Assembly (NCBI GenBank): GCA_043745805.1
Contig: JAYTSD010000008.1
Coordinates: 160,001-224,000, forward strand
DNA from: Fibrobacteria bacterium
Lineage (GTDB): Bacteria > Fibrobacterota > Fibrobacteria > UBA11236
Direction of reading: 5' to 3'
Length of the DNA stretch: 64,000 nucleotides
The position numbers were made by a program, and so were the translations under genes. The notes beneath the pieces were generated by a model. It was not told the origin of the DNA, ran no database searches, and saw only the letters and a list, made by a program, of their open reading frames with translations. Below are positions 1 through 64,000 of the stretch, one piece after another. Position 1 is the stretch's first letter. Every line of letters starts with the position of its first letter.

Positions 1-1
1 T

Positions 2-136
2 GCCGTGGGTAACAAAGTTCTGTCCTTGCATCGTAGTGCCATTGGTGATTTCAACGTAACCGACATTCCCGTGGGCGAATGGAGAATTTTAAGCAAAAAA
101 GAATATTTACTTTTGGGTGTGGAACCCAAACGATGA
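2..136 (+). CDS. RsuA/RluB-family pseudouridine synthase, C-terminal end (truncated by window edge)
   Basis: Frame 2 reads AVGNKVLSLHRSAIGDFNVTDIPVGEWRILSKKEYLLLGVEPKR*, matching the RsuA-family C-terminal pattern (xVxxLHRxxIG...GEWRxL). Its TGA overlaps the next ATG (ATGA 133-136). Confidence 0.75.
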   Translation, partial: AVGNKVLSLHRSAIGDFNVTDIPVGEWRILSKKEYLLLGVEPKR

Positions 137-1260
137 ATCCGAAGTATGCTACAAAGCCAAGCAAATCTATTTCCTTGGATCCAGCGGTTACCCTACTGAC
201 CGAAAAATATACGCCTCAAGGACAAGCTTTACTGATAATAGAAGCGCAACCTGCTTGGGTTGAAAAACTCACTACGCATTTTGAAAAAGTAGTTTGTCAA
301 AATTCCTTATTAGATGAATATCAAGCTTGTCAAATGGCGGGTAAGGATGCAAAAAAAATTACCTGCATTTTAGGTGAAATTCCATTTGCCGGATCTACAT
401 ACTGGGTCAATCAATCCTTTGATGAAATTATTTATCGAATTCAACGTAGCTCCGCACAAGTCCATGCCACCTTGCAACAAGCCTTTGCGCTGTTAAAAAT
501 TGGTGGTCGATTAACCGTAACCGGAGCAAATCAAGAGGGCATTAAAAGTGCCGCCAAGCATGGCGAAAACCTGTTTGGTAATTTAAATATTCTGACCTTA
601 AAATCATCGTGCCGACTCTTACAATTTCAAAAAGAAAATACGCTTCCAAATTGCGATTTAGACGATGAAAAATATTTTGTTGACCGCGAATATACCGTAA
701 CTTTTGGGTTACATTCTTTTAGCTATGTCACCAAGCCTGGAATATTTTCCTATCGCCATACCGATGCCGCTAGCCTTTTTTTATTACAAACGATGCCTTC
801 CCTAGCCGGAAAAAAAGTCTTGGACTTGGCCTGTGGTTGCGGTGTATTGGCGTTAGGAGCGCATTTTTTAGGAGCCCAGTCTGTAGATGGCGTAGACAGT
901 AATTTTGTAGCCACGGAATGCGCAAAACGCAATTTTGTAAAGGCCGGTTTAACGGGTGAAATTAGCTGCGCCGATATGCTCAATAGTAACGCAGATAAAA
1001 TAAGTGAACTCTATGATGTCATTATTTGCAATCCGCCTTTTCATCATGGAAGCCAAACCGATTATACGCTTCCGCAAAAGACTTTAGAAACCTGTTTACT
1101 AAGACTTAATGACGGTGGCGAAGTTTATTTAGTAGCCAATCAGTTCTTGGATTATATGCGGCCTGGAAAAAATTTATTTGCCGACTGCGAACAAATTGCC
1201 CAAGATAAAAGTTATCGTGTTTATCGTTTTCGTAAATCACTTCACGAACAATCGACTTAA
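133..1260 (+). CDS. rsmC: Class I SAM-dependent methyltransferase, RsmC-like (16S rRNA m2G1207)
   Basis: PGIFS..D, VLDLACGCG SAM motif, NPPFH and G.GIKSA motifs. Start moved from 79 to ATG 133, which is coupled to the upstream stop. Confidence 0.7.
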   Translation: MNPKYATKPSKSISLDPAVTLLTEKYTPQGQALLIIEAQPAWVEKLTTHFEKVVCQNSLLDEYQACQMAGKDAKKITCILGEIPFAGSTYWVNQSFDEIIYRIQRSSAQVHATLQQAFALLKIGGRLTVTGANQEGIKSAAKHGENLFGNLNILTLKSSCRLLQFQKENTLPNCDLDDEKYFVDREYTVTFGLHSFSYVTKPGIFSYRHTDAASLFLLQTMPSLAGKKVLDLACGCGVLALGAHFLGAQSVDGVDSNFVATECAKRNFVKAGLTGEISCADMLNSNADKISELYDVIICNPPFHHGSQTDYTLPQKTLETCLLRLNDGGEVYLVANQFLDYMRPGKNLFADCEQIAQDKSYRVYRFRKSLHEQST

Positions 1261-1790
1261 TCCTTCCATTGCGGGCCCCATGATTTAGGCGGGCCCGAAT
1301 CTTCTAACGTATCTTTATTGTTACCTTTAGATTCAATCCCTTCGAGCTTTTCAATTACAAGATCTAAATCCTCTTGGTTTTTGACTATCGCAAAAAGTTG
1401 ATTAGCCGTAAGCAGCGCAAGTTCTTTCGCAATCTCCAATCTTTCATTTTCGCCTAAATGCTCAAAGCGCGAGGACCAAGCAAAAAAAGCTTGTTTAATT
1501 TTTTCTGCGCCACCTTCTTTAGTATTCACTTGCTTAGACATAAGATATCTCCTATAAAAAACTTGCGCCTCCTCAACTGTCGTAAGCAAATGCTCGGCTA
1601 ATTTTTCCAAAGACCATTTACCTTGTAAGGCCTTAGCCATAGTAATCACGGCAGCCGGAGCAACTTCGCTCCAACGATAATGTGTGGGCTTAAGATTTAA
1701 ATATTCGCGATAGGATAATGCGAAGGTATCCGCTACCCAGCAATCTTGTAGCAAAAATTTTTGCTTAGGATTTTTATCCGTAGGAATCAT
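1257..1790 (-). CDS. Hypothetical protein, last gene of the xseAB operon
   Basis: 177-aa ORF whose start overlaps the xseB stop (TAATG). No family recognised. Confidence 0.7.
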   Translation of the reverse strand: MIPTDKNPKQKFLLQDCWVADTFALSYREYLNLKPTHYRWSEVAPAAVITMAKALQGKWSLEKLAEHLLTTVEEAQVFYRRYLMSKQVNTKEGGAEKIKQAFFAWSSRFEHLGENERLEIAKELALLTANQLFAIVKNQEDLDLVIEKLEGIESKGNNKDTLEDSGPPKSWGPQWKD

Positions 1791-2029
1791 TAAGCATCCT
1801 CGCTGAGGCCGCCTTCTACCCCATCCTTAACCACATCACTAAATTCGCTGTCTAAATTCGCCAAAACATCTTTTACTTTCGCTTCGGTTTCCGTTAAAAC
1901 ACTTTTGCAATATTTTAATAAACCGGCGGCTTCTACCACGCGCTCGGCCAGCACATCAATGGATATACGGCTTTGATCAATGTCTTCTAAAATTTCGTCC
2001 AGCCGTGTAATAGCTTCCGCATAATTCAT
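1790..2029 (-). CDS. xseB: Exodeoxyribonuclease VII small subunit
   Basis: MNYAEAITRLDEILEDID...LLKYCKSVLTETEAKV, directly after xseA. Start set at the internal ATG. Confidence 0.9.
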   Translation of the reverse strand: MNYAEAITRLDEILEDIDQSRISIDVLAERVVEAAGLLKYCKSVLTETEAKVKDVLANLDSEFSDVVKDGVEGGLSEDA

Positions 2030-2039
2030 GGAAGGCTCT

Positions 2040-3464
2040 TTATTCCCTTTCATTAACAATCTCCTTTTTTGTTAAAACTTGGCTTTCAATATTTCCGTCT
2101 TGCATTTGATTAATAACTTTTTGCCCTAAATTTACTTGCGAAGCATTTGTCAAGATTTTCCCCGACGTATCACGCAAGATACTATATCCCAAACGCAAAG
2201 CCTGCGCAGGATCCGCCATTTTCATTAACTTTTCTTTTAATACCAGGCCTTCATGAGCCGCATCTAGCTTTTGCATCCATAAGCTTTTGATGGTTTTGGT
2301 TTGATTAAAGGTTTTTAATTTTTCGAGCGACCATATTTTTAAAGGCCCACGTTGCAAACCCACTAGGTTACGCTGTAACCTATCGGCTTCTCGACGCAAA
2401 AGTTGCTTGACCAAAGATTTAATCGCCCGTGACCATTCTTTGGAACGCCAAGTCTCGCCGGATTTTTGTTTTTCCCATTGTAACTTGACGGTTAAAGCTT
2501 GCGAAGCCAATTCATTGCGGGCCTGCATCCATTCTACATTCCAAATTTCTTGCACTAAACGTGCACCTTCCACTAAACGGGAAAAAGCTTGGGCTAAACG
2601 CTCTTCTAAAAATTTAGCACAATCGGTAGGGGTGATTTTATTTTCATAAGCCGCTAAATCAGCTAAAGAATTATCAATTTCATGGCCAATACCAGTTAAT
2701 ACCGGAACAGGTGAATTGGCAATGGCACGACAAATTTTTTCCGAATCAAAATAAACCAAATCCATTTTGGCGCCCCCACCACGCACCAAACAAATCACAT
2801 CCAGTGGCATTTTTCCTAAATGCTGCAAAGCCAAAAGCACGGTTTCTTCAGTATTCTCGCCTTGCATTTTGGCGCCCACAAAAGCTATTTGAAAAGAAAA
2901 TCCTGATCCTAAAAGTACACTGGTAAAATCATGATAGGCGGCAGAACTAGGTGCGGTGATTAAGCCAACGCGTAAAGGAATTTCACTGAAGGCTAGTTTT
3001 TTGTTTTTTTCCAATAATCCTTCACGCAATAGTTTTTCTAAAATTTTTTGTCGGGTTTGGCTCAATTCACCCAGGGTAAAACTTCCGTCAATATCTTTAA
3101 TACGAGGTTGAAAACGCCCTAAAGGCACATAAAAACTGGGTTCAATCAATGCGGCAATTTTTAATTCAATGCGCAACTTAAAAGGTAAGGGTAATTCCGC
3201 AAAGCGTATATTAAAGGCTTCTAATTGTGAAGTCCACAGGGTTAAATCCAAAATAGCCAATGGCTTAGAGTTGTTTTCTTCAAACTCCGCTAAACTTAAA
3301 TAAGCGACTCGTCCACGCACATTAAGCTGAGTGATCACACCCTTGACCCAAACCTGCGGTGCAGTTTTGATCAAGCGTTCCATGCTTTTATTGTATTGGG
3401 TAATGCTATAGATTTTAGGCGGGGCCGATAAGGCTAGAATGGACGCTTCTATTCCCAGACTCAT
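2040..3464 (-). CDS. xseA: Exodeoxyribonuclease VII large subunit
   Basis: N-terminal OB-fold, ITAPSSAAYHD, RGGG, TGIGHEID and TPT motifs, C-terminal LRLGYS. Confidence 0.95.
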   Translation of the reverse strand: MSLGIEASILALSAPPKIYSITQYNKSMERLIKTAPQVWVKGVITQLNVRGRVAYLSLAEFEENNSKPLAILDLTLWTSQLEAFNIRFAELPLPFKLRIELKIAALIEPSFYVPLGRFQPRIKDIDGSFTLGELSQTRQKILEKLLREGLLEKNKKLAFSEIPLRVGLITAPSSAAYHDFTSVLLGSGFSFQIAFVGAKMQGENTEETVLLALQHLGKMPLDVICLVRGGGAKMDLVYFDSEKICRAIANSPVPVLTGIGHEIDNSLADLAAYENKITPTDCAKFLEERLAQAFSRLVEGARLVQEIWNVEWMQARNELASQALTVKLQWEKQKSGETWRSKEWSRAIKSLVKQLLRREADRLQRNLVGLQRGPLKIWSLEKLKTFNQTKTIKSLWMQKLDAAHEGLVLKEKLMKMADPAQALRLGYSILRDTSGKILTNASQVNLGQKVINQMQDGNIESQVLTKKEIVNERE

Positions 3465-3538
3465 TTTTCCACGTTCTCCATTCCCAAAGGATAAAAATAA
3501 TCGAAAAAAGCTTTAGTAGCTCGGAATTCCTTATTCTC

Positions 3539-3569
3539 TTGCCGTTCTAGGGCAGTAGTGTTAAATTTG
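3539..3569 (+). promoter_or_regulatory. Putative housekeeping promoter of fbaA
   Basis: TTGCCG-N17-TAAATT(TG), followed by SD GGAGGGAG before ATG 3608. Confidence 0.5.
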
Positions 3570-3607
3570 GGTCTTCTTTTTGTTTCCGTCTTGGAGGGAG
3601 TTTTTCA

Positions 3608-4636
3608 ATGCCTATCGTCGATTATAAAACCTATTGCAAAATGTTGGATGTCGCCAACGAAAAAAAATATGCTTATCCAGCTATAAATGTTTCCAGTATG
3701 GAAACAGCCAATGCTGCCTTAATTGGTTTTGCTGAAGCTAAATCCGACGGCATCGTTCAAGTCTCAACTGGTGGCGGCCAACATGCTTCTGGCTCTATGG
3801 TCAAAGACATGGTCATCGGTGCAATTTCCTTAGCGAATCATATTCAACTTATGGCTGAACGTTATAATGTTAATATCGCTTTACACACTGATCATTGCCA
3901 ACCAGGTAAAGTGGCCTCTTTTTTAAATCCTTTAATTGCCGAAACCGAAAGACGTCGCGCCCGCGGTGAAAAAAATCTTTTCAATAGTCATATGTTCGAC
4001 GGTTCGGAATTAGCCTTGCCCGAAAATATGAAAATCGCCAAAGAGCTTATGGCTATCTGCGCGAAGAATGAAATTATTTTGGAAGTGGAAGCCGGTGTAG
4101 TAGGCGGCGAAGAAGATGGCGTAAGTCATGAAGATGCTCCTGCTGAAAAATTGTACACCACACCCGAAGATATGCTTGGCGTATACGAAGCCTTATCACA
4201 ATTCAAAGGTGGACGCTATATGTTTGCCGCTACTTTCGGTAATGTACATGGTGTATACAAACCTGGTAATGTGAAACTCAAACCCGAGATTTTAAAATTA
4301 GGTCAAGAAGCTTTAAAGAAAAAATATAATGCACGTTTTGATTTGGTTTTCCATGGCGGTTCCGGTTCCACTAAAGAAGAAATTCATGAAACCTTGGATT
4401 ATGGTGTAGTGAAAATGAATGTGGATACCGATACACAATATGCCTTCACCCGTCCTATTGTCGGTCATATGTTTAAGAATTATGATGGCGTTTTAAAAAT
4501 TGAAGGTGAAGTGGGCAATAAAAAAGCTTATGACCCTCGCGCTTATTTAAAATTGGGCGAAAGAGCCATGGCTGAACGTATCAAAGAAGCGTGTGCCGAT
4601 CTTAAATCGACTGGCAAAACTTTATTCTCGGCCTAA
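3608..4636 (+). CDS. fbaA: Fructose-bisphosphate aldolase class II (type A)
   Basis: HTDHC, HMFDGS, GGEEDG, FGNVHGVYKPG, VFHGGSG, KMNVDTD and YDPR motifs. Confidence 0.97.
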   Translation: MPIVDYKTYCKMLDVANEKKYAYPAINVSSMETANAALIGFAEAKSDGIVQVSTGGGQHASGSMVKDMVIGAISLANHIQLMAERYNVNIALHTDHCQPGKVASFLNPLIAETERRRARGEKNLFNSHMFDGSELALPENMKIAKELMAICAKNEIILEVEAGVVGGEEDGVSHEDAPAEKLYTTPEDMLGVYEALSQFKGGRYMFAATFGNVHGVYKPGNVKLKPEILKLGQEALKKKYNARFDLVFHGGSGSTKEEIHETLDYGVVKMNVDTDTQYAFTRPIVGHMFKNYDGVLKIEGEVGNKKAYDPRAYLKLGERAMAERIKEACADLKSTGKTLFSA

Positions 4637-4668
4637 GCTTTAGTAAAAACTAAAAAAGAAATGTACCC

Positions 4669-4698
4669 AAAGGCTCTCTCTAATCAGGGAGCCTTTTT
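4669..4698 (+). terminator. Intrinsic terminator after fbaA (probably bidirectional)
   Basis: AAAGGCTCTCT-ctaatc-AGGGAGCCTTT followed by TT. Confidence 0.75.
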
Positions 4699-4701
4699 AA
4701 T

Positions 4702-4917
4702 TTGGGACCTCGTCTTAATCTCCCGCTAGGCGAGAAATTTGTTTTCCGAGTGGGAGTTGGACCTCTAATCTGGAGAGAAAATTGGAATGGCGTAGTTAAA
4801 GGATATACTAAAGACAGTTTTTATGGAGCCGCCACAAATAACAAATACCAAACCAATTTTATTTGGTACGGTGGCAATTTGGATTTTGAATGGAAGCTTG
4901 CAATAAAAAGGGGTTAA
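4702..4917 (+). pseudogene. Probable remnant of an outer-membrane beta-barrel gene
   Basis: 71 codons with beta-strand/aromatic periodicity (FVFRVGVGPLIW; WYGGNLDFEWKL). No signal peptide, in-frame TAA at 4681, and it lies after the fbaA terminator. Confidence 0.4.
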
Positions 4918-6152
4918 TCCCCTTTTTCAAATACCACGCAACTATTATGACCACCGAAACCAAAACTATTATTGATTCCATATTGAGTCGAAGTGGTCGA
5001 CATAATATTCGGAACACAATCGACATCACATTCAGGATCTTGATTTTCCACATTTAATGTGGGATGCACTTTTCCAGAATTTAAAGTCATCAGCAATACC
5101 ACGGCTTCCAAAGCCGAAGCGCCACCCAATAAATGACCCACCATACTTTTGGTAGCATGCACTTTAAGGTTACGTATTTGATCACCAAAAACTCGACGCA
5201 AAGCTTTTATTTCCGCAGCATCACCGAGCGGAGTAGAGGTAGCATGCGCGTTAACAATACCAATTTCCGATTTTTGTATGCCAGCATCGGCGATAGCATT
5301 CTCTACTGCTAAACATACGCCTTCGCCTGTTTCTAAAGGAGCAGACATGTGGTATGCATCACAACTCATGCCATAACCTTTAACAATCCCTAAGATTTTT
5401 GCACCACGACGTTCCGCATGTTCACGAGATTCCAGTACCATTACGCCAGCACCCTCGCCTAAAACAAAACCATCCCTATCTTTATCAAAAGGCCGAGACG
5501 CTTTAGAAGGGTCTTCATTACGGCGCGATAAAGCTTTCATATTTCCAAAACCGGCTACCGAGACTTCGCAAACCGATTCTTCACCACCACCTGCCAACAT
5601 AACATCCGCCTTACCTAAACGGATTTGATCAGCTGCAGTGATAATTGCGTGATTACCAGAGGAACAAGCTGAAGTCACCGACCAATTAGGCCCACGCCAA
5701 CCCAAACGAATAGCGACCATACCACTTGCCATATTGGTGATAGACATAGGCACAAAAAAGGGAGACACACGCTTGGGACCCTTGGTCACATAGTTTCCAG
5801 CATTTTCGGTAAAGGTTTCTATACCCCCCATACCCGAACCCAAAATCATTCCTGCGCGATTTATATTCACAGGATAATTTTTTAATCCTGCCCGTTCCAC
5901 CGCGGTTACGGCAGCATGCATCATATATTGAATAAAGCGACTCGTACGTCCCACCTCTTTCGCATCGAAATAAGGTGAAGCATCAAATTGTTTAACCTCT
6001 CCACCAAAACGCGTTGAGAATTGGCTCGTATCGAAACGATCAATATTACTGATACCCGATTTTCCCGCTAAAAGATTTTGAAATAATTCTTCGGGACTAT
6101 TTCCTAAAGAACTAACAACACCAAAACCTGTAATTACAATTTCTTTTTGCAT
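4914..6152 (-). CDS. fabF: Beta-ketoacyl-ACP synthase II
   Basis: SACSSG catalytic Cys, NAHATSTPLGD, KSMVGHLLG, NSFGFGGHN. Confidence 0.97.
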   Translation of the reverse strand: MQKEIVITGFGVVSSLGNSPEELFQNLLAGKSGISNIDRFDTSQFSTRFGGEVKQFDASPYFDAKEVGRTSRFIQYMMHAAVTAVERAGLKNYPVNINRAGMILGSGMGGIETFTENAGNYVTKGPKRVSPFFVPMSITNMASGMVAIRLGWRGPNWSVTSACSSGNHAIITAADQIRLGKADVMLAGGGEESVCEVSVAGFGNMKALSRRNEDPSKASRPFDKDRDGFVLGEGAGVMVLESREHAERRGAKILGIVKGYGMSCDAYHMSAPLETGEGVCLAVENAIADAGIQKSEIGIVNAHATSTPLGDAAEIKALRRVFGDQIRNLKVHATKSMVGHLLGGASALEAVVLLMTLNSGKVHPTLNVENQDPECDVDCVPNIMSTTSTQYGINNSFGFGGHNSCVVFEKGD

Positions 6153-6278
6153 TCACTCTCTCTGCTTTGAATGACATTCCCGGTGTGCATAAAACCGGCG
6201 ATTCTTCGACAAAAATCCACTCGACCTCAACCAGAACCCTTGTTATGTTTGTGTAAAGATAAGAAAATAGGAGTATAA

Positions 6279-6848
6279 TTGAACAAAACTTCAAACCATC
6301 TCGTATGGATAGATTTAGAAATGACGGGCTTAGATCCGGAGAAAGATCAAATTTTGGAAATCGCCACCATAATCACCGATAGCGAGCTAAATATTATTGC
6401 TGAAGGGCCAAATTTAGCGCTTTTTCGGGGTGAAGAAACCCTAAAATTGATGGATGATTGGAATCAAAATCAACATGGTTCCTCCGGTCTTTTGCATCAA
6501 GTCCGCAACTCCACCGAAACAGATTCGAGTGCCGAAGAAAAAACCCTCGCTTTTATTGCGCAGTTTTGTGGCCCAAGAGAATCACCGCTTTGTGGAAATT
6601 CCGTTGGACAAGATAAACGTTTTTTGCATAAATATATGCCACGTTTAAGTGAGTATTTGCATTATCGTATTGTCGATGTAAGTACCGTTAAGGAATTGGC
6701 AAATCGCTGGTATCCTACGGCCCCTATATTCAAAAAACAAGAAGCGCATACAGCCCTAGCGGATATTCGAGAGTCCGTCGCCGAATTAGTTTATTTCCGT
6801 CAATTAATTTTCAAATCTAAAGAAGCATTGCTTTCTTCTGGAGGATAA
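6279..6848 (+). CDS. orn: Oligoribonuclease
   Basis: LVWIDLEMTGLD, PLCGNS, HYRIVDVST and HTALADIRES. TTG start with AGGAG SD. Confidence 0.96.
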   Translation: MNKTSNHLVWIDLEMTGLDPEKDQILEIATIITDSELNIIAEGPNLALFRGEETLKLMDDWNQNQHGSSGLLHQVRNSTETDSSAEEKTLAFIAQFCGPRESPLCGNSVGQDKRFLHKYMPRLSEYLHYRIVDVSTVKELANRWYPTAPIFKKQEAHTALADIRESVAELVYFRQLIFKSKEALLSSGG

Positions 6849-6850
6849 TC

Positions 6851-8173
6851 ATTAAACTGCAAGATAAAGATTTCGCATTCAAAAAGACTTCTGCGCAAAA
6901 ATCAGTTTCGCGCTCCTCTAATAAATTTTATTGGGGAGTTATTGGCCTCGTGGCAATAGGCTTTGGAATGCGGCAAATTGCGAATATCAAAAAAGTTTGG
7001 ATTCCTGCAGACAAGGTAAGCCTTGCTAGTATGGAAGCCCCCAAATCTCAGCCGGAAAAATCTTTTAAAAAATTATCGATTAGTCCAATTATAAAGAATT
7101 ATCCGTTTCCCGATACCTTTAATGTTGCGGGAAAAAAATATGTGGCGCAATATTGGCAAGACAGCTTAATCAATCGGCGCATTGATGTGTATATGCAACG
7201 CTATCGCCCTGAACATGGAGTCATTGCCGTATGCGATTTAAAAAGTGGGCGCATATTAGGTTTAGGTGAGCGACGCGATGACTTGATCACCCATCAGCCG
7301 CAAATGGCGCTGGGAGGCCGATTTCCTGCTGCCTCTTTAATTAAAATTTTGACTGCCATAGCCGCTTTGGAAAATCAAGCGCAAGAGGTAACCGATAGCA
7401 TACCTCAAATTGGGGCCGCACATACTCTTTATCGAAGTCAAGTTTGCCTGCTTAAACAAAAGCATATCAACAAAATTTCTTTAATGGATGCCTTTGCTAA
7501 ATCGGTGAATCCGGCCTTTGGGATTTTGGGATTATCTGTCGGCTCCAAAATGTTACGAGAGACAGGGGAACGCATGGGATTTAATCAAGAAAGCGCATTC
7601 CCAACCCTAGTGCCAAGCAATTTAATAATTCCGGATTCAGGATTTTCTCTCGCTGAAATGGCTTGCGGCTTTAATCAAATTACTACCATATCTCCTCTTC
7701 ATGCTTTAGAAATAGTACGTGGTGCTGCCGGAAATGGGAAATTACAATCTTGCGAATGGATTCAAAGCTTGCATGATGAAGGAGGAAAACTCGAAAATGA
7801 TTTTTTTGAAAACCGCACCGAATCGCTGCCTTTTATCTCCACCAAAAACTTGCCTAAACTACGAGGACTGATGGAAGCCACTATTGAATTTGGAACCGCG
7901 CGTAAAAGTTTTCATCAAATATTGCACCGCAATCAAATGGATCAATTAGACATTGGCGGAAAAACAGGTTCGCTCGATGGACAAGATCCACCCGGGCGCT
8001 ATGATTGGTTTTTAGGATATGCCAAAGAAAAAAATGCTGAAGAAGGTATTGCTATTTGTATAATGCTAGTGCATCATGAATACAAAGCCGTAAAGGCAAA
8101 TCAATTAGCAGCATTATTAATTCGTGATTGGCTTATTGAAAAAAATAAAGAAAAAGTGATTCGTAAAACTTGA
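6851..8173 (+). CDS. Penicillin-binding protein, transpeptidase domain only
   Basis: SxxK (ASLIK), SxN (SVN) and KTG (KTGS) motifs. The frame is open upstream of GTG 6950 and encodes the TM anchor there, so the start is uncertain (6851, 6857 or 6950). Confidence 0.8.
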   Translation: MKLQDKDFAFKKTSAQKSVSRSSNKFYWGVIGLVAIGFGMRQIANIKKVWIPADKVSLASMEAPKSQPEKSFKKLSISPIIKNYPFPDTFNVAGKKYVAQYWQDSLINRRIDVYMQRYRPEHGVIAVCDLKSGRILGLGERRDDLITHQPQMALGGRFPAASLIKILTAIAALENQAQEVTDSIPQIGAAHTLYRSQVCLLKQKHINKISLMDAFAKSVNPAFGILGLSVGSKMLRETGERMGFNQESAFPTLVPSNLIIPDSGFSLAEMACGFNQITTISPLHALEIVRGAAGNGKLQSCEWIQSLHDEGGKLENDFFENRTESLPFISTKNLPKLRGLMEATIEFGTARKSFHQILHRNQMDQLDIGGKTGSLDGQDPPGRYDWFLGYAKEKNAEEGIAICIMLVHHEYKAVKANQLAALLIRDWLIEKNKEKVIRKT

Positions 8174-8185
8174 AAATTTCGCATT

Positions 8186-9283
8186 ATGGCTAGAAAAAAA
8201 GTCGCTCTCATTTTAAGCGGTGGCGGTGCTCGAGGTGCTTATCAAGTAGGCATTTTAAGCGCATGGAAAGACATATTCCGACGTAACGGTAACATTGAAG
8301 TGATTTGTGGCGTTTCCGCAGGCTCAATAAATGCGGTACGCTTAATGCAAAGCGCTCCCAATTATTTACGCGGGGTAGAATCTTTAGAAGATTTATGGCT
8401 AAACCTTACAACCGATCAAGTTTTTGAATCCGATTTTAAAGCCGTAATAAAAAACTTAATGCGGCTTCTTCAATCTTCTAGGCATCGCCGACCAGGCCAA
8501 GGTGATACCATTATTAATGCCATGTTAAGTACCGCACCCTTACATAATTTTTTACGTAATAATTTAGATATGGGTCAGGTACAACAAAGGTTACGTACCT
8601 TACCGGATCATAGCCTAGCTATTAATTGTTTTGATTATACCGATATGAAAAACGTTACTTTTTATCAAACGAGACAAAGTTGTCCCTCTTGGGAAAGGCC
8701 AACGGTGCGAGGTGTACGTACTTCACTCACAACCGAACATATTATGGCCTCGTGTGCCGTGCCGTTAATTTTCCCGCCTATTATCATGGACGGTCACTAT
8801 TATGGCGACGGTTCTTTGCGCAATATGACACCCTTAAATGCCGCTATTCGTTTGGGAGCGGAAAGAATTATCAATATCAATTTACGTGGCGAACCCTATC
8901 AACGTGGGGTGAATGCACCCCCCACATTGGGCCGCATTGCCGCGACCATGTTAGACTCTATGTTTTTAGATGCAGTTGAAATCGATGCCCAATTTATGAA
9001 TCGTATTAATATGCTAGCCATGCGTGTTCCAGAAAATGAACGGGACGTAAAAATTATTGATTTATGTCGTGTGGGACCCATGATCGATTTCAGCCAAATT
9101 GCGAGCAAATATCGCAATCGTTTTCCACGCACTTTAAGGTATTTATTAGGAGGTTGGATATCCTCCGAAATGCTTAGTTTTTTACTTTTTGATGGCGGTT
9201 ATGCACAAGAGCTAATGGAATGTGGCCGTAAAGACGGCGAACTATTCCATGACTTAATTGAAGAATGGCTTTTAGAAAACTAA
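8186..9283 (+). CDS. Patatin-like phospholipase
   Basis: LSGGGARGAY oxyanion hole, GVSAG nucleophile elbow, YGDGS catalytic Asp. Confidence 0.9.
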   Translation: MARKKVALILSGGGARGAYQVGILSAWKDIFRRNGNIEVICGVSAGSINAVRLMQSAPNYLRGVESLEDLWLNLTTDQVFESDFKAVIKNLMRLLQSSRHRRPGQGDTIINAMLSTAPLHNFLRNNLDMGQVQQRLRTLPDHSLAINCFDYTDMKNVTFYQTRQSCPSWERPTVRGVRTSLTTEHIMASCAVPLIFPPIIMDGHYYGDGSLRNMTPLNAAIRLGAERIININLRGEPYQRGVNAPPTLGRIAATMLDSMFLDAVEIDAQFMNRINMLAMRVPENERDVKIIDLCRVGPMIDFSQIASKYRNRFPRTLRYLLGGWISSEMLSFLLFDGGYAQELMECGRKDGELFHDLIEEWLLEN

Positions 9284-9304
9284 TGTCCTTAGGTTAATGC
9301 AGAG

Positions 9305-10096
9305 TTATTCTGCATTTTCCGAATCTTCTTCTCCGTTTTCCAAATTCCCCTTTTGCGAAGTAATACTAATTGCTCCCAACGAAATGGATAAAGCGGCACC
9401 GGTAAATCCATGCTTATCTTCCCAACCAAAATTTTGACTAGGTCGCAAAGCCACACTGATGTAGGATTTATTTTTTCCCATCACATAATATTCAAAACCA
9501 ATTAGACCTCGAAATTGATCTTCAGGAACATTTGAGAAGGCCGATTCTTTACCTTTATCATTCGTATGTGTACCATCAAATGCCATAAACTCACCACCCA
9601 AAACCAAATTGAATTTAGGGTGTACTAATATCTGTACGGAACCACCCACTTCATATACAAATGACTTTGCTACATATACACTTGATTTTGAACTAGTAGC
9701 ACTAAAATAATTAGCGCTTCCGTAAGTTACTAAGCGGGTTGAATTTTTAATAAATCGTGGAGTAGCTAATTTAGTGGAAACACCACCTTGCCACATAAAC
9801 CCCGATTCAAAACGTTGAATGTTTGGCTTGGATTCGCTTGTTTTTTGAATATCATTGTCAAACGTACCGCCACCGCCAAAAACCCCTAATTGCAAATACT
9901 GCAACGGAGCATAATCAAGATTAACTCCAGTAGTATTTAAAAAAGACGGCACATTTTCTGCAAATACATTTTGTCCCGATTGCTCAAGATAAACTCCCAA
10001 AGCCATTTGATTAGGACCAAATTCAGTCATAGGAGAGCCAGGTGGATAGGCTTCCACTGTTAATGCGAGAAGTAGTAAACTTGCTATACGCTTCAT
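9305..10096 (-). CDS. Secreted hypothetical protein, probable outer-membrane beta-barrel
   Basis: Signal peptide MKRIASLLLLALTVEA and Gly/aromatic amphipathic strands. It starts 1 nt after the upstream TAG. Confidence 0.65.
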   Translation of the reverse strand: MKRIASLLLLALTVEAYPPGSPMTEFGPNQMALGVYLEQSGQNVFAENVPSFLNTTGVNLDYAPLQYLQLGVFGGGGTFDNDIQKTSESKPNIQRFESGFMWQGGVSTKLATPRFIKNSTRLVTYGSANYFSATSSKSSVYVAKSFVYEVGGSVQILVHPKFNLVLGGEFMAFDGTHTNDKGKESAFSNVPEDQFRGLIGFEYYVMGKNKSYISVALRPSQNFGWEDKHGFTGAALSISLGAISITSQKGNLENGEEDSENAE

Positions 10097-10097
10097 A

Positions 10098-12647
10098 CTA
10101 CTTTCCTCCATCGAGGATAACGGGTAGATTGAAGTCTTCTTGTGCTTTTATTCCATTAGCCTCGGCAGAAATACGGACATCAATTATCCAAGCTTGACTT
10201 TTTACATATTTTATTTTGTTTACTGCTTTACCACCTTCGGTAACTACCTGTTTAGCTATACCCACAGCCACATCTCCTGGAAAAGGCTTATTGTTTGGTG
10301 TTTCTTTATGGTACTTAAACTCAATCAATACTCCATTTGAATCATAGGTTCCTGGACACTCACATTTTCCATTCTTATTCAGATCATGATAATTTTCTAC
10401 GGAATCCCATTGATTATTTCCATTTATTTCTACATGTTTTTGCATGTAATACTGTACTCCTTTTGTGGTATCTCCACCATAATAATACGGGACGAGATAT
10501 CTTTCTTCAACTGCGTCTCCGCTATCTCGCGTCCCATTTCCATTTATGTCATCTTCTTCAGTAAACTCAATGCTCGCATTAACGTAACCATTACCATCAA
10601 TATCCTCTCCGCGTAATGGCAGTTTTACACCTAGATTATTCGCCTTTGGACTTTGCTCCTCATTATCATCCAACTTTCCATTATTATTATAATCGGTCCA
10701 TCTGAATTTATGTATTAAGGAGTCTGTTTTCCGCTTCTCGTAGTAATAGTTATAAGCGGGATCGGTTCCGCTATAATAGTCCTTAAACATTATTGGCGTT
10801 ACGCTAAAGTTAACCGGCGTTCCATCGGCTACTAAGTTCCCGTTCACATCGGTAACAATTGCGCTAACAGGCAAGGCAAATGTACCATCATTAGGATTTT
10901 CGCCTTTTTGAGTATCGTGGCCTACGCTTAATCTAGCTGCTGGACCAGAAAAAGTAAGCGATACTGTATCTGAAGAAGCGATAACTAATGGCGTTGGACC
11001 TGAGTTGTCCAAAGCAACTGCGGCAACACGTACACTTTGAAAGAAGCTTGTAACCGAACCCGCAAAAATGCTCGACTGAGCAAAACCTTGTTTGGTGTAG
11101 TCGATTGCGGGTTTGATGAGCTCATCCCCTCCACCAGCGCCCTTTACTAATATAAAGCCGATTAGCACATCATCCATCACATTGTCTTCTTTGTCAAAAG
11201 CTTGGGCAATAAGTTTCGCTTCTCCTACTTTCACAGGAATATTATCAGGTGTTACTCGCATCACAAGTCGGCTCACTTTTTGAGCAGTAACCTGCACATC
11301 AACACTTCCGCTGGCCAAAAGTTTTCCATTTAGTTTAGCTTCAACATTCACCGTCGCAATGCCGGTTCCTTTAGAGGATTTCAAAGTAACTGTACTACTC
11401 CCATTGGCGCCCGTAACCGAAAATGGAGTTCCTACTATTGTTCCAAAGGTGGTGGTCCACTTTAAATCTGCGCCTGAGATTGGAGCATTATTTGCATTTT
11501 TTAAACTAACAGATACTTGAGTTGTGCTTACCCCATCTCCAACTATAGAGCTATTCACCGCTGAAACAGAAATTTGGTCGCTTGAGAAGGTGATAGTTTG
11601 GCTTGCATCGGCACCCAGTGCCAGTGCAGTAATCACTACATCTTTAGCTGTCTTAGAGGTCACATAGGTTTTATACTGGCCTTTAGTATCAGTAGCAATC
11701 AAAGTATTGTTTAAGCTTTTTTCCGCGAATCCTCCATCAGCACCAGTTACGGAAATAGCAATAGAGTCTCCGGAAATAATGACACCATTGGCATCAGCCA
11801 ATTCAAAAGTCACCGAGTCACGACTTCCTTGTATCAGAACATTTTTTTGAGGGTTAATCGTTAATTTGATTCCACTGAAGGTTACCTGCTGACGAGAGCT
11901 TAAATCCTGTCCCACAACCGTGGCAACAACCGTAACGGTTTTATTTGCACGCTCTGAAATCAAAATGGCTTTAGCTTTTCCGCCTTCATCCGTCACATCA
12001 GACGCTGTTACTAAACCACCGGTCGCAGTAAACTTTATTTTTTCTCCGGACATGGGATTATTATTTTCATCTTTTAACAGCACAAGCATAGTTGCGGAAT
12101 CATTGCCATCTGCTTTTAAAGTGCTCCGTAAAGCGGTGAAGTACAAATTACGCGTATGCTGGGGAGGCAGTGGAATTGAAGTGCTATCATTTGCCGTAAT
12201 AGTCAGCGATAAAACGCGCTCCACCAACGCGGCAGTACGAACACGTATTTGTATACTACCGGTTCCGGGAATACCTGCTTTCATACGAAAACTAATAGAC
12301 CCACTTGAAATAGTATCCGGTGATTTAAGCGTTTCACTGCCTGTGGCCGCGTAAAGCGAAAAGTTGCCGCTATAGGCAGAAACATAGGCATAGGAAAGAA
12401 AGGCATCAGTTGCAGAATCCTTAAAGGAAATAGTGATCAGTGAAGAGGTATCTCCTACACGAATTTCCGAAACACTTTTTTCGGCTTTGATTTTGGGAAT
12501 AGTTTTTACAGTTTCAATTATAGGGGGCTTCTCTGGTATAATAACATTATCAATTGCATTACCTGGCTTACAATTCGTGAACATAAATGAAAAGATAAGG
12601 CCCATGATAACTATATAGCCCATTTTAATTTGCTTAAACCATTGCAT
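10098..12647 (-). CDS. Large lipoprotein with invasin/Big_1 Ig-like repeats and Ca-binding Dx[DN]xNG loops
   Basis: Hydrophobic leader ending FTNC; repeated ADG..S....LKD.N.NP..G..I.F Big_1 motifs; DYNNNGKLD, DIDGNG, DINGNGTRD, DLNKNG loops; AAGGAG SD before ATG 12647. Confidence 0.75.
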   Translation of the reverse strand: MQWFKQIKMGYIVIMGLIFSFMFTNCKPGNAIDNVIIPEKPPIIETVKTIPKIKAEKSVSEIRVGDTSSLITISFKDSATDAFLSYAYVSAYSGNFSLYAATGSETLKSPDTISSGSISFRMKAGIPGTGSIQIRVRTAALVERVLSLTITANDSTSIPLPPQHTRNLYFTALRSTLKADGNDSATMLVLLKDENNNPMSGEKIKFTATGGLVTASDVTDEGGKAKAILISERANKTVTVVATVVGQDLSSRQQVTFSGIKLTINPQKNVLIQGSRDSVTFELADANGVIISGDSIAISVTGADGGFAEKSLNNTLIATDTKGQYKTYVTSKTAKDVVITALALGADASQTITFSSDQISVSAVNSSIVGDGVSTTQVSVSLKNANNAPISGADLKWTTTFGTIVGTPFSVTGANGSSTVTLKSSKGTGIATVNVEAKLNGKLLASGSVDVQVTAQKVSRLVMRVTPDNIPVKVGEAKLIAQAFDKEDNVMDDVLIGFILVKGAGGGDELIKPAIDYTKQGFAQSSIFAGSVTSFFQSVRVAAVALDNSGPTPLVIASSDTVSLTFSGPAARLSVGHDTQKGENPNDGTFALPVSAIVTDVNGNLVADGTPVNFSVTPIMFKDYYSGTDPAYNYYYEKRKTDSLIHKFRWTDYNNNGKLDDNEEQSPKANNLGVKLPLRGEDIDGNGYVNASIEFTEEDDINGNGTRDSGDAVEERYLVPYYYGGDTTKGVQYYMQKHVEINGNNQWDSVENYHDLNKNGKCECPGTYDSNGVLIEFKYHKETPNNKPFPGDVAVGIAKQVVTEGGKAVNKIKYVKSQAWIIDVRISAEANGIKAQEDFNLPVILDGGK

Positions 12648-12758
12648 CAAATTCTCCTTGATCAAACGAGCACCTCTACGGCACTACTCGAAAAAAACTA
12701 AAACAATTATATATCTATTTTCGTCCGCTTTCAGGTTTTTTTTAATCAGACTTTCAAA

Positions 12759-12787
12759 TTGACTAACCCTAAACGATGAATTACTTT
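12759..12787 (+). promoter_or_regulatory. Putative promoter of tRNA-Ser
   Basis: TTGACT-N17-TACTTT just upstream of the tRNA. Confidence 0.6.
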
Positions 12788-12798
12788 AACGCCCTATT

Positions 12799-12882
12799 GG
12801 AGGGTTAGGCTAACGGTAAGTCAGCGGTCTTGAAAACCGCCGCCCAAAAGGCTTGGGGGTTCAAATCCCTCACCCTCCGCCA
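12799..12882 (+). tRNA. tRNA-Ser (anticodon TGA)
   Basis: Acceptor stem GGAGGGT/ACCCTCC, discriminator G plus CCA, anticodon arm GCGGT-CT-TGA-AA-ACCGC, long variable arm, GGTTCAAATCC T-arm. Confidence 0.95.
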
Positions 12883-13081
12883 CTTTCTCCCTCACTCTCC
12901 ATTCCTGCTTTATTATCCTACACACATTTTCAATGGTTTATTTTATTCCGCAATTTGTTAAAAGCTAACCCTATCTAACTTTGATTATCCAACTTTGAAA
13001 TAGCTTTTGGTTTATTGTTGACAATTAATTTTTATGTTTCTTGAGGGCATATTGCATTGAATATCAAATAAGGAGAGGTGA

Positions 13082-14167
13082 ATGACACAGAAAATTGGAG
13101 TTATTGGCGCAGGATGGATGGCAGCGTATCATGTTAACGGTTTCCGTAGTGCTGGAGCCGAAGTGGTGGCCATAGCCGACAATAATGGCGAGGCTGCCAA
13201 GCAAGCCGCAAAAAAATATGGTGTGGAGAAATCCTTTGGCAGCATCAAAGAGATGTATGAATCCATTAAAGATTTGGATGCAGTTTCTATCATCACTCCC
13301 AATGCATTCCACTATCCCTTAGCGTCGGAAGCACTTAGCCTCGGCAAACATGTTTTCTGCGAAAAGCCGCCGGCTTTGAATGCCAAAGATGTTGCCGACA
13401 TGACACAAATTGCCAAGAAAAATGGCAAAACCTTAATGTTCAATTTTAATAATCGTGCCCGTCCAGAAGCTTATGCTATTCGTGAATATATTAAAGCCGG
13501 AACTATTGGCCGTATTAATTCTGCGCAAGCCGCATGGGTACGCCGCAATGGTATTCCGGGTTTTGGAGGCTGGTTCACCAATCAAAAATTATCTGGTGGC
13601 GGCCCTTTAATTGATCTTTTGCATATGATTGATTTGGCACTTCACTTTATGGATTATCCCGAGCCCGCCTTTGTTATGGCGCAAACTTTTAATGACTTAA
13701 TCAGTAATCCAGAATTTAAAGGGCCTTGGGGTATTCCCGATGTTAAGGGAGGCGTAACCGATGTGGAGGCTTCTGCGCATGGTTTTATCACATTTAAAAC
13801 TGGACAAGTGCTTTCCATTCGCAATGCTTGGGCTGAAATGAACAAGCGCGAAGAAGTTTCCGTAGTTTTTCAAGGGCAAAAAGCCGGTGGTATGGTGCAA
13901 AGACTTTTCCGCTTAGATGGAATAGACTCTACCTCCATTGATACTTGTGAGTTATACACTCAAGAACATGGACGTCCGGTAAATCGCAGCGTGATTGTGG
14001 AAGCCGATGAAGCCATGGGCCGTGAGCGTTCTGCTAAAAACTTTGCCTTAACTTTAGCAGGAATGGAAGCACCTTTGAATATTCCTGACGAAGCAGTAAA
14101 GTTAATGAAGATTATTGACGGTATTTATGCGTCTGCAAAAACTGGTAAGCCCGTTGAAATTGTTTAA
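13082..14167 (+). CDS. Gfo/Idh/MocA family NAD(P)-dependent oxidoreductase
   Basis: IGVIGAG Rossmann motif, HVFCEKP, GGGPLIDLLH. Confidence 0.92.
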   Translation: MTQKIGVIGAGWMAAYHVNGFRSAGAEVVAIADNNGEAAKQAAKKYGVEKSFGSIKEMYESIKDLDAVSIITPNAFHYPLASEALSLGKHVFCEKPPALNAKDVADMTQIAKKNGKTLMFNFNNRARPEAYAIREYIKAGTIGRINSAQAAWVRRNGIPGFGGWFTNQKLSGGGPLIDLLHMIDLALHFMDYPEPAFVMAQTFNDLISNPEFKGPWGIPDVKGGVTDVEASAHGFITFKTGQVLSIRNAWAEMNKREEVSVVFQGQKAGGMVQRLFRLDGIDSTSIDTCELYTQEHGRPVNRSVIVEADEAMGRERSAKNFALTLAGMEAPLNIPDEAVKLMKIIDGIYASAKTGKPVEIV

Positions 14168-14212
14168 TGTAAAATTGATTATAAGTTAGACCTTCATTTG
14201 GGGGAATGTTTC

Positions 14213-14989
14213 TTAGGTTAAAAAACCTGATATTCCCCTGAACTCTAATTGAAAATCATTATCCGAAGATTGCTTCACAGTTTTACCTAAAGCAAAAATA
14301 CTTATTTCTTCTGCCCCATTTTTTAATAACTCTTCTGCACATAATACGGCGGTAGATCCCGTAGTAAAAATATCGTCGATCAATAAAATTTTTTGATTTT
14401 TTAAATTACTTCCGGAAAATACTTTGAAAGCAGACTTTAGATTTTTACTGCGCAGTAGAGATCCCAAATGGGTTTGCGTATTCGTATAACGTATTCGCTT
14501 CAAGAATTTATTTTGAATAGTGACGCCAGTTGCATGGGATATTTCTTTCGCGATTTCAAAACTTTGATTATAACCTCTTTCTCGTAAACGCAATGGATGA
14601 ATTGGAATAGGGACTAATGCCGAATACTTTTTGAGACTCTCTAAAAGATCAGGTCGAAACCGTATAAACTGGCTGAGAAAACGAAGATCACGTTTACGAT
14701 TTTGATATTTAAATCCATGGCTTAATGTAGTGAACTGTGGATTAACTTGAAATAAAAAGTGCGCGCGCATTAATTGCGGCTTCCAATCAATATGTAATCC
14801 ATCACAATTATTCTCACCGCAAAGTGAACAAATGGGAATTTTAAAACGCTTTAATTTGCGAATACAGGATAAGCATAAAGGCAACTTTTGAAAACGTTTT
14901 TGATCACAATGCGAACATAAGGGCGGCAAAAAAACATTGGCCACCCCCGTTAATCCCACATGAAGTGTTCGACTAAATATTTTCTCCAT
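14213..14989 (-). CDS. comF: ComF family protein (double zinc ribbon plus PRTase domain)
   Basis: CxxC pairs, PIPIH...RGYNQS, LLIDDIFTTGST. Confidence 0.9.
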   Translation of the reverse strand: MEKIFSRTLHVGLTGVANVFLPPLCSHCDQKRFQKLPLCLSCIRKLKRFKIPICSLCGENNCDGLHIDWKPQLMRAHFLFQVNPQFTTLSHGFKYQNRKRDLRFLSQFIRFRPDLLESLKKYSALVPIPIHPLRLRERGYNQSFEIAKEISHATGVTIQNKFLKRIRYTNTQTHLGSLLRSKNLKSAFKVFSGSNLKNQKILLIDDIFTTGSTAVLCAEELLKNGAEEISIFALGKTVKQSSDNDFQLEFRGISGFLT

Positions 14990-16235
14990 GTGCCCGCAAG
15001 TTTAAGATGATTCCAATCATAATCAAACAGGAAATCATAAATGACCCGCCATATGAAAAGAAAGGCAATGGCAAACCCGTAACCGGCATGAGACCAATGG
15101 TCATGGATACATTCACAAAAATATGAAAGCACAAAATTGCTGCTACACCTACGGCTACAAAATTAACAAAGCGATTTCTTACATCTACGCATACTTTTAG
15201 AATACGTAGAATTAAAAAAAAGTAAAGCGTTAAAACAAAAGCACAGCCAATAAAGCCAAATTGCTCACCGAGTACTGAAAAAATAAAATCGGTATGTTCT
15301 TCTGGTAAAAAGCTTAAATTGGTTTGCGTTCCATGTAAAAAGCCTTTACCCATAACCCGTCCCGATCCAATAGCTACCTTACTTTGCAAAACTTGATAGC
15401 CTGCACCTAAAGGGTCGCTCAAAGGATTCATAAAGGTTAATATCCGCGATCTCTGATGATCGTATAAAATTTTATTCCATGTATATATGGCACCGTAACC
15501 TGCACCAATATTTAAAAACAAAATACTGATACCGTATTTTAAGGGCATGCGATTATACAACATAATCGCAATAATTATCACAAACATTAATGCCCAAGCC
15601 AGCTGGTGAAAAGTCAATGCCACAGAAAGTAATGGGGAGGCTAATAAAAATATTTCATGCAACTTTAGGCCGGCCCAATAACACATAAAAACCGTCATCG
15701 CAACAAAGGAAAGCGCGGTACTCAAATTGGGCTGACGTAACACCAAAATAAAAGCCGGAATAAATAAGGCCACCGGCGGCAACAAAGTTTTCAGTTTATA
15801 AAATGAAATCGGTTGAAAGGAAAGTAGCCTAGCCATGGCTAATAAAAATGCCACCTTGGTTAATTCCGAAGGTTGCAAATTAAAGCCTCCTGGCAAAGCA
15901 ATCCAACGCTCCACAGAATTACCCTTAAAAATAATGATGTATAAAAGTGGAAATAGCGAAATAAAATAGGCCGGATAAGCAGCCGCATAAAAAACTCGAG
16001 AGGGAATAAGATAAATTCCCCAAATAGCCACCATGCCTAAGGCCACATAAGCAATTTGTTTTATCCATTGTTTTCCGGGTGCATCGAAGGTAGCCGAATA
16101 CACCATACTCAAACCAATGGCAATTATGCAAAAAACATTGAACAACAATAACCAATCAAAGGACTGGCTGTTTTTGTCCGACCATTTGCCTTTGGAAGTA
16201 ATGCTTGAAAACTTCTCCCGCAATAGGTGCTGCAA
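14973..16235 (-). CDS. rodA: Rod shape-determining protein RodA
   Basis: LQPSE, QPNLST, DPLGAGYQ, FLPEEHTDFIF and PFFSYGGS motifs, downstream of mrdA. Start set at TTG 16235 with GGAGG SD (uncertain). Confidence 0.93.
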   Translation of the reverse strand: MQHLLREKFSSITSKGKWSDKNSQSFDWLLLFNVFCIIAIGLSMVYSATFDAPGKQWIKQIAYVALGMVAIWGIYLIPSRVFYAAAYPAYFISLFPLLYIIIFKGNSVERWIALPGGFNLQPSELTKVAFLLAMARLLSFQPISFYKLKTLLPPVALFIPAFILVLRQPNLSTALSFVAMTVFMCYWAGLKLHEIFLLASPLLSVALTFHQLAWALMFVIIIAIMLYNRMPLKYGISILFLNIGAGYGAIYTWNKILYDHQRSRILTFMNPLSDPLGAGYQVLQSKVAIGSGRVMGKGFLHGTQTNLSFLPEEHTDFIFSVLGEQFGFIGCAFVLTLYFFLILRILKVCVDVRNRFVNFVAVGVAAILCFHIFVNVSMTIGLMPVTGLPLPFFSYGGSFMISCLIMIGIILNLRAHGENI

Positions 16236-18021
16236 ATGAACCTCCGTGACCAATATTTTCCAATACCACCGCTATGGCCAATTCTGGTGCATAGAGTGGC
16301 GCTACACCAATAAATAAAGCATGGGTTTTATCACCATGAGGATTTTCTGCTGATCCTGTTTTACCGCCCACAATAATATCCGTTACCTTTGCCCTACCCC
16401 CTGTACCCGAAGGCGAATTCACCACCATCTCCATGGCTTTCAAAATAGCTTCATGCTGTTCTTTAGTAATATGTAATTCAGAAGCGATTTCGGGTGTGTA
16501 GTGAAAATTATTTTTGCCGTCAGGAGAACGAATTTCTTTTATGAAATGGGGCTTATACAAAACTTTTCCGTTTCCTAATCCTGCAGCATAATTTGCCAAT
16601 TGCAAGGGTGTCGCAATTTGACCTTGACCTATAGATAAATTCAGCACTAAGCCGCGCGTCCAAGTCCAACCACGCTTTTTGTATTTACGGGTATAAGTTC
16701 CCGAATCGACCAATTCACCGGAACGCTCTTCATCGAGATCAATTCCAGTTTTGCGTCCAAAGCCAAATTCTTTAGCCACTTCATTAATAGGATTCATACC
16801 AATGGACAAGCCGAGTTGATAATAATAAGCATCACAGCTTTGCGTAAACGCATCAAAAAAATTTAAAGACCCATGTCCTTTGGGATTCCAACATCTCCAA
16901 AAGCGATTTCCAAAACGATATCCGCCCGAACAACCTCTTTGCATATGATCAGTGGGATGAAATCCCGAACGAAATCCTGCCAATGAAACAACCCCTTTAA
17001 AAGTTGAACCCGGTTCATATCCGCCAACCGTAGCGCGATTATTCAGCGGTCGATTAGGATCTAATGCAAGTTTTGCCCATTCTTTATTTCTCTGTTCTCG
17101 GGATAAAGAAAAAATATTGGAATTCATGCGCGGACTGGAAGCAATCACAATGACTTCGCCATTACGCGGATCAATTGCGACGATAGACCCTTTTACCGAA
17201 TCCGGTAATAAAGTTTCCGCAAAATTCTGTAATTCCATATCAATGGAGGTAACCAAATTACTACCTGGAATGGGGGTAACATGTGGCATATCGGCAAGCA
17301 CTTCTATTTCTTTCCCAAAAGCATTTACACGTACATAACGAATACCATCTTTACCCCTAAAATATTTTTCATAATGCCGCTCTAATCCTTTGCGGCCCAC
17401 CCTATCGCCTTTGGTATAGGCCAGACTATCGCCATTTTCTACTAAGTTTTGAATCTCGTCTTCTTTTACCTCATCCATGTATCCTAGGACATGCCCAGCA
17501 TTGGCGCCATTGGGGTATGAGCGACGTGACTCAACAACCGTTACTACTCCAGGTAAATCCATTTGATGTTCTTCAATCATCGCAACAAGTTCCGGTGCAG
17601 CGTCTTCATGAATAATCAGAGGTTGAAATTTTTTCCATTTCCCTCTTTGTAAAGTCCACTTTAACAAAGTGGAATCAAAAATCATTTTCCCAGTGCTATC
17701 CGTAAATCGTAAAAGATTATTATAAACCATTTTTGGATCTTTTAATTCTGTAGGAAGAATCGCGATTTGAATAGATGGTCGATTATGTGCCAACACTTTT
17801 CCATTGCGATCCAAAATCAACCCTCGTGGAGCACGCACTACTTGTAGGCGCATGCTATTTTGTTCCGAAAGTTTTTCGTGATAATCGCCTTGAATCACTT
17901 GTAAATGTATAAGCCTCGCAATGAGCAATAAAAGTGCAAAAGCAAAACCTACCGCACCATTCCGAAACATGGCATTTTTATAAAACTGATCGTCAAGAGG
18001 ATGCGGATTACGTAGACTCAT
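16156..18021 (-). CDS. mrdA: Penicillin-binding protein 2
   Basis: APRGLILDRNG, YEPGSTFK (SxxK), SCD, KTGS; located in the mre operon. Confidence 0.95.
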   Translation of the reverse strand: MSLRNPHPLDDQFYKNAMFRNGAVGFAFALLLLIARLIHLQVIQGDYHEKLSEQNSMRLQVVRAPRGLILDRNGKVLAHNRPSIQIAILPTELKDPKMVYNNLLRFTDSTGKMIFDSTLLKWTLQRGKWKKFQPLIIHEDAAPELVAMIEEHQMDLPGVVTVVESRRSYPNGANAGHVLGYMDEVKEDEIQNLVENGDSLAYTKGDRVGRKGLERHYEKYFRGKDGIRYVRVNAFGKEIEVLADMPHVTPIPGSNLVTSIDMELQNFAETLLPDSVKGSIVAIDPRNGEVIVIASSPRMNSNIFSLSREQRNKEWAKLALDPNRPLNNRATVGGYEPGSTFKGVVSLAGFRSGFHPTDHMQRGCSGGYRFGNRFWRCWNPKGHGSLNFFDAFTQSCDAYYYQLGLSIGMNPINEVAKEFGFGRKTGIDLDEERSGELVDSGTYTRKYKKRGWTWTRGLVLNLSIGQGQIATPLQLANYAAGLGNGKVLYKPHFIKEIRSPDGKNNFHYTPEIASELHITKEQHEAILKAMEMVVNSPSGTGGRAKVTDIIVGGKTGSAENPHGDKTHALFIGVAPLYAPELAIAVVLENIGHGGSFAAPIAGEVFKHYFQRQMVGQKQPVL

Positions 18022-18048
18022 AGCAGCATCTTAGCGATAGGCAAAATG

Positions 18049-18525
18049 CTAGGATTCATTTTTTGAACGCGGAATTAAAAAATAAAAAAACAATGCACCA
18101 AATAACAAAGTGTAAATTCCAGAAGGAAGAGAATAATTCAAAAAAAGATAAGCCATGTAAGCAGGCTTATAACCCGCTGCAAAATCATAAATAAAATCAT
18201 GTATAAAAAAAGCACCTGCTAAAAAGAAAACTTTAGTCGCAGGCATTATTTTTAGTACTCGCTCATCAAGCAATCCAACACCATATCCAACTAAACACTT
18301 CGCTAAGGCATTTACTCCTAATGTTTCTACCGCATAAACATCTTGTACCAGTCCAATTAAAAAACCGCAGAATAAACCCACCACCGAGCCATAACGCAAT
18401 GAAATTGCGACCAAGCAAATCAATAATATATCCGGGCGTACATCACCAATAGAAATGATTCTGACCACGGTTTGCTGCAAAATTAATGCCGCTATCATCA
18501 GACCAAAACCCTTAAGAAAATTCAT
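18049..18525 (-). CDS. mreD: Rod shape-determining protein MreD
   Basis: Hydrophobic protein with PDILL and GF.IGL.QD motifs; ATGA overlap with mreC. Confidence 0.88.
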   Translation of the reverse strand: MNFLKGFGLMIAALILQQTVVRIISIGDVRPDILLICLVAISLRYGSVVGLFCGFLIGLVQDVYAVETLGVNALAKCLVGYGVGLLDERVLKIMPATKVFFLAGAFFIHDFIYDFAAGYKPAYMAYLFLNYSLPSGIYTLLFGALFFYFLIPRSKNES

Positions 18526-19340
18526 GGGTCTTTCCTTATCATCCAACTATCTTCTTTGATTAATACAAATACGTCTTCTACACGATTTGGATTTTGAAAT
18601 AAGCGCACATTTACGCTATGCACAATATCTTCCATTTGTTGTATAGGCAATGAATCGGCAGTTACAATACCTACCAATAATCCTTTGGGGAAAACACCAC
18701 CCATTCCCGAAGTGATAAGTGTATCCCCACTCAAAATTTCGGCATCAATGGGAAACCGTCCAATTGCTTTTCCTGAAGCGCCACTTTCAACGAATCCTTT
18801 AATGCGACTTCGATCACAAATAACAGATACCTTGAAATTAGGATCCGATATTAGTTGCACAAGACTATGATGGACGTAGCTTTTAACAACCTTCCCTACA
18901 ATGCCTGCCGAAGTTAATACGGGCATATTAATATTTACAGAATCCGCTAGTCCGATATTAATTACATAAGTGGAAACAAATCGATTGGCTTCTTCTGCGC
19001 TAATTTGTGCCATTTTCAATTTTAAATTTGCGGTATTTTCAAAACTATCCATCGCCATTAAACGAGGTATACGTCTTAAAGCTTGACGAAGATAATCATT
19101 CTCCAAACGCAATACAGTATTAGTTTGTTTAAGATGTTTGTTTTCATCAAAAATAAACAAGGTATGATCTAAGCGCGAAAGAATGGCTTGAGCAGGATAA
19201 AGAAAAGTACTAATGGCTACTTCGTGAAAGGTATGTTTTTCTTTGGGCTTAAGGGAAATAAGCAGTATACAAAGGAAAAGACAAATGCCAAGGGAAAAAA
19301 TTCCTTTAGCAAAAGTGAGAATTCTAATGAGCCAATCCAA
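18522..19340 (-). CDS. mreC: Rod shape-determining protein MreC
   Basis: TM plus coiled coil, GIVGKV, GDTLITSGMGGVFPKGL. Confidence 0.93.
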   Translation of the reverse strand: MDWLIRILTFAKGIFSLGICLFLCILLISLKPKEKHTFHEVAISTFLYPAQAILSRLDHTLFIFDENKHLKQTNTVLRLENDYLRQALRRIPRLMAMDSFENTANLKLKMAQISAEEANRFVSTYVINIGLADSVNINMPVLTSAGIVGKVVKSYVHHSLVQLISDPNFKVSVICDRSRIKGFVESGASGKAIGRFPIDAEILSGDTLITSGMGGVFPKGLLVGIVTADSLPIQQMEDIVHSVNVRLFQNPNRVEDVFVLIKEDSWMIRKDP

Positions 19341-19373
19341 GGTAATCCTGCAAGCCCCGTTTCGGGAAAAAAT

Positions 19374-20396
19374 CTATCGATTGGAATCCATAAGTACTTT
19401 ATAGTATTTATCCATGTCTTCTAATATGCGCGCGGTTCCTTTACATACACACACTAATGGATCATCAATTACGTTTACCGATAAATTCGTAGCTTGACGC
19501 AAGAGTTGATCGAGACCACGCAACTGAGCGCCCCCACCGGTCATCACTATACCTTTATCTAAAATATCAGCTGACAATTCAGGTGGAGTTTGTTCTAAAG
19601 CCCTCTTCACCGCTTCCACAATCGCATTTACAGGCTCAGCTAAAGCCTCGCGAATTTGCACAGAAGAAATTTTTAAGGTATGTGGAATACCCTCTTTTAA
19701 GTCACGTCCTTTGACTTCCATCTCTAATTCTTTTTCTAGTGGAAAAGCAGAACCTATTTGCATTTTAATGCGTTCAGCCATACCTTCACCCACAAGAAGA
19801 TTGTGATTCTTTTTCAAATAACTGATGATGGCTTCGTCCATTTCATCGCCACCAATTCGAATGGACGCATCGCATACAATGCCATATAAAGCAATGACCG
19901 CAATTTCGGAAGTGCCTCCACCAATATCAATAATCATATTTCCACTGGGATCTTCAACGGGAATTCCCATTCCGATCGCAGCGGCCATAGGTTCGGCTAC
20001 TAAATGTACTTCGCGCGCGCCTGCTTTTTGTGCGGACTCAAGTACAGCACGTTTTTCTACTTCGGTAATTCCACTTGGGACACCAATAACTATGCGTGGA
20101 CGCAAAAAGAAAAGTGGATACTTTTGTGCGGTACGTATCAAGCGTGTTAACAAGCTTTCTACCAGCTGAAAATCAGCTATTACGCCATCCTTCATAGGAC
20201 GCACGGCGATGATTTCACCAGGAGTTCTACCTAACATTCGTTTGGCTTCGGAGCCAATAGCCACTACTTTATTCGTACGACGTTCCACCGCTACCACGGA
20301 GGGCTCATTAATAACTATACCGCGGCCACTCACGTGAACAAGGGTATTCGCCGTTCCTAAATCAATACCGATATCGCTGGATAAAAAACCGAACAA
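19374..20396 (-). CDS. mreB: Actin-like MreB
   Basis: IGIDLGTANT, EPSVVA, RPMKDGVIAD, DIGGGT. Confidence 0.98.
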   Translation of the reverse strand: MFGFLSSDIGIDLGTANTLVHVSGRGIVINEPSVVAVERRTNKVVAIGSEAKRMLGRTPGEIIAVRPMKDGVIADFQLVESLLTRLIRTAQKYPLFFLRPRIVIGVPSGITEVEKRAVLESAQKAGAREVHLVAEPMAAAIGMGIPVEDPSGNMIIDIGGGTSEIAVIALYGIVCDASIRIGGDEMDEAIISYLKKNHNLLVGEGMAERIKMQIGSAFPLEKELEMEVKGRDLKEGIPHTLKISSVQIREALAEPVNAIVEAVKRALEQTPPELSADILDKGIVMTGGGAQLRGLDQLLRQATNLSVNVIDDPLVCVCKGTARILEDMDKYYKVLMDSNR

Positions 20397-20458
20397 ATTA
20401 AACCCGTATTTTAAAAGTGAATTTTTTAAAGGTGTAAATTTTACCGATAAAATAGAAA

Positions 20459-20845
20459 TTAATGGTTAGCCGCGCCACTATATTTTTCAGGAATATGGCG
20501 CAGCTCCACCTCATAGCGATCCCAAACATGTGAGCTAGTTTTATAGCGATATTTACGAACCTGACATAAATCTAAGTCATCGATATAAAAGAAAATTAAG
20601 GCCGCATAGGCCTGATAAACTCTAGCAGTATCTCCCTGAAATTCTTTAAACTCGTCTATTACAAAATGAGGATTAGCAGACAAGGCTGAGGTTTTACCAT
20701 TGACTTTTATTTCATTCAAAATATCTTGTAAATCATTTTTTCCAATGTCCTCTAACCTCGAGTGCAGTTCACCTGGAGAAGAGGTACAACTTAGTACAAG
20801 GAAAAATACAGTGGCTAAAAATCCAACTCTACTCGACAAAGGCAA
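20459..20845 (-). CDS. Hypothetical lipoprotein
   Basis: Lipobox-like FFLVLSC. Start moved to TTG 20845, just after the upstream stop (uncertain). Confidence 0.6.
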   Translation of the reverse strand: MPLSSRVGFLATVFFLVLSCTSSPGELHSRLEDIGKNDLQDILNEIKVNGKTSALSANPHFVIDEFKEFQGDTARVYQAYAALIFFYIDDLDLCQVRKYRYKTSSHVWDRYEVELRHIPEKYSGAANH

Positions 20846-20852
20846 AAGATAT

Positions 20853-22133
20853 TTAGAAAGAATAAGTAGCCGAAATTCTTGAAATGATGTGATGCTTAGG
20901 TCCAGAAAAAAGATTTCCAAAAGTATAAAGTATATCCTCTGATAAACTTGCATCTACTTTTAATTTTTCCTCTACGTTTATACCTATACCAAATCCCACA
21001 TGATCATCGGTCAGGCCGTCGGAACTAGGATTGGTATATAGATAGCCAAAAGATTTATCCCCCGTATTACCCGAACCTTCGCGATAGGAAATTTCTTTTT
21101 GTCCGCCCACACGCAATACTAACCAATCCCACCAAATATTTCTTTCGATACCAAAAGAAACCAAGGTTCCCCGATTATCTTCTTTAAAGGATCGATTATC
21201 ATTAGAGGAATAAGTCATTTTGCCATTTTGCATACTCATACCGGTTTTTTTATCTTCCTCAAACAATCCTTGTACACCAAGCCAAAAGAAGCCTCGATCT
21301 AAGGATACATTTACCCCTAAGCCAAAATGAAGTTTATTCATTGCATGCCCTGGCGTTTGTATGGCATTAAAACTAAAGGTAGGAACCAACTCTCCATTGA
21401 TTATTTCCAAAGTCGAAAAAGCACGTCCTCGCACAAAATAAGACCATTCCGCATCAATGTTCGTAGGGCCATAACCTATCCAAGCTGTTCCAAAGGATAG
21501 TTCACCGTCTATATTGCGTGCCAAAGGCCAATTCATGCCTAAATCAGCCTTCATAATTTGTGCGTTAATGTCACCGTCAGGTTCACCAACTTTTTTGCCA
21601 TTTTGAAAATTAGCACCGGATTGATTAGCAATGTAAATGTGAGATCCTAGCATCCCCCCATTTGATAAAGTCAGTCCTAAAAATCCATCAAAATTTGTTA
21701 CGGGTTCTGGAACAGGCTTATGATCGGCACTATCAGGAAGTAAACTAAAAAGCTCTTCGTCTTTACGATTAAAAGCCCCACCAATACTAACACGCGGATA
21801 AAGATTTCCTCCATCCGATTTTTTAGCTAAGGAATATGAAAATATTCCTCCAAACCATGGATTTAACGGGTCTTGATTAGTGGCTTTTGTGCTTGCAGAA
21901 TCGGAAACTCCAGAAATAGGTTCATGATAGGTCCCTAATTCCCCAATTAAAAAATTTGGAAAAATATTCATGTTTGCAGGATTATCGAAAATACTTACAT
22001 CATCCATGAAAAATACTGCCGATTTGCCCATAGATTCAACTCGGGAATAGGTTGCAAAGGCAGGTGAAGTGAAAACACTTCCAAGACTTAAGCATAGGCC
22101 AATTTTCATAAATTTTTTGGTATTGTTCTGCAT
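20853..22133 (-). CDS. Outer-membrane beta-barrel protein
   Basis: Signal peptide (..PAFA), R..SMG......D.....NPA N-terminal plug-type motif, amphipathic strands, C-terminal BAM signal SATYSF. Confidence 0.8.
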   Translation of the reverse strand: MQNNTKKFMKIGLCLSLGSVFTSPAFATYSRVESMGKSAVFFMDDVSIFDNPANMNIFPNFLIGELGTYHEPISGVSDSASTKATNQDPLNPWFGGIFSYSLAKKSDGGNLYPRVSIGGAFNRKDEELFSLLPDSADHKPVPEPVTNFDGFLGLTLSNGGMLGSHIYIANQSGANFQNGKKVGEPDGDINAQIMKADLGMNWPLARNIDGELSFGTAWIGYGPTNIDAEWSYFVRGRAFSTLEIINGELVPTFSFNAIQTPGHAMNKLHFGLGVNVSLDRGFFWLGVQGLFEEDKKTGMSMQNGKMTYSSNDNRSFKEDNRGTLVSFGIERNIWWDWLVLRVGGQKEISYREGSGNTGDKSFGYLYTNPSSDGLTDDHVGFGIGINVEEKLKVDASLSEDILYTFGNLFSGPKHHIISRISATYSF

Positions 22134-22181
22134 ATAATCACTGCTCCAGTCACCACTCGTAAAAACGATTTATTTGTCTTA

Positions 22182-22210
22182 AACATAGCCCTAATCTTAA
22201 CAATGCTCAA
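22182..22210 (-). promoter_or_regulatory. Putative promoter of the beta-barrel gene
   Basis: TTGAGC-N17-TATGTT on the minus strand, downstream of the 22228-22266 terminator. Confidence 0.55.
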
Positions 22211-22227
22211 TCCTTTAAAATAGAGAA

Positions 22228-22266
22228 AAATAAAAAGGGAGCTGATGCAAAAACATCGACTCCCTT
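22228..22266 (-). terminator. Intrinsic terminator ending the motor operon
   Basis: Minus strand AAGGGAG-T-CGATG...CATCA-G-CTCCCTT followed by TTTATTTTT. Confidence 0.7.
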
Positions 22267-22287
22267 AAAATAGAGGAAAGAATTTAA

Positions 22288-22584
22288 TTACTCTGAAAAT
22301 GTAAAGGGAACGGTTGTCTTATCATTCCCTTTTAAATTAGTATTGTCAAATTTCCAAGACATGATTTGATTTAGTATGTCGCAGTCAAAATCCGAAATAC
22401 CGATAGTCGAGCCTACAATTTCCAAATCAATAATAGATCCCGAAGGGGCAATGGTGAACTCTAGGGTTACTTTTCCTTTTAATCCGGGATGGGATTTCAA
22501 ATATTTATTGTACGTAAATCTTAAGCCTGGGGTATGAGTACGAATCACTCTCAAAATAGATTCCGTGGAACGAGAATCACTTTC
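22288..22584 (-). pseudogene. Truncated or stand-alone paralog of the AgmX/PglI-type TonB-like C-terminal domain
   Basis: 98 codons align without gaps to the C-terminus of 22674-23618 (72/98 aa identical by manual count). TAA sits where the intact gene has CAG. An 88-aa TTG-start ORF is possible. Confidence 0.7.
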
Positions 22585-22623
22585 TTAGTGGCTAAATAAT
22601 CAGGAATCACGGTTCCTAAACTT

Positions 22624-22658
22624 TACCTATATCAACTAATATACAGTTGATATAGGTA
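22624..22658. repeat. Perfect 14-bp inverted repeat
   Basis: TACCTATATCAACT-N7-AGTTGATATAGGTA, 15 nt after the stop of 22674-23618. Confidence 0.85.
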
Positions 22659-22673
22659 TAGAACTATTGTTTT

Positions 22674-23618
22674 TTATTCAGAGAATGTGAAAGGTACGGT
22701 AACCTTATCATTCGCTTTGCTTTTAACCGATTCAAATTTCCAAGATTTTATTTGATCTCGTATTTCCGAATCAAAATCAGATACACCGGTTGTGGAGGCA
22801 ACTACGACTAATTCAATAATAGATCCCGAAGGAGCAATAGTGAATTTCATTGTAACTTTACCCTTAAATCCAGGATTAGTTTTTAAATACTTGTTATAAG
22901 TATGTCGCAAGCCAGGTGTATGTGTACGGATGACTCGCAAAATGGATTCCGTGGAACGAGCACCACTTTCCTGTCCCATATCAATATCGGATGCCGAAGG
23001 CGCTTTTAGCCCAGCTCCCCCACGAGCAGAAACACCCACGGGACCGCCGCCGCCGCCTAATAAACCATCGAGATCAATACCACCCGAACCCCCTGCACCA
23101 TAACCTTCATTGAAACCAGCATCAGCTCTGCCTTTGCGTGCCCCAATTTTAGTTTGACCTGTTGTAGTAAGGCTAGACACGTTATTAATAACCTTATCGA
23201 TATCCTTTGCGAACTTCTGATTTAAAAGATCATAAGCAGAAAGAGAATGAGAAGAAGATTTTGAAGTAATTAATTTTAATGCGGCTTGTGTAGCAGGTGC
23301 ATTAGGTATTCCGCGTCCTTTAGGAGGGCCACCACCACCACTTCGTTTCCGAACTTTAGGAGGAGTATTCTTCTTTTTCTTTTCTTCTTCCTTTTTCTTT
23401 TCAATGTCATTTACTTTAAGAACAACCTTGGTATCTTTATTTCCATCAACCGTAGTTAAGGCAAGTGGTATGATTACTTCAACAGTAAGCATATAGCTAA
23501 TCAAGCCTGCACCCATTATTGCAAAAGCCATTAAGAAGTTTCTTAATCTTTTATCATTCTCGACTGCCAAGCTTTCGAGAACTGTATCTTCTTCTGGTCT
23601 GCTATTTTGATTACTCAT
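22674..23618 (-). CDS. TonB/TolA-like energy transducer with AgmX/PglI-type C-terminal domain
   Basis: N-terminal TM, Lys/Glu/Pro- and Gly-rich linker, C-terminal RS..SI.RVI......LR..YNKYLK..PG.KGKV...FTI...G...W.F.......PF.F. Confidence 0.85.
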   Translation of the reverse strand: MSNQNSRPEEDTVLESLAVENDKRLRNFLMAFAIMGAGLISYMLTVEVIIPLALTTVDGNKDTKVVLKVNDIEKKKEEEKKKKNTPPKVRKRSGGGGPPKGRGIPNAPATQAALKLITSKSSSHSLSAYDLLNQKFAKDIDKVINNVSSLTTTGQTKIGARKGRADAGFNEGYGAGGSGGIDLDGLLGGGGGPVGVSARGGAGLKAPSASDIDMGQESGARSTESILRVIRTHTPGLRHTYNKYLKTNPGFKGKVTMKFTIAPSGSIIELVVVASTTGVSDFDSEIRDQIKSWKFESVKSKANDKVTVPFTFSE

Positions 23619-23619
23619 T

Positions 23620-24108
23620 TTAGCCTTCCTCGCCTTTGCGGGTTACCAAGAATTTAATATTGTTATAGCCAGCAAAACCACAAGTAGCCATCACCTTGGT
23701 AATGACATCGTACTCGGTATTCTTATCAAACTGAACAACAACTTTACCTGTCGCTTCCTTGATAATGCCCATCATTTCAGCTTTTCGCTCTTGTTCACGC
23801 TTTTTCACTAATATTTCTAACATCGGCTGTATAATCAGGCTATCCTGCTTACGAACCTTGTCCATTTCAATCAATTCATGATCATCCACTGAAATAGATT
23901 TGGGGTCACCAATAATTGTTAGTGATACTTCGGTTGGCGATTTTGAAGTCGCTGAAACGGGAAGAATTAAATTATCTGCAGAAGTGATTAAATTTCCTTC
24001 TGAAGAAACCGAACGCAATAAAAACACTAAAACAATAACGAATACATCAATTAAGGACGTAATGATAAGTCCAGCTTCATGCTGCCTTTTTATTTTTCTA
24101 CGGCCCAT
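23620..24108 (-). CDS. ExbD/TolR family protein (AglS-like)
   Basis: TM LIITSLIDVFVIVLVFLL with the conserved Asp; C-terminal DK...Y..I.KVM.TC..AG; AAGGAG SD. Confidence 0.88.
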   Translation of the reverse strand: MGRRKIKRQHEAGLIITSLIDVFVIVLVFLLRSVSSEGNLITSADNLILPVSATSKSPTEVSLTIIGDPKSISVDDHELIEMDKVRKQDSLIIQPMLEILVKKREQERKAEMMGIIKEATGKVVVQFDKNTEYDVITKVMATCGFAGYNNIKFLVTRKGEEG

Positions 24109-24109
24109 T

Positions 24110-24919
24110 TTAAACTCCTTCGCCAACTAAGGATAATGCTACGCGATCGAATCCGGCCGCTTTGCATGCATCCATAAGTTGAATGATTTTGTCGTAAATT
24201 ATTCCTTCACCCGCAAGAATCACTACATCATCTGCATCAGGAGGTACTGGATCAAGGTTGCTATATATCAAATGAACTTTTTCCAATTGCTTGGCGACTT
24301 CCTGATATGCAGATAATTTTGTTACCTGTAAAAATGAAGCAGTTTTACCGTCCATTTTACGTATAACTTGGTCACCCACAAAACGATAAGGAGCACCAAC
24401 GGTTGGAACAGTGGTAAACCAGTTTCCAGCGGTGTCCAGTAATGCATTACCAGTTAAATCGAGAGCGGCCATTACAAAGGTACCGGGATCATTCGTGTCT
24501 TTTTTAGCAACAGTATTTAAGTAAATAGTTTCTTTTTCATGTGGTGACATGATTTTACCATCGGTAGGTGATTTTACCGATTCGCCCTTAAGATAAACCT
24601 TACGGAATACATTCTTATCGGAACGAGAGCGATATTCAACTTCTTCTTGGTAAAAGATGGTAGGTTTAAAGCCACCAGCAGCCCCAATTACTATGGAATT
24701 ATCAGTAATCACTACAGTTAAATTAAGAAGCCCTTCATCCGGTGGCGGCTGAGCAGTTTCAACTCGGTCTGTTCGCTCTGGTAACCAGAGCTCCAGAACC
24801 CCGAGCTTTTCAAAGGTAGCCATTGAAATAACCACCGTCACAAGGATGGAGAATAGATTCATCACAGGGATGAGATCTAGCTCCTTCGGTTTTGTTTTCT
24901 TTACGGAACCTTTATTCAT
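24110..24919 (-). CDS. ExbD/TolR family protein with a large periplasmic insertion (AglQ-like)
   Basis: ELDLIPVMNLFSILV TM and C-terminal YDKIIQLMDACKAAGF; 269 aa versus about 140 typical. Confidence 0.85.
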   Translation of the reverse strand: MNKGSVKKTKPKELDLIPVMNLFSILVTVVISMATFEKLGVLELWLPERTDRVETAQPPPDEGLLNLTVVITDNSIVIGAAGGFKPTIFYQEEVEYRSRSDKNVFRKVYLKGESVKSPTDGKIMSPHEKETIYLNTVAKKDTNDPGTFVMAALDLTGNALLDTAGNWFTTVPTVGAPYRFVGDQVIRKMDGKTASFLQVTKLSAYQEVAKQLEKVHLIYSNLDPVPPDADDVVILAGEGIIYDKIIQLMDACKAAGFDRVALSLVGEGV

Positions 24920-24949
24920 TTCTTTTCCAATCTTTTATTGGCTAAGGTC

Positions 24950-25561
24950 TTAGAGTAAATTCATTACTTTAACGGCTTTTTCTTCCATTTCTTCTTGCAA
25001 GCGTTCGCTTTGCATAGAGAGCAAGCCATGTAAGAACAAAATGGGAATAGCTACTGATAAACCAGTCCAAGTATTAACCATAACGATGGCGATACCATTA
25101 GCCAAAGCTTGAGGACGTTGAGCTGCTGGTAAGTTAGCTACTGCATCAAAAGCCACAATAAGACCGAAAATTGTTCCTAATAATCCACATAACATGGCAA
25201 TATTTGCTAAGGAAGGCAATAAATTGAGATAGCGATTTATGCGAGGAGCTTCAGTTAAATAAACTTCATCTACGGCTTTTTCGATAGCGCCTTGGCCTTT
25301 AGCTTTGTTTTGTAATACGGCGGAGATAATGCGAGCTAAGGGAAAGTTTTGGCCAGCAGCCAACTGTCCAGCTTCAGCAACGCGCCCTGTTTGCAAAAGT
25401 TGAGCAACATTGCGCATGAAATTTGCACGCCCACTCGAACATTTAATAAAAATGTAGAAGAAGCGTTCAGCTATTATCGCCAAAGCAACAATCCCTAAAC
25501 AAATAAGGATTGTCATATAAACTTTTCCTTCACCTTGAAAGCCTTTTAAAATTAGTTCCAT
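24950..25561 (-). CDS. MotA/TolQ/ExbB proton channel protein (AglR-like)
   Basis: Three TMs; IIAERF, GLLGTIFGLI.AF, GIA....T..GL.VAIP. Confidence 0.92.
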   Translation of the reverse strand: MELILKGFQGEGKVYMTILICLGIVALAIIAERFFYIFIKCSSGRANFMRNVAQLLQTGRVAEAGQLAAGQNFPLARIISAVLQNKAKGQGAIEKAVDEVYLTEAPRINRYLNLLPSLANIAMLCGLLGTIFGLIVAFDAVANLPAAQRPQALANGIAIVMVNTWTGLSVAIPILFLHGLLSMQSERLQEEMEEKAVKVMNLL

Positions 25562-25868
25562 TAGGATACCCTCTCTAGTCTGTGTTTAGTGGTTAGTTAA
25601 GTTTCAGAACTCGTTACCGAGTTAAGTTCATTATGAGGTTTTTTCAAACCATCAGTCCGTGTTATTCCTCAAGTAAGATAATCTCAGTGCAAATATTTCG
25701 CACAGAGTTTTTAAAATATTATTACGCCGAAATACATTTTTTTAAAGGTTGCCGTAACAATATTTGCAAAACATACAAATGCATCCATTTTTCTCATGCT
25801 GGATGCAGCCCTGCCCTTATAGGTTTTTTCGATTCGCATTTTATTGCTTTTTATTTATTTTCTTTTGG

Positions 25869-28800
25869 TTATTCGGGTTTATTAACCACGGGAGAACCAC
25901 CAGAATTATTGGTGTTTGCTTTGGATCTTGGTTCGATATGAATACTCAATTCCTCAGCAGCAGGTTCCATTTCTTTTAAACGAGAAAGAATTGCATTTGT
26001 ATGCTCATTCACTAAGCCATAGGTTTGTGCAGCACGAATGGCTTCTTTATAATGAATAACCACTTTTTCCATGGTTTCCGTAGAAGCCTTAGTTAATTGT
26101 TCTTTTGCATCTTTTGCAGATCCTTTGGGAATGGGAGCATTCAACAATAGCTTACTCAAATCTTCCATAGCCTGACCTTTTGCGCGATAAGCTTGCATAA
26201 ATTTTATTCCAGTTGAATCAATCCATGGACTTTCAATACCTTGATTTACAGCCACTTCTAAATTTTTCTGATACAGTTCACGGGCCTTATCTAAATAACC
26301 AGGAATGGTTGCTTTAGTTTCAATACGCGTGCTGATTTGTTCATCTCTACTTAAATCTTGTACTCTTTCATTATCCGAAATAGTGGCAATGGCAAAGAAC
26401 ACATCACCCATGCGAATGGTTGAACGTAAAGTCCATTCCACTTCCGCCATTTGCGCTGATTTTGCATAACTGGTAATAGCTGGCGCAACATTTTGCTTAA
26501 CTTCACCAATACGATTTGCGTTTTGTTTTTTGTTCCCATCCAAACGGATTTTTAAAATTTTTTTATAATAAAGCTCACCCATGCGATAACCAGCTTCTGC
26601 GGCAATAGCAGAAGGGATTGAAAATTGTTGGCCGTATTTTTCTTGGATTTGAATCGCTGCTGAATAATGAAAAACAGCTTTCTTTTCATTATTCAAATTT
26701 TCATAATTTTTACCGGCTCCTAAATGCGCTCGTATCAATTTGTTTTTGTCATTATCAAAATCTTTTACGAAAGCTTCGTAGGCCGATGCCGCACGGGTAA
26801 AATCGCCTTTACTTTCCAAAATTAAAGGGACAGAAAACTGTGCTTCAATGGCATATTGACTTTTAGGATAATTTTCTGCTATAAGTTGATAAGTACGAAC
26901 AGCATCTTCATAACTCTTGGCTGTTTCATAAATTTGACCACCATTATATAAAAATGAAGGGGTCTTATCATTTTTAGGATATAGTTTATAAGCGGATTCG
27001 TAGGTTGCACCAGCGCGATGTAAATCAGGTACTTTCTCATAAGCTTCTGCAGACCAACCAATAGATTGAAATCCTAAAGAATCGTCGGGATAATTACGTT
27101 GTACCAAAATAAAAGTTTCAGCAGCATCGCGAAATTTATTCTTTGCCTGATAAATCGCTGCGGCTTTAAGAATTGACTTAATACGCAAATCCGATTTGGG
27201 GAATTCATTATGAATACCCAATAAAACACGAACGCCTTCTTCGGTGCGACCTGCAGAGTCATATTGTAATCCTGCCTCAAACATGGCCTTATCCGCAATA
27301 TCTACATCGCGGAATTTTTTTGCCATTTGTTCATACTTAAGCGCTGCGGCACTGTGATCTCCAGTTTTTCCTTTTGCTTCGGCTTGCTTAAACATAGTCG
27401 CTGCCAATGATTTGCGAACATCGGGACATTGTTTGTCTTTAGGGCAAAGAACATTAGTAAGTATGGTAAACTGTTTTTCTGCTGCTTCAAATTGACCGTC
27501 TTCCAAAAGACTTTGGGCTAAAGCACGGCGAATTAAATCGACATGAGTTTGATTTTTAACTTCTAAAAGTTTTGCAAATCCAGGAATTGCTTTTTGAAAT
27601 TGCTTGGCTTCATAATGCAAAAATGCAGCATTGTAGGCAAGGTCACCAGCATTAGGTGTTTGTCCATAAACAGCCATATATTTATCAACCGCGGCGAAAT
27701 AATCGCGTGTTTCTGGTGCTTCATAGGCAGCAACTTTATCGCCTTTTAATTTTTCCACTGCCAACTTACGATTTTCTTCCATCATAATCACTACATTGTA
27801 AGCTGCATCAGCTTTTGTCACGATATCTTTTTTTTCAGCAGGCAATTTACCCATTTTATTGGTGTTGGCATTGGCACACCAAGTCCACTCTTCAGCTGAT
27901 TTCGTATAGTCTTTTAACTTATTATAAAGCACGGCTAAATTTTGATGAACTTGATAAACATCCCAACCTTCATCCGAAGCGTATTTATTTAAATAGTCCC
28001 GATAAGCAGCTTCGGCTTTCTGCATCATTTCCGCATCGCCTTTACCTTCTTCCCCTTTGAAGTGATAGTAGACGGGGATTTGATACATGGCCATTTTAAT
28101 CGCATTGCTAGCTTCTTCATAAGCCTGTTTATTTGAGGAATTTTTTTGCGACCATTCAGAGTTTCCATCATAGCGCTTAACAATATCCATGCGCGCTTGT
28201 TGGGCTTCTTCTGCCTTTTTATTAATAACTAAAATCTCTACCACATTTAAGTCGGCAATTGGAGCCTTGGAATAAGTAGGCTCTTTATCCAATAAAAATT
28301 TAAAAGCTTTTACTGATTCTTGTAGGCGATCATGCGCCTTGTTCTTCATTGCTATTTCAAAATAAACATCATTTTCCCATTTTGGATTACCTTTGGAATT
28401 CAAGAATTTTTCAGCGACCTCAAAACCGTTATCCATATCGGCCCATGCCGCAGCCATAAATTGCATGGCTTCATCACGTAAATCGCCTTTAAGCTTACCT
28501 TGATCCGCAAGGGTTACATATTCATAATACCACTTTGCTGCATTTTCAAAATCCGCTAAATTATAATATGCTTCTGCCCTGTGATACAAAGCTAAAGCCG
28601 CTTCATTACCTGGATAGTTAGTAGGAATTTTTTCATAATGCTCGATAGCCTTCGCATATTTTCTTTTTAATAACCAGTATTCACCCAAACGTAAATGAGA
28701 TTGAACTACTAATTCACTTTGTGGAAAGCGAGTAACCAGCAAGGTTAAATACTCATAAGCTCTATCTTCATTGCCTAACATATCAGAAATAAAAGCTGCA

Positions 28801-29438
28801 CGGAAAAGAGCGCTAGGCGCATCTTTATGATTAGCATACTCTTTTAAAAATCTTTCAAAATGTTTTAGTGAGGCATTGTGATTACGTTTTGGTTGAACAG
28901 GTTCAGCTGTTTTACGATCATGATCTTCCCAAACCTGAAATTCCTTTTCATATTTTTGTTGCTTAACTAAAAATTGATCTTCTTCATTTAGGTATGTTAA
29001 ATTGCCGACTTGATATAAAGCAGAAGCACAACGATCTGATTTTTCTGTACAAGAATTTACGTAGTCGGTAAACTCCTTGATACTCGATTGACGATTATTG
29101 ATCTTTTCGCCCATTTCTTTAGGCGCCTCTTTAGCGGAACGTTCATTGCGTTTCACTTCTTCTTTTGCAACATCCGCCTTATAACTTTCAAGATCGGATT
29201 TATACTTGTCAACTTTTTTCTGACGCTTCTCTAAACATTCGACTTTGTCTGCGTCACCCATTGCTTCGCATTTAGCGCCTAGTTGCTCCAGTTCTACTTT
29301 ACGTTTTTTTAATTCGCCAAGTTTATCGACTGAAAAAGTTAGGGAGGCAGTCATTGCCATCCCCAAAACCACGATTGGTAATTTTTTTACTAAAAACATC
29401 ATTGAACTATTTTTCCTAGCCTTTTGATTAATACTCAT
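25869..29438 (-). CDS. Giant periplasmic TPR protein (GltD/AgmU-like)
   Basis: Signal peptide, N-terminal coiled coil, many YfiO/CpoB-type TPRs (..FP.S....A.F..G); directly upstream of the motor genes. Confidence 0.8.
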   Translation of the reverse strand: MSINQKARKNSSMMFLVKKLPIVVLGMAMTASLTFSVDKLGELKKRKVELEQLGAKCEAMGDADKVECLEKRQKKVDKYKSDLESYKADVAKEEVKRNERSAKEAPKEMGEKINNRQSSIKEFTDYVNSCTEKSDRCASALYQVGNLTYLNEEDQFLVKQQKYEKEFQVWEDHDRKTAEPVQPKRNHNASLKHFERFLKEYANHKDAPSALFRAAFISDMLGNEDRAYEYLTLLVTRFPQSELVVQSHLRLGEYWLLKRKYAKAIEHYEKIPTNYPGNEAALALYHRAEAYYNLADFENAAKWYYEYVTLADQGKLKGDLRDEAMQFMAAAWADMDNGFEVAEKFLNSKGNPKWENDVYFEIAMKNKAHDRLQESVKAFKFLLDKEPTYSKAPIADLNVVEILVINKKAEEAQQARMDIVKRYDGNSEWSQKNSSNKQAYEEASNAIKMAMYQIPVYYHFKGEEGKGDAEMMQKAEAAYRDYLNKYASDEGWDVYQVHQNLAVLYNKLKDYTKSAEEWTWCANANTNKMGKLPAEKKDIVTKADAAYNVVIMMEENRKLAVEKLKGDKVAAYEAPETRDYFAAVDKYMAVYGQTPNAGDLAYNAAFLHYEAKQFQKAIPGFAKLLEVKNQTHVDLIRRALAQSLLEDGQFEAAEKQFTILTNVLCPKDKQCPDVRKSLAATMFKQAEAKGKTGDHSAAALKYEQMAKKFRDVDIADKAMFEAGLQYDSAGRTEEGVRVLLGIHNEFPKSDLRIKSILKAAAIYQAKNKFRDAAETFILVQRNYPDDSLGFQSIGWSAEAYEKVPDLHRAGATYESAYKLYPKNDKTPSFLYNGGQIYETAKSYEDAVRTYQLIAENYPKSQYAIEAQFSVPLILESKGDFTRAASAYEAFVKDFDNDKNKLIRAHLGAGKNYENLNNEKKAVFHYSAAIQIQEKYGQQFSIPSAIAAEAGYRMGELYYKKILKIRLDGNKKQNANRIGEVKQNVAPAITSYAKSAQMAEVEWTLRSTIRMGDVFFAIATISDNERVQDLSRDEQISTRIETKATIPGYLDKARELYQKNLEVAVNQGIESPWIDSTGIKFMQAYRAKGQAMEDLSKLLLNAPIPKGSAKDAKEQLTKASTETMEKVVIHYKEAIRAAQTYGLVNEHTNAILSRLKEMEPAAEELSIHIEPRSKANTNNSGGSPVVNKPE

Positions 29439-29442
29439 CAAA

Positions 29443-31671
29443 TTATTTCACTTCCAGATCGTTTAGATCTTTCTGCGAAGGACCACGCTTTTCATTACTA
29501 CCACCGCGGATATTAATAACCGTAGCCTTGGTAAATTTGGCATCCTTAATAATACGGTCACGATTGCTCAAGAACTTTTCCATTTGTTCCACTTCACGTA
29601 AAAATTCGATTTGAGCTTCAATCTTGGAATGAATATCATCAAATTTTGGACGTAATGCGTCGCGTTTTTCCAAAACTCTTGGCGTAGGCAACTGTGTTGA
29701 AAGTGAAAGTGCTTCCTTTTGTACCGAGGAGAATTCTGAATTAACCGATAAGAATTGATCCTTACGTTTTTGAATTTCAGCCGCGCTAATATTTTTCTTT
29801 TCTGCTAACTCAATCGCTTTATCGAAAGAGGCAATAGCTTTGTTGTAATCCTTATCAAAGAACTCGCAATAACCTGTTAATAAATGAGCTTCTGGCACAA
29901 GCAAGCTATTGGGTGTTTTGGAAATAATTTCTGCGGCATAAGCTTCCGCTTCTTTGAATTTCTGAACTTTAATAAATGACCAAGCCAAGCCTAATAAAGC
30001 TTCGTCGTATTTGGAACTCGATGAAGAAACCATGCCATAGTATTCAGCCGCTTTTACTAAACGAGGTGGCTCTGAGCCAAAATTAATATGACCTAATTTT
30101 ACTGCCGTAACTTCGCGCATATCTTGTTCCGAAGCATTACTTGATTTTGCATCAATAATGTCTTGGAATGTGGCTTCAGCTTCTTTGAATTTCTTCAAGT
30201 TAATATTACACATACCCAAGGTATAACGAGCATACACATAATTTGCATTGCCTGGTAAAATCGGCGATAACAAATTCATTGCGCCATGATAATCTTTTTG
30301 AATAAAGCGCATTTGTCCTTGAATATAATCCGCATCCGACTTGATATCCGATTCGGGATAAAGATTTACAATTTGTTGATAGCGTTTATTCGCTTCATCA
30401 AATTTGCCTTCTTTATAATCAATATTCATCAATTGAAACATATACTTTGGACGCTGATCCGAATCGGTATAACGCTTCAAAGCATCGTTATATACATCGC
30501 GTGCCGCTTGATGCATACGCAAATTTTCAAATGACTTGCCTTTATAAAAAGCAGCTTGATCCACCAAATGGAAAGAAGGGTACTTGGTAATCACCTTACC
30601 GAAAGCATATGAGGCTAATAAAAATTTACGCGCCAAATATAAACGCATGGCCTCACGATATGCGTCTTCAGGTTCTATTTTCAATCGACGATAGCGCGCT
30701 TCACCAATACGCTCCTCACGAGTTGGTCCTACTCTTGTAGTAGCTTTAAAGTTCCATACAAAACCACGACCTTCATTTTGATTAGTGAGGGCATCGTGTG
30801 ACATATCTAAATCAAGTTGCAAATAACGGAATAAGTTTATGCGTTTTACATTAACTGTAGCGCCGACAACAGGATAGCCTAGTTTATTGTATTTAACTTT
30901 TAATCCAAGTAAAGGACTTAAATAGTAAGTGGCACTTGCACTAGGCGCAATTTCCATCCCTTTACCTTGTTCTTTTGCCTCATGAGTTATATCAATCAAA
31001 CTTACGGAGCCAGCAAGTATGAGTCGCTTATTAAATCCCATCCAATAAAAAGAGGTGTTCACATTTCGAGGTACCTTGTATTTAGAATTATCGCTGGTGG
31101 TAACTTCTGGTTGCAAAACATTCTGTACGGCGACTCCCAATTGCAAATGTCCATATCGTGAAGTCGTGAATGGATTATAGGTTAAGCCTAAATCCCCTGC
31201 AAATCCAAAATTATGCACCACTTGAAAGGCGTCAAATTGAATAAGCGTGGCATTAACACCGAAAGCTAATTTATGCGACAGGCCATTTGGAGCACCCCAA
31301 GGTAACCTATAGGCATACCCTAAAGTGTAGGCATTTTCAACATAAGAGGCTGATATTCCATCAATGTCGGAACCATTTTCAAAGACCGTTAAGCCCAATG
31401 AATGGTTATAGTCAAGTGGATGTACTGCACTGATAAACTCTTGCCCGGCTTTACCGGAAATAGTTTGAAACAGTGCCACTGCCACTTCAATTTGATCGTT
31501 TTCAGCTATCGAAGCTGGATTGACATACATAGCCGTATTTTCGCCAAATTCAGAAAACCAATCATTCTGTTGATAATGATGAGGTTTATAGGAAGATTGT
31601 CCGAAGGCTACGGACAATGTTGAAAGTGCAAAAGCTGATATAAGTGTGAGTCTATAATTCAAAGCATCCAC
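29443..31671 (-). CDS. Beta-barrel (PorV/PorP-like N-terminus) fused to TPR repeats
   Basis: Signal peptide, AMYVNPA motif and about 320 aa of amphipathic strands, then a TPR array and a helical C-terminus. GTG start. Confidence 0.75.
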   Translation of the reverse strand: MDALNYRLTLISAFALSTLSVAFGQSSYKPHHYQQNDWFSEFGENTAMYVNPASIAENDQIEVAVALFQTISGKAGQEFISAVHPLDYNHSLGLTVFENGSDIDGISASYVENAYTLGYAYRLPWGAPNGLSHKLAFGVNATLIQFDAFQVVHNFGFAGDLGLTYNPFTTSRYGHLQLGVAVQNVLQPEVTTSDNSKYKVPRNVNTSFYWMGFNKRLILAGSVSLIDITHEAKEQGKGMEIAPSASATYYLSPLLGLKVKYNKLGYPVVGATVNVKRINLFRYLQLDLDMSHDALTNQNEGRGFVWNFKATTRVGPTREERIGEARYRRLKIEPEDAYREAMRLYLARKFLLASYAFGKVITKYPSFHLVDQAAFYKGKSFENLRMHQAARDVYNDALKRYTDSDQRPKYMFQLMNIDYKEGKFDEANKRYQQIVNLYPESDIKSDADYIQGQMRFIQKDYHGAMNLLSPILPGNANYVYARYTLGMCNINLKKFKEAEATFQDIIDAKSSNASEQDMREVTAVKLGHINFGSEPPRLVKAAEYYGMVSSSSSKYDEALLGLAWSFIKVQKFKEAEAYAAEIISKTPNSLLVPEAHLLTGYCEFFDKDYNKAIASFDKAIELAEKKNISAAEIQKRKDQFLSVNSEFSSVQKEALSLSTQLPTPRVLEKRDALRPKFDDIHSKIEAQIEFLREVEQMEKFLSNRDRIIKDAKFTKATVINIRGGSNEKRGPSQKDLNDLEVK

Positions 31672-31678
31672 TCCCTAT

Positions 31679-33220
31679 TTATTTCTTGATTCTATAAAAT
31701 TCAATTCTTCTATTGATCTGGCGGCCTTCGGCGGTTTTGTTATCCGCTTTAGGTCTGGATGAGCCATATCCTTTTGCCACTAATCGAGAAGCTTCTACAC
31801 CACGATTAATCAAATACTCGCGAACCGTATTCGCTCTATCATGCGAAAGCTTGATATTGATCTTATCGGTTGCAGTATTATCCGTATGTCCAGCAATTTC
31901 ATATTTGTAACTAGGAAATTTCGAAAGCTTGTCATACACATCATCGAGTAATGGATAAGACTGCTCCATAAGTTCAGCGCTGCCAGTACGGAAAACCACA
32001 CCTTCAAGCTCAAAATTATCTTCAAGTTTTGTAGGAGGTTGATCAGGACATCCATCCTCATCCTTGAAATTATTTACAGTTTCAGGTTGATCAGGGCATT
32101 TGTCAATTGACTTACAAGTGCTGGCATATTTACCTGTTTGGCCTTTTTCCGAAACCCATGGGTCACAAATTCCATCTTTGTCATTATCCGCATCAGGACA
32201 TCCATCTTGATCTTCAAAACCATCAATATCTTCCGCATCATTAATGCATTTATCTTTGCTATCAGGAATACCGTCATTGTCATTGTCATAGTCAGGGCAA
32301 CCGTCATCATCTTGGAAACCGTCCATATCCTCAGGTAAATCTGGGCACAAATCTTTCGAATCCACGATGCCATCATTATCTCGGTCACCATCAATTACTT
32401 GAACAGCTTCTTTAGCGATAAGGCCAATGTCTTGGCTACCGTAACCACGACGTAACATGGGTGAACGGGAAGCGCAAAAAAAGTTAGGCGAAGCTAAACT
32501 GGGGTTAATGAACATGGGCTCCAAGGAAATATTGGTTTTATTAACCTTGGTATAGCGATTAAAAGGGATAATATTTTGATATATGTTGTTGTAAGTAATC
32601 TGACTTTGACCAGATGCGGGATCAGAATAAATGCCGTATTCATGGTTTTCCATGAATATATTGTCTCGCACAACTAAACGACAAGGACCTTTCATGGTAA
32701 GACCACTATATCCATTGCGCACTAACACATTATGCTCGATGCGTGTATCCAAGGATTTAGCGCCCCAAGCTAAAATGCCTGACCACCGATTTCCATAAAT
32801 CACATTGTTATAAATTTGTGGGAGAGAAATAAAAGCACCTATTCCAGCGCCCACATTATCAATAATCCAGTTGTGATGAATATATGGGGAAGCATTTTCG
32901 CATAAAATGCCATCCACACCATTAGTAATGGTGAGTTTCCCAATTTCAGATCCCGTTACTGCATAAACAGCAGGACCTTTGCGCATTCCATCGATTATAC
33001 AACGTAATGGATCGGTTCCTAATAAAATGACGCCCTGTACCAAGGTCACATTTTCACGATAATGTCCCGGGCTTACTAAAACAGTATCCCCGTAATCAGC
33101 GCTGATTAATGCACCATTGATGGTAGGTTGGTTGGCTGGCACTCGAATCACTTTCGCTTGAAGTGCCTCCGGAGCCAGTAAGGTGCAACATAAAAACGCT
33201 GCGTATAAATATTTATGCAT
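31679..33220 (-). CDS. OmpA-family protein: right-handed beta-helix, thrombospondin type-3 repeats, OmpA peptidoglycan-binding domain
   Basis: VIRVP....TI..AL..A..GDTVLV.PG.Y.E cap; Asn-ladder repeats; DxDxDGxxDxxDxCP repeats; GHTD...N..LS..RA..V and NRRIEF. Confidence 0.9.
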   Translation of the reverse strand: MHKYLYAAFLCCTLLAPEALQAKVIRVPANQPTINGALISADYGDTVLVSPGHYRENVTLVQGVILLGTDPLRCIIDGMRKGPAVYAVTGSEIGKLTITNGVDGILCENASPYIHHNWIIDNVGAGIGAFISLPQIYNNVIYGNRWSGILAWGAKSLDTRIEHNVLVRNGYSGLTMKGPCRLVVRDNIFMENHEYGIYSDPASGQSQITYNNIYQNIIPFNRYTKVNKTNISLEPMFINPSLASPNFFCASRSPMLRRGYGSQDIGLIAKEAVQVIDGDRDNDGIVDSKDLCPDLPEDMDGFQDDDGCPDYDNDNDGIPDSKDKCINDAEDIDGFEDQDGCPDADNDKDGICDPWVSEKGQTGKYASTCKSIDKCPDQPETVNNFKDEDGCPDQPPTKLEDNFELEGVVFRTGSAELMEQSYPLLDDVYDKLSKFPSYKYEIAGHTDNTATDKINIKLSHDRANTVREYLINRGVEASRLVAKGYGSSRPKADNKTAEGRQINRRIEFYRIKK

Positions 33221-33294
33221 AGATTTCTATCCCTATTTTTCCTCAGTGGTACACACTACAGAATCTGCTAGTGACTGGAACAGTGTCCATCACC

Positions 33295-33323
33295 AACATA
33301 TCCCCGATCCTTTTTTAAGTCAA
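33295..33323 (-). promoter_or_regulatory. Putative promoter of the ompA-TPR-motor operon
   Basis: TTGACT-N17-TATGTT on the minus strand; predicted TSS about 33288-33286. Confidence 0.6.
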
Positions 33324-33525
33324 ACGATTTTTAAAGATATTGTTCATGGCGTAAAAATATTTGCCAAAAACTATTGGGACCCCAACCCAAAATCAAGCAG
33401 TGTATACAAAAGAGCTACAATTTTTCCTACCTTGTATCTCTTGCAACTATTTAGTTCACCTAGCTTTCGCCAAGTGCGTATAACAATCCAAATCCAAGGT
33501 ACATTTTTTGAGAGATTTGTGTAAT

Positions 33526-35091
33526 ATGACAAAACAATTTTGGGTAATATTATTTTTTTTTAGTTTAATTATTTTTGGCTGCCAATCCAAAAATAAAGCC
33601 GAAAATCCTCCACTTAAAGTTATTAATTCTGCGGAGCCGGCAACCCTTGATTTACATCTAGCTACTGGTGCTATTGAATTTCGCATCATAGGTGCCTTGT
33701 TTGAAGGATTGGTTTTACGTGATCCACAGAGTCAAAATATTATGCCTGGTATTGCCCACAAATGGGATATTTCCACCGACAAAAAAAAATACACTTTTCA
33801 TTTACGACCAAGTTGCTGGTCAAATGGAAAGCGCTTAATTGCCAATGATTTTGTTCGTTCATGGCGCCGTTTGGCTGATCCCGTCACCACCTCGGAATAC
33901 TCCTCGCTATTGAATATTGTGGTCAATGGAAATGCTATTCGAGAGAAAAAAATGCCCGTTGACTCCCTTGGAATAAGAGCTGTTGACGATAGTACCTTGG
34001 TGGTTAATATCGAACACCCAGTAGAGTTTTTTTTAAATCTTTGCGCTTTTGAACCTTTATTTCCATTACTTATTGATAGCGTTAATAAATATCAAGAGCG
34101 TTGGACAACACCGGAACATATGATTGGCAATGGACCATTTCGCATGGTGAATTGGAAAAGAAATTTGGAAATTAATTTAGAGAAAAACAACTTTTACTGG
34201 GATACGGGTTCGGTAAAACAGGAAAAAATTTTAATTAAACCTGTGGAAGACCAATTAACTGCCTATAATATGTTTCTTTCGCATGAAGCAGATTGGGTTT
34301 TTGCCATACCACCTAGCAAACTAGAGGTGGCAATTAAATTACCTGAATATTTTTCTCAACCGGTTTTTGGCACCTACTATTATTTGGTGAATTGCAAAAA
34401 AAAAGGTTTTGATTCTAAAGCCTTACGCAAAGCTTTAGCTTATGCTATTGATAGAGAAAAAATAGTGCGACTAGTTTTAAAAGGTGTAGCTAAATCAGCC
34501 ACTGGATTTGTAGCCCCTCTCCCCAATTACCCTAGCTTCACACAATCGCTTTTTCAACCGGACTCTGCGAAATACTATTTGGCGCAAGCAGGTTATAGCA
34601 AAACCAATCCTCCTCCCCACTTTGAAATATTGTATAACAATAGTGAAACCAATAAAAGTATCGCCGAAGTGGTGCAGCAAATGTGGCACGAGGTTTTGGG
34701 ACTCGATGCAGAATTAGTAAATTATGAATGGAAAGTTTATTTGGAGAATACCAAAAATTTAAATTACTCCGCTGTAGCACGCGCCTCTTGGTTTGGTGAC
34801 TTCCCCGATCCCATCACTTTTTTAGAATTGGCGCAATCTACTAATGGAAATAATCGCAGCGGTTACAGTAATGTAGAGTATGACAAGAAAATTCAAGCCA
34901 CCTGGAATATCGCCGAGCCTTCGCAAAGGATGTTAGCCTTACAAGATTGCGAAAAACTATTGTTAGAGGATATGCCGATAATCCCTATATATTTTTACAC
35001 TTTGACCGAGTTGAGAAATCCAAAATTAAAAAACGCCGTCCCTAGTCCACTGGGCATGTATACTTGGAAAAACATCCATTTAGAAAAATGA
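33526..35091 (+). CDS. oppA: Oligopeptide ABC transporter substrate-binding lipoprotein
   Basis: Lipobox IFGC, EPATLD, LFEGL, WSNG, GNGPF, R.SW.GD. Confidence 0.9.
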   Translation: MTKQFWVILFFFSLIIFGCQSKNKAENPPLKVINSAEPATLDLHLATGAIEFRIIGALFEGLVLRDPQSQNIMPGIAHKWDISTDKKKYTFHLRPSCWSNGKRLIANDFVRSWRRLADPVTTSEYSSLLNIVVNGNAIREKKMPVDSLGIRAVDDSTLVVNIEHPVEFFLNLCAFEPLFPLLIDSVNKYQERWTTPEHMIGNGPFRMVNWKRNLEINLEKNNFYWDTGSVKQEKILIKPVEDQLTAYNMFLSHEADWVFAIPPSKLEVAIKLPEYFSQPVFGTYYYLVNCKKKGFDSKALRKALAYAIDREKIVRLVLKGVAKSATGFVAPLPNYPSFTQSLFQPDSAKYYLAQAGYSKTNPPPHFEILYNNSETNKSIAEVVQQMWHEVLGLDAELVNYEWKVYLENTKNLNYSAVARASWFGDFPDPITFLELAQSTNGNNRSGYSNVEYDKKIQATWNIAEPSQRMLALQDCEKLLLEDMPIIPIYFYTLTELRNPKLKNAVPSPLGMYTWKNIHLEK

Positions 35092-36008
35092 TAAGCACCT
35101 CCCATTGGTCGATTAAAATATTAATACGTCTGGGCATTAATGCCTTAACCCTTCTCTTCATTATCAGCTTGTCCTTTTGGATTATGAAAAATGCACCAGG
35201 CAAACCTTTTGAAACCGAGAAAGCCGCCAGCCCAGCGGTGATGGCCGAATTAAAACAAAAATATGATTTCACTTATGCGCAATACTTAAGTGGAATTTTT
35301 TTTCATGGTGATTTTCGATTTTCGTATTCTCATCGCGATTCTAAAGTGATAGAAATTTTATCCGAAGGCTTACCTATCTCTATGGAATTAGGCTTCTATG
35401 CCTTAAGCTTAGCTGCCATATTGGGATTGATTTCGGGGCTTATGTCTGCTTTATTAAGAGGACAGTGGGTTGCGAGTTTAATTATGGGCGTCGCGGTTTT
35501 AGGTATAGCCCTTCCCAATTTTGTTTTGGGTTCGCTGTTGCAGCTAGTATTTGCTACCCGTTTACGTTGGGTAGATGTAGCTGGTTGGTCTTCCTTTTCG
35601 AATAAACTCTTACCGGTTTTCACCTTAAGTTTAGCCTACTTAGCTTATATAACTCGCATTGCTCGGGGAAGTTTTTTGGATAATTTGCAAAAAGATTATG
35701 TGCGTACTGCACACGCAAAAGGACTTTCGGATTTTACCATATTTTGGAAACATCTATTACGCAATAGCGTGCTTCCCGTTATTAATTATTTGGGGCCGGC
35801 AGCCGCTTATATTTTAACGGGAACTTTAGTGGTGGAAAAAATTTTCAATATTCCAGGTATGGGTCGCTATTTTATTGAGTCGGTATTCCAAAGAGACTAT
35901 CCCTTAGCTTTAGGCGTCATTATCGTTTACTCTTGCTTTTTATTATTGTTCAACCTTATCACCGATATTGTACAAACCTTTATTGATCCTCGAATCCAAT
36001 TACAATAA
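35088..36008 (+). CDS. oppB: Oligopeptide ABC transporter permease
   Basis: PGKPF, DYVRTAHAKGL EAA loop, VEKIFNIPGMG, DPRI. Confidence 0.92.
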   Translation: MISTSHWSIKILIRLGINALTLLFIISLSFWIMKNAPGKPFETEKAASPAVMAELKQKYDFTYAQYLSGIFFHGDFRFSYSHRDSKVIEILSEGLPISMELGFYALSLAAILGLISGLMSALLRGQWVASLIMGVAVLGIALPNFVLGSLLQLVFATRLRWVDVAGWSSFSNKLLPVFTLSLAYLAYITRIARGSFLDNLQKDYVRTAHAKGLSDFTIFWKHLLRNSVLPVINYLGPAAAYILTGTLVVEKIFNIPGMGRYFIESVFQRDYPLALGVIIVYSCFLLLFNLITDIVQTFIDPRIQLQ

Positions 36009-36853
36009 TGCGAACCACTTCTCCATTTTGGCTTGGACTCAAAACTATTTGTCGTGACAGGCGAGTTACTGTATCTTCAATGATACTGTTCTCCATGATC
36101 CTTGCAGTAATTGTTGGCCCCTGGTTTACGCCACCATTTGAAAAACAGATTCTTGAGCAGCAATTACAATCACCCACATTTTCCCACTGGTTAGGAACCG
36201 ATCATTTAGGTCGAGATTTATTAGCAAGAATTTTAACCGGGGGGCGTCTATCTCTGTCCATTGGCATTATTGCCACCGCCATTAGTATTTTTGTGGGTAC
36301 AATTTATGGTTGCATTTCGGGATTTTATGGTAAAAAAACCGATATGTTGCTTATGCGTATAGTCGATATACTCTATGCACTCCCTTATATGTTTTTAGTC
36401 ATTATTCTTATTTTTCAATTCGGGAAAAATATTTATGTACTCTTTGCTGCACTCGGCTTGGTACAGTGGTTGACCATCGCACGTATTGTACGTGGACAAG
36501 TGCTTGCACTAAAAAACGAAGAATTTATTTCGGCAGCGAAAGCATTAGGAGCAAGTAATTTGCGCATCATTTTTCGCCATATCATTCCCAATGTATTAGG
36601 TATCGTTTTAATTTATGCGACGCTAACGGTTCCCTCAGTAATTTTACAAGAATCATTTTTAAGCTTTTTAGGACTAAATGTGCAAAACTGCACTTGGGGT
36701 GTTTTAATTGCGGATGGGAAAGACTATATGGATAGCGGATGGTGGCTTATTCTATTTCCGAGCCTGACTTTGACGCTGTGCTTATTGTGTATGAATTTCT
36801 TGGGCGACGGCTTAAGAGATGCCCTCGACCCAAGTCTTTCAAAATCAAAATAA
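36008..36853 (+). CDS. oppC: Oligopeptide ABC transporter permease
   Basis: HWLGTDHLGRD, EFISAAKALGAS, NFLGDGLRDALDP. Confidence 0.92.
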   Translation: MRTTSPFWLGLKTICRDRRVTVSSMILFSMILAVIVGPWFTPPFEKQILEQQLQSPTFSHWLGTDHLGRDLLARILTGGRLSLSIGIIATAISIFVGTIYGCISGFYGKKTDMLLMRIVDILYALPYMFLVIILIFQFGKNIYVLFAALGLVQWLTIARIVRGQVLALKNEEFISAAKALGASNLRIIFRHIIPNVLGIVLIYATLTVPSVILQESFLSFLGLNVQNCTWGVLIADGKDYMDSGWWLILFPSLTLTLCLLCMNFLGDGLRDALDPSLSKSK

Positions 36854-36860
36854 CGATAAA

Positions 36861-37040
36861 TTACTTCTCATCGCCTTTTTTTGAAGTTTGAATAGTTACA
36901 CGAATATCCTGCGATATTTTTTTGATATTCTGCAATACTTTACGAGCTCTTGTGCCCGCGCTTTTATTGCCACGTTCAAATTTTTCAAACTCTTCTTTGA
37001 GAGTTGCGATTTCATTTTCCAAAGCTAAAATATTGTTCAT
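36861..37040 (-). CDS. Short histone H1-like Hc1-family nucleoid protein (59 aa, absent from the ORF track)
   Basis: MNNILALENEIATLKEEFEKFERGNKSAGTRARKVLQNIKKISQDIRVTIQTSKKGDEK*. KF..GNKSAGTRARK signature, GGAGG SD, upstream TTGACA-N17-CAAATT. Confidence 0.88.
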   Translation of the reverse strand: MNNILALENEIATLKEEFEKFERGNKSAGTRARKVLQNIKKISQDIRVTIQTSKKGDEK

Positions 37041-37161
37041 TTATGACCTCCAAGTTAAACCAGACCTAAAATCTGGTCAAATTCGCCACTTTTAATTTGC
37101 AATTGAAAGCGGTAAATGTCAAACCCAAATTTTATTTTTTTTAAAATAAAGGGCATTTTCC

Positions 37162-38031
37162 TCACTCATTCTCAACTAAAATGGTCATTTCCTGCATTTT
37201 TTGCAAAAATGGTCGTCCAATTTCTAGATCCGAACATCCTTCTAAACCCACGATTCCCTTTGTGGAGCCATAAACCAAAATAGGGATGTTTAAGTCCGTT
37301 AGCCCCTCGAAAACTAACTGTTCATGCTCCAAAGTATCCACCTGTCCGTGCCAGCCTTTTATCAACTCTAAAAAATGAATTCCGCTATTTTTTAATAAGC
37401 GAAAGGCTATGGCGGTATCTTGATGACAATTATACTGTGCAGAAAAAATGGGTTTATCGATTTTTTTTCCCAAATAGTTTTCCGAATAAATTCTTTCCGA
37501 ATTAAGAACGCGATTTTGAAATAAAAAACTATCGAAAATTTTTGGTTTAGAGGGAAAGTTACTTATTTTTTTCAGGTTTTCTTGCACATACGTTTCAGGA
37601 ATAAAATCATGCGATGCTAGCTCGAGTTTCCCTAAGAAACTGCCTTGTGTAAAATAAACTGTATTGCCTTTACGGAAGTATTCGTTTTGAAAACAAAAAT
37701 TACTTTCATTCGATGCTTTGGCCAATTCACTAAACTCTTGATAGGCAAAGTAGTCTTTACTAAAACGAAACAAATTTAAAGTCATAGTATCATTACCGAG
37801 GAAAACTCGAAAGCTTTGATCAATGGGTTTTAAAAGCATAGAATTTTTTTCCGTAGAATCGTTAACCGGTAATAGCGACCCCGTTTGAGAATTCCAAGTA
37901 AAATGCTTAACCCATTCCCCTTCGGCTTCCTTTAACGCTTGCTCCCCACAGCCAATTATCCCAATCAAAATAAAAGGGGAAAGGAAAAAGCAAATGAAGC
38001 AGAAAGGGGAAAAAAATGGGGTTTTATGCAT
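37162..38031 (-). CDS. Hypothetical exported protein or lipoprotein
   Basis: Hydrophobic leader ending IIGC; TAATG coupling to the upstream gene. Confidence 0.6.
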   Translation of the reverse strand: MHKTPFFSPFCFICFFLSPFILIGIIGCGEQALKEAEGEWVKHFTWNSQTGSLLPVNDSTEKNSMLLKPIDQSFRVFLGNDTMTLNLFRFSKDYFAYQEFSELAKASNESNFCFQNEYFRKGNTVYFTQGSFLGKLELASHDFIPETYVQENLKKISNFPSKPKIFDSFLFQNRVLNSERIYSENYLGKKIDKPIFSAQYNCHQDTAIAFRLLKNSGIHFLELIKGWHGQVDTLEHEQLVFEGLTDLNIPILVYGSTKGIVGLEGCSDLEIGRPFLQKMQEMTILVENE

Positions 38032-38858
38032 TATACTTTTGCCTCCGTGCAAATTTTATTTAAAGGGCATTTTTTACAACTTGCGAAAAATATTCGGCAG
38101 GCATAATCAGTAGCCTCTTTTTGTAAAAAAATTTCTGCTCCTGAATAAATTATCGTTGGGTTTTTGGGAAAAAGACTTTGAAAAAAAACATTAAAATATT
38201 GATGCTTTGCCTGTGGTGTTTCCCAAGGCAAAAGCTTTGCGTTTTTTAAAGGCCCTAAAGTAAAAACAATACGACTTTGATTTTGGGTAACCGGTAATTT
38301 AAAATCCACCCAATAGGCACTAGGCCAAGTAAAAATATCTATTTGACTTACTAGCCATAAAAAAAGACGGGGTTTATTTTGATAAGCCGAAGTTTTACCC
38401 ATTAAATATATTTCTTGGCTCAAAGGAGTAATGGCCTTTTCTGCCTGAGAAAACCTATTTAGCCACTTAGATAAACCTTTATATTGAAAAAAGAAATCAC
38501 AGACACTGCGCAAAATACCTGGAATCTTTTCTCTTAAAGGATGATTTCCTAAAGGTTTATACGCCAAGATAAAATTTTGCAAAGTGTTAAATTCCAATTT
38601 ATTTAATCGGAAAATATCATTTCCGTATTCTTTGAAAAGTGCGACTAAAAAATTGAGATTCGTGTCTTCTTTAAAACCGGAAAGCGCCGCATAAAAAAGT
38701 AAAATACCTGTGCCTTTATCATCATCTATTTTAAAGGGAAACTGAGGATTTGATCCGTCTTTAAAAGCAGTAAAGAGAGCTGGCTTTTGTTTTTGTACAG
38801 CCAAAAAATAATTTCGAAGAGCTTCCGCAATTTGCGGGTTTCTCTCCGTCCAATTCAA
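38031..38858 (-). CDS. Hypothetical protein with an EndoIII-type C-X6-C-X2-C-X5-C [4Fe-4S] motif (possible divergent HhH-GPD/DUF2400 relative)
   Basis: C-terminal CRIFFASCKKCPLNKIC; KPRLFLW and LPVTQN segments at HhH/PVD-like positions. Confidence 0.55.
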   Translation of the reverse strand: MNWTERNPQIAEALRNYFLAVQKQKPALFTAFKDGSNPQFPFKIDDDKGTGILLFYAALSGFKEDTNLNFLVALFKEYGNDIFRLNKLEFNTLQNFILAYKPLGNHPLREKIPGILRSVCDFFFQYKGLSKWLNRFSQAEKAITPLSQEIYLMGKTSAYQNKPRLFLWLVSQIDIFTWPSAYWVDFKLPVTQNQSRIVFTLGPLKNAKLLPWETPQAKHQYFNVFFQSLFPKNPTIIYSGAEIFLQKEATDYACRIFFASCKKCPLNKICTEAKV

Positions 38859-39694
38859 TCGGCTAGCCCTTGACCCATTCTTAGCTTAACAGGACCATCG
38901 GCAAGGGAAACATTAAAGTTACCTATCAGATGTGAAGTGCCAATCAAAATAACCGTGGATCCTAATTCAAAACATCCGAGCCCTTGGCCCTTTTCTAAGT
39001 ATAGAGGTTGCTCAGGAATCCAAATTATTTCGCTACGCTTACCCCATTTATTGGCATGTAAAGTGGGCAAGAAATCTAAAGTAATGCGGCCTACATTGGT
39101 AGCACCCACCATAATAACTAAAATTTTTTCGCCAGCATTTTCCAACTCCACAATAATTCGTTCATTCACCGTGAAAAGACCATCAATATGCTGCACGCTC
39201 CACGTATTTACTGGCCATAAAGCACCAGGTAAATAGGTAACTTGAGTAATACGTCCGCCTATGGGCGCGTGAATGCGATGGTAATTGTAAGGGGCTAAAT
39301 AAATTGTTTGATAAAATCCATTTAAATAAGGCTCTGCATCGATTTGCTTACCGATTAAACCCTTTAAGGTATAATCTTTCCCTTTGATTTGGGTTAACTT
39401 AGGTGTTTCCCCCACTAATTTACCCATTTGCGTTAAAGTTCCATCTACCGGTGACACCAAAGTATTTTTAGCAATTGGCCTTGCGCCACTTTTTAATTGG
39501 CGAATAAATAAATCGCTCAAGGTCGCATAATGATCCTGAGGAAACTCGGCGTCACTCATGTCTAAGTGATAAGCTCTTACAAAAAAATCGCGAATAATTT
39601 TATTTAGGTCAAAGGGTAAATGCTTTCGGGTTAAAACACCAAAAGCATAACTCAACCAATTTTTGGGGACTAAATAAAGCAGATAAAAAAACAT
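38855..39694 (-). CDS. psd: Phosphatidylserine decarboxylase
   Basis: SPVDG, YLAPYNYHRIH, NER, VGATNVG and the LGST self-cleavage motif. Confidence 0.95.
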   Translation of the reverse strand: MFFYLLYLVPKNWLSYAFGVLTRKHLPFDLNKIIRDFFVRAYHLDMSDAEFPQDHYATLSDLFIRQLKSGARPIAKNTLVSPVDGTLTQMGKLVGETPKLTQIKGKDYTLKGLIGKQIDAEPYLNGFYQTIYLAPYNYHRIHAPIGGRITQVTYLPGALWPVNTWSVQHIDGLFTVNERIIVELENAGEKILVIMVGATNVGRITLDFLPTLHANKWGKRSEIIWIPEQPLYLEKGQGLGCFELGSTVILIGTSHLIGNFNVSLADGPVKLRMGQGLAD

Positions 39695-39727
39695 AAGGGG
39701 GAATTTATAAAAATGAAGGAGGTTTAT

Positions 39728-39811
39728 TGCGGTCGCGCGGACTTGAACCGCGAAGGGGTTGCCCCCACCAGCACCTCAAGCTGGCGTGTCTACCAATTTC
39801 ACCACGACCGC
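39728..39811 (-). tRNA. tRNA-Leu (anticodon GAG), CCA not encoded
   Basis: GCGGTCG/CGACCGC-A acceptor, CCAGC-TT-GAG-GT-GCTGG anticodon arm, long variable arm, GGTTCAAGTCC; classic position after secG. Confidence 0.95.
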
Positions 39812-39821
39812 GAAAACTTTT

Positions 39822-40211
39822 TTACTTACTTGGAGCTGGTTCGGAGGTTTCTACACCAGGAATAGCACCTGGAGCCGTTGGCAATGCAGAAGGCATAGTC
39901 GAAGTGGGTAAGCCACTCGAAAGACCTTTTTGAGCAGATTTCAATTCCGATTCAGCTTGTGTGCTATGCGAAAGCTTTGCAGAAATCACATTAAGTCCAA
40001 GTATAACCACGAATAACCCTACCGCCACCCAAGTGGTAATGGTGGTAATGAAAGTCGCTGCGGATGAACCGGAGAATGCAGCATTACTACCCATTCCACC
40101 AAATGCACCGGCTAAACCGCCACCTTTATCATTTTGGATTAATACCAAAAGTATAAGCAGCAAGCAAACTAAAACGTGAACAATAATTAAGATGTTGAAC
40201 CAGATATTCAT
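39822..40211 (-). CDS. secG: Preprotein translocase subunit SecG
   Basis: Two TMs with VLIQ..KGGGLAGAFGG; tpiA-secG-tRNA-Leu synteny. Confidence 0.95.
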   Translation of the reverse strand: MNIWFNILIIVHVLVCLLLILLVLIQNDKGGGLAGAFGGMGSNAAFSGSSAATFITTITTWVAVGLFVVILGLNVISAKLSHSTQAESELKSAQKGLSSGLPTSTMPSALPTAPGAIPGVETSEPAPSK

Positions 40212-40233
40212 TTTGGCCTAGTTGGTTAGGATT

Positions 40234-40995
40234 TTAAACGGCCTGAATAATACCTAAAAAGCTATCGGCTTTCAAGGAAGCGCCACCAATTAATCCACCA
40301 TCTACGTCGGGTTTTTGTAATAAACCTTTAGCATTGTCTGGCTTCATGCTTCCACCATATTGAATGCGAATCACTTCCGCAGTTTGCGAGTCATAAAGCT
40401 TAACCAATAATTGACGAATAAATAAATGCACCTCTTGTGCTTGTTCATCACTAGCGGTTTTGCCAGTTCCAATTGCCCAAACGGGTTCATAAGCAATTAC
40501 CGTTTTTTGCGCATCAGCCGCACTCAAGCCAGTATAGGCTCCACGAATTTGCATCTCCACCACTTTTTCGGTAAGATTGCGTTCACGTTCCGCTAAAGTT
40601 TCGCCTACACAAACAATAGGCGTTAAACCTTCGGTTAAAACTTTTTTGGTTTTGCGATTTACTGTTTCATCGGTTTCATGAAAATAAGTGCGTTGTTCGG
40701 AATGCCCTAGTATCACAAATGTTACCCCGATGGCTTTAAGCATATCTACCGAAACTTTGCCGGTAAAGGCGCCTTGATTTTCCCAATGTGCATCTTGTGC
40801 GCCTACATGAATACCCGTACCCTGTAAGATACTAGCTACTTTTTCTAAAGCTAAAAAAGTGGGGCAAACGATAATTTCGGCTTTGTTTTGCCAATCGCCT
40901 TGTTTAGCTAAGGCTAAAATATCCATAGCCAACTGCGCCGATTCCGCAACAGTTTTATTCATTTTCCAATTACCTGCAATAATTTTCTTACGCAT
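40234..40995 (-). CDS. tpiA: Triosephosphate isomerase
   Basis: AGNWKMN, GHSE, AYEPVWAIGTG, YGGS. Confidence 0.98.
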   Translation of the reverse strand: MRKKIIAGNWKMNKTVAESAQLAMDILALAKQGDWQNKAEIIVCPTFLALEKVASILQGTGIHVGAQDAHWENQGAFTGKVSVDMLKAIGVTFVILGHSEQRTYFHETDETVNRKTKKVLTEGLTPIVCVGETLAERERNLTEKVVEMQIRGAYTGLSAADAQKTVIAYEPVWAIGTGKTASDEQAQEVHLFIRQLLVKLYDSQTAEVIRIQYGGSMKPDNAKGLLQKPDVDGGLIGGASLKADSFLGIIQAV

Positions 40996-41054
40996 TATTT
41001 CTCATTATTCTTTATCAATTATTTATCTGCTACTTATCTATTACTGTGGATGGG

Positions 41055-42254
41055 CTACTTTTTATCCGTAAGCGCTGCTACACCAGGCAAAATCTTGCCT
41101 TCGAGGAATTCCAAGGAAGCGCCGCCACCTGTGGACACATGCGAAACTTTATCTTCCAAATGCAACTGCTCAATTGCCGCTGCGGAATCACCACCACCAA
41201 TAACGGTGATACCACCCTTTGCGGTGGCTTCGGTCAAAGCTTTGGCTACGCCAAAAGTTCCCGCCGCACTCGCTTCAATTTCAAAAACGCCCATCGGGCC
41301 ATTCCAACAAACAGTTTTAGCTTCGCGAATAATATCGCTAAATAAAGTCACTGATTTTGGACCAATGTCTACAGATTCTTTATCGGTAGGGATGCCATTA
41401 TAATCCACGGCACTAATACTACCCAGAGTACGCGCACCAAAATCCAAATTGTCCGTAACTACAAAGTCAACCGGCAATTGAATTTTGCCTTTACCTTTTT
41501 CGAGTAATGATTTTGCTAATTCGAGTTTATCATTTTCAACCAAGGATTTTCCAATTTCTACGCCTTGGCTTTTCATAAAAGTATAAGCCATGCCACCGCC
41601 AATAATAAGCTTGTCCACTTTAGGGAGTAACGCTTGTATGACGTCAATTTTTCCGGAGATTTTTGATCCCCCGATAATCGCTACAAAAGGACGCTTAGGA
41701 TTATCTAAGGCACCGCCTAAAAAATCCAATTCTTTTTTCATCAAATAGCCAGAAGCATTTTGACTAAAATAATGGGTGATGCCTTCGGTGGAAGCATGCG
41801 CACGATGCGCGCTGCCGAAAGCATCATTCACATAAATATCAGCGAGTGAGGCTAGCTTTTTAGCAAACCCCGCATCATTAGCTTCTTCCTCTGCATAAAA
41901 ACGCAGATTTTCAAGCAACAACACTTCGCCTTCTTTTAATTCTTGCACGGCTTTTTCCACATCGGGGCCTATGCAATCTTTGGTGCTTTTTACCGAAATA
42001 CCAAGTAATTCACTCAGTGCTTTAGCCACTGGAGCCATGCGCATGCTTTCATTCACCTTCCCTTTGGGACGGCCTAAATGAGACATGAGTAAGGTCTTAG
42101 CGCCTTGGGCGATTAAGTAACGAATAGTAGGCAAGGACTCGCGTAAACGCTTATCACTTTCCACCGTTTCGCCTTTGAGAGGAACATTAAAGTCCACTCT
42201 CACAATTACTTTTTTGCCTTTTAATTGCAAATCTTCGATAAAAAGCTTGGCCAT
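41055..42254 (-). CDS. pgk: Phosphoglycerate kinase
   Basis: RVDFNVP, SHLGRP, LLENLRF, NGPMGVFE, STGGGASLE. Confidence 0.98.
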   Translation of the reverse strand: MAKLFIEDLQLKGKKVIVRVDFNVPLKGETVESDKRLRESLPTIRYLIAQGAKTLLMSHLGRPKGKVNESMRMAPVAKALSELLGISVKSTKDCIGPDVEKAVQELKEGEVLLLENLRFYAEEEANDAGFAKKLASLADIYVNDAFGSAHRAHASTEGITHYFSQNASGYLMKKELDFLGGALDNPKRPFVAIIGGSKISGKIDVIQALLPKVDKLIIGGGMAYTFMKSQGVEIGKSLVENDKLELAKSLLEKGKGKIQLPVDFVVTDNLDFGARTLGSISAVDYNGIPTDKESVDIGPKSVTLFSDIIREAKTVCWNGPMGVFEIEASAAGTFGVAKALTEATAKGGITVIGGGDSAAAIEQLHLEDKVSHVSTGGGASLEFLEGKILPGVAALTDKK

Positions 42255-42257
42255 GAT

Positions 42258-43268
<1,011 letters not shown>

Positions 43269-43297
43269 CTAGTGAGTCTTGTTAAGAACGCAAATAT

Positions 43298-43318
43298 AAA
43301 AAACGCAGGCCAGCCTGC
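43298..43318 (-). terminator. Intrinsic terminator after the FHA-SLT gene, overlapping a putative gap promoter
   Basis: GCAGG-CTGG-CCTGC-GTTTTTT on the minus strand; TTGCAG-N16-TATATT overlaps it. Confidence 0.55.
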
Positions 43319-43333
43319 AAGCCACTAATCGTT

Positions 43334-44926
43334 TTAAGGACTTAACCCATAGCGCGCACGATTTTTATCAATGATCATGGTTGCAATAATTTTTGGAACA
43401 TATTCATTAGTTTCAGCGGCAAGCGAACCCATGCGATAAATATACCAGAAGTCGCGATTATTAACGGGATCGTCAATACGGCGCAAAGCCTTGCGAATAG
43501 TGCCTTCCCCTGCGTTATAGGCAGCCATGGCTAAAGCAACATCTCCAAATTCAGCATAAAGCGTTTTTAAATATTTTACTCCCGAAGCGGTTGAAAGCAC
43601 TGGATCAGTGCGTTGATCTTCTTCTGGTGGCAAATTTTGCCAGTTCTCGGGCACACGTAAACCATAATCACGGCCTGTTTGCGGCATAAATTGCCAAATT
43701 CCTCTAGCGCCAGCCTTACTCACAATCACAGGATTTAAACAACTTTCATGCATGGCTAAGTACAAAAAAGCAATAGGCATACCCTGCTTAGTTAATTCAT
43801 TTTCGATAATAGTTTCATATTTACTTTTATTTGCAAAAGCACTTTCAATAATGCGGCGCGTGCCCGTTTTGGTAAAAGTGTAAATATGCTTTTCCACTTG
43901 GGAGATAAAAATATCCGGTACTATATAATTTTCTTTTCCAAAGCCTTGAAGGATGGTGTGAATCTCTCGTCCCAAGGGATTTTTATAGGTATTAATTAAA
44001 TCCTTAGAATTTAAATTGCTACGCACCGACATGAGTTGTCTTTCCGCCGCACGCAGCTTGGCTACAAGTTGCGCTCTTTCTTCATCGGTTTCACCACTAG
44101 CGCCATCAAGTGTTGGACGCACGGCTTGTTCGCGCGCGAGTTCATTTTCTAATTCATGTATGTCGGTTACCAAATGTTCTTGTTTTTTTAATTTTCCGCG
44201 ATAGCCCATGTTTTGATAAGCCAAAAGAGAAACAATAATCAAAGCCACACCGGTTATACTAAGAGTAATAGTTAAACCTTTTTTGCGTGAAGAAGAATAA
44301 GCCATTGAAGCCGATTGAATCATACGCGCATCTTTTTGTCCTAAGACACCACTTTGAACTAAGCGGGCCGCACGTTTTTTGTCCTTTAATAAATCATGTA
44401 CTTCCTGATGATCCACTTCATCATTTTTAAAACGATGAGCAAGGCCAATGGTATAATTGCCCGCATCCCCCAAACTCGAATTGGGTGGATTAGAAAAATC
44501 GGGTTTACTTTTGTTTCGAGGTCGATTTTCAGGAGGTGGAAAAGCTGCGGGAATATCTCTGCCGCGCACCAATGTTTCAGTGACCGGCATATTTCCTAAA
44601 ACTCTAAATTTGGGTCCATTCTGTCCCAAGCTCACAATGTCATTAAATTTTAATGCAACCCTATCTATTCTTTCGCCATTTACAAAAGTGCCATTGCGAC
44701 TTCCCATATCGGTGAGTATTAAATTATCGCCTTCGGGTGCTATGGAGGCATGCATACTGGAAACTAAGGTGCCATCTGGCCCAGAAAAACATAAAGTAGA
44801 TTCACCAGCTCTGCCCAAAGTGATCTCTCCTGTGACTTTCATTTTTTTTCCAACTTGATTGCCAGAAATCACTTGTAGAAAAAATTCATTCACTTGATTA
44901 TCACTCCCTAGATTTTTCAAAATCAC
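43334..44926 (-). CDS. FHA domain - TM - coiled coil - lytic transglycosylase (SLT/MltD-like)
   Basis: FHA motifs LGR, VSSMHA, DMGSRNGTFVNG; one TM; SLT motifs AMHES, AGARGIWQFMPQTG, AAYNAGEG, ETNEYVPK. The start may be GTG 44893. Confidence 0.88.
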   Translation of the reverse strand: MILKNLGSDNQVNEFFLQVISGNQVGKKMKVTGEITLGRAGESTLCFSGPDGTLVSSMHASIAPEGDNLILTDMGSRNGTFVNGERIDRVALKFNDIVSLGQNGPKFRVLGNMPVTETLVRGRDIPAAFPPPENRPRNKSKPDFSNPPNSSLGDAGNYTIGLAHRFKNDEVDHQEVHDLLKDKKRAARLVQSGVLGQKDARMIQSASMAYSSSRKKGLTITLSITGVALIIVSLLAYQNMGYRGKLKKQEHLVTDIHELENELAREQAVRPTLDGASGETDEERAQLVAKLRAAERQLMSVRSNLNSKDLINTYKNPLGREIHTILQGFGKENYIVPDIFISQVEKHIYTFTKTGTRRIIESAFANKSKYETIIENELTKQGMPIAFLYLAMHESCLNPVIVSKAGARGIWQFMPQTGRDYGLRVPENWQNLPPEEDQRTDPVLSTASGVKYLKTLYAEFGDVALAMAAYNAGEGTIRKALRRIDDPVNNRDFWYIYRMGSLAAETNEYVPKIIATMIIDKNRARYGLSP

Positions 44927-45077
44927 TTTTCAATCTGAGGAAAATTATAGCTAATTCAAGATGGAGTGGGAAATTGGCGGCCTAGTCCGCCTGAATAATT
45001 TATAATAATTAGCATTCACCCTTTAACTAATTGGGGTTAGTATTGGTTTTTCCAAAAGCAAATTTTTACGCCTTTAA

Positions 45078-48000
45078 ATGCATATGACAAAAATGCTGAG
45101 GAAAAAATATCTCTATTTCCTTATTCGGTTTGGATTACTCCTTGGATTAATCGGTGCATTATTATTTAACTGTTCCCCACTACAAAAAAAACCCACCTCC
45201 CAAAACATATTCACAACACAAAGCACTGCTGTCGCGAGTAAAAAAAAACCACTTTATCCTCTTAAACCATTTTCCAGTCTAACTTTATTTTCCAAATACC
45301 AGCTAAAAGCAAAATCAGGAGCTTGGGGTGAAAATCCCATCCTTCGAGAAACTCAAGGTTACCCTATAAAAAGCTTACAGCATTTGCTTGCGCCCGAAAT
45401 GCAGTTAAAAATTTTTGCAACCACTTTACCCGCAGAAATGGGGCAGAAAGATTTAGCACGGGCCTTAGCCTATTTATTTAAACTCGATCCTCAAAAGGCA
45501 AATACAAAAAATCAAGAAGGGCCATCTTACTGGATACCTCCTAATGACACATTGAAGCATTTTGGAATTTCAGTGCAAAAAGATAGTCTTCTGTTTTTTC
45601 TCGAAATTACATCCCCTACTTTATTAAACCGCAATGACTTAGGAGTATTGCCTGATCTACAATTAGACTCTCTGGTTGGCGTTTTTAAAATTCCTGCCGA
45701 CACCTTATCCGATAGTTTTTTAGGGGCCATAGAAAATAGCTTAGGCTTAAGTGCTATTGAAGATTCGAGTTGGACACTGGCACATAAACATTTTAACAAA
45801 GCATTGGCCGCAGAAAATAATCCGGTATATTTAATTAATGCCTCGGCCTTGTTTCGACTGCAAAAACATTATGCGGAAGGGATTCATAGTCTATTAAAGT
45901 ATCCTCAATTGTTAGCGCAATCTTCGGAGTTATGTGGAATTCTCGGATCCATTTATGAGGAAGTTAGCGATTTTGAATCTGCCAAAATATGGGCCATTAA
46001 AGCCCTAGAAGGTGATCCACAAAATGCGGAGTGGTTAATTAATCTTTCGGATGCTTTATGGGGCTTAGGCGACAAGGTGCATTCCAAAAATGTGTTGTTG
46101 AAAACTTATCATGAAAGGCCCACCTTTCGTCTTTCAGTTTATTTGGCAGCCACCTATTTAGGCTTGGAAGAATACGATAATGCCAGACAAGTATTATTAC
46201 AAGCCCATAATGATACCCTTCCGTCTCCTCAATCCGCTGAATATTATTTACGCACACTTTATGGATTAAAAGAATATGAAAAAGCCTTGGCATTTTTTCA
46301 AGAAATGGATGAAAAAAATGCAACCGCTAATAGTTTTTTAATCAAAGCCTATTGTGAATTTCATTTAAAAATTTATCAACAGGCCGCAAACTCGGTTAAA
46401 AAAACTCTAGCCTTAATGCCTAGTTTAACGGAGGCGCAACAATTATCTAGTCAAATAGCCGCATTGATGGGAGGTCGCAGTAATCTGATTTTAAAAACCG
46501 CCATTATCCCTTTGAAAAGTGAAAGTACTTTGAAAAATGCTGTGGAAATTTTAGCCGAACCAGCCACGCAAAATCTATTAATGGAATACCCCTTAGTACT
46601 TCTCGATCAACACTATACCTTTGCTTACACCTTGGGACATAAATGGAAAAAAACCTGTTCACAAATTTTTATGATTCCCGATGGAAACAAACTCTTTCGT
46701 TTCTCAGAATTAAATTTTGATCTTAATCCCAACTATGCGCATTTTTATGTGAATACTTTTCGCATTTATAATTTGAATCTCAAGCTAATGGATCAAGGTA
46801 AGTTTTCAGACTATTATGTGACAAAAAATCACAATACCACTTTGCTTCCCGAAAATTTATTGATTCATCTTCCGTTGAAAAATCGTGGTGGACCTTTTTT
46901 ATTAGAAGTAGTAACCACAGAAGAAGCCCAAGCCAACTCGCAAGAATTTCCCTATTTGCGGTATTATCACAGCTACCCCTACCCTGCCTTGCGCAGTAGC
47001 TATGAAATTTTACACCCTCCTAAAGGCCTACTCTTGAATACCTTTGGAGAAACCGATATTGATTCATTGGGTGGTCATCTAATTGTGCGTATGCCTAATT
47101 TAAGTTTACCCATCGCCAGTACGTTTAGTCCCGATGTAGATGAATTTTCTAGTGGATTTTCACTGTCCCCTTTTAAAACATGGAAGGAAATTGGAAAAAA
47201 TTATACCGCCTTGCTTCCTAAAGCCAATTTATGGGTAGATTCTATACCACTTTCGGTACGCGAAAAGGCGCAAGAAATTCTCGACACACATCGGGGCATC
47301 GACCCTGTATTAGCGCTATTTCAATATGTAAGAGACTCTATTCATTACAATAATTTCGAATTTAATTTGAATGCTCTCATTCCCGAAAAACCCGAAGCTG
47401 TTTTGGTAAAAGGTTTTGCCGATTGCAAAGGCCATGCATTACTCCTCTATCAACTTTTACGCGCACGGAATATTCCCGCAGAACTTTGCCTTATAAGTTT
47501 ATCGCATATTGGTGATCCCGCTCAACCTAGTTTAGATCAATTTAATCATATGATTGTGCATATTCCTTCCTTCAGTAAAAACCTAGATGGGTATTTAGAT
47601 GCCACGGAAAAAATGGCCGCATTTAGACGGAGTCCCCTGGGCTTAGAGGGAAGAAACGCCTTAATTGTAGACGGAAATAATTCACGTTTAGTTACCCTAC
47701 CTATTTTAGATAGTATCGCCGAGCATCGTGTAGAAGTTTATCATAGCGTACAAATCGATAGATTTTTAATGGCTACGCAAAAAGACAGTATTGTACTTAC
47801 GGGGAAAATTGCGGCGGGATTTCGTGAACAACTTGTGCATTGGAATAACAATACCAAAAATCAAAAATTATTAAGCTGGCTCGCTGAAAGTTATCCCAAT
47901 TTTTCGGAAGAAAAATTTGAAATTTTGAATGGCGATAAACCCGATGAACCTTTAATTTTACAATTTCGCTGCAAAAGAAAATTTCTAATGCAAAGTAATA

Positions 48001-48356
48001 ATCAAGCCTTCGAATATTTTCCCAATTTAGAACTGAGTTTTTTGCGTTATCCCAAATCTAAAAATCGAAAATCTCCCTTTTATTTTCCCCATGCGGTGCA
48101 AATTCATTCGCAATGGATTTATCGTATTCCTCAAGGGTTTCAGTGGAAATCCTTGAATCTTGACCGTGAAATTAAAGAGCAAAATTTGCATTGGATGCTT
48201 TCAATTCAACAAACTCAAAACGAGCAAATTCAAATTGCACAAACTTGGGATATTGAACCTTTTATAGCAGAACCTGATGAATATGAAAAGATTCAAGCCG
48301 CATGGGATTCTATTCTCAGTCGCGCTGGACTCAAACTCATGCTCTCTAAGCTATAA
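45078..48356 (+). CDS. Lipoprotein-like TPR plus transglutaminase-like protein (DUF3857-type architecture)
   Basis: LLFNC lipobox-like leader, TPR block, Cys-His-Asp triad (ADCKGH, FNHMI, YLDAT). Confidence 0.75.
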   Translation: MHMTKMLRKKYLYFLIRFGLLLGLIGALLFNCSPLQKKPTSQNIFTTQSTAVASKKKPLYPLKPFSSLTLFSKYQLKAKSGAWGENPILRETQGYPIKSLQHLLAPEMQLKIFATTLPAEMGQKDLARALAYLFKLDPQKANTKNQEGPSYWIPPNDTLKHFGISVQKDSLLFFLEITSPTLLNRNDLGVLPDLQLDSLVGVFKIPADTLSDSFLGAIENSLGLSAIEDSSWTLAHKHFNKALAAENNPVYLINASALFRLQKHYAEGIHSLLKYPQLLAQSSELCGILGSIYEEVSDFESAKIWAIKALEGDPQNAEWLINLSDALWGLGDKVHSKNVLLKTYHERPTFRLSVYLAATYLGLEEYDNARQVLLQAHNDTLPSPQSAEYYLRTLYGLKEYEKALAFFQEMDEKNATANSFLIKAYCEFHLKIYQQAANSVKKTLALMPSLTEAQQLSSQIAALMGGRSNLILKTAIIPLKSESTLKNAVEILAEPATQNLLMEYPLVLLDQHYTFAYTLGHKWKKTCSQIFMIPDGNKLFRFSELNFDLNPNYAHFYVNTFRIYNLNLKLMDQGKFSDYYVTKNHNTTLLPENLLIHLPLKNRGGPFLLEVVTTEEAQANSQEFPYLRYYHSYPYPALRSSYEILHPPKGLLLNTFGETDIDSLGGHLIVRMPNLSLPIASTFSPDVDEFSSGFSLSPFKTWKEIGKNYTALLPKANLWVDSIPLSVREKAQEILDTHRGIDPVLALFQYVRDSIHYNNFEFNLNALIPEKPEAVLVKGFADCKGHALLLYQLLRARNIPAELCLISLSHIGDPAQPSLDQFNHMIVHIPSFSKNLDGYLDATEKMAAFRRSPLGLEGRNALIVDGNNSRLVTLPILDSIAEHRVEVYHSVQIDRFLMATQKDSIVLTGKIAAGFREQLVHWNNNTKNQKLLSWLAESYPNFSEEKFEILNGDKPDEPLILQFRCKRKFLMQSNNQAFEYFPNLELSFLRYPKSKNRKSPFYFPHAVQIHSQWIYRIPQGFQWKSLNLDREIKEQNLHWMLSIQQTQNEQIQIAQTWDIEPFIAEPDEYEKIQAAWDSILSRAGLKLMLSKL

Positions 48357-48458
48357 ACCAAAACCAATCTCGCCTCTTTGTTACAACGACACCGCAAAAC
48401 CCACTACTTGAGCTTTAGTTTATTAAATTTCTTCCAAATCATAATTTCAGGAAATGTT

Positions 48459-50138
48459 ATGTCAAATCGTTTAAATAAATACAGTGCTCGTCTCACCCAA
48501 ACCATTTCACAGCCAGGTTCTAAAGCCATGCTTTATGCCACAGGAATGAAAGAAGAGGATATGGACAAAGCCCAAGTGGGTATTGCCAGCACAGGCTGGG
48601 ATGGTAATCCTTGCAATATGCATCTTAATGATTTGGCGAAGCATGTGAAGCAAAGCGTCAACGAAGAAGGCATGGTAGGCTTAATGTTCCATACCATTGG
48701 GGTTAGCGATGGAATCTCCATGGGAACCGAAGGCATGAATTTCTCTCTGCAATCGCGCGACATTATTGCCGACTCTATCGAAACAGTAACCTGTGCGCAA
48801 TGGTATGATGCGAATATTTCGGTTGTGGGTTGTGACAAAAATATGCCAGGTTCCGTGATGGCAATGGCGCGATTTAATCGCCCGAGTATAATGGTTTATG
48901 GAGGGACGATACTTCCAGGTTACTCTCATGGGAAGCAATTAAATTTAGTTTCAGCTTTTGAAGCCTATGGAGAATTCGTAGCGGGAAAAATTGAAGAGTC
49001 CGAAATGAATGAGGTTTTAAAAAATGCTTGTCCCGGCCAAGGCGCTTGTGGCGGTATGTATACCGCTAATACCATGGCTTCAGCTATTGAAACTTTAGGC
49101 ATGTCACTACCTTATGATTCATCCTCCCCTGCGGTGAGTGATGAAAAGTTTCGCGAATGTTTACGCTTAGGCAAAGCCATTCGTTTGTTGCTAGAACGCG
49201 ATATTAAACCACGTGATATTATGACGCCAAAAGCTTTTGAAAATGCCATGACCATGGTAATTGCTTTAGGCGGATCTACTAATGCCGTTCTGCATTTAAT
49301 TGCTATGGCCAAAGCTGCTCATGTAAAATTAACCATCGATGATTTTCAAAAAGTCAGCGACAAAACCCCTTTCCTTGCCGATTTAAAACCTAGCGGTAAG
49401 TATGTAATGGAAGATTTACATCGCGTAGGCGGTATTCCTGCGGTACAAAAATTATTACTCAAAGAAGGTTTTTTACACGGGGATTGCCTCACCGTAACTG
49501 GCAAAACCTTGGCCGAAAATGTGGAAGAATGTGCTGGCTTGCAAGCTGGACAAGATGTAATTCACCCCGTGTCCAAACCTATGAAGGCCACTGGGCATAT
49601 TCGCATACTTTATGGCAACTTAGCCAAAGAAGGCGCCGTGGCAAAAATTACCGGTAAAGAAGGCTTGTCTTTTACTGGCCCGGCTAAAACTTTTGATTCC
49701 GAAGAAGATTCATTGCATGCTTTAGAACGCAAAGAAATTGTGGCCGGTGATGTAGTTGTTATCCGCTATGAAGGTCCTAAAGGCGGACCGGGCATGAGTG
49801 AAATGTTAACGGTAACCTCGGCTATCATGGGAGCCGGACTCGGTAAATCCGTTGCCCTCATAACCGATGGTCGTTTCTCAGGCGGAACGCATGGCTTTGT
49901 AGTAGGGCATATTACTCCAGAAGCACAAGCTGGTGGTGTTTTGGCAATTCTTAAAAATGGAGATGTGGTTACCATTGATGCGGATAAAAATACTTTGGAT
50001 GTGGATTTAACCGAAGCCGAAATTGCTTCACGTTTTCAAGGCTGGAAAGCCCCTCCTTATAAAATCACTCAAGGCACTTTATACAGGTATATTAAAACCG
50101 TAAGTACCGCTTCTGAAGGTTGCGTTACTGATGAATAA
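48459..50138 (+). CDS. ilvD: Dihydroxy-acid dehydratase
   Basis: [49 protein letters not shown]. Start moved to ATG 48459. Confidence 0.97.
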
Positions 50139-50201
50139 TGCGATAAATAATTTTTTATCGCTAATACTATCGGTAGTCGATACAGGTTTAGCTGAGGCAA
50201 A

Positions 50202-51398
50202 ATGAAATTGCTTGCACAGCGTGCTTTACGCATTGAGCCTTCGCAAACCGTAGCTATAGATGCCAAGTATAAACAACTTGCCGCTGCGGGTGCTGATATT
50301 ATTAGCTTCGGAGCTGGTGAGCCGGATTTTGAAACTCCCGAACATGCGAAAAAAGCGGCTATTGACTCTATTCAAGCAGGATTTACCCGTTACACTCAAG
50401 TTACTGGAATTCCCGCTTTAAAAACCGCTATTTGCAAAAAACTTTTACAGGATAATGCTTTAACCTATGCGCCTGAACAAATCACCGTATGTAGCGGTAG
50501 CAAACATGCACTGTTTAATGCTTTACTGGCTTTGGTAGAAGAAGGCGATGAGGTTTTAATCCCTGCCCCCTATTGGGTTACCTATCCAGAATTAGTACGC
50601 TTAGCGGGCGGCACACCTATTATCCTTCCCACCACTTTAGAAAATGAATTTAAAATCACCGCCGCACAATTAAACGCCGCAATTACTCCACACAGTAAAT
50701 TATTGATTTTAAATTCCCCTAATAATCCTAGTGGAGCTGTGTATTCTAAGTCCGAGCTTTTCGCTTTAGCAGAAGTTTTAATTGCGAAAGATTTATATTG
50801 CCTCTCGGATGAAATTTATGAATACATCGTTTATGATGAACATAAACATTATAGCATAGCCGCGGTCCATCCAGAAATGCTGGCTCGTAGCGTAATTGTG
50901 AATGGTTTATCCAAGGCTTATGCCATGACTGGTTGGCGTATTGGCTATGTGGCCGCCCCGAAACCTATTGCTAAGGCTATTGCGGCTATTCAAAGCCACG
51001 GCACACATCATCCAGCAAATGTTTCGCAATATGCCGCATTAGCCTGTATCACCGGCGATCAAAATGGCGTGCAGGATATGGTGAAACAGTTTGCTCAACG
51101 TCGGGAATTTGTTTTACAAAACCTCGCACAAATTCCTGAACTAAAAGTCTTTGCGCCTCAAGGTGCCTTTTATGCCTTTTTCAATATTAAAGCCTACTTG
51201 GGAAAATCGCATGAGGGTATTCTCGTAAACAATTCCTTGGATCTCTGTAATTACTTGCTTGACAAATACTTAGTAGTGCTTGTTCCTGGCAGTGGCTTTG
51301 GTTTGGAGGGTTATTTACGCATGTCTTATGCTTCCTCATTGAGCAATTTAAAAAATGGACTAGAGCGCTTAGCCAAGGCTTTGCGGGCATTGCAATAG
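50202..51398 (+). CDS. PLP-dependent class I aminotransferase (aspartate aminotransferase-like)
   Basis: GEPDF, NSPNNPSG, SDEIY, SKAYAMTGWRIG. Confidence 0.92.
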   Translation: MKLLAQRALRIEPSQTVAIDAKYKQLAAAGADIISFGAGEPDFETPEHAKKAAIDSIQAGFTRYTQVTGIPALKTAICKKLLQDNALTYAPEQITVCSGSKHALFNALLALVEEGDEVLIPAPYWVTYPELVRLAGGTPIILPTTLENEFKITAAQLNAAITPHSKLLILNSPNNPSGAVYSKSELFALAEVLIAKDLYCLSDEIYEYIVYDEHKHYSIAAVHPEMLARSVIVNGLSKAYAMTGWRIGYVAAPKPIAKAIAAIQSHGTHHPANVSQYAALACITGDQNGVQDMVKQFAQRREFVLQNLAQIPELKVFAPQGAFYAFFNIKAYLGKSHEGILVNNSLDLCNYLLDKYLVVLVPGSGFGLEGYLRMSYASSLSNLKNGLERLAKALRALQ

Positions 51399-51452
51399 TT
51401 TTTATCATATAATTTCTAAAACTTCAATTAAGAAGTTGCAGAGGATAAGCTT

Positions 51453-52913
51453 ATGGAAAATACCGCTCAAGGTACTCAGCACAAAAACAAACCTCCTGTG
51501 CGATTTGGTGGCTATGCGGTATTCGATCACTTAGGTAAAGGAGGAATGGGCGATGTTTATAAAGCCATTCAACTTGGACTTGATAGAACCGTTGCTTTAA
51601 AAATTCTTCCGCCAACTTTAGCGCGCAGCCGAGAATTTTTAGAAAGATTTTTTTCTGAAGCATATGCTATTTCACGCTTGCAACATCAAAACATTGTCAC
51701 CATATATGATTATGGTGAAGAGCAAGATCAAAAATACATTGCCATGCAATACATTCATGGCCCCACTTTAAGCCAACTCATTCAAGCTGAAAAGCAATTA
51801 GAGTATGGTCGTATTATAAATATTGTGAAACAAATTTGCCGCGGTTTAAAATATGCCCATCAAAACGATATTGTGCATCGCGATATTAAAAGTGGAAATA
51901 TTATGGTGGAACCAGGAGATAAGATTTACATCTCCGATTTTGGAATTGCCAAAGTAATAGATTCGCCTGGAATTACTACTGCGGGTATGACCATGGGTAC
52001 CCCGGAATTTATGTCTCCTGAACAATGCGAAGGCGGTGTGGTGGATGGACAAAGTGATATTTATGGATTAGGAATTATTCTCTATGAAATGGTTGCGGGT
52101 AAGCCCCCCTTTTTAGCAGATTCCCCATTAGCCGTCGCCTATAAACAAGTGCATGAAATCCCTTCTTTATTAGGAAAAATACGTAACGATATTCCACAAC
52201 GCTTGGAACTCATTGCGGCAAAATGCCTAAAGAAAAATAAAGCCGATCGCTACCGCAATGCGGACGAATTATTAAAAGATTTAGATTCCGTTTATTTGGA
52301 TACTCCAAAAAATGAAATGGAAGAAAAGCTTCCAACTACTCCAAATCAAAGAATTACTGATCGTCGTGAAATGCAAAGAAGAGATAGTATAGTAGCCTTT
52401 GCAAAAAGCCAATCTATGCTTTGGGTATTAATAGGCATAACCATTTTATTAGCCGGTATTTTGCTTAAAACTTTTTTCCCCACTTCCTCACAAGGTTTGA
52501 CTTGGGTAGCTTTGCATACGGTACAAGGTGATTTCTTAAATGCAGAAAATGGTCCGATGAAAACCGAATACCTATTCGATGGCAAAAGCAACACCGCATG
52601 GGCGCCTCCCAAGGACATTCGCGAAAATCGTATTTATGTGCAATTAAAAAACAAAACATTTTTAAGCGGCATACTTTTAGAAACCGGCTTTGAAGATGTC
52701 CATTCCGCTTTATACTCCGGTCCACGTTTTGTGACTGTAGAATTAGAAGGCCATAAAAGCATTAAATTATCACTCAATGACACTACTGAACCACAATACT
52801 TTGCATTGAATGGTTTAATCACAGATCATTTCAACTTGGTATTTGAGGGTGCATTTCCACCTGGTCCCATGGCTATTCGTGAAATAAAATTCACGGGCAT
52901 TTTATATGAGTAA
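51453..52913 (+). CDS. Hanks-type Ser/Thr protein kinase with TM and extracytoplasmic discoidin-like domain
   Basis: LGKGGMG, VALK, HRDIKSGN, DFGIAK, GTPEFMSPEQ; TM LWVLIGITILLAGILL; LFDGKSNTAW. Confidence 0.92.
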   Translation: MENTAQGTQHKNKPPVRFGGYAVFDHLGKGGMGDVYKAIQLGLDRTVALKILPPTLARSREFLERFFSEAYAISRLQHQNIVTIYDYGEEQDQKYIAMQYIHGPTLSQLIQAEKQLEYGRIINIVKQICRGLKYAHQNDIVHRDIKSGNIMVEPGDKIYISDFGIAKVIDSPGITTAGMTMGTPEFMSPEQCEGGVVDGQSDIYGLGIILYEMVAGKPPFLADSPLAVAYKQVHEIPSLLGKIRNDIPQRLELIAAKCLKKNKADRYRNADELLKDLDSVYLDTPKNEMEEKLPTTPNQRITDRREMQRRDSIVAFAKSQSMLWVLIGITILLAGILLKTFFPTSSQGLTWVALHTVQGDFLNAENGPMKTEYLFDGKSNTAWAPPKDIRENRIYVQLKNKTFLSGILLETGFEDVHSALYSGPRFVTVELEGHKSIKLSLNDTTEPQYFALNGLITDHFNLVFEGAFPPGPMAIREIKFTGILYE

Positions 52914-52935
52914 CTCGGAATCAGCAGAGTAACTT

Positions 52936-53391
52936 GTGAGCACCACCCTCAATCAACCTGAAAATAGACGGCAAATCGGCACTCAAGGTGAAGAGCTTGC
53001 TTTGCAATACCTATTGAAAAAGGGTTATGTACTGAAGCAAAAAAATTATCGCGTTCCACGTGGCGAAATTGATTTGATAGTAGAAGATCCGCAAGGCGTA
53101 TTAATTTTTGTGGAGGTAAAGTCGGCGCAAGCAGATCAATTTGGTCCTCCTGCTTCAAGAGTTACGCGTGCAAAAATAAAGATTATCCAAAAGGTCGCTC
53201 AACGCTATGTCGCTGAAAATCATTACGAAAAAAGGGCTATGCGTTTTGATGTTATAAGCATCGACCTATCTTTAGCCCAGTCGATTGAGCGCACAAAAAC
53301 TTCCCAAACCGCCAACCCAAATAAAATTGAACATTTAGAAAATGCTTTTTTGCCCGATGGGAATGGGTATTATGCAGGTTACCTAGGTTAA
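52936..53391 (+). CDS. yraN: YraN family putative endonuclease (UPF0102)
   Basis: G..GE.LA..YL...GY...N.R...GEIDLI, FVEVK, RFDV. Confidence 0.92.
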   Translation: MSTTLNQPENRRQIGTQGEELALQYLLKKGYVLKQKNYRVPRGEIDLIVEDPQGVLIFVEVKSAQADQFGPPASRVTRAKIKIIQKVAQRYVAENHYEKRAMRFDVISIDLSLAQSIERTKTSQTANPNKIEHLENAFLPDGNGYYAGYLG

Positions 53392-53399
53392 AAATTTTC

Positions 53400-54026
53400 A
53401 TGCGCATTGAATTACATTCCGAAACCCCACAATCGCGACATCTAAAAAACATTTTAGAAGTCTTTAAAAATGATGGCGTACTTATTTATCCGACCGATTC
53501 CGGATATTCCTTGGGCTGTAATGTGCATTCCAAAAAAGCGATTAATCGACTCTATCATATTAAGCGTTCGTTAAAAAAATATGTCATGGCTATTTTGGTT
53601 CCAGATTTTAGCATTATCAGTGAATTTGCACATGTCGATAATTTTGCTTTTCGCACCATGAAACTTTTGGCTCCAGGCCCTTATACTTTTATTTTACCCG
53701 CTACGGTTAAAGCCCGTCGCATACTGGATGTGAATCGCCCAGAGGTAGGCATACGTATGCCTAAATGCACATTTCTAAATGGAATGCATGCGCTTGATTC
53801 CTCACTTGTATTTTTAAATACAGCAGCCAAAATCAACACTGAAAATGAATATTGCGACCCAGATGATATTGAAAAAGTTTTTGGTCATTTGGTAGATATC
53901 ATCGCCGATATGGGAAATATTCCCTTAGCCCCCACAACAATTTTATCTTTGGTGGATGGTGGAATTGAAGTGATTCGCGAGGGCGCTGGCCCTTTGCCAG
54001 AACATAAGCATAAAAATAAATTTTAA
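53400..54026 (+). CDS. Sua5/YciO/YrdC (TsaC) family protein, YciO-like
   Basis: IYPTDSGYSLGC, PGPYTFIL, VGIRMP, IREGAG. Confidence 0.88.
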   Translation: MRIELHSETPQSRHLKNILEVFKNDGVLIYPTDSGYSLGCNVHSKKAINRLYHIKRSLKKYVMAILVPDFSIISEFAHVDNFAFRTMKLLAPGPYTFILPATVKARRILDVNRPEVGIRMPKCTFLNGMHALDSSLVFLNTAAKINTENEYCDPDDIEKVFGHLVDIIADMGNIPLAPTTILSLVDGGIEVIREGAGPLPEHKHKNKF

Positions 54027-54058
54027 AAAACATTAATGTTACCGTAACAGGAGAAGCT

Positions 54059-54529
54059 ATGGCTAAGCGCTATTGGTTAATGAAAACCGAACCCGATACC
54101 TTTTCGATTCAAGATTTACAAAAAAGACCTCAGCAAACCGAACCGTGGGATGGGGTACGAAATTATCAAGCGCGAAATTATATGCGTGATGACATGTCGG
54201 TAGGTGATGAAGTTTTATTTTATCATTCGAGTTGCACTCCAGCAGGTATTGTGGGCATAGCGATTATTGATAAAGCCGCGACTGACGATCCTGGTGCACT
54301 CAACCCAAAATCAAAATACTTTGATCCCAAAGCCACGCCCCAAAAAAATCCTTGGGTATTAGTGCATGTGCGATTCAAAAAGGAATTTAAGGTTATGGTC
54401 ACCTTAGAACAATTAAAAAGCGTTCCTGGATTAGAAGCCATGATAGTGATTAAACGCGGCATGCGTCTTTCCATTCAACCAGTTACTCCTGAGGAGTTCG
54501 CGATTATTCAAAAATTAGGAAAAAGCTAA
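54059..54529 (+). CDS. EVE domain protein
   Basis: YWLMKTEP, WDGVRNYQARN, FYHS, RLSIQPV. Confidence 0.95.
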   Translation: MAKRYWLMKTEPDTFSIQDLQKRPQQTEPWDGVRNYQARNYMRDDMSVGDEVLFYHSSCTPAGIVGIAIIDKAATDDPGALNPKSKYFDPKATPQKNPWVLVHVRFKKEFKVMVTLEQLKSVPGLEAMIVIKRGMRLSIQPVTPEEFAIIQKLGKS

Positions 54530-54621
54530 GTTTTCTAAAATTAGGCAAAGGCCACTAATTTATGGGCAAAAACATTAATTCGTCCCTGCTAAAATAGCTT
54601 TGTCAGGCTTACCTTTTAAAT

Positions 54622-54939
54622 ATGCAAGATTTATACGCATTGCAAAAATTTAATCGGGATAAAGGGATAGACGCTGTTCAACCCATTAATACCGATATTT
54701 CTCAAGAAAACTTGGAGCGGGATGAGCAAATAGTGCAACGCCTGCAAAGTCGATTGCGTGAACGTAAAGACAAATTTCGTGAGGCCTTAAGACGCGGCTT
54801 AGCGGTTACCTCAGAAGAAATGCCCAATAACCCTGTCGATACCGATCATTATGAACCACAAAGATTAACGCGAAAAATTTGCTGGCAATATGACAAGGCC
54901 GCTAAAAAAGTGCCGTTATTTCGTCGTCATTATATCTAG
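54622..54939 (+). CDS. Hypothetical protein
   Basis: 105-aa charged ORF filling the gap between the EVE and M48 genes. No family recognised. Confidence 0.5.
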   Translation: MQDLYALQKFNRDKGIDAVQPINTDISQENLERDEQIVQRLQSRLRERKDKFREALRRGLAVTSEEMPNNPVDTDHYEPQRLTRKICWQYDKAAKKVPLFRRHYI

Positions 54940-57045
54940 GTTCGTAACATTTTCTCCATTAAATACCCATAAGTCTGCGGGTAATTCTATCGGCCCAAAA
55001 CCTAAAGCCCCTTCCACACGGCCTGCAATAAAGACTACACGACCCATCGCACGATCGTATAAGCCAATTAAACGTTGATAAACTCGTTCACCTACATCCA
55101 GCAAAGATTCACTATCCGAAATATCGGGTAAATGTTCAAAAGCATAATCGCCTATGCTTAGGCTTAAATCCAATGCGAAAGGATGCGCTAAACTTTGAAA
55201 TTGATTTTTTAGGCTTAATAAATGAGCATGAATTGACCTAGTAATATCGGTTACTTGGCTTTGCCATGCCCTCACCAAGTCTTCGCCCGGAATAATTTGC
55301 GTAAATACAAAAAGCATTTGCAATTCATCGCGTAAAGTATGAACGTCTTGTAAATTATTACTTAACGTATGCAGGCAAGGTAAAAGTAGAGTTAATTCCT
55401 GCCCTAATTCGGTAGCATCTAATAAATGTTCATGTACCAAGGTACTAGGCAAACATTGTAAACTCAGGATTATGCGTTGATTAAATAACTTTTCGAATTC
55501 GGCTAAGGTTTGCCGGTTTATTTCCAATTCACTTAATCGCCCTGCATAAATAGCTTGTGCCTCTTCTAAATCTGGCTTCACCGGCCTTTGAAAAGCCCTT
55601 TTTGCAGCCGCAATTTGTTGCAAAGCCTGTCGCCGTTGTAATTCTAAACGATGAAACTTCTCGAATGCTAAAATCCATTCTCTAAAAAAACTTTGCATTT
55701 GTTCACGAATGCAACTTAATTTAAGAAGCGACTGATTCATTTCAAAATCGGTTTTCGAATTTTTTTGTGGCAAAAGTATGGGTAACAAATCCGTGTATAA
55801 ACCCAAAAAAAAGCCTTCTAAAGCGGCTTCACTTTCCCGAATAAGCGCATACTCTGCCATAATTTCTTCAGCGGGAAGAAAATTTCCGGATCCACTTTTT
55901 ACATTGAATTCATGACTATAATAGGCCTTCGTCAAATCTTCACATAAAGGCATAAATGCGACAAAAAAACTTTGTGCCATTCCACCCCATTGATATTTAC
56001 CCGCTTCATTCATTCCTTGAATATTGTTAATCCTATCGCCATCGGTGGGATGCATGTCATCTAAGGAGGACGATTTTTTAAAAAAATCTTGGCGAATTCG
56101 TCGACGCACTGAAGAAATAAATGGTCGACAATTCGAAAGGATTAGTGAGGGTAAATTTGCAGCCCATTTTCCTTCACTCAATGAATGTTGCAAGGACCGC
56201 AAAGCCAATGTCATAGCTTCATCCAATACCCGTAACTCTAAGATTACGCTTTCAAAAGCCTGTTTGCCTGCAATCTCAGCTTGATTTTTATCGGCATCAA
56301 ATTCCATTTGGCGATGTAAAAATCCACTGCATAAATTACACAAGCAAATCCAGCCTTGTAGAATTTTTCCTGCGCTCCATAAATGTATTTGGCAATACCC
56401 CAAAAATATCCGCGTAAATAGATTTGCCTTATGAGCGCGTTGCATCATCCATTGCTCCCACTCCGCTTTGGTATTCTTAGCTTGGCTTAAATTACGATAG
56501 ACCCAAGCAAAAAAATAACTAATACGCATACCCGACATTTGTTTATAGTGGCCCAGCTCATGCGCTATTACTCCGGCCAATTGTTGCGCATTTATTCCCG
56601 CTATCAGGGGTAACCCAATAGTTAACTCCACACGCCTTTGTAAAGCGCTAGTCAAAACGAGTCCAGCATTGATTTCCATATTTACATAAATTCGCGAAAC
56701 GCGAGGAACATGCATCAAATGACAAACTTGATCGACAAAACTAAAAAATCGTGGCTCATTTTCTCTCACTAATTCATATTGCCAAGTTATAGTTTTTGTT
56801 GCACTTAAAATCCGAATCCAGAAAAATAAAAGCAATAAGCTTTCTATTAATAACAACTCGTAGAGTGAATAAATTATCCATGATTGAAATTGACTTAAAT
56901 TTATGTGATTTAAAATCAAGGTAGTGAAGAGATACCCAATACTTATTAAGCACCCTATATAAAGTATTGGGAAAAGTATTAATCCAACAATACCAATCCC
57001 AAGTCCCAATATATATAATCCGTTACGATATGATTTTTTTTGCAA
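54916..57045 (-). CDS. M48-family zinc metallopeptidase with a long helical C-terminus
   Basis: N-terminal TMs, INA, IGLPL, IAHELGH (HExxH), EFDAD, HPT..RI. Confidence 0.88.
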   Translation of the reverse strand: MQKKSYRNGLYILGLGIGIVGLILFPILYIGCLISIGYLFTTLILNHINLSQFQSWIIYSLYELLLIESLLLLFFWIRILSATKTITWQYELVRENEPRFFSFVDQVCHLMHVPRVSRIYVNMEINAGLVLTSALQRRVELTIGLPLIAGINAQQLAGVIAHELGHYKQMSGMRISYFFAWVYRNLSQAKNTKAEWEQWMMQRAHKANLFTRIFLGYCQIHLWSAGKILQGWICLCNLCSGFLHRQMEFDADKNQAEIAGKQAFESVILELRVLDEAMTLALRSLQHSLSEGKWAANLPSLILSNCRPFISSVRRRIRQDFFKKSSSLDDMHPTDGDRINNIQGMNEAGKYQWGGMAQSFFVAFMPLCEDLTKAYYSHEFNVKSGSGNFLPAEEIMAEYALIRESEAALEGFFLGLYTDLLPILLPQKNSKTDFEMNQSLLKLSCIREQMQSFFREWILAFEKFHRLELQRRQALQQIAAAKRAFQRPVKPDLEEAQAIYAGRLSELEINRQTLAEFEKLFNQRIILSLQCLPSTLVHEHLLDATELGQELTLLLPCLHTLSNNLQDVHTLRDELQMLFVFTQIIPGEDLVRAWQSQVTDITRSIHAHLLSLKNQFQSLAHPFALDLSLSIGDYAFEHLPDISDSESLLDVGERVYQRLIGLYDRAMGRVVFIAGRVEGALGFGPIELPADLWVFNGENVTNLDIMTTK

Positions 57046-57451
57046 TTGGTTTCCTTAAACGAACTATTTAAGACTAAAGGCGGAAATTAATTTATTCCAG
57101 TTTTAAAGAAAAACCACAGCTTCATAGGATTATTAAAATGGAGCATTGCAACAATGTACATTGCTCTAAACTAAAATAAACCAAATGTTGTGAAAAATAA
57201 ATTCCAAGAATTAATCTTAAATCTTAGAAATCCTCAATAAAATGACGATTTATGGACTTTTTAACCGTAAATTCAATATTGTGTTTATAGCGCTGGTAAC
57301 GAAAGTGTTACGCTTTGATAAAATAGAATTCAAGCTCTAATAATCTAATTTTGAACAAAAAAATATTTATACAAAACTTGTTTCTCTAACTTTTCTCCCC
57401 TATACTCATAACACAAAACGCACCGCAGGCGAAAACGAAAAGTGAAAATTT

Positions 57452-57946
57452 ATGGGTTTAGCAAATAAAAACGAAAACATAAACCTGCTCCCAAAGGATA
57501 AGTCTAAGGAAGCCATTCTCCTAAAAATGCGTGAGAAATTAGCTGGTGTTTCACAATATGAAATGAAAACAGAATTGAAGCGTCAAAACCGTGTCTCCCG
57601 TCGAAATATTTACTGGGGATGGAAAGTAGCCATAGCTTTAACATTTTTAGTTGCCAACATTTTATTCTTCGGTCCCGAAATAGAGGCTATGCAATCTAAA
57701 GTAGTGCATAAACTACCGACGCTGGAATCTCCACAACCCACCTTAACAATTGATCAACAGGCTCTATACTGGGGCTATGCTTTATATGATTTTGAAGCCC
57801 TGAAAAAACAATTTCATGTTCCTAAAAATGTGGCGATTGATGGAAATATCGCAAAAAAAAATCTAGCTGAACTTTTACCAAAAACTGGAAAAGGAACTCG
57901 CTATGCTTTATCGGTTTATCTTCCTGAACTGAGGAAAACATTATGA
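57452..57946 (+). CDS. Hypothetical single-pass membrane protein leading the pilin cassette
   Basis: One TM (VAIALTFLVANILFFG); ATGA overlap with the next gene. Confidence 0.65.
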   Translation: MGLANKNENINLLPKDKSKEAILLKMREKLAGVSQYEMKTELKRQNRVSRRNIYWGWKVAIALTFLVANILFFGPEIEAMQSKVVHKLPTLESPQPTLTIDQQALYWGYALYDFEALKKQFHVPKNVAIDGNIAKKNLAELLPKTGKGTRYALSVYLPELRKTL

Positions 57947-58326
57947 AAAATAAAAATTTAGGTTTTAGTTTAATAGAAATATTAGTGTCGATAACTGTAT
58001 TAGGTATTTTGGCTTCCTCCGTTACCTATTTCATAACCACCCAAAACAAATTTTCTGTATTTGGTAGCGACTCCGTTAAAGCCCTCAATTTGGGAAAATT
58101 AAAAATGGATAGCCTAAAGGTTTCGTCTTACGACAGTTTAAAATCTGGCGTTGACACAGTTGCAGATAGGTATATAAGAACGTGGGCCATTACTACACTT
58201 ACCAATGGTGGAGTTGCCACCGGGTTAAAACAAATTGATTTGAGTGTTTCCTTTCCCTTAACTGCGGAACACTTTTCATCCTTAGTATCCATGGTCAGTA
58301 ATGACAAATTCAAGGAGGATCCATAA
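57943..58326 (+). CDS. Type IV minor pilin, PilV/GspI-like
   Basis: Class III signal G|FSLIEILV with Glu5; short globular domain. Confidence 0.85.
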   Translation: MKNKNLGFSLIEILVSITVLGILASSVTYFITTQNKFSVFGSDSVKALNLGKLKMDSLKVSSYDSLKSGVDTVADRYIRTWAITTLTNGGVATGLKQIDLSVSFPLTAEHFSSLVSMVSNDKFKEDP

Positions 58327-59087
58327 TGCGAAAGCTCAAATTTTTCCAAGTAAAAGGATTTAGTTTAGTAGAAATATTAATAGGTATGGTAGTCAGTAGC
58401 ATTGTTATGGGAAGCATTTATTCTCTATGGAAAAGAAGTGATACCGAAACGCGAAAATTGTCCGACAAAGCCGATTTACGCTCACGTATGACTTTAGTAG
58501 ATAAAATCATTCAAAAAACTATTACTAATGCAGGTTATGGCCTGTACAATGTAGTGGATATTTCTAAAGAAGATGCAATTGGATCCGACACTTTAACGGT
58601 TTATTCTAATTCGGCCGCAATCACTACATCCTTAGGAGTGACGCATGATAAGGATCATATTGTAATTACGGTAAGTAGCGCTAGTGGATTTACTGCCGGC
58701 GGATATATCGCTATTACTGATGGTACTAATAATGAAATTCGAAAAATATATCAAATTAATGATAAAGTTATCACTATCGCAACTAAAACATTAAATAATT
58801 ATGATAAAACCAATACCACTGCGTATCCAGTTACCAAGGAAAGATATTATAGCGATGAAACATTAAATAAAATGATACGGCAAACAAATGACGGTGACCC
58901 GCATTCGTTTGGGGATAAAATCAAAAATTTTCAATTGGCCTTTCTTGACAAAAATGGAGCGTCAACTAATATCTACACTAAAATTCGTTCCATAAATTTT
59001 TCGATCACTGGCATTTATCCTACTCCAAACGGAACCATTACCGCAGTGACCGTAACTTCTAATGCAATACCTAGAAATTTAATGTAA
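58326..59087 (+). CDS. Type IV minor pilin, PilW/GspJ-like
   Basis: KG|FSLVEILIGM, I..AGYG, C-terminal PRNL. Confidence 0.85.
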   Translation: MRKLKFFQVKGFSLVEILIGMVVSSIVMGSIYSLWKRSDTETRKLSDKADLRSRMTLVDKIIQKTITNAGYGLYNVVDISKEDAIGSDTLTVYSNSAAITTSLGVTHDKDHIVITVSSASGFTAGGYIAITDGTNNEIRKIYQINDKVITIATKTLNNYDKTNTTAYPVTKERYYSDETLNKMIRQTNDGDPHSFGDKIKNFQLAFLDKNGASTNIYTKIRSINFSITGIYPTPNGTITAVTVTSNAIPRNLM

Positions 59088-59108
59088 AACAACCCAAGGA
59101 GCGCCATC

Positions 59109-59972
59109 ATGAAACCATTCAACCCTAATCCCGAACCAACCTCATACTCTGAGCAAAAAGGCGGGGGTCTACTCACCGTAGTAACTGCCGCTGCAGTTGT
59201 TTTTGCCTTAGTACAGGGATCCGTTTATTACAAAGCCAATGCGAGTGCAAAATTTGTATCAGGGGAAAAAAGTAAAGTCGTAGCCCTACAAGTAGCCGAA
59301 TCCGGCATTGAAACGAATATATCCGCTATTGGAAATAAATCTCTCAAGATAACCGCCAATATGAATAATTATCAAACTTATAGTGGCAAGGCCATAGGTA
59401 GTGGCAATTTTTCCTCCAGTTTAACCACAAAAAGCGTCTCACCTTCAGCAGACACCGTGGATATTACCTCTACCGGAACCATGAATAATAAATCACAAAC
59501 CATAAATGCCCGTTTAAAAATCAGAAAATATTTGGATACTGCAATTACCACGTCCCTGCTTACAGCATGGGACACTACATATACCTACTCCACGAAGACA
59601 GTAATGGATACAACTATTACAAATACTATAAAAGATCCTAATACCATGCCCGATCTGAATGTTACGCCAGCCTATATTGCCTGTTTTGCTTCCGCAGCAA
59701 AAAAATGCGATGTTTGTCATTTACCTGGAGGTGATGCTACTAAGTCCAATGTGATTAGTATTTCAAAATCAGCCATAAATACACATATTTCGCATCATGG
59801 GGATTATGTAACCACCGATGGAACTTGTGATATGTATAAGGCCGTGGTTACAAAAACAATAGCCAGCGTTAGTAAAACCGATACCACTAGAATTATAAAG
59901 CTAGATACGACTTTTGTTACAGCAAAAGTGATTGATACCGCTTATAAAACACAGGTATTATCTTGGAAATAA
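59109..59972 (+). CDS. PilX/GspK-like minor pilin with inserted CxxCH/His-rich module
   Basis: EQKG|G..L hydrophobic helix lacking Glu5, ALQVAESGI, ITSTG, terminal VLSWK; internal CDVCH and HISHHGD. Confidence 0.75.
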   Translation: MKPFNPNPEPTSYSEQKGGGLLTVVTAAAVVFALVQGSVYYKANASAKFVSGEKSKVVALQVAESGIETNISAIGNKSLKITANMNNYQTYSGKAIGSGNFSSSLTTKSVSPSADTVDITSTGTMNNKSQTINARLKIRKYLDTAITTSLLTAWDTTYTYSTKTVMDTTITNTIKDPNTMPDLNVTPAYIACFASAAKKCDVCHLPGGDATKSNVISISKSAINTHISHHGDYVTTDGTCDMYKAVVTKTIASVSKTDTTRIIKLDTTFVTAKVIDTAYKTQVLSWK

Positions 59973-59998
59973 TGTTCGTGTATTTTGCTTAAACTTTT

Positions 59999-60025
59999 AA
60001 AGGGAGTCTTAGACTCCCTTTTTTT
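59999..60025 (+). terminator. Intrinsic terminator after the pilin cassette
   Basis: AAAGGGAGTC-TTA-GACTCCCTTT followed by TTTT. Confidence 0.85.
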
Positions 60026-60070
60026 ATCTAAATAGTTTTATTCTGAAATTCACTAAAAACTGGAATTGAT

Positions 60071-60529
60071 TTAGAATGAATTTAATTGCCAAAAATAATT
60101 ACTCTCGGTTGTGTATACGTTTAAAATGTAAGACTTATTTTTAACAAATGTCTCAACCGGCCACGCATCGGCATTAAATAAAGCCTGTTGGCTTTCCATC
60201 AATCCAATAAGTCGATTAGCGCCATCCACATAACCCATACGATATGATCCAACAGGGATTCTAAATGTCTTCGACTTAGATTGCGAATATGCTACTGTAC
60301 CTACTAAAACTTCTAGTTTTGGATTATCTAATGAGCTTGAAGCTTTATTAAAAAACTTAAAAGTCAAAGGACCTGGATCAACATCTATCCTATTAAAAAT
60401 TTCAACGTTAACCGAGTCCTTAGCAATCGTAGTATCCGGTCCACTGCCCGTCACATCTGCCGCTTTGCAAGCAAATAAAATCAACGCCACAAAACCATAA
60501 GCCAAAAGTTTTGAAATCATTGTCTGCAT
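60071..60529 (-). CDS. Hypothetical lipoprotein
   Basis: Lipobox LFAC; AAGGAG SD before ATG 60529. Confidence 0.65.
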   Translation of the reverse strand: MQTMISKLLAYGFVALILFACKAADVTGSGPDTTIAKDSVNVEIFNRIDVDPGPLTFKFFNKASSSLDNPKLEVLVGTVAYSQSKSKTFRIPVGSYRMGYVDGANRLIGLMESQQALFNADAWPVETFVKNKSYILNVYTTESNYFWQLNSF

Positions 60530-60583
60530 TTTAGCTCCTTTTAATTTATTCACAGTCATTAATATTTATAATAATTTGCATGA

Positions 60584-61726
60584 TTAAAGATAAATTCTTT
60601 CTACTCGAGATCCCAAAGAACAAATAATATCATAAGGATGAGTTTGTTTAATTTTAACCCAATCTTCAATAGTTAATTCTACTCGGCCCTGTTTCCCAAC
60701 AATAGTGGCAATATCCCCTACTCTGGCCTTAGGGCTAACGGTTAAATCCACGGTGATATAATCCATCGAAACTCGGCCAATAATGGGGCAAAGCTGGCCT
60801 CCTATTAAAATGCGTCCCGAATTACTCGCCGCTAAAGGAATGCCATCGGCATAACCCACAGGTAAAGTTCCTACCCAAGTATCCTTGAACAAAGTATGTG
60901 TACAGCCATAACCTATGGTATAACCTGCAGGTAACTTGCGCCGCGCAATGAGTCGAGTTTTCAAAGCCAAAGTTGGACGTAATTTATAAGCGCGACGACC
61001 TTGCAGATCGAATACTCCATAAAGATTAATACCCGTGCGCACCAAATTAAAATAGGCTCCGGGGAAATTATTAATGCCATCGGAATTCGCCATGTGAATT
61101 AATGGGAAGGTTAACCCATCGGTTTCCCATTGTTTGAGTAAGGTTTGAAAAATTTCCTGCTGCTCTAAACTTTTATGATGACTTGGATTATTTGCATTTG
61201 AGAAATGGGAATAAATACCCTCCAATTTTAACCCTGGCAATTTTGCAATTTTTTTAACCGACTCGTAGGCTTCAAAATACGGCAAACCCATGCGTCCCAT
61301 TCCCGTATCTATTTTTACATGCGCGGTCACCACTTTTTTTTGTCTCAGCGCTTCTTGTGATAAATGTTGCGCCAAGGAAATATCGGTTATAGGACAAATT
61401 ACACCTAATTTTACCGCTTCGGGGATTTCATCCGGCAATAAGCCACCTAAAATTTGTACAGGTTGGAACACAACTTGTCGAAGCTGCTTCGCTTCCTTTA
61501 ATTCGGCCACCCCAAAACGATCCACTTTCATAGTACTAAGGGCCTTGGCGATCGCTAATGCCCCCAAACCATAGGCATTGGCTTTCAATACGGCCATCAC
61601 TTTTGCTGGCTTCACGGTTATTTGGATTTGCGAAAAATTTTTCCCAATAGCCTCCAAATCCACCTCCAACCATACACGAGAGGGTGTGGCGAGTTTAGAA
61701 AGGTTTTTTGGCTTGCTAACTGCCAT
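60584..61726 (-). CDS. alr: Alanine racemase
   Basis: AVLKANAYG PLP lysine, HVKIDTGMGR, YSHF, ANS, IGYG, GYADG, GRVSMD. Confidence 0.95.
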   Translation of the reverse strand: MAVSKPKNLSKLATPSRVWLEVDLEAIGKNFSQIQITVKPAKVMAVLKANAYGLGALAIAKALSTMKVDRFGVAELKEAKQLRQVVFQPVQILGGLLPDEIPEAVKLGVICPITDISLAQHLSQEALRQKKVVTAHVKIDTGMGRMGLPYFEAYESVKKIAKLPGLKLEGIYSHFSNANNPSHHKSLEQQEIFQTLLKQWETDGLTFPLIHMANSDGINNFPGAYFNLVRTGINLYGVFDLQGRRAYKLRPTLALKTRLIARRKLPAGYTIGYGCTHTLFKDTWVGTLPVGYADGIPLAASNSGRILIGGQLCPIIGRVSMDYITVDLTVSPKARVGDIATIVGKQGRVELTIEDWVKIKQTHPYDIICSLGSRVERIYL

Positions 61727-61812
61727 AGTTTTTTTCTCTCCGCTAAAAAATGCCAATTATAATTCAAATTTAGAATTAAATTCATAAGGTCAAAATGATT
61801 CCGGGGACTAGC

Positions 61813-62991
61813 ATGAAAAGCTCATTGCCTTTTTTAATATCTGCTCTTTTATTGAGCAATGCCATGGCTCAAACCAAAATTGAGCATAAAAATGAAGACC
61901 TTTCTACCCAAAATTTTAGTGGTAAGGACTTAACCGATGCAAAATTCTTAAACTGCGTACTTGATAATACCAAGTTTAATCAAACTCTAGGCAACAAAGC
62001 TTCCTTCGAGGCTTCATCCGGCAAGGCCTTGACTTTTTCAACCGCACAACTTTATGAAACTAATTTTCGCAAAGTTAATTTTAACAGTGGCGATTTTCGT
62101 AATACAGATTTTCGAGGAAGTAATTTTTCTAAAGCCAATCTTGATGGTGCTAATTTTCAAAATGCGGTTTTGTTAGATGCTGTTTTTGAAGCCACCTCTA
62201 TTGTCAAAGGCAATTTCAAAGAAAGCAAGTTTAATGAAAAAGCCAATTTTGCAAAATCCAATTTAGAAGGCGTGCAATTCAAAAATAACAGTTTAGAACA
62301 AGCGGATTTTTCAAGTTCTAATTTAAAGGATGCGGTTTTTGCCTCGGTTAAATTTCAAGGGACGGACTTCAGCGATTGTAAAATGGAAAACGTAAACTTT
62401 GCCGAAAGCAATATGTCGAATGTTGAAATGCCAAAGTTAATTTTTGCCAAAGCGAATTTTGCCTCGGTTAATTTAATGGAAGCCAATTTAAAAAAATCTT
62501 CCTTCACGGATAGTCGATTTGAAAAGGCTGAGCTCGGATTCACCAACTTAAATGGTGCAAAATGCGAGCGCTGCAATTTCACCTATGCCTCTTTCTACAA
62601 AACCGATATTGAACATGCCGAGTTCACCAATTCCATTTTCAATGTGACCACATTTGATATGACTGAATTAGTACGGGTTAATTTCAGCGGCTCACAAATG
62701 TCTAAAGCAAAATTTTCAGTTGAAAAGATCAGTAATGTAAACTTCTCACATACCGATTTAAAAAATGCTGATTTTACCGGCGTAAAACTTTTTAACTGTG
62801 ATTTTTCCGATGCCGATTTAAGCAGTGCGCGTTTTGACAATGCCTTTATTACTGGATGTGATTTTAGCGGCGCCATATTAACCAGTGCTTATTGGGATGT
62901 AGATAATTTAAAGAAAAACTATTTCAGTACCAGCACACGCTTTCCACGAAACTATAGCCCCTTACCCAGCCAAATGCGGGTAAAGCAATAG
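61813..62991 (+). CDS. Secreted pentapeptide-repeat protein
   Basis: Signal peptide MKSSLPFLISALLLSNAMA; nearly the whole mature chain consists of A(D/N)F/Lxx repeats. Confidence 0.9.
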   Translation: MKSSLPFLISALLLSNAMAQTKIEHKNEDLSTQNFSGKDLTDAKFLNCVLDNTKFNQTLGNKASFEASSGKALTFSTAQLYETNFRKVNFNSGDFRNTDFRGSNFSKANLDGANFQNAVLLDAVFEATSIVKGNFKESKFNEKANFAKSNLEGVQFKNNSLEQADFSSSNLKDAVFASVKFQGTDFSDCKMENVNFAESNMSNVEMPKLIFAKANFASVNLMEANLKKSSFTDSRFEKAELGFTNLNGAKCERCNFTYASFYKTDIEHAEFTNSIFNVTTFDMTELVRVNFSGSQMSKAKFSVEKISNVNFSHTDLKNADFTGVKLFNCDFSDADLSSARFDNAFITGCDFSGAILTSAYWDVDNLKKNYFSTSTRFPRNYSPLPSQMRVKQ

Positions 62992-63025
62992 TCCACCCCT
63001 ATCGCTGATCAAGGCCCTTAAGCCC

Positions 63026-63053
63026 TTGTAAGCGTTTTTTTTATTGTTATAAT
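63026..63053 (+). promoter_or_regulatory. Putative promoter with extended -10
   Basis: TTGTAA-N16-TATAAT with TGn immediately before the -10. Confidence 0.6.
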
Positions 63054-63059
63054 CATTAA

Positions 63060-64000
63060 ATGAGAAGAAATCTATTGCATCCCGGTGCCACCGAATTGGT
63101 GTATGAAATTCGGGAAATTGTTAAAAAAGCTAATTTGTTTAAAAAAGTTGGCGTAGAAGTTTATTGGGAAAATATTGGGGACCCAATTCAAAAAGGATCT
63201 CCCCTACCCGAATGGCTCAAAAAAATCGTATCCGATTTAGCGCTCGACTCCAAAAGTTATGGCTATTGTCCCACCAAGGGCGTATTAGAAACACGTGAAT
63301 TTTTAGCCGAAAAGTGTAATAGCTTAAAGGGTGTGCAAATCACTGCCGAAGATATTCTTTTTTGCAATGGCTTAGGCGATGCTATTTCCAAGGTTTATCA
63401 ATATCTCGATCCAGGCGTAAGGGTAATTGGTCCTTCGCCGGCTTATTCCACGCACTCTTCTGCCGAAGGTGGACATGCAGGTCAGCCACCTATTACATAT
63501 AATCTGCTTCCGGAAAACAATTGGTATCCCGATATGCAGGAGTTACGTAACAAAATCAAATACAATCCTAATATTGTAGGGATTTTAATTATTAATCCCG
63601 ATAATCCTACAGGAATGGTGTATCCTGAAAGTTACCTCCGTGAAATAGTCGCTTTGGCCAAAGAGTTTAAGCTGTTTTTAGTTTCCGACGAAATCTATAC
63701 GCAAATCACTTATAATGGTGCGAAAGCCATTCCGCTTTCTGCGGTGATAGGTGAAGTTTGTGGTATTGCCATGAAAGGAATTTCCAAGGAATTTCCATGG
63801 CCGGGTTCGCGTTGCGGTTGGATGGAATTTTATAATACCGATAAAGATGCTGAATTTGCTCGCTTAGTTAAAACCATAGAAGATTCAAAAATGTTGGAAG
63901 TCTGTTCCACCACACTTCCGCAAATGGCTATTCCAGCTATTATGAGTCATCCCGAATTTCCTAAATATCGCGACACCGTGAATCAAAAAATTCAGCGTCG
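63060..64000 (+). CDS. PLP-dependent aminotransferase, AlaA-like (runs off window; absent from the ORF track)
   Basis: MRRNLLHPGATELVYEIREIV..., ENIGDP, INPDNPTG, SDEIY, GISKEFPWPGSRCGW. Confidence 0.9.
   Translation, partial: MRRNLLHPGATELVYEIREIVKKANLFKKVGVEVYWENIGDPIQKGSPLPEWLKKIVSDLALDSKSYGYCPTKGVLETREFLAEKCNSLKGVQITAEDILFCNGLGDAISKVYQYLDPGVRVIGPSPAYSTHSSAEGGHAGQPPITYNLLPENNWYPDMQELRNKIKYNPNIVGILIINPDNPTGMVYPESYLREIVALAKEFKLFLVSDEIYTQITYNGAKAIPLSAVIGEVCGIAMKGISKEFPWPGSRCGWMEFYNTDKDAEFARLVKTIEDSKMLEVCSTTLPQMAIPAIMSHPEFPKYRDTVNQKIQR

Follow-up and report, generated by a model that had tools for sequence, protein, structure and literature searches.

Modular type IV pilins are reported to number more than 1,200 proteins in 264 architectures, and many of their modules have no database signature. 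In S. sanguinis, PilB (vWA) and PilC (lectin) each carry a functional module grafted on the pilin for display at the tip, and this module lies at the C-terminal end, where it is fused via a short loop. ComZ of Thermus thermophilus (PDB 6QVI), a competence-pilus tip pilin, has its insertion between the penultimate and last strands; two short linkers join the pilin to a beta-solenoid of ~380 residues. GspK/XcpX (PDB 3CI0, 5VTM), the tip pseudopilin of the GspI-J-K complex, has no Glu at position +5, is encoded last, behind two smaller prepilin-type genes, and bears an insert of its own, an alpha-helical domain between strands 3 and 4. A precedent for heme proteins that serve a pilus tip complex is TfcP of Myxococcus xanthus, a non-canonical cytochrome c belonging to the minor pilin/PilY1 cluster, which is reported to work with the type IV pilus tip complex.

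The locus described here lies in a stretch of 64,000 nucleotides that was analysed as a whole (the window). Its central gene, D (59109..59972, plus strand, ATG start), encodes a 287-residue minor pilin that we place in the GspK/PilX/ComZ class. The insertion point in D is that of ComZ, but the strands of D themselves appear to extend into a ribbon instead of ending in linkers, and the two proteins have no sequence similarity. D shares with GspK the lack of Glu+5 and the last place in the gene order, and differs from it in its insert, a predicted ribbon in D and a helical domain in GspK. As in the S. sanguinis proteins, a functional module seems to be grafted on the pilin; in D, however, it would be inserted, on a ribbon stalk, and it belongs to no InterPro/Pfam family. 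TfcP is a separate periplasmic cytochrome and no pilin domain, and the CxxCH of D is not supported as a heme site.

We propose, with moderate confidence, that the product of gene D caps a small set of type IV filament tip proteins, A-B-C-D. The hairpin that joins the last pilin strand to the one before it would be drawn out into a Thr-rich two-stranded beta-ribbon of fixed length, and this predicted ribbon would carry a predicted head of 70 residues, composed of a short family-specific helix and one copy of a Cys/His module. The module, we infer, would be clamped by a C203-C240 disulfide, to which the pilin family would add C192-C200, and the cluster H204/H226/H229/D232 would form a putative functional site, binding a divalent metal as a structural ion or in ligand contact. 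On its stalk, a small knob for adhesion or sensing would thus be held out past the pilus tip, and its slimness should let it through the secretin. The part of this proposal that concerns the function of the head, namely a metal site at these four residues on a stalk-borne adhesive or sensing knob, we hold only tentatively, judging it to be slightly doubtful. A wider reading would make the module a new, very widespread extracellular mini-domain with a His3-Asp metal site, of which one family of uncultured Fibrobacteria carries a single copy on a rigid ribbon of ~10 nm at the filament tip, as a metal-dependent adhesin or metal sensor replacing a bulky PilY1-type tip protein; this seems to us rather unlikely. 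A PilY1 search gave no match in this genome, and its control likewise matched in none of 14 genomes.

Modular tip pilins explain the gain of functions by simple type IV filaments. We came across no earlier account of a long ribbon of two strands used as a fixed-length stalk, or of the tiny Cys/His module, for which Pfam, NCBIfam and the PDB have no entry.

The minor pilin cassette

Gene D is the last member of a conserved four-gene cassette on the plus strand. The first, gene A (57452..57946), encodes a membrane protein of 164 residues, for which a single membrane helix is predicted. It is followed by two prepilin-type minor pilin genes: gene B (57943..58326; 127 residues, G/FSLIE), PilV/GspI-like by size and position, and gene C (58326..59087; 253 residues, G/FSLVE), PilW/GspJ-like by the same measures. 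The product of B matches N_methyl (PF07963, E 1.9e-7), TIGR02532 (E 4e-6) and, below the cut-off, PilV (TIGR02523, E 4.9e-4); that of C matches N_methyl (E 4.3e-6) and, again below the cut-off, PRK10557 (E 8.3e-7). The two names are accordingly given as PilV-like and PilW-like, based on these sub-threshold matches together with N_methyl, size and position. The order B-C-D is found in all 14 related loci, and gene A accompanies it in 13 of them. A terminator-like hairpin of 10 pairs (5 G-C) with a T run at 59999..60031 on the plus strand, 27 nt past the stop codon of D, probably marks the end of the operon; it comes from a consensus scan that found 4 such sites against 2.2 expected. A complex prediction for C and D scored 0.17, against a mark of 0.32.

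Gene A has no Pfam or NCBIfam family match, and its 21 homologs share a C-terminal QALYWxYALYD region. PilN carries a PilM-binding motif of the NINLLP type, and gene A was considered as a PilN candidate on account of a resembling NINLLP; the motif is unconserved in the 21 homologs, and the candidate was rejected.

The N-terminal part of D (residues 1-75, 59109..59333, plus strand) comprises the leader, a Q-x-G-G-G-x-L site without Glu+5, and the long alpha-1 helix, which spans residues 18-75 in the AlphaFold model of the full protein (pLDDT 89, pTM 0.48) and contains AE(A/S)G(V/I)E. Among 63 homologs from Fibrobacterota MAGs (39-56% identity), G18, L22, E64, A65 and G66 are conserved, as is Q16-x-G18-G-G-x-L22. 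If cleavage occurs after G18, position +5 of D is Thr, while B and C have Glu there; absence of Glu at +5 of the mature protein is a feature of GspK and PilX. The pilin sheet follows at residues 88-140 (59370..59528, plus strand), with DSSP strands at 88-96, 99-110, 115-125 and from 128 onward, the fourth of which (ARLKIRK) runs on into the first arm of the ribbon. The sheet is completed by its last strand, YKTQVLSWK (residues 279-287, with the stop codon 59943..59972, plus strand), in which W286 is invariant and Q282, L284 and S285 recur in 90% or more of the 63 homologs.

When the model of D was compared with 48,161 chains, four reached Z >= 8, and all four are minor pilins: S. sanguinis PilA (Z 9.9), GspK (3ci0_K; Z 9.7, rmsd 3.2 A over 98 aligned residues), ComZ (Z 8.2, over D residues 51-287) and XcpX (Z 8.0). 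Together they cover the model from residues 47-56 through 287. A Foldseek search with the full model gave no match with E < 0.001; its best matches, all with E > 0.008, are to oligomeric assemblies with long hairpins, among them phage tail tubes, MspA and toxins that form pores. ComZ also appears, with a probability of 0.95. No Pfam or NCBIfam family, PilX_N included, matches D at E <= 1, and a profile of the D family searched against PDB sequences found only an archaeal flagellin helix (E 0.045). One homolog (P0047) has been named PilX by JGI. The description of D as PilX-like, made in the initial annotation, thus agrees with the predicted fold (GspK Z 9.7), the lack of Glu+5 and the position after two prepilin-type genes, although not with any Pfam family, and we regard membership in the PilX/GspK class as supported by modelled fold and gene context.

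The class assignment leaves room for a different filament. Instead of a surface pilus, the cassette could serve a pseudopilus like that of type II secretion, or another type IV filament that is not a pilus: the matches of D to GspK (Z 9.7) and to XcpX (Z 8.0) are as good as those to the pilus pilins, the set of three pilins resembles GspI-J-K, and the genome contains 10 matches to T2SSE-family ATPases and hence several systems. Against this, no machinery gene adjoins the cassette, either in the window or in the related loci; a stalk with a knob would seem to have no obvious role inside a pseudopilus capped by a secretin; and a PilY1-family protein carries the same module. We consider a pseudopilus quite improbable.

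The predicted threonine-rich ribbon

Translation bears out the Thr-rich stretches that had been noticed on either side of the four-cysteine region: Thr makes up 36% of residues 141-176 and 25% of residues 244-279, compared with 15% of the whole protein. The first stretch coincides with arm 1 of the ribbon (residues 141-176, 59529..59636, plus strand) and the second with arm 2 (residues 244-278, 59838..59942, plus strand). In the AlphaFold model the last two strands of D, 128-173 and 246-286, form an antiparallel ribbon with pLDDT 87-97, the free part of which comprises ~33 residues per arm and is capped by the head of ~70 residues. The rise of a beta-strand is ~3.3 A per residue, and from this value and the residue count we estimate that the free ribbon would be roughly 10-11 nm long. 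Free ribbons of two strands are unusual at such a length, and the structure predictor may be idealising this one; the full model has a pTM of 0.48.

The lengths of the arms are 69/47 in 47 of 64 D-family members, and the remaining lengths vary jointly (41/21, 64/41, 66/43, 67/45), so that the coupling over the 64 members amounts to a Pearson r of 0.99 and a Spearman coefficient of 0.79. The earlier proposal of an antiparallel beta-ribbon bearing a compact head is in keeping both with the AlphaFold prediction and with two arms that change length together.

The Thr-rich arms might, alternatively, form no free stalk at all, but pair with a second hairpin or fold back, leaving the head near the tip complex. 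A partner hairpin could be supplied by a D paralog or another subunit, and tandem D-D genes indeed occur in 7 of the 14 related loci (L004, L006, L008, L010, L011, L013, L016); the oligomeric character of the best Foldseek matches (E > 0.008) and the pTM of the full model point in the same direction. This genome, however, has a single D gene, and the ribbon arms show no clear alternating hydrophobic face. The pilus tip is also expected to hold a single copy of each minor pilin, which speaks against pairing between copies of D. On balance, an arm pairing or folding back in this manner has a low probability, and a free ribbon carrying the head is the reading we retain.

The predicted head and its widespread module

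The head of D (residues 177-243, 59637..59837, plus strand) consists, in the predicted structure, of the family-specific helix, which includes C192, and one copy of a ~40-residue C-H...H-x2-H-G-D...G-x-C module (residues 198-240, 59700..59828, plus strand). Translation of 59682-59831 yields CFASAAKKCDVCHLPGGDATKSNVISISKSAINTHISHHGDYVTTDGTCD and places C200-D-V-C203-H204 at 59706-59720 (plus strand), confirming the coordinates first given for CDVCH as well as those of the gene, 59109-59972; only the C203-H204 part of CDVCH belongs to the canonical module. D contains four cysteines in total: C192, C200, C203 and C240. The 63 homologs share, without exception, C203, H204, H226, H229, G231, D232, Y233 and C240, and at least 90% of them retain C192 and C200; with such conservation the Cys/His motif of D is no chance occurrence. 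A six-frame regular-expression and profile search found one D gene and one module copy in the genome.

A model of the head by itself (pLDDT 93, pTM 0.81) shows the module as strand-strand-helix with a His at the helix end. Compared with the 48,161 chains it has no clear solved relative (best Z 2.7), and Foldseek gave a best E of 2.1. The ESM Atlas returned no usable match for the head of D, and for P0093 only unnamed clusters scoring 0.79-0.81.

The initial annotation had pointed to a motif of the form CH.P.G....I.IS..A...H..HGD..G.C in secreted proteins. Such a motif does exist, and it is recurrent and widespread in other proteins. The residues C, H, H, H, D, C are invariant in 11 hand-picked copies (D and ten other proteins), spaced within about 38-45 residues, the head of D included. 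An HMM built from the pilin family found 181 module copies in 56 further proteins; altogether 251 copies in 130 proteins were retrieved, and a pattern scan of genome contigs (4-row alignment) gave at least 349 confirmed stretches. The module occurs in single or tandem copies in surface proteins of many bacterial phyla and, among archaea, in Nitrosopumilaceae and Pacearchaeota; one protein with a single canonical copy is a 74-residue open frame of Lacinutrix (L075). Its carriers include a PilY1/VWA protein (P0102), another prepilin (P0106), and cadherin/Big_9, SprB, DUF4114 and LPXTG proteins. The canonical module aligns with the head of D position for position; D differs in having an extra His (H230), a longer last loop, and C200 where most copies have V or I, and its pilin carries the module singly while other surface proteins have tandem arrays.

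Database searches assigned no name to the module. No Pfam family lies over it in 29 carriers and no NCBIfam model in 9, 11 isolated modules matched no family even at E <= 10, PDB sequences gave no match for P0080 or for a module profile, and a cluster look-up of 10 carrier proteins returned no names; the motif did not occur in the library of papers searched. Pilins, a PilY1-family protein and numerous other surface proteins all carry copies of the module; its structure and ligand, once defined, would annotate a large number of surface proteins now labelled 'hypothetical'.

How the conserved residues act together is suggested by a few divergent copies. In two copies from which the Cys pair is missing, H, H, H and D are retained (P0088/460-493, P0089/372-407), and two copies with an intact Cys pair have lost all four H/D residues (P0118/81-116, P0101/85-121). 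The Cys pair and the His/Asp cluster are thus dissociated, though in just 2 + 2 of 178 copies. The split indicates that Cys and His do not act as a single site. This bears on a further possibility, that the four cysteines of this clade (C192, C200, C203, C240), or a Cys2His2 set of the canonical module, form no disulfides but are themselves ligands of a structural Zn or other metal, in a beta-beta-alpha knuckle of the zinc-finger type. The predicted strand-strand-helix topology with His at the helix end would suit such a knuckle, C200-x-x-C203 has CxxC spacing as well, and no polar residues other than Cys and His are invariant. The divergent copies speak against it, however, as does the extracellular or periplasmic location of the carrier proteins, since paired cysteines outside the cytoplasm usually oxidise; nor is there a zinc finger, HNH or His-Me finger among the fold matches of the head, of which the best has Z 2.7. 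Direct metal binding by the cysteines appears to us even less probable than the two alternatives above. Given the conserved His3-Asp cluster, a head that would bind metal or act as an adhesin is plausible.

Probable cysteine pairing and the CxxCH motif

C192 and C200 are both present in 60 of the 63 D-family members and both missing in 3, and no member has only one of them; a further two-Cys member was found at L008 (4259-5131). The PilX-like relatives P0073 and P0076 also carry a two-Cys module. The four two-Cys ribbon pilins are scattered on the tree, each beside a four-Cys relative, and together with P0073 and P0076 they form 6 rows without CxxCH that correspond to 5 changes, of which well-supported branches force 2; the tree is a quick one of moderate support, and the co-variation is seen in few events among related sequences. 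Because C200 is lost only along with C192, and C203, H204 and C240 are kept, the cysteines most likely pair as C192-C200, a disulfide specific to the pilin family, and C203-C240, the clamp of the module.

Outside the pilin family the first cysteine is missing altogether. CxxCH occurs in 70 of the 251 module copies, and all 70 belong to the pilin family of D. In the 173 copies from 48 other proteins, outside the PilX-like pilins, the position of C200 is without exception V, I or another residue than Cys, with C-H kept, and 86 further copies, located in 77 genome loci, lack the first cysteine as well. The CxxCH of D is most likely, judging from these alignments, a canonical C-H that happens to be preceded by an unrelated structural cysteine, and its likeness to the heme motif coincidental.

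The initial annotation had read CDVCH as a c-type heme site and had itself set a variable or disulfide-bonded first cysteine against that reading; C203 and H204 proved invariant, but C200 varies, being absent from all 173 outside copies and, together with C192, from 3 of the 63 members. A covalent heme at C200-x-x-C203-H204, serving redox contact at the pilus tip, is therefore very improbable. In its favour, CxxCH is kept in 60 of 63 members, the head is an exported domain, the genome contains 17 ORFs that have at least two CxxCH as well as genes for ResB-like and CcsA-like proteins, and TfcP provides a precedent. Against it, the joint loss of C192 and C200 fits two disulfides whereas heme on C200 and C203 would force C240 to switch partner, all 173 outside copies keep C-H with a residue other than Cys at C200, P0073 and P0076 are PilX-like relatives with two-Cys modules, the motif lies in a predicted beta-strand (199-204) in which residues i and i+3 would face opposite sides, and no cytochrome occurs among the fold matches of the head, which is weak evidence. 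Among the papers listed for CxxCH and minor pilins, none concerns a heme-binding pilin.

The lead of a heme-bearing pilus tip is thereby removed, and the case illustrates that a conserved CxxCH can arise from a structural disulfide cysteine three residues ahead of an unrelated C-H. The absence of maturation genes, which had been proposed as a check on the heme version, offers no argument against it: CcmE was not found in the genome, which is 99% complete, but genes of the ResB/CcsA type are present, with a ResB match (PF05140) at 35362-35550 of contig C4 and PF01578 matches at 36888-37496 of the same contig and at 80464-81024 of contig C46.

A minor pilin with a predicted inserted ribbon and head

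Gene D (59109-59972, forward strand) opens with ATG and encodes 287 aa; translation of 59682-59831 gives CFASAAKKCDVCHLPGGDATKSNVISISKSAINTHISHHGDYVTTDGTCD and places the CDVCH motif (C200-D-V-C203-H204) at 59706-59720, where the initial annotation had put it. The protein has four cysteines (C192, C200, C203 and C240), and the Thr-rich stretches described around its head are real, threonine making up 36% of residues 141-176 and 25% of residues 244-279 against 15% of the whole protein. No Pfam or NCBIfam family matches it at E <= 1. A search of a 5.8-billion-protein collection returned 62 homologs besides the query at E <= 0.001, nearly all of 267-305 aa; identity within the alignment is 39-56%. 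Those few with a named source come from Fibrobacterota MAGs, and one is labelled PilX by JGI. Throughout the resulting 63-row alignment, whose members are kin so that counts overstate independence, C203, H204, H226, H229, G231, D232, Y233, T236, D237, C240, D241 and W286 are invariant, and C192, C200, H230 and P206 are kept in at least 90% of rows. Across the 296 genomes of the phylum compared, full-length matches are restricted to one taxonomic family, where they occur in genome G000 and 18 of 31 others (17 of 30 without G254, marked unpublished), that is, in 18 of 19 genomes of four genera and in none of the 12 of a fifth, small-genomed genus. Beyond that family, matches are limited to the N-terminal pilin part, and the largest of the other families has D in 0 of 151 genomes. 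The window's genome holds a single copy.

The AlphaFold2 model built from this alignment (mean pLDDT 89.4, pTM 0.48), on which all structural statements about D rest as predictions, comprises a helix (18-75), three strands (88-96, 99-110, 115-125), one unbroken strand (128-173), a compact region (175-245) and a return strand (246-286). Exhaustive structural comparison with 48,161 chains gave Z >= 8 for four, all minor pilins: S. sanguinis PilA (9.9), GspK (9.7, with model residues 49-287), ComZ (8.2) and XcpX (8.0). Foldseek with the full model found nothing at E < 0.001, and ranked ComZ with probability 0.95. The N-terminus of the family shows a conserved Q-x-G-G-G-x-L without Glu at +5, as is typical of GspK/PilX-type capping subunits; the products of the preceding genes B and C have Glu+5. 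Fold, absent Glu+5 and the gene order B-C-D together uphold the earlier PilX-like assignment.

ComZ is a known pilin with a beta-solenoid inserted at the same site as the ribbon and head of D, between the penultimate and last strands, whereas GspK carries its alpha-domain elsewhere, between strands 3 and 4. Modular minor pilins are a described and diverse class, many of whose modules lack database signatures according to the authors who described it. Three things are new here: a ribbon stalk that keeps its length, what the module is, and how widely it occurs as an uncatalogued extracellular mini-domain.

The gene cassette

Four genes run in the same direction on the forward strand and end with D. 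The first, A (57452-57946), encodes a membrane protein of 164 aa for which a single membrane helix is predicted; B (57943-58326; prepilin motif G|FSLIE) and C (58326-59087; G|FSLVE) follow. B and C carry N_methyl/TIGR02532 motifs, with PilV- or Ppd-type matches below threshold only, and a terminator-like hairpin lies 3' of D at 59999-60021. The genes B-C-D occupy one shared chromosomal place in 14 loci of Fibrobacteria MAGs, 13 of them with A, between homologs of window genes 54059-54529/54622-54939 and a putative alanine-racemase-like gene. The cassette is often doubled or tripled in related loci, and seven of the 14 have tandem D genes; L004, L009, L010, L014 and L015 are among the loci with two or three A-B-C-D copies, and the window has one cassette with one D. 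Such duplications give the impression of alternative filament tips undergoing diversification. Searches of the window's genome gave 10 matches to the T2SSE ATPase family and a single prepilin peptidase.

The predicted ribbon as a spacer

The proposal that the insertion forms an antiparallel ribbon bearing a head agrees with the model, in which strands 128-173 and 246-286 enclose the compact region, and with the coupling of arm lengths. Measured from the ARLxL strand to the C-H of the module (arm 1) and from its last Cys to the LSWK end (arm 2), the arms are 69/47 residues long in 47 of 64 family sequences, and the remaining pairs shorten jointly (41/21, 64/41, 66/43, 67/45; Pearson r 0.99, Spearman 0.79). 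Paired length changes of this kind are expected of a hairpin locked in register, and they support the ribbon independently of pLDDT. In P0067, encoded in locus L017, a complete head comes with hardly any ribbon, and in the retrieved protein P0076 the head is mounted straight on the pilin, so the head appears to be the constant element and the ribbon a spacer stalk, of one length in most members. With a rise of about 3.3 Å per residue in a strand, the roughly 33 residues per arm of predicted free ribbon would span some 10-11 nm.

Both arms (59529-59942) bear D-T-T landmarks, D143 being invariant and D258, D270 and D276 kept in 76-95%, and prolines occur at 148, 154 and 166 in 54-73% of the family, where the window protein has T, W and M. 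The ribbon may thus have kinks or ion sites that the simple hairpin model hides.

A recurrent module in the head

HMMER with D as query over 1.84 billion representatives matched 70 proteins, many only at query residues ~195-241 and often repeatedly, in up to 10 stretches per protein. These arrays define a unit of ~38-45 aa with the consensus K-V-T-I-C-H-x-P-P-G-N-P-x-N-x-x-T-I-x-V-x-x-x-A-x-x-A-H-L-x-H-G-D-x-x-G-x-C. The secreted-protein motif to which the initial annotation compared the head is therefore a genuine, recurrent module, an iterated HMM finding 251 copies in 130 retrieved proteins, with Big_9/cadherin, SprB, DUF4114 and LPXTG proteins among the carriers. A PilY1/VWA-family protein (P0102, 1228 aa) has three copies, placed after its VWA domain and before its PilY1 beta-propeller or the reverse, and another prepilin-type protein (P0106, 518 aa) has two, so tip proteins of type IV pili have acquired the module on more than one occasion. 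When one genome per species was scanned with a pattern, at least 349 of 600 matched stretches were confirmed; the 80 loci kept among the matches listed belong to Myxococcus xanthus, Bradymonadales, Oligoflexia, Omnitrophota, Planctomycetota, Bacteroidota, Chloroflexota, Acidobacteriota, Gemmatimonadota, Nitrospiraceae, Patescibacteria and Gaiellaceae, as well as Nitrosopumilaceae/Nitrosotalea and Pacearchaeota.

No family covers the module in Pfam (carriers and isolated modules scanned) and no model in NCBIfam (carriers scanned); it has no sequence match in the PDB, its motif strings do not occur in the literature searched as text, and the head-only model (pLDDT 93) has no solved fold relative by structural comparison or Foldseek. 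Some carriers are tiny, among them a 74-residue open frame that reads as a signal-like hydrophobic start and one module. This frame, from Lacinutrix gracilariae (L075), and small frames with one or two modules in Myxococcus xanthus AM003 (L093) and a Chitinophagaceae member (L055) would offer convenient cultured sources for studying module structure and metal content.

Proposed cysteine pairing and the heme question

C203-H204 of D align with the canonical C-H of the module, and most copies have V or I at the position of C200. The CxxCH motif occurs in 70 of the 251 copies, in each case the only one carried by a D-family pilin or a fragment of such a pilin; of the 181 others, PilX-like pilins contribute 8 and 48 other proteins the remaining 173, and the motif is likewise absent from 86 further copies at 77 genome loci. 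Within the 63-row family, C192 and C200 are both present in 60 members, both missing in three (P0011, P0023, P0030) and never found singly, and C203, H204 and C240 do not vary. A fourth two-Cys member lies at 4259-5131 of locus L008. A quick maximum-likelihood tree scatters these four, placing each beside a four-Cys relative; on it the six rows without CxxCH (the four plus P0073 and P0076, both on long branches) need 5 changes, no fewer than 2 of them required by well-supported branches. The simplest reading of these patterns is that two disulfides would hold the head of D: C203-C240, the clamp of the module, and C192-C200, a staple specific to the family.

The initial annotation had taken CxxCH for a c-type heme attachment site on the pilus tip, and the setting is not hostile to it: the search for cytochrome c maturation genes found ResB- and CcsA-like proteins in the window's genome (CcmE was not found there), 17 of its ORFs have two or more CxxCH, the motif is kept in 95% of the D family, and a cytochrome c is described as assisting a pilus tip complex in Myxococcus. 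However, of the two CxxCH cysteines only C203 proved invariant; C200 is variable and disappears only together with C192, behaviour that the annotation itself had named as speaking against heme, and the motif is missing from all copies of the module found outside PilX-like pilins. We consider heme on this pilus very improbable and set it aside in favour of the two disulfides.

A putative metal site

Among rare degenerate module copies, two (P0088/460-493, P0089/372-407) lack both cysteines but retain the three His and the Asp, and two (P0118/81-116, P0101/85-121) keep both cysteines and have lost all four His/Asp. These 2 + 2 of 178 copies hint that the cysteines vary together and the His/Asp residues vary together, each set independently of the other, which suggests that the His3-Asp cluster (H204, H226, H229 and D232 in D) may function as a single site next to a disulfide clamp. 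A mononuclear metal site would fit this cluster, with the ion either structural or involved in contacting a ligand. As a GspK-class pilin, D would be expected at the filament tip, a location argued for insertion-bearing pilins in the work on modular pilins and ComZ. Given this position and the presence of the module on adhesin-type surface proteins, pilins and a PilY1 homolog, a small adhesive or sensing knob on a stalk is our best guess at the mechanism, at somewhat under even odds. The initial annotation had suggested that the head might stand in for PilY1; a PilY1 search of the window's genome gave no match, but its control matched in 0 of 14 genomes, so the missing match does not show PilY1 to be absent.

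Neighbouring genes and paralogs

The NINLLP sequence of protein A recalls the PilM-binding motif of PilN; a PilN identity was rejected, as NINLLP is not conserved in 21 homologs (mostly xSLIQ or xALLQ). These share a C-terminal QALYWxYALYD region. The reverse-strand gene 54916-57045, which separates the cassette from the conserved genes upstream of it, encodes a 709-aa multi-pass membrane protein with a HELGH metalloprotease-like motif; none of the 14 related loci was found to have a counterpart in this position. Convergent with the end of D, 60071-60559 (reverse strand) encodes a protein of 162 aa that starts like a lipoprotein (LILFAC), without a family match in Pfam or NCBIfam, and is kept in position in 10 of the 14 loci at 24-30% identity. 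L008 (CAYNXV010000186.1) is titled 'uncultured Bifidobacteriales' and is syntenic with the Fibrobacteria loci at 52% identity; the title is probably a binning or labelling error.

In four loci, a further cassette precedes the one with the ribbon type and contains a paralogous PilX-like gene whose product has 450-509 aa (L009:4506-6017, L014:4529-6031, L015:4501-6030, L004:4947-6299). These paralogs share the N-terminal pilin part with D and have, in place of the ribbon, an insert of ~330 residues with repeated GxxYxV-like motifs, for which Pfam gives a weak DUF4394 match only (E 0.005). In three of the four, the insert is closed by a variant module (CHYPPG.C...H..H).
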